In this document: positions 1 through 233 of the stretch, in pieces
How the letters are laid out: each line of letters begins with the position of its first letter
How positions within the stretch are numbered: the stretch's first letter is position 1
Assembly: GCF_003334305.1 (NCBI RefSeq)
Contig: NZ_QOWS01000088.1
Source: Escherichia coli
GTDB lineage: Bacteria > Pseudomonadota > Gammaproteobacteria > Enterobacterales > Enterobacteriaceae
Length of the DNA stretch: 233 nt
Strand: one strand, 5' to 3'
Notes under the pieces: generated by a model
What the model saw: the letters and a program-made list of their open reading frames with translations, nothing else
What the model was told of the DNA's origin: nothing
Database searches by the model: none
Made by a program: the position numbers and the translations under genes

Positions 1-12
1 CCGGATATCCGG
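1..12. repeat. Perfect 12-bp palindrome CCGGATATCCGG (central GATATC flanked by CCGG on each side)
   Basis: Read directly: positions 1-12 are identical to their own reverse complement. It abuts the window edge, so any extension of the symmetry upstream cannot be assessed. Within frame +1 it encodes P-D-I-R. Confidence 0.9.
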
Positions 13-233
13 TTAAGCCCGCATCTTTACCTGGCGACCAACAGCGCACAGGGGCCGTGGTGGATACTGGGGTGGTCAGAGCGGGTGCCGGGTGCTGAGG
101 ACGTACTGCCAGCGCCGCTGCCGCCGTACCGGGTGCTTACCGGGCTGGCAGACCGTTTCGGGCGGACGCTGACTTTCCACCGGGCAGCTAAGGGTGACGT
201 GGCGGGCGCGGTGACGGGGGTGACGGACGGCGC
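1..233 (+). CDS. Internal fragment of a protein-coding gene (frame +1, partial at both ends); hypothetical protein of unknown function
   Basis: Frame +1 (codons at 1-3, 4-6, ...) has no stop codon across all 77 complete codons, whereas frames +2 (TAA 14-16, TGA 170-172), +3 (TGA 96-98, TAA 189-191) and all three reverse frames contain stops. Hand-counted positional GC is about 73% (pos 1), 57% (pos 2), 77% (pos 3), the GC3>GC1>GC2 pattern expected of a real gene, with G enriched at codon position 1 (31 of 77). Amino-acid composition is varied (W, Y, F, H, K, D, E present), unlike the Ser/Pro/Thr/Ala-rich antisense translation. No ATG occurs anywhere on the + strand and no terminal stop is present, so both gene ends lie outside the window. 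At this GC content an open 77-codon frame arises by chance about one time in five, so confidence is moderate. Confidence 0.55.
82..95 (+). repeat. Perfect tandem direct repeat of the heptamer CGGGTGC (2 copies)
   Basis: Read directly: 82-88 CGGGTGC and 89-95 CGGGTGC. The overlapping 9-mer CCGGGTGCT (88-96) recurs at 129-137 in a different reading-frame phase, so the repetition is at DNA level rather than protein level. Confidence 0.85.
193..231 (+). repeat. Short-period coding repeat: GGTGACG motif three times (193-199, 210-216, 219-225) encoding G-x-x-x-G-x-x-x-G-x-x-x-G
   Basis: Read directly: GGTGACG occurs at 193-199, 210-216 and 219-225; 211-219 (GTGACGGGG) and 220-228 (GTGACGGAC) form an imperfect in-frame 9-bp tandem (7 of 9 identical). 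In frame +1, glycine falls at codons 65, 69, 73 and 77 (193-195, 205-207, 217-219, 229-231), giving GDVAGAVTGVTDG with Gly every fourth residue. The pattern runs to the end of the window. Confidence 0.5.

What the first reader, a model, noticed from the sequence alone, without database searches (positions are those of the whole stretch)
1..233. Whole window is intragenic: a GC-rich gene of unknown function with strongly G-ending codons
Only frame +1 is open across the window, and the GC3>GC1>GC2 pattern supports real coding on the + strand. Third-position G (about 42 of 77 codons) far exceeds third-position C (about 17), with CTG, CCG, GCG, CGG and GGG favoured. Typical high-GC genomes such as Pseudomonas or actinomycetes prefer C-ending codons, so 69% GC with G-ending bias is unusual and may mark a horizontally acquired gene, for example in a GC-rich island or prophage of an enterobacterial-type host. 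No function can be assigned from 77 residues without a homology search.
Basis: partly seen in the sequence, partly recalled or inferred. Interest (0 to 1): 0.3.

Follow-up and report, generated by a model that had tools for sequence, protein, structure and literature searches.

The report
E. coli Rhs toxin gene fragment
The window is an ordinary piece of a well-known E. coli Rhs toxin gene (codons 164-240), whose GC-rich, G-ending codon usage is a classic trait of that family; the only extra is that it spans the join where two neighbouring Rhs genes fused in one strain.

Summary
Frame +1 is the only open frame, GC3>GC1>GC2, and third-position G:C is 42:17. The window matches E. coli strain A7 at 100% and lies in the annotated frame of a 1,417-aa "RHS element core protein" (codons 164-240). 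The locus has the usual Rhs layout: yncH, vgrG, rhs, dsORF-h1, an ISAs1 remnant, pptA. The full protein passes NCBIfam RHS_core (2676 bits against a cut-off of 2000).

The G-ending bias is gene-wide. At four-fold sites G:C is 398:139 in the core and 1070:798 in host genes (p=8e-13). CGG, GGG and ACG drive it. CTG, CCG and GCG are also the host's favourite codons. GC is 64% in the core, 50% in the flanks and 31-36% in the toxin tip, which is the composition described since the 1990s.

One new detail: the window spans a recombination join at bases 157-173 (codons FGRTLT). Upstream sequence equals the RhsD/E-type core of strain 1943, and downstream sequence equals its tandem RhsH-type core. This implies a 7,063-bp deletion fusion, found in 1 of 5,426 complete genomes.

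The gene family and its composition are already known, so interest is low.

The parts
1..233 (+). Coding sequence, frame +1: codons 164-240 of a 1,417-aa RHS element core protein (WP_240770959.1, E. coli A7). It lies between the N-terminal plug domain (DUF6531, aa 46-123) and the first Pfam-detectable YD repeat (aa 325).
   Evidence: 100% match in the annotated frame; NCBIfam RHS_core positions 164-240, E = 1e-44; Pfam domain map.
1..156 (+). Segment derived from the RhsD/E-subfamily core, the vgrG-linked first rhs gene of the yncH-pptA locus.
   Evidence: It matches rhsD-type cores at 97.7-100% over window 1-173 in many genomes. Across A7 gene nt 1-645, 150 of 151 parent-informative sites carry the strain 1943 rhs1 allele.
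157..173 (+). Crossover interval: 17 nt (TTCGGGCGGACGCTGAC, codons F216-G-R-T-L-T221) identical in both parental cores.
   Evidence: The last rhs1-specific site is gene nt 645 and the first rhs2-specific site is nt 663. The residues F-G-R-T-L-T are invariant in the five-sequence alignment.
174..233 (+). Segment derived from the RhsH-type core, the second tandem rhs gene, which carries dsORF-h1 downstream.
   Evidence: From gene nt 663 to the stop, 1,051 of 1,051 informative sites carry the strain 1943 rhs2 allele, and there are 0 mismatches to rhs2 over nt 646-1199. Megablast hits of rhsD-type cores stop at window base 173.
133..177 (+). Degenerate YD-type repeat motif VLTGLADRFGRTLTF. It contains the crossover.
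   Evidence: Read from the sequence against the published YD consensus YDxxGRL(I/T) (PMC10684867). There is a weak collinear alignment to Tse5. This is an inference, with no confident structural model behind it.
205..233 (+). Start of a second degenerate YD-type motif, GAVTGVTDG(AGRRFHL), which runs past the window end.
   Evidence: Weak alignment to Tse5 'GLLTGVRDSAGRSYAL'. Inference only.

Best explanation
The window is codons 164-240 of an Escherichia coli Rhs (rearrangement hot spot) core gene at the yncH-pptA (rhsE) locus, directly downstream of vgrG.

Inferred by homology: the protein is a polymorphic toxin carrier. A short N-terminal PAAR-like segment and a DUF6531 plug mount it on the VgrG spike of a type VI secretion system. 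About 1,100 residues of YD repeats form a closed beta-shell. A C-terminal aspartyl-protease plug (DPIGL...DSLGL) would cut off the AT-rich toxin tip held inside the shell. The small AT-rich downstream ORF (dsORF-h1) is the presumed immunity gene. The window encodes the stretch just after the plug, most likely the first, degenerate YD hairpins of the shell.

Shown: its 69% GC and G-ending codons are the family-wide composition of E. coli Rhs cores (64% GC; CGG, GGG and ACG enriched) in a 50% GC host. Whether this reflects foreign origin is inferred.

Shown: in this strain (A7) the gene is a chimera. Nucleotides 1-645 come from the RhsD/E-type core and nucleotides 663 to the end come from the RhsH-type core that lies 7 kb downstream in tandem in strains such as 1943. 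The crossover falls in a 17-nt identity island at window 157-173.

Inferred: an unequal crossover or deletion removed 7,063 bp. That segment held the first core's shell, toxin tip and candidate immunity ORFs, IS remnants, and the 5' end of the second core. The result places the RhsH shell, toxin and immunity pair behind the vgrG-linked RhsE N-terminus.
For: Identity and frame:
- 100% match to NZ_CP028767.1 inside CDS AOY58_RS11075, in frame.
- NCBIfam RHS_core hit on the window, E = 1e-44. The full protein scores 2675.8 bits against a cut-off of 2000, with YD_repeat_2x and Rhs_assc_core also hit.
- Pfam finds DUF6531 at 46-123, 13 RHS_repeat hits (10 below E = 0.001) and PF03527.
- The best solved relatives are T6SS Rhs effectors: Tse5 8cp6 (E = 5e-122), 7q97 and 8qja.
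- The upstream gene is VgrG, TIGR03361 627 bits.
- The tip is 31-36% GC and dsORF-h1 is 33% GC. The DPIGL...DSLGL motif starts at aa 1231.

Mechanism by homology: the Tse5 structure paper describes the plug at 48-124, the YD barrel and aspartyl-protease release of the toxin (PMC10684867).

Composition:
- Four-fold G:C is 398:139 in the core and 1070:798 in the host, p = 8e-13.
- The same bias occurs in all five cores examined: four-fold G fraction 0.67-0.74, CGG fraction 0.37-0.49 against 0.09 in the host.

Chimera:
- There is a single switch of parental alleles: 150 of 151 informative sites up to nt 645 match rhs1, then 1,051 of 1,051 match rhs2.
- The yncH-to-pptA interval is 9,235 bp in A7 and 16,298 bp in strain 1943.
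- The protein alignment shows the switch at FGRTLT|FHRAAKGD.
- Both parental segments are common: 321 and 236 records at >=99%.
- The full window above 90.1% identity occurs in 1 of 5,426 genomes, and the exact protein is recorded on 1 contig.

Literature: two rhs types occur together at this position in SE11 and S. sonnei (PMC2935791). Recombination between a main rhs and a downstream rhs that fuses a new toxin has been shown experimentally in Salmonella (PMC3967940).
Against: - No experiment here shows expression, T6SS dependence, toxicity or immunity for this gene. I did not check whether strain A7 has a T6SS.
- The PAAR assignment is weak (Pfam PAAR_motif E = 0.16).
- The structural role of residues 164-240 rests on weak collinear alignments. 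The AlphaFold model was uninformative there (pLDDT 27-38).
- A 17-nt identity tract is shorter than the roughly 23-27 bp usually quoted, from my own knowledge, as the minimum for efficient RecA recombination in E. coli. Longer tracts (70, 54 and 35 nt) exist elsewhere in the cores and were not used. So the recombination mechanism, or the exact parental alleles, remain uncertain.
- Naming the second core 'RhsH' rests on NCBI's product name dsORF-h1 and on my recollection of Wang et al. 1998, which I could not read.
Confidence: 0.93

Rival explanations
1. The join at window 157-173 is an assembly artefact: two tandem Rhs cores were collapsed into one in the A7 genome record, and no real chimeric gene exists.
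For: Only one complete genome and one contig carry the join. Tandem 4-kb repeats are a known assembly hazard. The other chimera found (SCU-152) lies in a record with frameshifted rhs and vgrG, which suggests sequence errors.
Against: The two cores are only 76.6% identical and the shared tract at the join is 17 nt. That is shorter than the overlaps or k-mers assemblers normally use, which I state from general knowledge. The A7 gene is an intact 1,417-codon ORF with a clean single switch and no noise on either side.
Confidence: 0.04
2. The G-ending codon bias is not a foreign signature. It only reflects E. coli's own preference for CTG, CCG and GCG, together with the Gly/Arg/Pro/Ala/Leu-rich composition of YD repeats or leading-strand GC skew.
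For: CTG, CCG and GCG are the host's commonest codons in their boxes. Host genes themselves have G3/(G3+C3) = 0.555 and some reach 0.67-0.69. The overall G3/(G3+C3) of RhsD/E-type cores (0.55) equals the host value.
Against: Within four-fold boxes, which removes amino-acid composition, the core is 74% G against 57% in the host (p = 8e-13). CGG is 49% against 9%, GGG 35% against 15% and ACG 56% against 28%. Most of the 11 E. coli rhs positions in Table 3 of PMC2935791 are listed on the forward strand at sites all round the chromosome, which argues against replication skew. GC3 is 0.70 for the whole rhs gene and about 0.76 in the core, against about 0.41-0.66 in flanking host genes.
Confidence: 0.12
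3. The chimera did not arise by an intrachromosomal deletion in the A7 lineage. It arose elsewhere (by gene conversion or in another strain) and the whole locus was then imported by homologous recombination.
For: vgrG shows clustered mismatch patches between A7 and strain 1943, up to 17 per 100 nt, so imported segments occur at this locus. The N-terminal 300 residues of E. coli Rhs proteins are a patchwork across the population.
Against: Both sides of the join are essentially identical to the two tandem genes of one present-day strain (1 mismatch in 662 nt; 0 in nt 646-1199). The downstream flank to pptA is also shared. The size difference equals the spacing of the two cores. No other genome carries the join. 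In either scenario a crossover between an E-type and an H-type core at this site is still required.
Confidence: 0.1
4. The window is non-coding, or its true gene is on the minus strand.
For: Frame -1 has only one stop, giving a 68-codon shadow ORF. Open frames are common by chance at 69% GC.
Against: The + frame is part of a 1,417-codon ORF with family hits above the curated threshold. G is enriched at codon position 3 (p = 0.002). No Rfam family matches.
Confidence: 0.01

Closest known systems
E. coli Rhs elements (RhsA-H; Hill laboratory), specifically the RhsE/RhsH tandem site at yncH-pptA ('position 6' of Jackson et al. 2009)
   Same: It has the same locus, the same layout (vgrG, GC-rich core, AT-rich tip, small downstream ORF, ISAs1/H-rpt remnant) and the same composition. 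The sequence is 97.7-100% identical to rhsD-type cores over window 1-173 and 100% identical to the dsORF-h1-linked core over 157-233 (PMC2935791).
   Different: This allele fuses the two subfamily cores at a join seen in only one of 5,426 complete genomes. The canonical arrangement keeps the two genes separate and in tandem.
Salmonella Typhimurium rhs-main / rhs-orphan recombination (Koskiniemi et al. 2014, PMC3967940)
   Same: Recombination between an upstream full-length rhs and a downstream rhs sequence creates a chimera that puts a different toxin behind the delivery-competent N-terminus. A simple deletion also removes the first toxin's immunity gene.
   Different: In Salmonella the partner is a 5'-truncated orphan that shares 522 bp at 95% identity near the 3' end of the core, and the event followed a duplication. 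Here both partners are full-length genes of different subfamilies (76.6% identical). The crossover is in the 5' region (codon 216-221) at a 17-nt tract, so the whole shell is swapped and not only the tip.
Pseudomonas aeruginosa Tse5 (PDB 8cp6; PMC10684867) and other solved T6SS Rhs effectors (7q97, 8qja, 8uy4, 8h8a)
   Same: It shares the DUF6531 N-terminal plug, the YD-repeat barrel and the C-terminal aspartyl-protease plug. Full-length E = 5e-122 to Tse5.
   Different: Residues 169-294, which include most of the window, do not align confidently. The E. coli proteins have about 55 extra residues there, including a Ser/Pro-rich stretch. The toxin tips are unrelated.
C-terminal displacement model of rhs diversification (Jackson et al. 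2009)
   Same: Homologous recombination between rhs core sequences at one locus reshuffles which toxin is expressed.
   Different: That model concerns 3' core fragments attached to displaced tips, and it requires very high identity within a clade. Here the exchange point is near the 5' end and lies between different subfamilies.

Membership tests
RHS element core protein (NCBIfam NF041261, equivalog) | Whole-protein score above the curated cut-off of 2000 bits, end-to-end match to the 1,261-position profile | tested here: met
   2675.8 bits, protein 1-1257 aligned to profile 1-1261. The window alone aligns to profile 164-240, E = 1e-44.
Rhs / YD-repeat toxin family | Multiple YD (RHS) repeats forming the shell | tested here: met
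   13 Pfam RHS_repeat hits between aa 325 and 907, 10 of them below E = 0.001. TIGR01643 YD_repeat_2x scores 170 bits in 6 stretches.
Rhs / YD-repeat toxin family | RHS-associated core domain with the DPxGL...DPxGL aspartyl-protease motif that marks the core/tip boundary | tested here: met
   TIGR03696 scores 82.7 bits at 1180-1257 and PF03527 has E = 3e-14. The motif DPIGL-x18-DSLGL starts at aa 1231, and its second copy has S in place of P. Cleavage itself was not tested.
Rhs / YD-repeat toxin family | N-terminal plug domain (DUF6531) | tested here: met
   PF20148 E = 1.4e-18 at aa 46-123. It aligns to the Tse5 plug from Pro48.
E. coli Rhs element (composite, sensu Hill) | GC-rich core, AT-rich core extension, AT-rich downstream ORF, and a linked H-rpt (ISAs1) and vgr gene | tested here: met
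   The core is 64% GC, the tip 31-36%, dsORF-h1 33% and the flanks 50%. vgrG is annotated upstream and an ISAs1 pseudogene downstream.
T6SS PAAR-Rhs effector | PAAR domain at the N-terminus that caps VgrG | tested here: inconclusive
   The sequence begins MSGKPAARQGD, but the Pfam PAAR_motif hit is weak (E = 0.16, aa 3-20, matching only model positions 52-69).
T6SS PAAR-Rhs effector | T6SS-dependent delivery, a toxic C-terminal domain and neutralisation by the cognate immunity protein | not testable with these tools
   This needs competition assays. The tip has HExxH and only a weak Peptidase_M91 hit (E = 0.039). dsORF-h1 has no NCBIfam hit. I did not check whether A7 has a T6SS.
RhsD/E subfamily core (window 1-173) | Near-identity to K-12 rhsD / rhsE-locus cores | tested here: met
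   97.7% to K-12 rhsD and 100% to several rhsD-annotated genes over window 1-173. There is 1 mismatch in 662 nt to strain 1943 rhs1.
RhsG/H subfamily core (window 157-233) | Identity to the core linked to dsORF-h1 and placed in tandem downstream of RhsE | tested here: met
   100% to strain 1943 rhs2, which is followed by 'RHS element protein dsORF-h1'. The subfamily name comes from annotation and from Wang et al. 1998 as cited in PMC2935791. I could not read the primary paper.

The most novel reading that the evidence does not exclude
Crossovers between different Rhs subfamily cores may not be random. They may cluster in the roughly 150-residue stretch just behind the N-terminal plug, at short identity islands that encode conserved YD-type motifs such as FGRTLT. 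This would act as a selected 'N-terminal module swap': a VgrG-matched delivery head is re-attached to a whole foreign shell-toxin-immunity cassette, complementing the known C-terminal tip displacement.

Three hints point this way. Two independent singleton chimeras (A7 at gene nt 646-662, SCU-152 at about nt 760-772) both join in this stretch although longer identity tracts lie elsewhere. Residues 150-300 are a patchwork across the E. coli population. Jackson et al. 2009 held that recombination between cores of different loci is rare.
Probability: 0.12. Interest if true: 0.35.

Novelty: already known. Interest (0 to 1): 0.12.

Why it matters
As a gene call it matters little. Rhs cores and their GC-rich, atypical codon usage in E. 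coli have been described since about 1990, and NCBI already annotates this gene.

The join inside the window is a clean natural example of two tandem rhs genes of different subfamilies fusing. The fusion swaps which toxin sits behind the vgrG-linked N-terminus and discards the first toxin and its candidate immunity ORFs. Laboratory work showed the same kind of event in Salmonella. It is useful as an illustration of how toxin repertoires turn over, but it is not a new principle.

Tried and rejected
- PDB sequence search with the 77-aa window alone gave only chance-level hits (E >= 0.018).
- PDB search with residues 120-330, and a 5-sequence profile, gave only weak collinear matches across the window region. 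The 'first YD hairpins of the shell' reading therefore stays an inference.
- The AlphaFold2 model of residues 1-460 with a 26-sequence alignment had mean pLDDT 42 and 27-38 over the window. I discarded it and ran no fold search.
- The search for homologous proteins returned only Escherichia, Shigella and Salmonella Rhs proteins at 72-93% identity among the 120 listed. This confirms the family but is too shallow for modelling or for tracing a donor.
- An Rfam search of the window at E <= 1 found nothing.
- The repeat search found only a 12-nt two-copy direct repeat and a 13-nt imperfect inverted repeat, both probably chance.
- Wang, Zhao & Hill 1998 could not be read by PubMed id or PMC id.
- The 1,417-aa cluster members (for example P0123, on 100 contigs) looked like possible sister chimeras. 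They proved to be RhsH-type throughout the window, with only a small RhsE-like patch at aa 40-64.
- The SCU-152 join is also unique to its genome, with the next best match at 85%.
- Rejected: prophage origin (no phage genes at the locus), a minus-strand gene, and a non-coding region.

Full report
**1. The observation.**
The 233-nt window is 69.1% GC. Frame +1 has no stop codon, and the other five frames have 4, 3, 1, 2 and 2 stops. GC at codon positions 1, 2 and 3 is 0.73, 0.57 and 0.77. Third-position counts are G 42, C 17, T 10 and A 8, and CCG, CTG, CGG, GGG, GVG-type GTG and GCG are the commonest codons.

Shuffling shows the open frame alone is weak evidence at this GC content. 75% of shuffles have at least one open frame, and a given frame is open in 15.5% of them. 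The excess of G at position 3 is significant, since only 10 of 5,000 shuffles reach 42.

**2. What the window is.**
Megablast against 5,426 complete E. coli genomes gives a 100% full-length match to strain A7 (NZ_CP028767.1, 2341256-2341488), under a CDS annotated 'RHS element core protein'.

In the fetched locus (L001) the gene spans 11512-15765 on the + strand. The window starts exactly 163 codons into it, so frame +1 is the annotated frame and the window is codons 164-240 of 1,417. The gene order around it is:
- yncG and yncH
- vgrG
- rhs
- dsORF-h1
- an ISAs1 pseudogene
- pptA

This is the rhsE site of K-12 and 'position 6' of Jackson et al. 2009 (PMC2935791).

The family assignment is secure:
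- The 77-aa translation hits NCBIfam RHS_core positions 164-240 at E = 1e-44.
- The full protein scores 2675.8 bits against a curated cut-off of 2000, and also hits YD_repeat_2x and Rhs_assc_core.
- Pfam finds DUF6531 at aa 46-123, RHS repeats from aa 325, PF03527 at about aa 1154-1189 and only a weak PAAR hit.
- The best solved relatives are T6SS Rhs effectors, led by Tse5 8cp6 at E = 5e-122.
- The upstream gene is a bona fide VgrG at 627 bits.
- No Rfam family matches the window and it holds no meaningful repeats.

**3. Composition.**
The core (codons 1-1230) is 64% GC, the C-terminal tip 31-36%, dsORF-h1 33% and the flanking host DNA 50%.

G3/(G3+C3) is 0.712 in the window, 0.61 in the core and 0.555 in 18 host genes. 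Within four-fold codon boxes, which removes amino-acid composition, G:C is 398:139 in the core against 1070:798 in the host (p = 8e-13). The window shows 35:4.

Codon share within its four-fold box:

| Codon | Core | Host |
|---|---|---|
| CGG | 49% | 9% |
| GGG | 35% | 15% |
| ACG | 56% | 28% |
| CCG | 80% | 49% |
| GCG | 66% | 39% |

CGG, GGG and ACG are the codons where the core departs furthest from the host. CTG, CCG and GCG are also the host's most used codons in their boxes, so they do not by themselves mark foreign DNA.

All five cores examined share the bias, with a four-fold G fraction of 0.67-0.74 and a CGG fraction of 0.37-0.49. The window is an upper-range sample of its gene: top 6.5% for GC and top 23% for G3 share.

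A G+C-rich core with an A+T-rich extension, and three core subfamilies (rhsABCF, rhsDE, rhsGH), are textbook descriptions of Rhs elements (PMC2935791). Wang, Zhao & Hill 1998 argued that the subfamilies diverged before acquisition by E. coli (cited; I could not read the paper). Jackson et al. see clade I rhs as long-resident in Escherichia. Foreign origin is therefore plausible but was not tested here.

**4. An unexpected detail: a recombination join inside the window.**
Only strain A7 has the full window at more than 90.1% identity. Hundreds of genomes match window 1-173 at 97.7-100% under rhsD-type genes, and those alignments stop at base 173.

Strain 1943 carries two full-length rhs genes in tandem at this locus. 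The first, rhs1, is linked to vgrG and is RhsD/E-type. The second, rhs2, lies 7 kb downstream and is followed by dsORF-h1.

The A7 gene compares with these two as follows:
- Nt 1-662 differ from rhs1 at one base (position 545).
- Nt 646-1199 differ from rhs2 at no base.
- Over the whole gene, 150 of 151 parent-informative sites up to nt 645 carry the rhs1 allele, and 1,051 of 1,051 from nt 663 to the stop carry the rhs2 allele.

The crossover therefore lies in gene nt 646-662, which is window 157-173 (TTCGGGCGGACGCTGAC, codons F216-G-R-T-L-T221). The protein alignment shows the switch as ...LADRFGRTLT | FHRAAKGDVAGAVTG....

The yncH-to-pptA interval is 9,235 bp in A7 and 16,298 bp in strain 1943. 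The 7,063-bp difference equals the spacing of the two cores. The simplest history is an unequal crossover or deletion between the tandem cores. That event would have removed:
- the rhs1 shell and toxin tip
- two small candidate immunity ORFs
- IS1 and ISAs1 remnants
- two further ORFs
- the 5' end of rhs2

The two parental cores are 76.6% identical, and the 17-nt tract is one of 22 tracts of 17 nt or more. Longer tracts of 70, 54 and 35 nt lie at nt 2000-3100 and were not used.

Both parental segments are common, with 321 and 236 records at 99% or more. The exact chimeric protein is on record from one contig only.

A second chimera, in strain SCU-152, switches at about nt 760-772 and is also unique to its genome. 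Its gene and vgrG are annotated as frameshifted.

Across the wider protein collection, residues 150-300 are a patchwork of at least three sequence types, with some in-frame deletions.

**5. How it most likely works.**
This section is inferred by homology to Tse5 and other solved Rhs effectors (PMC10684867):
- The N-terminus and the DUF6531 plug attach the protein to VgrG.
- The YD repeats form a closed barrel that holds the C-terminal toxin.
- The aspartyl-protease plug (DPIGL...DSLGL) would cut the toxin free.
- The downstream ORF is presumed to give immunity.

The window follows the plug and precedes the first confidently detected YD repeat. It contains two motifs that resemble degenerate YD hairpins: VLTGLADRFGRTLTF and GAVTGVTDGAGRRF. 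Weak collinear alignments to Tse5 support this reading. The AlphaFold model was too poor to support or refute it.

The fusion puts the RhsH shell, toxin and immunity cassette behind the vgrG-linked RhsE head. This parallels the main/orphan rhs recombination shown in Salmonella (PMC3967940). It differs in that both partners are full-length genes of different subfamilies and the exchange point is near the 5' end.

**6. Verdict.**
The gene, its family and its composition are already known. The join is a tidy singleton example of a known kind of event. Interest is low, at about 0.12.

Noticed in passing
L001:15208-15762 (aa 1233-1417 of the A7 Rhs protein) and L001:15777-16226: The AT-rich toxin tip carries an HExxH motif (GLGHEFAHAQ) and a weak Pfam Peptidase_M91 hit (E = 0.039), so it may be a zinc-metallopeptidase-type toxin. 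The downstream dsORF-h1 (149 aa, 33% GC) has no NCBIfam hit and is the presumed immunity gene. In the core/tip boundary motif the second DPxGL copy reads DSLGL.
   Followed up: partly
L002:3001-7257 (E. coli SCU-152): This is a second rhs1/rhs2 chimera at the same locus, with a different crossover (gene nt about 760-772). It is also unique to its genome. Its rhs and vgrG are annotated as frameshifted, possibly from assembly errors.
   Followed up: partly
Alignment A2, residues 150-300 of E. coli Rhs proteins (window codons included): The region is a population-wide patchwork. At least three N-terminal sequence types are combined in different ways with FHRAAKGDVAGAVTG, YRREAAGDLAGEITG or FHREAAGELAGEITR variants. 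Several database proteins (P0112, P0113, P0108, P0099) have in-frame deletions of 26-43 alignment columns in this stretch.
   Followed up: partly
L001:9337-11445 (vgrG) compared with strain 1943 (L006): Mismatches between the two strains' vgrG genes are clustered, with up to 17 per 100 nt around position 2001-2100 of the compared region (L001 about 10300-10400) next to stretches with none. This suggests recombination patches in vgrG as well.
   Followed up: no
L006 (strain 1943), between rhs1 and rhs2: locus 8429-11182: The 7-kb segment missing from A7 holds two small ORFs directly after rhs1 (WP_000759878.1 and WP_001001073.1, candidate immunity genes), IS1 and ISAs1 remnants, a hypothetical protein and a DUF3969 protein. 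I did not check whether A7 keeps copies elsewhere. If it does not, A7 may be sensitive to the rhs1 toxin of its relatives.
   Followed up: no
window 1-233, minus strand frame -1: Frame -1 has only one stop, giving a 68-codon shadow ORF. This is typical of GC-rich coding DNA and is not evidence of an antisense gene.
   Followed up: yes
window 101-113 / 144-156 and 85-96 / 126-137: There is a 13-nt imperfect inverted repeat (85% complementary) and a 12-nt two-copy direct repeat (GTGCCGGGTGCT / GTACCGGGTGCT). Both are probably chance in GC-rich sequence.
   Followed up: no
L001 aa 249-295 of the Rhs protein (just downstream of the window): A Ser/Pro/Ala-rich, low-complexity stretch (AQRAEAFRKQRATSLSSPAGPRSASSSSAFPDTLPAG) has no counterpart in Tse5 and carries indels between subfamilies. 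It may be a surface loop or linker inserted in the first turns of the shell.
   Followed up: no

Follow-up and report, generated by a model that had tools for sequence, protein, structure and literature searches.

The clade I Rhs core genes of Escherichia coli with an N-terminal block of the RhsD/RhsE type, such as rhsD of K-12 (b0497), are the closest described relatives of the gene considered here (Jackson et al., 2009; PMC2935791). In that work, which emphasized displacement at the C-terminal end, clade I cores at different loci were concluded to recombine infrequently (Jackson et al., 2009). The DNA analyzed here, a stretch of 233 nt (hereafter the window), is a 100% match to positions 2341256-2341488 of E. 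coli strain A7 (NZ_CP028767.1). The A7 gene to which it belongs resembles the clade I genes in its RHS_core match, its YD repeats, its Rhs-associated core domain, the vgrG gene upstream, the small ORF downstream, and the combination of a GC-rich core with an AT-rich tip. It differs from the K-12 rhsD type in that it switches core lineage from about window position 155, and in that its core ends in PVRFIDSLGL and not in PxxxxDPxGL. Over about the first 145 nt of the window there is one mismatch to K-12 rhsD, and the palindrome with which the window opens is found at the same nucleotide, 490, of that gene. The features discussed are as follows, L001 being the A7 locus.

Window 1-233, plus strand: fragment of the gene for an RHS element core protein, frame +1, residues 164-241.
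Window 1-12, no strand assigned: perfect 12-bp palindrome CCGGATATCCGG, self-complementary, encoding Pro164-Asp-Ile-Arg167 of the Rhs core protein.
Window 155-173 (L001 8155-8173; gene nt 644-662; NZ_CP028767.1 ~2341410-2341428), plus strand: interval to which the crossover in a chimeric rhs core is inferred to map, from the mismatch profile.

The window occupies L001 8001-8233 within a CDS (L001 7512-11765; NZ_CP028767.1 2340767-2345020) annotated as "RHS element core protein," with nt 8001 the first base of codon 164. Gene order at this Rhs toxin locus of type VI secretion is yncH, vgrG, rhs core, dsORF-h1, an ISAs1 remnant and pptA. The VgrG gene (TIGR03361, 627 bits) is directly upstream of the rhs core, and dsORF-h1, a small putative immunity ORF, lies downstream. 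The encoded protein is a canonical Rhs. It has a full-length match to the RHS_core equivalog (NCBIfam NF041261; 2675.8 bits against a cutoff of 2000, residues 1-1257), YD repeats in six stretches (TIGR01643), nine matches to PF05593 with E <=0.001 (residues 325-763), and the Rhs-associated core domain TIGR03696 in full at residues 1180-1257. By Pfam, the residues encoded by the window (164-241) fall between DUF6531 (46-123) and the first detectable RHS/YD repeat at 325, and over ~41-169 the N-terminal 400 residues show a match to two solved Rhs proteins, Tse5 (8cp6) and 7q97. The GC content of the core is 63.6%, against 36% in the C-terminal tip. At the core end (residues 1246-1257, L001 ~11247-11282) a Ser replaces the second Pro of the usual motif; the same position in K-12 RhsA-D reads DPLGL or DPMGL. 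A phage origin for the window was considered and rejected, the only phage-collection matches being two short unannotated records with a partial match at 82-83%.

CCGGATATCCGG equals its own reverse complement, as the initial annotation had stated, and contains the one EcoRV-type site (GATATC) and the two CCGG sites attributed to it. No second perfect palindrome of at least 8 bp is present in the 233-nt window. Read in context, the sequence runs GGGGCGCTGCCG, then CCGGATATCCGG, then TTAAGCCCGCAT. The sole frame open over all 233 nt is +1, which begins P-D-I-R-L-S-P-H, and window positions 1-12 are the codons CCG GAT ATC CGG in the annotated frame of the RHS core CDS; the earlier placement of the palindrome over P-D-I-R residues of a predicted coding frame is thereby borne out.

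How unusual is a perfect 12-bp palindrome in a coding sequence of this composition? From the composition of the window, the expected number of perfect palindromes of 12 bp or longer is 0.106 per 233 nt, or about one per 2.2 kb, in agreement with the original estimate of one per few kb. The accompanying figure of a few percent for a stretch of this length overstated the rarity. Such a palindrome is present in 9.3% of 20,000 dinucleotide-preserving shuffles of the window and in 9.1% of synonymous recodings, for which its 78 codons were resampled from the codon usage of this gene, and 8.2% of recodings have one at the P-D-I-R site itself. Given P-D-I-R, core codon usage yields CCG GAT ATC CGG with a probability of 0.079 (in this gene CCG accounts for 80% of Pro codons, ATC for 66% of Ile, CGG for 42% of Arg, and GAT for 36% of Asp). 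The choice of Asp codon depends strongly on the next base, GAT being used in 11 of 19 cases before A-initial codons vs. 1 of 20 before C, and with this dependence included the probability of a palindromic spelling given P-D-I-R rises to ~0.13. The whole 4.25-kb gene contains three palindromes of at least 12 bp where 1.2-1.3 are expected, and the probability of three or more is 0.15. The palindrome is no more than chance gives.

We read the palindrome as a coincidental by-product of protein coding and not as a DNA-level element, with a probability of about 0.9. It resembles the chance palindromes that codon usage produces in coding sequence, in that its frequency fits both composition-based and codon-based nulls, and no difference from them was found. 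The proposed origin is as follows. The rhsD-type N-terminal block spells Pro-Asp-Ile-Arg as CCG GAT ATC CGG, drawing on the commonest Pro, Ile and Arg codons of the gene (CCG, ATC, and CGG) and on the Asp codon that is commoner before A. GAT-ATC, for Asp-Ile, is self-complementary, and a following Arg codon CGN pairs with a preceding NCG codon. Both NCG and CGG are favored in the GC-rich core, and any x-Asp-Ile-Arg written NCG GAT ATC CGN automatically forms a palindrome of at least 10 bp. On this reading the palindrome persists as part of an rhsD-type 5' block that is young as a whole and nearly identical among strains.

A parallel case is provided by the same genes. The x-D-I-R-L peptide occurs twice in the N-terminal region, the other site (gene nt 298) being ~64 codons upstream of the window site. 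There, at the second x-D-I-R peptide of RhsA/B/C, the K-12 genes rhsA/B/C (L002-L004) have another 12-bp palindrome with the same centre, GCGGATATCCGC, at gene nt 298-309, where A-D-I-R-L is encoded. The rhsD type, by contrast, reads TCT GAT ATC CGC (S-D-I-R-L) at nt 298 and forms no 12-bp palindrome, which shows the same coding mechanism both making and losing such palindromes.

Comparison between strains and species points the same way, provided that the comparison is made at a suitable distance. In 3,517 E. coli records the 241 nt centred on CCGGATATCCGG show 96-100% identity, at a median of two places per genome, which is too close to be informative about conservation. Eight rhsD-type E. 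coli alleles differ at 23 variable sites, none of which falls between window -7 and +52; CCGGATATCCGG is invariant among them, but it sits inside a 60-nt invariant stretch and is therefore no better conserved than the neighboring bases. Identity across thousands of E. coli genomes reflects recent common ancestry of the surrounding block and not selection on the dyad.

It is the more distant homologs that are decisive. To find them, one genome per species was scanned with a degenerate pattern whose sole anchor was the downstream peptide R-L-S-P-H-x-Y-L-A-T-N. The 11 loci obtained in this way are a small species sample and a lower bound, as no E. coli record was among them though K-12 has four matching sites. 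In K-12 RhsA/B/C the homologous 12 nt are GAAGAACTCCGC, in a region that reads CCG GAA GAA CTC CGC (P-E-E-L-R), and in the core type of strains Z0117EC0148 and 13KWH46 they are GAAGATGTTCGC, in a region that reads CCG GAA GAT GTT CGC and lacks the palindrome. The E. albertii copies have GAAGATGTTCGC and GAAGAACTTCGC, and those of Citrobacter GAGGCGGTGCGG and GAAAACATTCGC. In Atlantibacter (GAGGACATCCGG) D-I-R is kept, but Asp is encoded by GAC, so that no palindrome is formed. An Enterobacter metagenome-assembled genome (MAG; L011, L012) carries GAGGACGTCCGC and another non-palindromic sequence, which encodes E-A-V-R, and two further MAG copies, GAAGATGTTCGC (L013) and GAAGAGCTTCGC (L015), are likewise non-palindromic. 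Conservation of the dyad beyond coding constraint is thus absent in these comparisons, the site being non-palindromic in RhsA/B/C, the Z0117-type core, E. albertii, Citrobacter, Atlantibacter and Enterobacter. Nor is there the conservation beyond the requirement for P-D-I-R that the initial annotation had raised, since P-D-I itself is replaced by E-[DEAN]-[VIL] in most lineages. The consensus peptide at the homologous site is L-P-E-[D/E/A/N]-[V/I/L]-R, which marks P-P-D-I-R as derived in a single lineage.

Within the E. coli rhs cores compared, the palindrome is restricted to the rhsD-type 5' block. Outside E. coli it was found only in Pseudocitrobacter faecalis (89% identity over 241 nt) and on a contig from a "Lentisphaerae" MAG (L016), probably a contaminant, with 99.6% identity to E. 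coli over 241 nt. Enterobacterial-type rhs core sequence is seen on short contigs assigned to Akkermansia muciniphila, Oscillospiraceae and Lentisphaerae MAGs (L013, L015, and L016), most likely as a result of binning contamination.

Whether the palindrome is unique in its genome had been raised earlier, and here the answer is divided. It is not unique, as the 86 kb of A7 DNA that were read include a second copy of the 12-mer. That copy is at nt 490 of the gene at the rhsD locus (L026 10010), the homologous position of a paralog, which indicates paralogy and not a dispersed motif; CCGGATATCCGG is absent from 50 kb of unrelated A7 DNA. The rhsD-locus gene of A7 (L026 9521-13304) is annotated as frameshifted and incomplete.

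The initial annotation had itself allowed that the palindrome could be a coincidence inside a coding frame, and a chance level of ~9%, the failure of the dyad to extend and its restriction to one lineage all support this. The observation is real but ordinary; the coincidental reading is supported and the functional ones are not. Codon choice for Pro-Asp-Ile-Arg in a single rhs lineage fully accounts for the palindrome. The result matters little in itself. It does remove a candidate DNA signal, and it illustrates that in GC-rich coding sequence a perfect 12-bp palindrome is a roughly 1-in-10 occurrence per 233-nt window. Among the literature matches listed, none was relevant by title or abstract to a link between rhs cores and a palindrome.

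Could the palindrome nevertheless be an operator-like site within the gene, through which a dimeric DNA-binding protein controls the rhs locus? Operators of dimeric transcription factors (~12-20 bp) are of comparable length and share its perfect dyad, CCGGATATCCGG is invariant in all rhsD-type alleles examined, and binding of a dimeric regulator was among the functions first suggested for it. We regard this as very unlikely. The palindrome occurs at chance frequency, and its invariance does not exceed that of the surrounding 60 nt. In contrast to transcription factor operators it is intragenic, lying 490 nt inside a 4.25-kb ORF, and it is far from promoter-like sites: no sigma-70-like promoters or intrinsic terminators were found in L001 7700-8400, which covers ~300-390 nt either side of CCGGATATCCGG. 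It is also unconserved at homologous loci, as it is missing from other rhs lineages with the same gene architecture. We know of no regulator associated with CCGGATATCCGG, and we infer that no protein makes use of it.

Much the same holds for restriction-modification, which the initial annotation had also put forward. Here the site would be a target for cleavage or methylation by way of EcoRV-type GATATC, of HpaII/MspI-type CCGG, or of an enzyme that recognizes the longer palindrome. The likeness to Type II sites (EcoRV GATATC; HpaII/MspI CCGG) lies in the presence of GATATC and two CCGG within the 12-mer, and GATATC is nominally over-represented in the A7 rhs gene (L001 7512-11765), with five sites vs. 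1.2 expected under synonymous resampling (P ~0.003 uncorrected). However, GATATC was the top of 64 palindromic hexamers tested, and after correction P is ~0.2. Asp-Ile dipeptides account for four of the five sites, and all four Asp-Ile dipeptides in the A7 core are spelled GAT-ATC; the enrichment, which is explained by these dipeptides, was consequently discarded as a signal. Common 4- and 6-bp sites are trivial in GC-rich genes (CCGG occurs 63 times in this one), and selection for or against Type II sites is not seen in the A7 rhs gene after correction. The 12-mer is free of overlap with Dam, Dcm or EcoKI motifs, other lineages do not conserve the site, and to our knowledge there is no 12-bp restriction recognition sequence of this kind. 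A role as a restriction or methylation target is accordingly highly improbable.

Two longer palindromes, each in the same rhs gene, have a bearing on whether such sequences are enriched.

L001 9708-9723: 16-bp perfect palindrome GGGTGGTTAACCACCC.
L001 10241-10254: 14-bp perfect palindrome GGATATCGATATCC, encoding D-I-D-I, with two EcoRV-type sites.

Both are absent from K-12 rhsA-D. Under a codon-aware null neither is significant, the probability of two or more palindromes of at least 14 bp being 0.07 and that of one or more of at least 16 bp being 0.10. Enrichment of palindromes across the gene as a whole was also considered and rejected, given P = 0.15 and a 14-mer and 16-mer that are not common to K-12 rhsA-D.

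The five GATATC sites where 1.2 are expected, the four GAT-ATC spellings of Asp-Ile, and the 14-mer and 16-mer are what can be counted against coincidence, although each is non-significant singly. The 12-mer is fixed in the rhsD-type 5' block and occurs at two rhs loci per genome. Were it a lineage-specific recognition site within rhs genes, bound for example by a dimeric regulator or by a modification enzyme specific to the strain, the nominal excess of GATATC and of long palindromes would reflect selection at the level of the DNA. We consider this extremely unlikely.

The most distinctive thing in the window is a crossover between Rhs core lineages, which lies outside the palindrome. Of 5,426 complete E. 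coli genomes only A7 contains the full window at 100%, and among 3,690 matching records the second-best match is at 90.1%. Both halves of the window are common on their own: the 5' part is widespread, and 237 records match L001 8150-9350 at 99% identity or better. The A7 gene was aligned over its first 1,200 nt to K-12 rhsD and to the Z0117EC0148 and 13KWH46 genes. Counted per 50 nt up to about nt 643, mismatches of the A7 gene number 0-7 against rhsD and 4-24 against the Z0117EC0148/13KWH46 type. Over nt 651-1150 the relationship is reversed, with no mismatches to the Z0117EC0148/13KWH46 type and 9-19 per 50 nt to rhsD. On this alignment the A7 rhs core appears to join an rhsD-type 5' end to a core of the Z0117EC0148/13KWH46 type.

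The junction could be a real N-terminal reassortment or it could be an assembly chimera, e.g., one formed with reads from other repeats. Collapse of the two rhs loci of A7 during assembly was considered separately and is unlikely, as 25 differences separate A7 rhsD from the 5' block of the chimera over the first 633 nt. Should the assembly be correct, the gene would be an example of N-terminal rather than C-terminal rhs reassortment, with the junction ~650 nt into the gene.

Since palindrome and crossover fall within the same window, the former might be thought to promote or mark recombination. Long palindromes can be recombinogenic, and the lineage junction at window 155-173 is unique to A7. 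The palindrome, however, is only 12 bp, the crossover is ~143 nt downstream of it in a short stretch identical between the parents, as would be expected of plain homologous recombination, and the palindrome is present without the junction in thousands of genomes. A recombinogenic role is thus exceedingly doubtful. The suggestion that the 12-mer is the tip of a longer inverted repeat or hairpin (a cruciform, a REP-like element or an RNA structure) cut by the window edge, which its boundary position had left open, is refuted by the flanks: the dyad ends at 12 bp, with G/T as the first flank pair and 2 of 12 flank positions complementary when the upstream and downstream sequence is read, no inverted repeat in the surrounding 300 nt takes in CCGGATATCCGG, the RNA fold of the 72 nt around it is no better than that of shuffles (-27.1 kcal/mol vs. 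a mean of -28.5, z = +0.48), and, having no spacer, the 12-mer could fold into a stem of no more than 4 bp with a loop of 4 nt.

With the palindrome read as a coincidence of coding, a few minor observations remain on the 3' side of the crossover. The rhs genes of the 3'-parent type in Z0117EC0148 and 13KWH46 (L023 854-4200 and L024 848-4194, respectively) are annotated as frameshifted pseudogenes. Directly upstream they have a DUF3969-family gene and a hypothetical gene as neighbors; the ~850 nt read on that side contain no annotated vgrG, with the upstream hypothetical CDS partial at the locus edge. The segment of the window just past the crossover contains two direct repeats, GGGTGACG (window 192-199 and 218-225) and GGTGACGG (210-217 and 219-226), which derive from the repeated peptide V-T-G-V-T-D-G.

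Follow-up and report, generated by a model that had tools for sequence, protein, structure and literature searches.

Introduction

A window of 233 bases from Escherichia coli (the whole stretch of DNA that was analysed) encodes the octapeptide Gly-Pro-Trp-Trp-Ile-Leu-Gly-Trp. The question that it raises is what a cluster of three tryptophans within eight residues is for. An earlier note on this DNA had offered three options: a segment at a membrane interface, a surface that binds carbohydrate or another ligand, or a hydrophobic core in a small domain. The reading preferred here, to which a probability of about 78% is given, is that GPWWILGW has a structural role in a type VI secretion Rhs effector, as part of the first hairpin of the shell of the protein.

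The degree of clustering was estimated by shuffling. All three tryptophans of the 77-residue fragment fell inside one eight-residue stretch in 2.1% of shuffles of the fragment, and likewise in 2.1% when the nucleotides of the window were shuffled. For the whole protein (24 tryptophans in 1417 residues) at least one such cluster occurred somewhere in 11% of shuffles. The clustering is real and its composition only mildly unusual. A literature search with the peptide string returned spurious matches only, in which the peptide is not mentioned.

Gene, reading frame and locus

The window is identical (100%) to bases 2341256-2341488 of NZ_CP028767.1 from E. coli strain A7 and lies inside the coding sequence of WP_240770959.1, a protein of 1417 residues annotated as 'RHS element core protein'. 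Codon 164 begins at window base 1, which places the motif at residues 181-188 of the annotated frame. The window (1-233, + strand) is an internal piece of this Rhs core coding sequence comprising codons 164-240 and two further bases in frame +1, and the NCBIfam RHS_core model covers residues 1-1257 of the product. The motif, G181-P-W-W-I-L-G-W188, occupies bases 52-75 (GGGCCGTGGTGGATACTGGGGTGG, translated as GPWWILGW in frame +1); like it, the features located below by window bases are on the + strand.

Frame +1 is the sole frame open over all 233 bases, the open reading frames in other frames being short (26 and 34 codons). The peptide is preserved in diverged homologues through synonymous changes (GGG/GGA for Gly, TCA/AGT for Ser, GAG/GAA, CGG/CGT and GTG/GTT). 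Homologues P0059 and P0072 keep the peptide by synonymous codons in this way and also keep vgrG or other type VI secretion system (T6SS) neighbours, which together indicate that frame +1 is translated and under purifying selection. The Trp-rich peptide at bases 52-75 and its translation in this frame, both proposed in the earlier note, are thus borne out.

The locus is ordered yncH - vgrG - rhs - dsORF-h1 - ISAs1 pseudogene - pptA, with vgrG directly upstream of rhs and dsORF-h1 downstream. The same layout was found at homologue loci, with vgrG upstream in three of them (L002, L004 and L005) and TssF/G/ImpA nearby in another (L003). The GC content is 69% in the window, 60.5% in the rhs gene (L001:7512-11765) and 51% in the 16-kb locus; a high GC content such as that of window and gene is a long-known hallmark of E. 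coli Rhs cores. A search of both strands of the window against Rfam (E up to 1) gave no RNA family match, and DNA repeats in the window were limited to a direct repeat of 12 nt in two copies and an imperfect inverted repeat of 13 nt, both compatible with chance in GC-rich coding DNA.

The two parts of the window differ in how widely they occur. Bases 1-170 are matched at 99% identity or more in 972 E. coli records, and of 5426 complete genomes of the species about 3500 match them at 95% or more; bases 171-233 are matched at 99% or more in 211 records. An approximate junction of two Rhs core lineages was placed at bases 170-176 (no strand assigned), on either side of which the match counts differ. 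Among the matches listed, a single record (strain A7) agrees with the whole window at 100%, the next full-length matches being at 90%. The protein sequence first departs from that of the common lineage at F222 (bases 175-177), where TLT is followed by FHRAAKGDVAGAV rather than by the common YRREAAGDLAGEI. The window is a mosaic of the two lineages, a pattern consistent with recombination between rhs copies.

Overall architecture of the protein

The protein is a T6SS Rhs effector by its RHS_core match, its YD repeats and predicted cocoon fold, its DUF6531 plug, its Rhs-associated core with both putative catalytic aspartates and its linkage to vgrG. It belongs to a known, annotated and structurally characterised family, whose curated model includes the motif. 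NF041261 (RHS_core), a curated equivalog with a cut-off of 2000 bits, matched at 2675.8 bits, residues 1-1257 aligning with model positions 1-1261. The end-to-end model match, the high-GC core and GPWWILGW itself are common to the E. coli Rhs element core proteins (RhsA-E type), as is the locus layout vgrG-rhs-small ORF-ISAs1 (H-rpt) at yncH/pptA. The A7 allele differs from them in being a mosaic of two core lineages and in having its own C-terminal tip with HEFAH.

Domains were mapped along the chain. For a PAAR-like domain, which would serve in loading onto VgrG, the Pfam PAAR_motif gave a weak match to residues 3-20 only (E = 0.11). P48-V-N-P, a putative cleavage-site region before the plug, aligns with P48 of Tse5. 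The N-terminal plug corresponds to DUF6531 (PF20148) at residues 46-123 (E = 8.9e-19), and YD/RHS repeats follow, with Pfam RHS_repeat matches from residue 325 and TIGR01643 in six stretches. Residues 124-324, which include the motif, are without any Pfam family. The Rhs-associated core (TIGR03696) was found at residues 1180-1257, after which comes a variable tip of 160 residues.

The expected autoprotease pattern is DPxG x18-19 DPxG. Putative autoprotease motifs were located at L001:11202-11282 (residues 1231-1257) as DPIGL(1231)...x18...DSLGL, with both aspartates present; the second motif reads DSLG where DPxG is usual (P to S). The C-terminal tip (L001:11294-11762, residues 1258-1417) contains HEFAH (HExxH) and gave a weak match to Pfam Peptidase_M91 (E = 0.002), a family of NleD-like zinc protease effectors. 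The HEFAH sequence suggests that the tip may be a metalloprotease toxin.

An AlphaFold2 model was calculated for residues 1-1200 with an alignment input of only 48 homologues (mean pLDDT 86.5, pTM 0.79; pLDDT below 50 for the N-terminal 32 residues). The modelled chain is a closed β-spiral cocoon. Its best Foldseek match was Tse5 (8cp6_B, E = 4e-88, TMt 0.85), with further matches to the Advenella VgrG-Rhs structure (8qja, 0.85) and RhsA (7q97, 0.83).

The first shell hairpin

The window encodes the first turn of the YD-repeat shell, directly after the N-terminal plug. The plug of Tse5 spans residues 48-124 and is followed by the barrel, with a surface helical protrusion at 141-167 that is absent from RhsA and Rhs1 (PMC10684867). 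The model has short helices in the same place as this protrusion, at residues 156-159 and 164-167. Past the DUF6531 plug and the short helical protrusion (~141-167), the wall of the shell has its first well-defined hairpin, and the motif is modelled as the second strand of this hairpin.

The first strand of this predicted hairpin is Y173-T176 (YLAT, bases 28-39; DSSP E at 173-176), for which the block 171-180 has a pLDDT of 91 and residues 173-175 of which are hydrophobic in distant relatives. The turn, N177-P182 (NSAQGP, bases 40-57), takes in G181-P182 and is modelled with no secondary structure at 177-182. The second strand is W183-G187 (WWILG, bases 58-72; DSSP E at 183-187; pLDDT 88 for block 181-190). 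After it comes a variable Pro-rich loop, S189-P205 (SERVPGAEDVLPAPLPP, bases 76-126), modelled with no secondary structure (pLDDT 60 for block 191-200) and differing widely in length among homologues.

The chain then enters a degenerate YD-type hairpin (bases 127-183) consisting of strand Y206-A213, the turn D214-R-F-G-R218 (DxxGR) and strand T219-R224 (DSSP E at 206-213 and 219-224). A DxxGR sequence also forms a hairpin turn in Tse5 (PMC10684867), and of 28 distant relatives 27 retain D214, all retain G217 and 22 retain R218. The start of the next YD-type hairpin (bases 211-233) is strand A234-T238 (bases 211-225; DSSP E at 234-238), followed by D239-G-A-G-R243, which extends beyond the window end and of which D239, G242 and R243 are invariant in the alignment of 48 homologues.

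Comparison with related structures

The best match in both sequence and fold is Tse5 (PA2684) from Pseudomonas aeruginosa (PDB entry 8CP6). The two proteins have in common a short N-terminus, putatively PAAR-like in the E. coli protein, the P48-V-N-P plug start, a DUF6531 plug at ~48-124 and a helical protrusion at ~141-167. Searches of the PDB with a single sequence (the whole protein or residues 123-262) left the motif unaligned, the Tse5 alignments ending at residue 169 and restarting at 225 or 294, and it took a profile built from 48 homologues to extend the alignment across this region. This profile aligns continuously with Tse5 from P48 onwards and puts W184 on L178 and L186 on F180, in the part of the Tse5 wall that comes after the plug. 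Residues ~166-182 of Tse5 are thus the counterpart of the motif-bearing hairpin, with S-Y-L-H-F in Tse5 against P-W-W-I-L in E. coli. The E. coli protein also differs from Tse5 in its longer Pro-rich loop after the strand, in a helix and disordered insert at ~253-289 and in its toxin domain. The insert (L001:8268-8378, residues 253-289) is predicted as a helix at 253-267 followed by a Ser/Ala/Pro-rich segment at 268-289 with a pLDDT below 50.

RhsA from Pseudomonas protegens (7Q97) and Rhs1 from Photorhabdus laumondii (7PQ5) have the cocoon fold in common with the model (TMt 0.83 and 0.76, respectively), together with a cork-like plug and a C-terminal aspartyl autoprotease, putative in the E. 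coli protein; they differ in their N-terminal region, which is long and of the prePAAR/TMD/PAAR kind. Positions 151-276 are left out when the profile is aligned with RhsA, the motif hairpin having no detectable sequence counterpart there, which makes the hairpin a feature of the Tse5/E. coli-type subfamily and not of all Rhs proteins. The cocoons of the Tc toxins (TcB/TcC) and the YD shells of teneurins likewise consist of a YD-repeat spiral β-sheet, with no similarity at the motif; their N-terminal closure differs, being a β-propeller or FN-plug (PMC8765631).

Sequence conservation

Conservation was assessed among enterobacterial Rhs cores and in a distant set of 28 relatives with less than 50% identity over the N-terminal region. 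The enterobacterial cores (E. coli, Shigella, Salmonella bongori, Enterobacter and Citrobacter) keep GPWW[IL]L[GS]W, and the full octamer is restricted to Rhs cores of this type. W184 (bases 61-63) is the family-wide anchor: the residue is Trp in 25 of the 28 distant relatives (Tyr in two and Ser in one) and in 109 of the 122 matches covering the site, and it is the sole position between residues 146 and 208 that is at least 80% conserved.

The neighbouring positions behave differently. G181 and P182 are each kept in six of the 28. Position 183 is Leu, Trp, Ala, Phe, Val, Ile or Tyr, with Trp in only five; position 185 is mostly Val, Leu or Ile; position 186 is Phe in 22, Leu in five and Tyr in one; and position 188 is never Trp (0/28), with Pro in 13. 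Other conserved positions nearby are W140 (24/28), residue 159 (Trp in 20 and Phe in seven) and L209 (25/28). By this alignment the triple-Trp cluster is one conserved anchor, W184, and two lineage-specific aromatics, W183 and W188. As lineage-specific substitutions, the latter two argue that the three-Trp cluster as such has no separate function.

Conservation among homologues, on which the earlier note had made its proposal depend, therefore holds family-wide for W184 and F/L186 and fails for the full octamer, which is confined to the enterobacterial type. The note had further held the motif to be the best anchor for recognising the family. That role belongs instead to DUF6531, the RHS/YD repeats and the RHS_core model; no Pfam family lies over the motif, the alignment with P. 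protegens RhsA passes it by and Tse5 has S-Y-L-H-F in its place.

Proposed structural role

Side-chain orientation, burial and the contacts of the three tryptophans were deduced from strand periodicity and conservation. In the model W183-G187 form the strand, after a turn that G181-P182 close. The side chains of W184, L186 and W188 would point to one side of it and those of W183 and I185 to the opposite side, and each side is hydrophobic. W184 and F/L186 would constitute the conserved face, which probably packs with W140, W/F159 and L209. The small hydrophobic core so formed may hold the first shell turn and the protrusion beside the plug-closed N-terminal aperture. Such packing fits the interface between plug and shell in RhsA, which is described as mainly hydrophobic (PMC8765631). 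A counterpoint to this structural role is that Tse5, which alone among close relatives has a solved structure, lacks Trp at the motif positions, so that the solved structure is uninformative on a role specific to Trp.

Of the three options first raised, the hydrophobic core of a small domain comes closest, the motif being a predicted strand that is hydrophobic on both faces. A transmembrane segment is excluded by hydropathy: the Kyte-Doolittle mean over 19 residues does not exceed 0.03 in any stretch overlapping the motif (the maximum for the whole protein is 0.87). Nothing in the analysis supports a ligand- or membrane-binding role for the motif.

Alternative readings

[quoted passage not shown] This is unlikely. 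The Wimley-White interfacial energy of the octamer, -5.95 kcal/mol, is the most favourable in the whole protein and would fit such a patch if the residues were not buried. The toxin-free shell of Tse5 adsorbs to lipid bilayers and its N-terminal fragment is without a membrane-binding module (PMC10684867); the N-terminus here is equally short, its PAAR-like match being limited to residues 3-20. Against this, the membrane-contact regions proposed for Tse5 lie elsewhere (670, 676-680, 873-914 and 1031-1062; PMC10684867), and Tse5 reads S-Y-L-H-F at the motif site. W183 and W188 are unconserved (Trp in 5/28 and 0/28 distant relatives, respectively), the strand is hydrophobic on both faces and the model shows a regular hairpin here with good confidence. 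A narrower form, in which W183, W184 and W188 of Rhs effectors of the enterobacterial type are partly exposed beside the N-terminal aperture and act as an interfacial anchor that orients the plug end on the target inner membrane, where the toxin would exit, is judged quite improbable.

Contact with another protein of the system, for example the cognate VgrG or the product of the small downstream ORF, is very unlikely to be what the motif provides. Both genes flank rhs, also in distant homologues, and the full octamer is clade-specific, as a co-evolving interface might be; in solved Rhs/VgrG systems, however, VgrG is contacted by the PAAR or N-terminal region and not by the shell wall (PMC8765631). 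The motif is, moreover, identical across alleles with different C-terminal toxins and downstream ORFs (dsORF-h1 in L001, ydcD in L002), which argues against an immunity-specific contact.

Several short database entries (P0044, P0047 and P0054) read window bases 52-90 in frame +2 (GRGGYWGGQSG) and resemble frameshifted or pseudogene ORF calls from rhs fragments. That the region is untranslated in frame +1 and the peptide an artefact of GC-rich sequence, for which these entries and the 69% GC of the window might be cited, is refuted by the sole open frame, by the synonymous substitutions that keep the peptide and by the 1417-codon ORF, which matches the RHS_core equivalog end to end and whose product is predicted to fold into an Rhs cocoon, the frame +2 entries being short fragments consistent with frameshifted calls.

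Conclusions

The motif is an ordinary part of the Rhs polymorphic toxins that the type VI secretion system delivers, a family that is annotated and curated and whose structure is understood. What has been gained is a proper description of the motif: one conserved anchor, W184 (with F/L186), in the first shell hairpin, outside Pfam coverage. The pair W184/F-L186 could guide alignments of the weakly conserved stretch from the plug to the first canonical YD repeat in Rhs proteins of the Tse5/E. coli type, and W184 offers itself for simple mutagenesis aimed at how the plug end holds the first shell turn and the protrusion.

What the first reader, a model, noticed from the sequence alone, without database searches (positions are those of the whole stretch)
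109..129. Proline-rich segment P-A-P-L-P-P-Y, a probable linker or domain boundary
Four prolines in six residues, encoded by CCA GCG CCG CTG CCG CCG, separate the Trp-rich N-terminal part from the more charged C-terminal part (RVLTGLADRFGRTLTFHRAAKG). Short polyproline stretches in bacterial proteins usually form inter-domain linkers or exposed loops. This hints that the window spans a boundary between two domains or modules.
Basis: inference. Interest (0 to 1): 0.2.

Follow-up and report, generated by a model that had tools for sequence, protein, structure and literature searches.

The report
Proline-rich loop in Rhs toxin shell
The proline-rich stretch is a variable loop joining two neighbouring strands in the shell of a well-known E. 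coli Rhs toxin protein, not a linker between domains, so it is ordinary.

Summary
Window nt 109-129 in frame +1 read CCA GCG CCG CTG CCG CCG TAC, which is P-A-P-L-P-P-Y.

The window is an internal piece (aa 164-240) of a 1417-aa "RHS element core protein". It is 100% identical to E. coli strain A7, where the gene lies downstream of vgrG at the rhsE position. PAPLPPY is aa 200-206.

An AlphaFold2 model of aa 41-1240 (pLDDT 86) superposes on the cryo-EM structure of Tse5 (TM 0.80/0.88). It places the motif at the end of an 18-residue coil (aa 188-205). That coil joins strand WWILG to strand YRVLTGLA, the first DxxGR (YD-type) hairpin of the shell.

Tse5 lacks 13 residues at exactly this point. 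Distant homologues vary in length and sequence here, and the flanks are conserved. Escherichia alleles stay proline-rich but place the prolines differently (PAPLPP, PPEPPA, PPPPPA).

So "variable loop" is supported and "inter-domain linker or domain boundary" is not. In solved homologues the plug/barrel boundary lies near aa 124. The truly disordered insert is aa ~258-290.

In passing: the window spans a clean recombination junction between two Rhs lineages (nt 157-173), seen in only 1 of 5426 genomes. Interest is low.

The parts
1..233 (+). Internal fragment (frame +1, aa 164-240) of a 1417-aa RHS element core protein (WP_240770959.1 in E. coli strain A7)
   Evidence: 100% match to NZ_CP028767.1 at 2341256-2341488 inside the annotated CDS. 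The window peptide hits NCBIfam NF041261 RHS_core at profile positions 164-240 with E=1e-44.
58..72 (+). Codons for WWILG (aa 183-187), a conserved beta-strand preceding the loop
   Evidence: AF2 strand at model 143-147, which is protein 183-187. W184 is near-invariant, present in 18 of 19 ungapped diverse rows. It aligns with YLHFQ of Tse5.
73..126 (+). Codons for the 18-residue coil WSERVPGAEDVLPAPLPP (aa 188-205), a variable loop corresponding to an expanded hairpin turn
   Evidence: AF2 DSSP gives coil at model 148-165. Block pLDDT is 64 for aa 191-200 and 81 for aa 201-210. Gaps and insertions occur in distant homologues. Tse5 has a 13-residue deletion here.
109..129 (+). The reported P-A-P-L-P-P-Y segment (aa 200-206). 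[quoted passage not shown]
   Evidence: The allelic forms PAPLPP, PPEPPA, PPPPPA and PPELPA are listed.
127..183 (+). First degenerate YD-type beta-hairpin: strand YRVLTGLA (aa 206-213), DRFGR turn (aa 214-218, nt 151-165), strand TLTFHR (aa 219-224)
   Evidence: AF2 strands at model 166-173 and 179-184. G217 is invariant in 30 sequences. These columns are gap-free. The DxxGR turn is the motif described for Tse5 YD hairpins (PMC10684867). The Pfam RHS_repeat model does not detect this hairpin.
157..173 (+). Crossover interval of a recombination junction between two Rhs core lineages (codons F216-T221, TTCGGGCGGACGCTGAC)
   Evidence: In the three-way alignment, every informative site up to nt 156 matches the O157 rhsD-locus type. 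Every informative site from nt 174 onward matches the vgrG-linked type of strain 600468. Supporting searches are.
211..233 (+). Start of the second degenerate YD-type hairpin (strand VTGVT, aa 234-238; DGAGR turn begins at aa 239 and continues beyond the window)
   Evidence: AF2 strand at model 194-198 with the turn at 199-203. D239, G242 and R243 are invariant.

Best explanation
The segment is part of the shell of an Rhs (rearrangement hot spot) polymorphic toxin of the type VI secretion system. Residues 188-205 (WSERVPGAEDVLPAPLPP) form an enlarged loop. It connects beta-strand WWILG to the first strand (YRVLTGLA) of the first YD-type hairpin, in the opening turns of the beta-cocoon just after the DUF6531 plug.

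The proline run LPAPLPP most likely acts as a stiff, extended spacer that cannot take part in sheet hydrogen bonding. It leads the chain back into the sheet. What is preserved is proline richness and approximate length, not the exact sequence.

Shown: the identity of the gene, the position in the protein, the strand-coil-strand prediction, the indel and sequence variability, and the conserved flanks. Inferred: that the loop is solvent-exposed, that the prolines adopt an extended polyproline-II-like conformation, and that the loop has no function beyond architecture.
For: The gene is identified by a 100% DNA match and its annotation. The full protein scores 2675.8 bits against NCBIfam RHS_core, above the 2000-bit cut-off.

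Pfam finds DUF6531 at aa 46-123, RHS repeats from aa 325 and the RHS core at aa 1154-1189. DPIGL is at aa 1231.

The AF2 model has pLDDT 86 and pTM 0.77. It gives strand 183-187, coil 188-205 and strand 206-213, then hairpins whose turns fall exactly on DRFGR and DGAGR. The model superposes on Tse5 8cp6 (TM 0.80/0.88) and on RhsA 7q97 as a single cocoon.

In the profile alignment to Tse5, the region reads YLHFQRC-(13-residue gap)-PDGIWRLQASFGRAGY, so the hairpin turn is far shorter in the solved structure. Tse5 residues 125-1091 are described as barrel and 48-124 as plug (PMC10684867).

In the conservation profile, entropy is about 2 bits or more with gaps at 190-205. The flanks are gap-free and contain invariant G217, D239, G242 and R243. 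The enterobacterial alleles PAPLPP, PPEPPA and PPPPPA keep the number of prolines but not their positions.
Against: I could not obtain coordinates for the model. Solvent exposure and any contacts of the loop with the plug or with VgrG were therefore not measured.

Block pLDDT of 64-81 means the loop conformation itself is only moderately confident. The alignment had only 30 sequences.

Retention of proline richness across all enterobacterial paralogues could reflect a specific binding function rather than pure architecture. No experimental structure of an E. coli Rhs core was found in the PDB searches.
Confidence: 0.75

Rival explanations
1. Inter-domain linker: the proline stretch is a flexible tether between an N-terminal Trp-rich domain and a separate, charged C-terminal domain.
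For: Length varies at this point among homologues. Pfam annotates nothing between aa 124 and 324. Upstream of the loop the predicted structure is irregular, with short helices and strands at aa 156-187, while downstream it is regular hairpins. Jackson et al. [quoted passage not shown]
Against: The model is one continuous cocoon that matches Tse5 and RhsA over its full length. The residues flanking the loop align to adjacent parts of the Tse5 barrel, separated there by a far shorter connection lacking these 13 residues. The experimentally defined plug/barrel boundary is near aa 124-129, about 75 residues upstream. The downstream 'charged' part consists of YD hairpins, not a new domain. The loop is not predicted to be disordered, since pLDDT stays above 50.
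Confidence: 0.07
2. Functional recognition or hinge element: the lineage-variable proline-rich loop near the plug end of the cocoon is a contact site for VgrG, an adaptor or a target-cell factor. Alternatively, it is a hinge that lets the plug-side cap open for toxin release.
For: By homology it lies in the first turns of the barrel next to the plug, which is the end that faces PAAR/VgrG. Proline richness is retained in nearly all enterobacterial alleles, while the sequence differs between Rhs lineages. The region aa 124-330 is clade-restricted: only 146 of 1.84 billion representative proteins match it at E<=0.001.
Against: There is no direct evidence for any binding partner. Tse5 and many distant homologues function or exist without the loop. 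In strain A7, an rhsD-locus-type N-terminal part including this loop sits behind a vgrG, spliced onto a core of the type linked to vgrG in strain 600468. This does not suggest strict loop-VgrG matching. Published models place toxin release at the seal peptide and plug, not at the barrel loops (PMC8765631).
Confidence: 0.13
3. Compositional accident: a chance run of CCN codons in very G+C-rich DNA, with no selective meaning.
For: The window is 69% G+C. Shuffling gives a run of at least 4 prolines in 6 residues in 3-21% of trials, depending on the background used.
Against: Several independent allelic forms in Escherichia, Shigella, Salmonella and Enterobacter all keep at least 4 prolines in this short stretch (one allele keeps 3) although their positions differ. 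This argues for selection on composition.
Confidence: 0.05

Closest known systems
E. coli Rhs element core proteins (RhsA-E of K-12 and their paralogues; NCBIfam NF041261 'RHS element core protein')
   Same: The full protein matches the equivalog model end to end (aa 1-1257 to profile 1-1261; 2675.8 bits against a 2000-bit cut-off). Window nt 1-165 are 100% identical to Rhs cores in many E. coli genomes, and nt 166-233 are 100% identical to Rhs cores in another set. The architecture and the context (vgrG upstream, small dsORF downstream) are the same.
   Different: This particular gene is a chimera of two core lineages. It was found in only one of 5426 complete genomes.
Tse5 of Pseudomonas aeruginosa (PDB 8cp6; PMC10684867)
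   Same: It is the best sequence match in the PDB (E=4.6e-122 for the single sequence, 4.6e-259 for the profile) and the best structural match (TM 0.80/0.88). It has the same DUF6531 plug, the same PVNPxLGxK start, the same SxSExLWLxRGG motif and the same DxxGR hairpins.
   Different: Tse5 has a far shorter connection (...QRC-PDG...) where the E. coli protein has the 18-residue proline-rich loop. It also lacks the aa 258-286 insert. Overall identity is 31%.
RhsA of Pseudomonas protegens (PDB 7q97; PMC8765631)
   Same: It has the same cocoon, sealed by an N-terminal plug (cork) and a C-terminal aspartyl-protease plug. The plug region aligns to query aa 41-165.
   Different: RhsA carries a long prePAAR/TMD/PAAR N-terminus. 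The interval between the plug and the first well-aligned YD repeats is much shorter, about 56 aa against about 144 aa.
Classical proline-rich inter-domain linkers of bacterial proteins (for example the TonB Pro-rich spacer; from general knowledge, not tested here)
   Same: Short runs rich in proline, conserved in composition rather than in sequence, and variable in length.
   Different: Those linkers join independently folding domains and are long and extended. Here the run is 6-7 residues at the end of a loop between two neighbouring strands of one domain.

Membership tests
RHS element core protein (NCBIfam NF041261, equivalog) | Whole-protein score above the curated cut-off, with end-to-end coverage of the model | tested here: met
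   2675.8 bits against a 2000-bit cut-off; aa 1-1257 align to profile 1-1261. The window alone maps to profile positions 164-240.
RHS element core protein (NCBIfam NF041261, equivalog) | Multiple YD/RHS repeats forming the shell | tested here: met
   At least 11 Pfam RHS_repeat hits at E<=0.001 between aa 325 and 763. TIGR01643 YD_repeat_2x scores 170 bits.
RHS element core protein (NCBIfam NF041261, equivalog) | RHS-associated core domain ending in the DPxGL aspartyl-autoprotease motif, followed by a variable C-terminal tip | tested here: met
   PF03527 at aa 1154-1189. TIGR03696 at aa 1180-1257. DPIGL at aa 1231. The C-terminal tip has no close family match, only a weak Peptidase_M91 hit.
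T6SS Rhs effector with cocoon fold (Tse5/RhsA type) | N-terminal DUF6531 plug preceding the barrel | tested here: met
   PF20148 at aa 46-123, E=2.9e-18. It aligns to the Tse5 plug, residues 48-124.
T6SS Rhs effector with cocoon fold (Tse5/RhsA type) | Closed beta-cocoon tertiary structure | tested here: met
   This is a prediction only. AF2 gives pLDDT 86. Foldseek gives TM 0.80/0.88 to 8cp6_B and 0.76/0.87 to 7q97_A.
T6SS Rhs effector with cocoon fold (Tse5/RhsA type) | Genetic linkage to vgrG and a downstream immunity-type small ORF | tested here: met
   Annotated vgrG ends 66 nt upstream. 'RHS element protein dsORF-h1' starts 11 nt downstream. Immunity function was not tested.
T6SS Rhs effector with cocoon fold (Tse5/RhsA type) | Autoproteolysis at both ends, T6SS-dependent export and toxicity | not testable with these tools
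   Requires experiments. Only the sequence motifs (N47-P48 equivalent to Tse5 K47-P48; DPIGL) are present.
Inter-domain proline-rich linker | Flanking segments belong to two separately folding domains | tested here: not met
   Both flanks are strands of the same predicted sheet. Both align to the Tse5 barrel, separated there by a far shorter connection lacking these 13 residues. The plug/barrel boundary is near aa 124.
Inter-domain proline-rich linker | Length and sequence variability among homologues at this point | tested here: met
   Gaps in 6-8 of 20 rows at positions 190-199, insertions after position 205, and a spacer of 9-29 aa. This feature is shared with ordinary surface loops.
Inter-domain proline-rich linker | Predicted disorder or flexibility | tested here: inconclusive
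   Block pLDDT is 64 (aa 191-200) and 81 (aa 201-210), which is lowered but not disordered. The truly low-confidence stretch is aa 269-280, with pLDDT below 50.
Canonical RHS/YD repeat (Pfam PF05593), for aa 206-251 | Match to the repeat HMM | tested here: not met
   No PF05593 hit before aa 325, even at E<=10.
Canonical RHS/YD repeat (Pfam PF05593), for aa 206-251 | Beta-hairpin with a DxxGR turn | tested here: met
   DRFGR (aa 214-218) and DGAGR (aa 239-243) sit exactly in the predicted hairpin turns. G217, D239, G242 and R243 are invariant. The motif is as described for Tse5. These hairpins work like YD repeats but are too degenerate to be filed as members by the HMM.

The most novel reading that the evidence does not exclude
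The lineage-variable proline-rich loop lies in the first turn of the cocoon next to the plug. It could be a specificity element that contacts VgrG or an adaptor, or a hinge used when the plug end opens. The recombination junction 30 nt downstream would then mark the natural exchange boundary of an N-terminal 'delivery module' (aa 1-216) that Rhs genes swap as a unit.
Probability: 0.08. Interest if true: 0.35.

Novelty: already known. Interest (0 to 1): 0.1.

Why it matters
It matters little. The window is a fragment of one of the best-known repeated gene families of E. coli, and the flagged motif is an ordinary variable loop of the Rhs shell.

Two points are of modest use. First, the Pfam-unannotated stretch between DUF6531 and the first detected RHS repeat (aa 124-324) is already shell. 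It contains two degenerate DxxGR hairpins that HMMs miss, so it should not be read as a separate domain. Second, the gene in strain A7 is a clean chimera of two Rhs core lineages, with the crossover inside the window. This is a textbook example of why these loci were named rearrangement hot spots. If the loop turned out to determine VgrG or adaptor pairing, it would help explain how Rhs paralogues are sorted onto different spikes. Nothing here shows that.

Tried and rejected
- **Direct searches with the 77-aa window peptide.** Pfam gave no hit even at E<=10. The PDB gave only chance-level hits, best E=0.018 to an antibody domain. The region is too clade-specific for these libraries and needed the full-length protein or a profile.
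- **RNA reading.** No Rfam match at E<=1 on either strand.
- **DNA repeats in the window.** Only a 12-nt two-copy direct repeat and weak inverted repeats were found, judged to be chance.
- **Chi site as the cause of the recombination junction.** No exact GCTGGTGG was found. One 1-mismatch site at nt 38-45 is at chance expectation.
- **Other reading frames.** Frames +2, +3, -2 and -3 contain stops. Frame -1 has one stop and looks like the usual mirror ORF of G+C-rich coding DNA.
- **First two large protein searches.** They returned only fragments, and the returned hits never exceeded about 1.75 times the query length. Full-length homologues came from the representative search and the profile search.
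- **Exact protein in other assemblies.** It was found only in strain A7, so an assembly artefact at the junction cannot be excluded.

Full report
**1. The observation**

The 233-nt window is 69% G+C and is open in frame +1 from end to end. The other frames carry stops, except frame -1, which has one. Nt 109-129 read CCA GCG CCG CTG CCG CCG TAC, which is P-A-P-L-P-P-Y, exactly as reported. GPWWILGW lies upstream and RVLTGLADRFGRTLTFHRAAKG downstream.

By composition alone the run is only mildly unusual. A six-residue window with at least four prolines appears in 3% of shuffles of the 77-aa peptide, 21% of shuffles of the proline-rich N-terminal 330 aa, and 9% of shuffles of the whole protein. 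The real protein has exactly one such window.

**2. What the window is**

The DNA is 100% identical to E. coli strain A7 (NZ_CP028767.1, 2341256-2341488). It lies inside a 1417-aa CDS annotated "RHS element core protein". That CDS sits between a vgrG gene and "RHS element protein dsORF-h1", in the yncH...pptA interval, which is the rhsE position. The window encodes aa 164-240, and PAPLPPY is aa 200-206.

The full protein passes the curated NCBIfam equivalog RHS_core (2675.8 bits against a cut-off of 2000, end to end). It also carries the YD repeats and the Rhs-associated core domain. Pfam places DUF6531 at aa 46-123, RHS repeats from aa 325 onward and the RHS core at aa 1154-1189. Nothing is annotated between aa 124 and 324. 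DPIGL is at aa 1231.

**3. Where the segment sits in the fold**

The closest solved relatives are Tse5 (8cp6) and RhsA (7q97). Their papers define an N-terminal plug (Tse5 residues 48-124; RhsA cork 305-386) that corresponds to DUF6531. The spiralling beta-barrel begins right after it. The query's aa 48-169 align to Tse5 residues 48-165, and its aa 294-371 align to Tse5 235-315. The window therefore falls in the first turns of the barrel, not in the plug.

I built a 30-sequence alignment from full-length homologues of 29-91% identity and predicted aa 41-1240 with AlphaFold2. Mean pLDDT was 86 and pTM 0.77. The model superposes on Tse5 (TM 0.80/0.88), RhsA and other T6SS Rhs cocoons over its whole length.

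Around the finding, DSSP on the model gives the following (protein numbering is model numbering plus 40):
- strand 183-187 (WWILG)
- coil 188-205 (WSERVPGAEDVLPAPLPP), with block pLDDT 64 for aa 191-200 and 81 for aa 201-210
- strand 206-213 (YRVLTGLA)
- turn 214-218 (DRFGR)
- strand 219-224
- strand 234-238
- turn 239-243 (DGAGR)
- strand 244-251
- helix 252-266
- a segment with pLDDT below 50 at aa 269-280

A profile built from the alignment aligns continuously to Tse5. At this point Tse5 reads YLHFQRC-(13-residue gap)-PDGIWRLQASFGRAGY. The equivalent strands in the solved structure are thus joined by a far shorter connection. The E. coli proline-rich segment is the tail of an enlarged version of that turn.

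**4. Homologue variation**

The stretch aa 124-330 is clade-restricted. Only 146 of 1.84 billion representative proteins match it at E<=0.001, and most of these are enterobacterial fragments. This agrees with the "clade-specific N-terminal domain" of Jackson et al. 2009 (PMC2935791).

In alignments of the distant full-length relatives, three motifs are conserved: GPWW(I/V)(L/F)G, L.G..DRFGR and V.DG.GR.(F/Y).L. The spacer between the first two ranges from 9 to 29 residues and loses its prolines.

Over 20 diverse rows, positions 190-199 are gapped in 6-8 sequences and positions 202-205 in 2-4. Sixteen residues in total are inserted after position 205. Positions 206-257 are essentially gap-free, with invariant G217, D239, G242 and R243.

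Within Escherichia, Shigella, Salmonella and Enterobacter, the segment occurs as LPAPLPPY, LPPEPPAY, LPPPPPAY or PPELPAY. Nearly all alleles keep at least four prolines, but their positions differ. One allele carries a tandem duplication, LPPPPPAYRVLPPPPPAYRV.

A much larger Escherichia-specific insertion lies at aa 258-286 and is absent from 17-19 of the 20 diverse rows for most of its length. It coincides with the helix and the low-confidence Ser/Ala/Pro-rich stretch. That is the genuinely linker-like region, and it lies outside the window.

**5. Interpretation**

The best-supported reading is an enlarged, variable loop within the Rhs beta-cocoon. Its proline run acts as a stiff spacer leading into the first DxxGR hairpin.

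They work like YD repeats, with DxxGR turns in the predicted hairpin turns. They are too divergent for Pfam's RHS_repeat model.

A role in VgrG or adaptor contact, or as a hinge, is therefore not excluded. It has no positive evidence, and Tse5 and many homologues lack the loop.

**6. Noticed in passing: a recombination junction**

The complete 233 nt occur at 100% identity in only one of 5426 complete E. coli genomes, and the next best match is 90.1%. Yet nt 1-165 are 100% identical to Rhs cores in many genomes, with 972 records at 99% or more. Nt 166-233 are 100% identical to a different set, with 211 records at 99% or more.

I aligned the A7 gene with an O157:H7 rhsD-locus (ybbP-adjacent) core and with a vgrG-linked core of strain 600468. 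Over gene nt 301-660, the A7 gene shows 0-1 mismatches per 60 nt to the O157 type, against 8-27 to the other type. The two types differ most in gene nt 361-660 (11-27 mismatches per 60 nt) and only slightly in nt 181-300. From gene nt 661 the pattern reverses: over nt 661-780 there are no mismatches to the 600468 type, against 14-22 to the O157 type.

Within the inspected interval (gene nt 430-800), the last O157-type informative site is window nt 156 and the first 600468-type site is nt 174. The crossover therefore lies in the 17 nt TTCGGGCGGACGCTGAC, which encode F-G-R-T-L-T of the first DxxGR turn. No Chi site is nearby.

The exact protein is on record only for this assembly. A misassembly between paralogues cannot be excluded without the reads. 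Recombination among Rhs cores is what the family is named for and is documented (PMC2935791), so this is not novel in kind.

**7. Verdict**

The feature is an ordinary part of a known protein family, so the novelty is "already known" and the interest is low.

Noticed in passing
window 157-173 (L001 9157-9173; gene nt 646-662, aa 216-221): There is a clean recombination junction between two Rhs core lineages. Upstream, the gene matches the rhsD-locus type of O157:H7 PV15-279. Downstream, it matches the vgrG-linked type of strain 600468. The whole window is found at 100% in only 1 of 5426 E. coli genomes, and the exact protein only in that assembly, so a real chimera and a misassembly cannot yet be told apart.
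   Followed up: yes
L001 9283-9369 (aa 258-286 of the Rhs protein, downstream of the window): An Escherichia-specific Ser/Ala/Pro-rich insertion (…FRKQRATSLSSPAGPRSASSSSAFPDTL…) is absent from 17-19 of 20 diverse homologues for most of its length. It is predicted as a helix followed by a segment with pLDDT below 50. [quoted passage not shown]
   Followed up: partly
window 127-233 (aa 206-240, continuing to aa 251): Two beta-hairpins have invariant DxxGR turns (DRFGR, DGAGR) and behave like YD repeats. Pfam RHS_repeat does not detect them, and its first hit is at aa 325. The 'unannotated' gap after DUF6531 is therefore already shell.
   Followed up: partly
protein P0009 (E. coli fragment), at the position equivalent to window 106-135: One allele carries a tandem duplication of the proline-rich unit, LPPPPPAYRVLPPPPPAYRV. 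The loop therefore tolerates a 10-residue expansion.
   Followed up: no
L001 12229-12762 (aa 1240-1417, the C-terminal tip) and L001 12777-13226 (dsORF-h1): The variable toxin tip contains an HEFAH motif and gives only a weak Pfam Peptidase_M91 hit (E=0.0023). It may be a zinc-metallopeptidase-type toxin. The 149-aa downstream ORF is the presumed immunity gene.
   Followed up: partly
L001 8650-8655 (aa 47-48, N-P in GNPVNPLLGAKVLPGE): The sequence around the experimentally mapped N-terminal autocleavage site of Tse5 (K47|P48, PVNPMLGSK) is conserved. This Rhs protein may therefore also shed a 47-residue PAAR-like N-terminal peptide.
   Followed up: no
L001 13487-14260: A disrupted ISAs1-family transposase (the H-repeat type element classically associated with Rhs loci) lies just downstream of the Rhs/dsORF pair.
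   Followed up: no

Follow-up and report, generated by a model that had tools for sequence, protein, structure and literature searches.

The short repeats found in this stretch of Escherichia coli DNA (233 nt in full, called the window below) very probably constitute an ordinary, low-frequency hotspot of slippage and deletion within the open reading frame of an Rhs gene, which gives rise to rare null alleles and is not a programmed switch. The repeats would simply follow from a coding sequence (R-V-P-G-A and Y-R-V-L) that is written with particular synonymous codons, and would not be a dedicated element. Their sole effect would be a passive one, in which the nascent strand misaligns at the repeats during replication, and this misalignment would lead to rare frameshifts of +7, -7 or -41 nt and hence to null alleles. 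The feature is a fresh example of a long-known kind, the mechanism that we infer being textbook replication slippage, and the mutation rate at the repeats would be elevated yet still low. Selection for loss of the toxin could add to this mutational bias, or replace it, in producing the recurrence described below.

All 233 nt of the window match NZ_CP028767.1 (E. coli A7) at 2341256-2341488 with 100% identity. Frame +1 is the sole open reading frame in the window, of which base 1 is nt 490 of the coding sequence (codon 164), so that positions 1-233 (plus strand, as for all features given here) hold codons 164-241 of a 1417-aa protein. The gene is annotated in A7 as "RHS element core protein" and is found at the yncH/pptA locus, on the 3' side of vgrG. 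Against the NCBIfam model RHS_core (NF041261), the protein scores 2675.8 bits over aa 1-1257 (cut-off 2000), and it also has six stretches of TIGR01643 YD repeats and a TIGR03696 Rhs-associated core at aa 1180-1257; the complete RHS core model, the YD repeats and the Rhs-associated core thus all precede a variable C-terminus, which places the protein in the family. In Pfam, DUF6531 is found at aa 46-123 (E 7e-19), the RHS repeats begin at aa 325, and the match to PAAR_motif is weak (E = 0.084), with vgrG immediately upstream. On the 3' side stand a small ORF, "RHS element protein dsORF-h1", which is presumably the immunity gene, and then an ISAs1 remnant, and the G+C content of the Rhs coding sequence is 60.5% versus 48.1% in its flanks. 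The RHS core, the upstream vgrG, dsORF-h1, the ISAs1 remnant and a mosaic structure are all shared with the E. coli Rhs elements (RhsA-H; PAAR/Rhs type VI effectors), and the host of the window is a standard Rhs-type T6SS toxin gene with nothing unusual for its family. At the C-terminal tip of the protein, past the DPIGL motif, there is an HExxH-like motif (GHEFAH), which suggests a toxin of metallopeptidase type. The intact A7 protein is found on a single contig in a collection of about 15 billion proteins, and a phage search returned no phage match for the window.

The heptamer CGGGTGC starts at positions 82, 89 and 130 of the window and the 9-mer CCGGGTGCT at 88 and 129, exactly as the earlier note had described. 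The first two heptamers form an exact tandem (82-95), which covers codons 191-195 (CGG GTG CCG GGT GCT, R-V-P-G-A) and offers a substrate for slippage by +7 or -7 nt. The third copy (130-136) falls in codons 207-209 (CGG GTG CTT, R-V-L). In addition, the 9-mers belong to a 12-nt direct repeat with one mismatch, of which the upstream arm GTGCCGGGTGCT (85-96) includes the 9-mer at 88-96 and the downstream arm GTACCGGGTGCT (126-137), 41 nt further on, includes the one at 129-137. The third copy had been described as out of phase and, for that reason, as a repeat of the DNA and not of the protein. The first statement is right for the two 9-mers, whose spacing of 41 is not a multiple of 3, but does not extend to the heptamers, as those at 82 and 130 have the same codon phase and both encode Arg-Val. 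The second statement lacks support as an account of origin, the third copy being conserved coding sequence (Y-R-V-L) in phase with the first heptamer, and stands in the sense that this copy serves as an endpoint of the 41-nt deletions presented below.

The heptamer pattern is real, yet statistically ordinary and not improbable. Of 5000 shuffles that preserved the dinucleotides of the window, 2.6% contained an exact two-unit tandem of period 7, 12% a two-unit tandem of any period from 6 to 12, and 24% an exact direct repeat of at least 9 nt, the last figure being near the one-in-three chance that the earlier note had estimated. When the codons of the entire 4.25-kb A7 Rhs gene were shuffled, 21% of the shuffles had at least one period-7 tandem. 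TRF reported no repeat in the window, which is expected with two units. The whole A7 Rhs coding sequence holds 16 exact two-unit tandems of period 5-12, compared with 5.6 expected from codon shuffles, and on this count the family is generally rich in short substrates for slippage.

In an alignment of ten Rhs sequences, the perfect tandem is limited to the N-terminal segment of rhsD/E type (A7, K-12 rhsD, DJH137 and 17MR471), and the remaining subfamilies have CGGGTGC-CGGGGGC or CGGGTGC-CGGAGGC; the rhsC gene of A7 itself has the imperfect version CGGGTGCCGGAAGC. The perfection of the tandem therefore comes down to one synonymous Gly codon (GGT versus GGG) or to a Gly/Glu change. The third copy is kept as coding sequence in nine of the ten sequences, the exception being DJH137 with CGGGAGC. 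The window is also a recombinant: positions 1-156 are of rhsD/E type, positions 1-173 are 100% identical to many rhsD genes, and positions 174-233 are identical to a different Rhs subfamily, which places the mosaic crossover in the interval 157-173, away from the repeats. Beyond the window, the A7 gene has about 65-85% identity to K-12 rhsD, and A7 is the only one among 5,426 complete E. coli genomes to match the full 233 nt at more than 91% identity.

The prediction that the number of 7-bp units would vary between strains proved correct, such variation being rare (five clonal complete genomes, GCA_002227225.1 and the 1-unit alleles), and natural 3-unit and 1-unit alleles do shift the frame of the gene, as had been proposed for the gain or loss of a unit. 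For the census of complete genomes, artificial versions of the site with three units or one unit were used as queries against the 5,426 E. coli genomes. Exactly five records matched the 3-unit query without a gap, namely Z1323CEC0003, 0007, 0008, 0011 and 0013 (chicken, South Korea); the other ~3,160 records needed a 7-nt gap, and no allele with four units or one unit was found among the 5,426 genomes. A 76-nt context of the site is present with at most one mismatch in about 2,780-2,800 records, of which the five that differ in unit number represent about 0.2%. The alignment of rhsD from these five strains confirmed CGGGTGC x3 in genes that are annotated as "frameshifted". The top matches of the 1-unit query were artefacts arising from the 3-unit strains, and the next match was TW10590, whose rhsD (annotated as frameshifted, partial) lacks one nucleotide, the G at window position 81, directly before the tandem; this deletion may be genuine or an error of the assembly.

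The five 3-unit strains represent one clone at the rhsD locus, as four of the loci are identical over 20 kb and the fifth over 12.9 kb, after which come three SNPs and an IS21 inside rhsD. This insertion, an IS21-family element (ISSso4-like istA/istB) in Z1323CEC0013, is the third lesion of an already frameshifted pseudogene. Compared with K-12 rhsD, the allele of the clone has two SNPs and, in addition, two tandem duplications of 7 bp, that of the heptamer and that of ACGGTGA at K-12 nt 2137, where ACGGTGA-ACGGCGA has become ACGGTGA-ACGGTGA-ACGGCGA, which also frameshifts rhsD. The ACGGTGA duplication is present at 100% identity in 14 complete-genome records, including Z1323CEC0010 and E2, and at 95-99% in 13 more. 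Both Z1323CEC0010 and E2 have two heptamer units in rhsD, and the rhsD of Z1323CEC0010 is otherwise identical to the 3-unit allele. The ACGGTGA duplication is thus the older of the two, being shared with 2-unit strains, and in this set the heptamer expanded a single time, in an rhsD that had already been inactivated. With its second frameshift, the clonal 3-unit gene cannot revert to ON, and the heptamer cannot act as an ON/OFF switch there. The ACGGTGA duplication may reflect slippage that is stronger, or of older date, than that at the heptamer; its frameshift product (726 aa) is found on 11 contigs, and the duplication is also seen in a different truncated Rhs gene, in strain 2013C-4830. 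A target-site-duplication footprint was considered as the source of both 7-bp insertions and set aside, since both lengthen pre-existing tandem or near-tandem 7-mers, which points to slippage. A literature search found no account of the sequencing method behind the Z1323CEC strains.

Further alleles came from the collection of ~15 billion proteins, in which the truncated product predicted for each repeat-mediated event was sought by its exact sequence, the underlying DNA then being checked. The 1-unit allele was found in a K-12-type background as a 217-aa product (EFC7040188.1; GCA_012361435.1, SRR21910384 and SRR29071032), on three contigs that are mutually identical and may represent one lineage. 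A 3-unit allele with a 197-aa product (GCA_002227225.1) came from a vgrG-linked locus whose N-terminal background is of A7 type. It is independent of the Korean clone, as window position 78 is A and the locus is a different one, the allele of the clone having T at 78 and being ybbP-linked. The 41-nt deletion between copies 2 and 3 was found in the K-12-type background as a 210-aa product (ROW42206.1) on eight contigs with several downstream haplotypes. In the A-type background, deletions of 41 nt were found with two junctions, GTGCCGGGTGCT (GTG) in GCA_002015195.1 and GTACCGGGTGCT (GTA) in DRR223717, and as these keep the mismatch base of different arms, they are separate events. Six 41-nt deletion alleles retain the G of the upstream arm, and the one in DRR223717 retains the A of the downstream arm. 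The contig with the deletion in GCA_002015195.1 is identical over 1555 nt upstream to a contig with the +7 allele. Altogether, at least six independent events were counted (two of +7, at least one of -7 and at least three of -41), the recurrence being inferred from public assemblies. The variants are found on 3-8 contigs, compared with at least 1000 contigs for the intact K-12 RhsD, and each of the three types (-7, +7 and -41) turned up both in NCBI assemblies and in Logan assemblies made independently from other SRA runs.

Using the same exact-protein look-up, several other variants were absent: the gain or loss of one G at either of two GGGG runs (four variants), a duplication of the 7 nt at 60-66 or at 100-106, a deletion of the 7 nt at 100-106, an 11-nt deletion between TACCGGG copies, and the 4-unit allele. 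Three of the five repeat-predicted classes were seen, against none of the seven non-repeat control indels (Fisher p about 0.045), in a small sample and in a comparison that relies on exact-sequence look-up, on one N-terminal background and on the truncated ORF having been called. At the protein level, the +7 product ends in ...SERVPGAGC* at 197 aa, the -7 product has 217 aa and the -41 product 210 aa, and all three stop between DUF6531 and the RHS repeats, the first of which begins at aa 325. Truncation at 197-217 aa thus removes both the Rhs shell and the C-terminal toxin, and to judge from the predicted products, the three types of allele would have lost toxin function.

These data bear on several other readings of the repeats. 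One of them is programmed phase variation, in which the heptamer tract would be the SSR of a contingency locus and would turn Rhs ON and OFF reversibly and at high frequency. It could draw on an intragenic unit whose length is no multiple of 3, on the existence of 1-, 2- and 3-unit alleles, and on the possibility of slipped-strand switching in E. coli when tracts are long, in the terms in which Torres-Cruz & van der Woude 2003 is cited in PMC4786092. This tract has only two units, the number expected from composition, it is not conserved in perfect form across the Rhs subfamilies, and switching of this kind needs rates of about 1e-5 in both directions, high enough to be seen without selection (PMC11868660). 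The switching proposed in the earlier note left no sign in the complete genomes: the five variable records among ~2,800 carriers belong to a single clone, 1-unit and 4-unit alleles are absent, and the gene of the clone had already been inactivated by a second frameshift (in one strain, also by the IS21), from which there is no return to ON. We therefore consider programmed switching extremely unlikely. A slower form of the same idea, in which the repeat cluster would be a recurrent "off" route for rhsD/E-type toxins and selection would favour disarming the toxin with the downstream immunity gene kept, with nulls arising at an elevated rate and 3-unit alleles able to revert in otherwise intact genes, is in our opinion very unlikely; if true, it would amount to a slow contingency-like switch in a species without known native SSR switching.

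At the opposite end, the repeats could be pure coincidence, with matches due to chance and variant alleles that are sequencing or assembly artefacts of a repetitive gene family. The unremarkable repeat statistics agree with this, and Rhs genes, being present in several copies, frequently cause breaks in draft assemblies, one of the protein clusters in the look-up consisting mostly of "partial" proteins. But five complete genomes, each assembled separately, share an identical +7, the -7, +7 and -41 alleles recur between NCBI and Logan assemblies, and every variant is exactly one that the repeats predict, with none of the seven non-repeat indels found; moreover, a repeat of 7-14 nt is shorter than assembler k-mers and should cause no assembly loops. 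This reading is improbable, if a little less so than the two preceding ones. Finally, the 8-mer CCGGGTGC could be a functional DNA motif (a protein-binding, recombination or uptake-type signal), possibly tied to the mosaic junction. Three copies stand within 55 nt, the same window holds a recombination junction, and in Rhs genes there is a mild local excess of the 8-mer (3-5 observed versus ~1 expected). The over-representation suggested as a check did not materialize in 151.5 kb of non-Rhs DNA of the A7 genome, with three occurrences observed against 7.2 (order-3 Markov) or 4.6 (uniform) expected; in addition, the crossover at 157-173 is 20 nt past the last copy, in a stretch conserved across all subfamilies, the copies are accounted for by conserved codons, and the secondary structure is not significant (DNA fold z = +0.81). 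A dedicated role for the 8-mer is accordingly as doubtful as programmed switching. A low-frequency hotspot of slippage and deletion in coding sequence is the reading that we retain.

The closest precedent for such a hotspot is the (CTGG)3 tract of lacI, which, for the work of Farabaugh 1978 as summarised in PMC12606429, is a hotspot for the gain or loss of one unit, with deletions also occurring between repeats of 5-8 bp. As in lacI, and in the Streisinger model of slippage, the Rhs site is a perfect short tandem inside an ORF whose mutants have exactly one unit more or less, and its deletions remove one copy of a direct repeat together with the intervening DNA, giving frameshift nulls that recur independently. 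The Rhs site thus shows perfect short repeats, mutants that correspond exactly to the loss or gain of a unit or to the loss of a copy, and a recurrence above that of non-repeat sites (p about 0.045 in a small sample). Unlike lacI, with three units of 4 bp, the Rhs tandem has two units of 7 bp and presumably a much lower rate, and the evidence comes from natural isolates and not from a mutant hunt.

In the SSR contingency loci of Haemophilus, Neisseria and Campylobacter (Moxon et al.), the unit is likewise intragenic and not a multiple of 3, and changes in unit number toggle the frame. Such loci are recognized by a tract length beyond that given by composition and by high, bidirectional rates that are detectable without selection (PMC11868660). 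The Rhs tract shares with them a frame-changing unit in an ORF, and lacks both an excess of units and frequent polymorphism: it is far below hypermutable length, varies rarely among isolates, and has no sign of reversibility or of selection that would maintain it. To our knowledge, E. coli does not use native SSR tracts for phase switching. The known variation of Rhs genes at the DNA level consists of C-terminal displacement and homologous recombination between core copies, and not of short-repeat slippage; a literature search on Rhs, phase variation and slipped-strand mispairing found no paper on slippage in Rhs genes or on the heptamer site. Heptameric SSRs have been reported to be over-represented in bacteria, and slippage related to the polymerase footprint has been proposed as the cause (PMC4692102). 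The two separate 7-bp duplications in one rhsD allele fit this excess loosely. The heptameric G-rich repeats of Xanthomonas and Nostoc described in the same work (GGGAATC and GGGGAYT) differ in their units and were rejected as a match.

The importance of these observations for biology at large is small. They provide a natural case in which two-unit tandems and direct repeats of 9-12 nt yield predictable and recurrent null alleles, as deduced from the truncated products, in a T6SS toxin gene, and slippage alleles of this kind account for some of the "frameshifted" annotations of rhsD and of Rhs-core pseudogenes. For the typing of Rhs and T6SS effectors, it follows that +7, -7 and -41 alleles are best treated as real variants with a probable loss of function, and not as assembly errors. 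The approach also offers a low-cost test for slippage at other sites, in which the frameshift product is predicted and its exact sequence is sought in very large protein collections. The bare 21-mer (CGGGTGC)3 is less suited as a query: it is common elsewhere and thus uninformative on Rhs, and among the matches listed in metagenome and genome contigs none had Rhs flanks.

Several minor observations concern the same sequences. The (CGGGTGC)3 array is common, often as part of longer arrays, in high-GC Actinomycetota (Streptomyces, Couchioplanes, Cellulomonas), in Xanthomonas massiliensis and in Neolewinella, where it is unrelated to Rhs. An inverted repeat in the window (101-113/144-156) was considered as a possible structure and discarded, given that 159 of 200 shuffles fold equally well or better than the DNA itself. 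The window also has an in-frame 9-bp tandem at 210-226, in which GGTGACGG is repeated at a spacing of 9 nt inside the translated ...AVTGVTDG; the non-rhsD subfamily has this tandem in perfect form, and sequences of rhsD type have a degenerate one. In addition, GGGTGACG recurs at positions 192 and 218.

Follow-up and report, generated by a model that had tools for sequence, protein, structure and literature searches.

The 233-nt stretch of Escherichia coli DNA analysed here (the window) carries a cluster of four guanine runs on one strand, and the question that it raises is whether these runs form a G-quadruplex (G4) with a role of its own or merely reflect the protein encoded there. The original prediction placed the runs at 182-184, 192-194, 204-206 and 216-220 with loops of 7-9 nt on the sense strand, and our regex scan confirmed these positions exactly, the first three runs reading GGG and the last GGGGG. 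The loop lengths also held, at 7 nt (185-191), 9 nt (195-203) and 9 nt (207-215), and frame 0 of the + strand is the annotated coding frame.

The window (positions 1-233) corresponds to codons 164-241, on the + strand, of a gene for an RHS element core protein. A 100% match was found in E. coli strain A7 (NZ_CP028767.1, 2341256-2341488, + strand), within a CDS annotated as 'RHS element core protein', and the protein of the window gene is WP_240770959.1 (1417 aa), with frame 0, the frame of this CDS, open across the whole window. The protein matched the NCBIfam RHS_core equivalog NF041261.1 with 2675.8 bits over residues 1-1257 (cut-off 2000) and TIGR01643 (YD repeats) in six stretches; TIGR03696 (Rhs-associated core) spans residues 1180-1257, and the sequence DPIGL, corresponding to the DPxGL cleavage motif, begins at residue 1243 and ends the core domain. 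The GC content is 64% in the core and 0.37-0.39 in the C-terminal tip, beyond CDS position 3600. The gene vgrG lies directly upstream, dsORF-h1 followed by an ISAs1 (H-repeat) transposase remnant lies downstream, and in strain A7 the element is flanked by yncH and pptA. Known E. coli Rhs core ORFs (RhsA-E and further subfamilies) combine a GC-rich core with an AT-rich C-terminal tip and are T6SS PAAR-Rhs toxins. The window gene resembles them in its YD repeats, DPIGL-ended core, AT-rich tip and upstream vgrG, and its locus resembles E. coli Rhs elements in having dsORF-h1 and the ISAs1/H-repeat remnant downstream. Judged from these sequence features, the window gene is an E. coli Rhs core gene, the carrier of a T6SS PAAR-Rhs toxin, in a textbook Rhs element. 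Unlike the usual E. coli Rhs cores, however, the window allele is a chimera, in which two core subfamilies are joined within a short interval just 5' of the first G-run (Table 1).

Table 1. Coordinates of the features discussed and G-run content of homologous segments. Positions are those of the window unless locus L001 is named; runs in homologues were counted over the homologous 64 nt.
Feature	Position or segments	Strand	Remarks
Rhs CDS in 16 kb locus L001	7512-11765		Annotation
Window in locus L001	8001-8233		Position 1 is the first base of codon 164
Second G-rich patch	51-92	+	GGGG 51-54, GGGG 69-72, GGG 83-85, GGG 90-92
Crossover interval	155-175 (L001 8155-8175)	+	RhsD-type 5', second Rhs core subfamily 3'
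Four-run permissive G4 motif	182-220	+	Regex; encodes residues 224-237
RhsD-type genes	L002-L007, L019 (including K-12 rhsD)		0-2 G3+ runs, no motif
RhsA/B/C-like genes	L009, L010		0-2 G3+ runs, no motif
Other Rhs core subfamily	L008, L011-L017 (eight genes)		All four runs present
E. coli CKJ_1000_3.1	L018		Other subfamily downstream (96% identity); foreign patch ~166-216, runs missing

The arrangement of the runs follows that of the codons. The residues encoded across them are R-A-A-K-G-D-V-A-G-A-V-T-G-V (RAAKGDVAGAVTGV), and the codons are ...cac cGG Gca gct aaG GGt gac gtg gcG GGc gcg gtg acG GGG Gtg acg... at this place. Three of the runs span junctions between a codon and a following Gly codon (aaG GGt, gcG GGc and acG GGG Gtg), and the remaining one, at 182-184, spans cGG Gca. 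Alignment of the query to solved Rhs structures (Tse5, 8cp6) stops at residue 169 and resumes at about residue 294, so that the runs fall in a poorly conserved part of the protein, after the N-terminal region and before the first repeats that align well. Seven further G3+ runs in the window were absent from the original prediction: the four of a second G-rich patch (Table 1), and those at 131-133, 142-144 and 160-162. The first two loops of the second patch are 14 and 10 nt long, and the patch encodes a conserved G-P-W-W-I-L-G-W stretch.

To judge how many such patterns are to be expected, we used two null models. The window is 69% GC, with 94 G versus 67 C, and the Rhs core has G at 47% of its third codon positions and a Gly content of 10%. 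We shuffled the window 5000 times with its dinucleotides preserved, and a four-run G3+ motif occurred at least once in 17% of the shuffles when loops of up to 7 nt were allowed, in 27% with loops of up to 9 nt and in 42% with loops of up to 12 nt. The number of GGG+ runs in the window (11 observed versus 9.6 expected, P=0.28) and its maximal G4Hunter score (1.60 versus a shuffle mean of 1.62) were likewise close to expectation. The second and stricter model consisted of 3000 permutations of the synonymous codons in the 3.6 kb core, which kept the protein and the codon usage of the gene. Under this model, the core contained 87 GGG runs versus 89.2±4.1 expected and had a maximal G4Hunter score of 1.76 versus 1.81±0.18, and the number of motifs with loops of up to 9 nt was slightly but non-significantly high (2 observed versus 0.79±0.81, P=0.18). 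Such a motif fell over the 182-220 spot in 21% of the synonymous shuffles, and the probability of all four runs, given the peptide and the codon usage of the gene, is about 0.10, the relative usage of the codons concerned being 0.42 for CGG, 0.52 for AAG, 0.66 for GCG, 0.56 for ACG and 0.35 for GGG. G-run density tracks GC content, with 24 runs per kb in the Rhs core, 15 in vgrG and 7.5-9 in the flanking genes. The G-run pattern at 182-220 is therefore no more than chance gives. More generally, permissive G4 patterns, with loops longer than 7 nt, are expected by chance in G-skewed sequence of 65-70% GC and should be judged against a synonymous-codon null. The sole other motif of this type (loops of up to 9 nt) in the 16 kb locus, at L001 10547-10581 (CDS 3036-3070; GGGCCGCCGGACGGGAAAACGGGTGTGGCGGCGGG), likewise lies on the sense strand within the Rhs core, and none was found on the opposite strand of the 16 kb locus.

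We aligned 18 homologous segments with the window (Table 1). The whole window, at 99% identity or higher, was present in only one of 5,426 complete E. coli genomes, that of strain A7, and the next best full-window matches were RhsD-type genes with about 90% identity. The segment 176-233 (58 nt), in contrast to the full window, is widespread, with 2,469 occurrences in 2,049 of the 5,426 genomes, O157:H7 strains among the carriers, and every occurrence listed sits in an Rhs-type CDS. The RhsD-type and RhsA/B/C-like homologues keep the peptide pattern A-G-D/E-x-x-G-x-I/V-T-G-V-T-D-G, but have C or T at the synonymous sites 183, 204, 216 and 219, and a GCC or GCA (Ala) codon replaces the AAG (Lys) codon ending at 192. 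The motif, as this alignment indicates, is a trait of one Rhs core subfamily allele and not of Rhs genes generally. Within the eight genes of the other subfamily, which are 88-95% identical to the window over 170-233 and 93-98% downstream of 233, the four runs are invariant and some loop bases vary. This invariance may be compatible with constraint at the runs; it is uninformative on selection for structure, however, because divergence is low and most run positions, being positions 1 and 2 of Gly codons, are non-synonymous. We also considered conservation as evidence for function and rejected it, since no synonymous position of the runs is the same in all subfamilies and the divergence within the subfamily is too low. 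Conservation beyond that of protein coding, which a selected G4 would require, was thus not found across the homologues.

The reading that fares best among the alternatives, although improbable, is that the runs form a weak three-tetrad, long-loop G4 in the non-template DNA or the rhs mRNA, modulating elongation, translation speed or mRNA stability. The motif lies on the sense strand and fits the permissive pattern G3+N1-9, and it is the single match in the window to G3+N1-12; neither the window nor the 3.6 kb core matches the canonical pattern (four G3+ runs with N1-7 loops), and two loops of the cluster are 9 nt long. G4Hunter scored the 39 nt of 182-220 at 1.36, with a maximum of 1.48 in overlapping 25-nt windows, which exceeds the permissive threshold of 1.2 but stays below the 1.5 (25-nt window) taken as the criterion for a stable G4. 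The authors of G4Hunter describe scores of 1.2-1.5 as 'not so straightforward' and state that, where the search is for stable G4s only, a false discovery rate below 10% requires a score of 1.5 (PMC4770238). The highest peak in the window, 1.6, is at 51-75, outside the cluster. In ViennaRNA, the quadruplex had a modelled energy of +1.62 kcal/mol (three layers, 25 loop nt), non-negative because of the total loop length of 25 nt, versus -8.3 kcal/mol (39 nt) and -20.8 kcal/mol (59 nt) for competing Watson-Crick hairpins using the same G's, and no quadruplex appeared in the minimum free energy folds of 39, 59, 233 or 433 nt when quadruplexes were allowed. The predicted folding energy at 182-220 is thus not favourable relative to the Watson-Crick alternatives. 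The original prediction had called for a G4Hunter-style check, and had held that a low score or loops too long for stable folding would speak against a G4; the values obtained (1.36-1.48, under the 1.5 for confident stable G4s, and +1.6 kcal/mol) are of this kind, and its description of a weak potential at the permissive limit, deserving a low rating, was well founded. Two-tetrad alternatives, such as GG-C-GG-GCGC-GG-TGAC-GG at 201-217, were also considered and rejected, their energies being about +5 kcal/mol by the same formula and none of them occurring in the folds. Unusual Watson-Crick structure was rejected as well for either strand, as DNA or as RNA, with the folds being ordinary when compared with shuffles (z from -0.33 to +1.12).

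Published data bear on this possibility from both sides. DNA oligonucleotides examined in isolation folded in K+ in vitro with loops as long as 15 nt, their melting temperature falling by about 2 degrees C per loop nucleotide (PMC2995061), so that long-loop DNA G4s are able to form in vitro. Marginal folding of the naked single strand at 182-220 may likewise occur in vitro, although the loops of those oligonucleotides were not of the kind that pairs with the runs. The cluster shares with the permissive long-loop G4 sequences (G3+N1-12) its four G3+ runs on a single strand, separated by loops of 7, 9 and 9 nt; unlike that class, it lacks any short loop that would offset the long ones, its loops are GC-rich and pair with the runs, and the motif is neither enriched nor conserved. 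In E. coli, rG4-seq detected 168 sites in vitro, some of them inside coding sequences, but only 0.6% were of the long-loop class and none was canonical (PMC6974567). No rhs gene was found in the text or supplementary text files of that paper (PMC6974567), the strain of which probably lacks a run-bearing allele, so that this absence counts as weak evidence, and a literature search on G-quadruplexes, E. coli and rhs found no relevant work, as judged by title and abstract. Taken with a motif no commoner than in synonymous shuffles and missing from the sampled RhsD-type and RhsA/B/C-like homologues, and with a modelled energy of +1.6 kcal/mol versus -8 to -21 kcal/mol for the Watson-Crick folds, these data lead us to infer that no quadruplex forms or matters in vivo.

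The G-run cluster is instead very probably a functionless by-product of base composition, and it does not count as a real, functional element. The DNA at 182-220 serves to encode residues 224-237 of the Rhs core protein. Rhs cores are GC-rich and G-skewed on the sense strand; a Lys, Ala or Thr codon ending in G yields a GGG run wherever it precedes Gly (GGN), and three such junctions, together with one CGG-GCA junction, happen to lie within 39 nt. We base this reading on what was observed here, namely the identity of the gene, the codon anatomy, the frequency expected by chance, the predicted instability and the absence of conservation from one subfamily to another. The suggestion in the original prediction that the runs are a by-product of GC-rich coding with Gly codons is borne out by the codon junctions, the codon usage and the shuffles. 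The codon usage and glycine content of this known gene family, which is GC-rich and was acquired horizontally, suffice to explain the runs.

The neighbourhood of the runs does contain a recombination junction. We mapped it using the sites at which the RhsD-type and the other subfamily consistently differ. From -39 to 154, all informative sites are of RhsD-type in the window except one, which matches neither type, and from 176 to at least 399 all are of the other subfamily's type. Identity to K-12 rhsD is accordingly 97.6% over 1-165 and 67% over 170-233, versus 76% and 95%, respectively, for L012, a member of the other subfamily; more broadly, the 5' part of the window is 97.6-98.8% identical to K-12 rhsD and L019, and the sequence from 176 is 95-98% identical to L011-L014. 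The first G-run starts 7 nt past the crossover interval. This interval encodes R-F-G-R-T-L-T and is near-identical in all subfamilies, with divergent sequence on both sides, and it is therefore where a crossover is both possible and detectable. Other mosaic boundaries were seen in the 13-sequence sample, at window positions ~62-70 in L016-L018 and at 3-19 in L008, and in L018 an RhsD/RhsA-like version of ~166-216 replaces exactly the run-bearing segment. By comparison of the aligned subfamilies, these mosaics are further boundaries and short gene-conversion patches within the same 300 nt. The junction at 155-175 has some descriptive value for the mosaic evolution of Rhs genes, which is itself already known.

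Rhs elements have been named as rearrangement hot spots, and the pilE G4 of Neisseria gonorrhoeae, which has very short loops, is non-coding and initiates recombination, has been tested genetically. By analogy, the G-runs might fold into a structure that promotes recombination, or gene conversion, among rhs copies, a reading that we regard as very unlikely. Its most specific version, equally hard to credit, is that the cluster would form a transient quadruplex in the non-template strand on transcription, seeding recombination or gene conversion where the N-terminal region meets the core; if true, this would explain both the 155-175 junction and the L018 conversion patch and would give the Rhs 'rearrangement hot spots' a structural initiator. 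The clean crossover between RhsD-type and other-type sequence immediately 5' of the first run, which such a structure would account for, and the exact coincidence of the L018 patch with the run-bearing segment are in its favour, and the cluster is like the pilE G4 in adjoining a site of recombination between paralogous sequences. However, the argument is post hoc and based on one or two events, a crossover in an interval shared by all subfamilies is expected from homology, other junctions in the sample lie elsewhere, and the G4 is predicted to be unstable. The cluster further differs from the pilE G4 in having loops of 7-9 nt, coding runs, a predicted stability of nil and an association that amounts to one junction.

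Finally, the proposal of a structured RNA element or an overlapping second gene in this region, instead of or besides the Rhs frame, is effectively refuted and extremely improbable, since of the short ORFs that might suggest it (76-180 on the - strand, 34 aa, and 92-172 on the + strand, 26 aa) neither overlaps 182-220, the region has no Rfam match at E<=1 and its fold energies are indistinguishable from those of shuffles, and frame 0 is open and matches the curated equivalog model over residues 1-1257.

The C-terminal tip, at L001 ~11240-11762 (residues ~1243-1417), contains a HEFAH motif of the HExxH type, and a Pfam search with the C-terminal 178 residues gave a weak match to Peptidase_M91, the NleD-like effector protease family, that was below significance (E=0.0023), suggesting that the tip may be a zinc-metallopeptidase toxin domain. 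The downstream dsORF-h1 is the presumed immunity gene. Right after the Rhs element, at L001 12487-13260, lies a pseudogene of an ISAs1-family (H-repeat) transposase, representing the classical H-rpt component.
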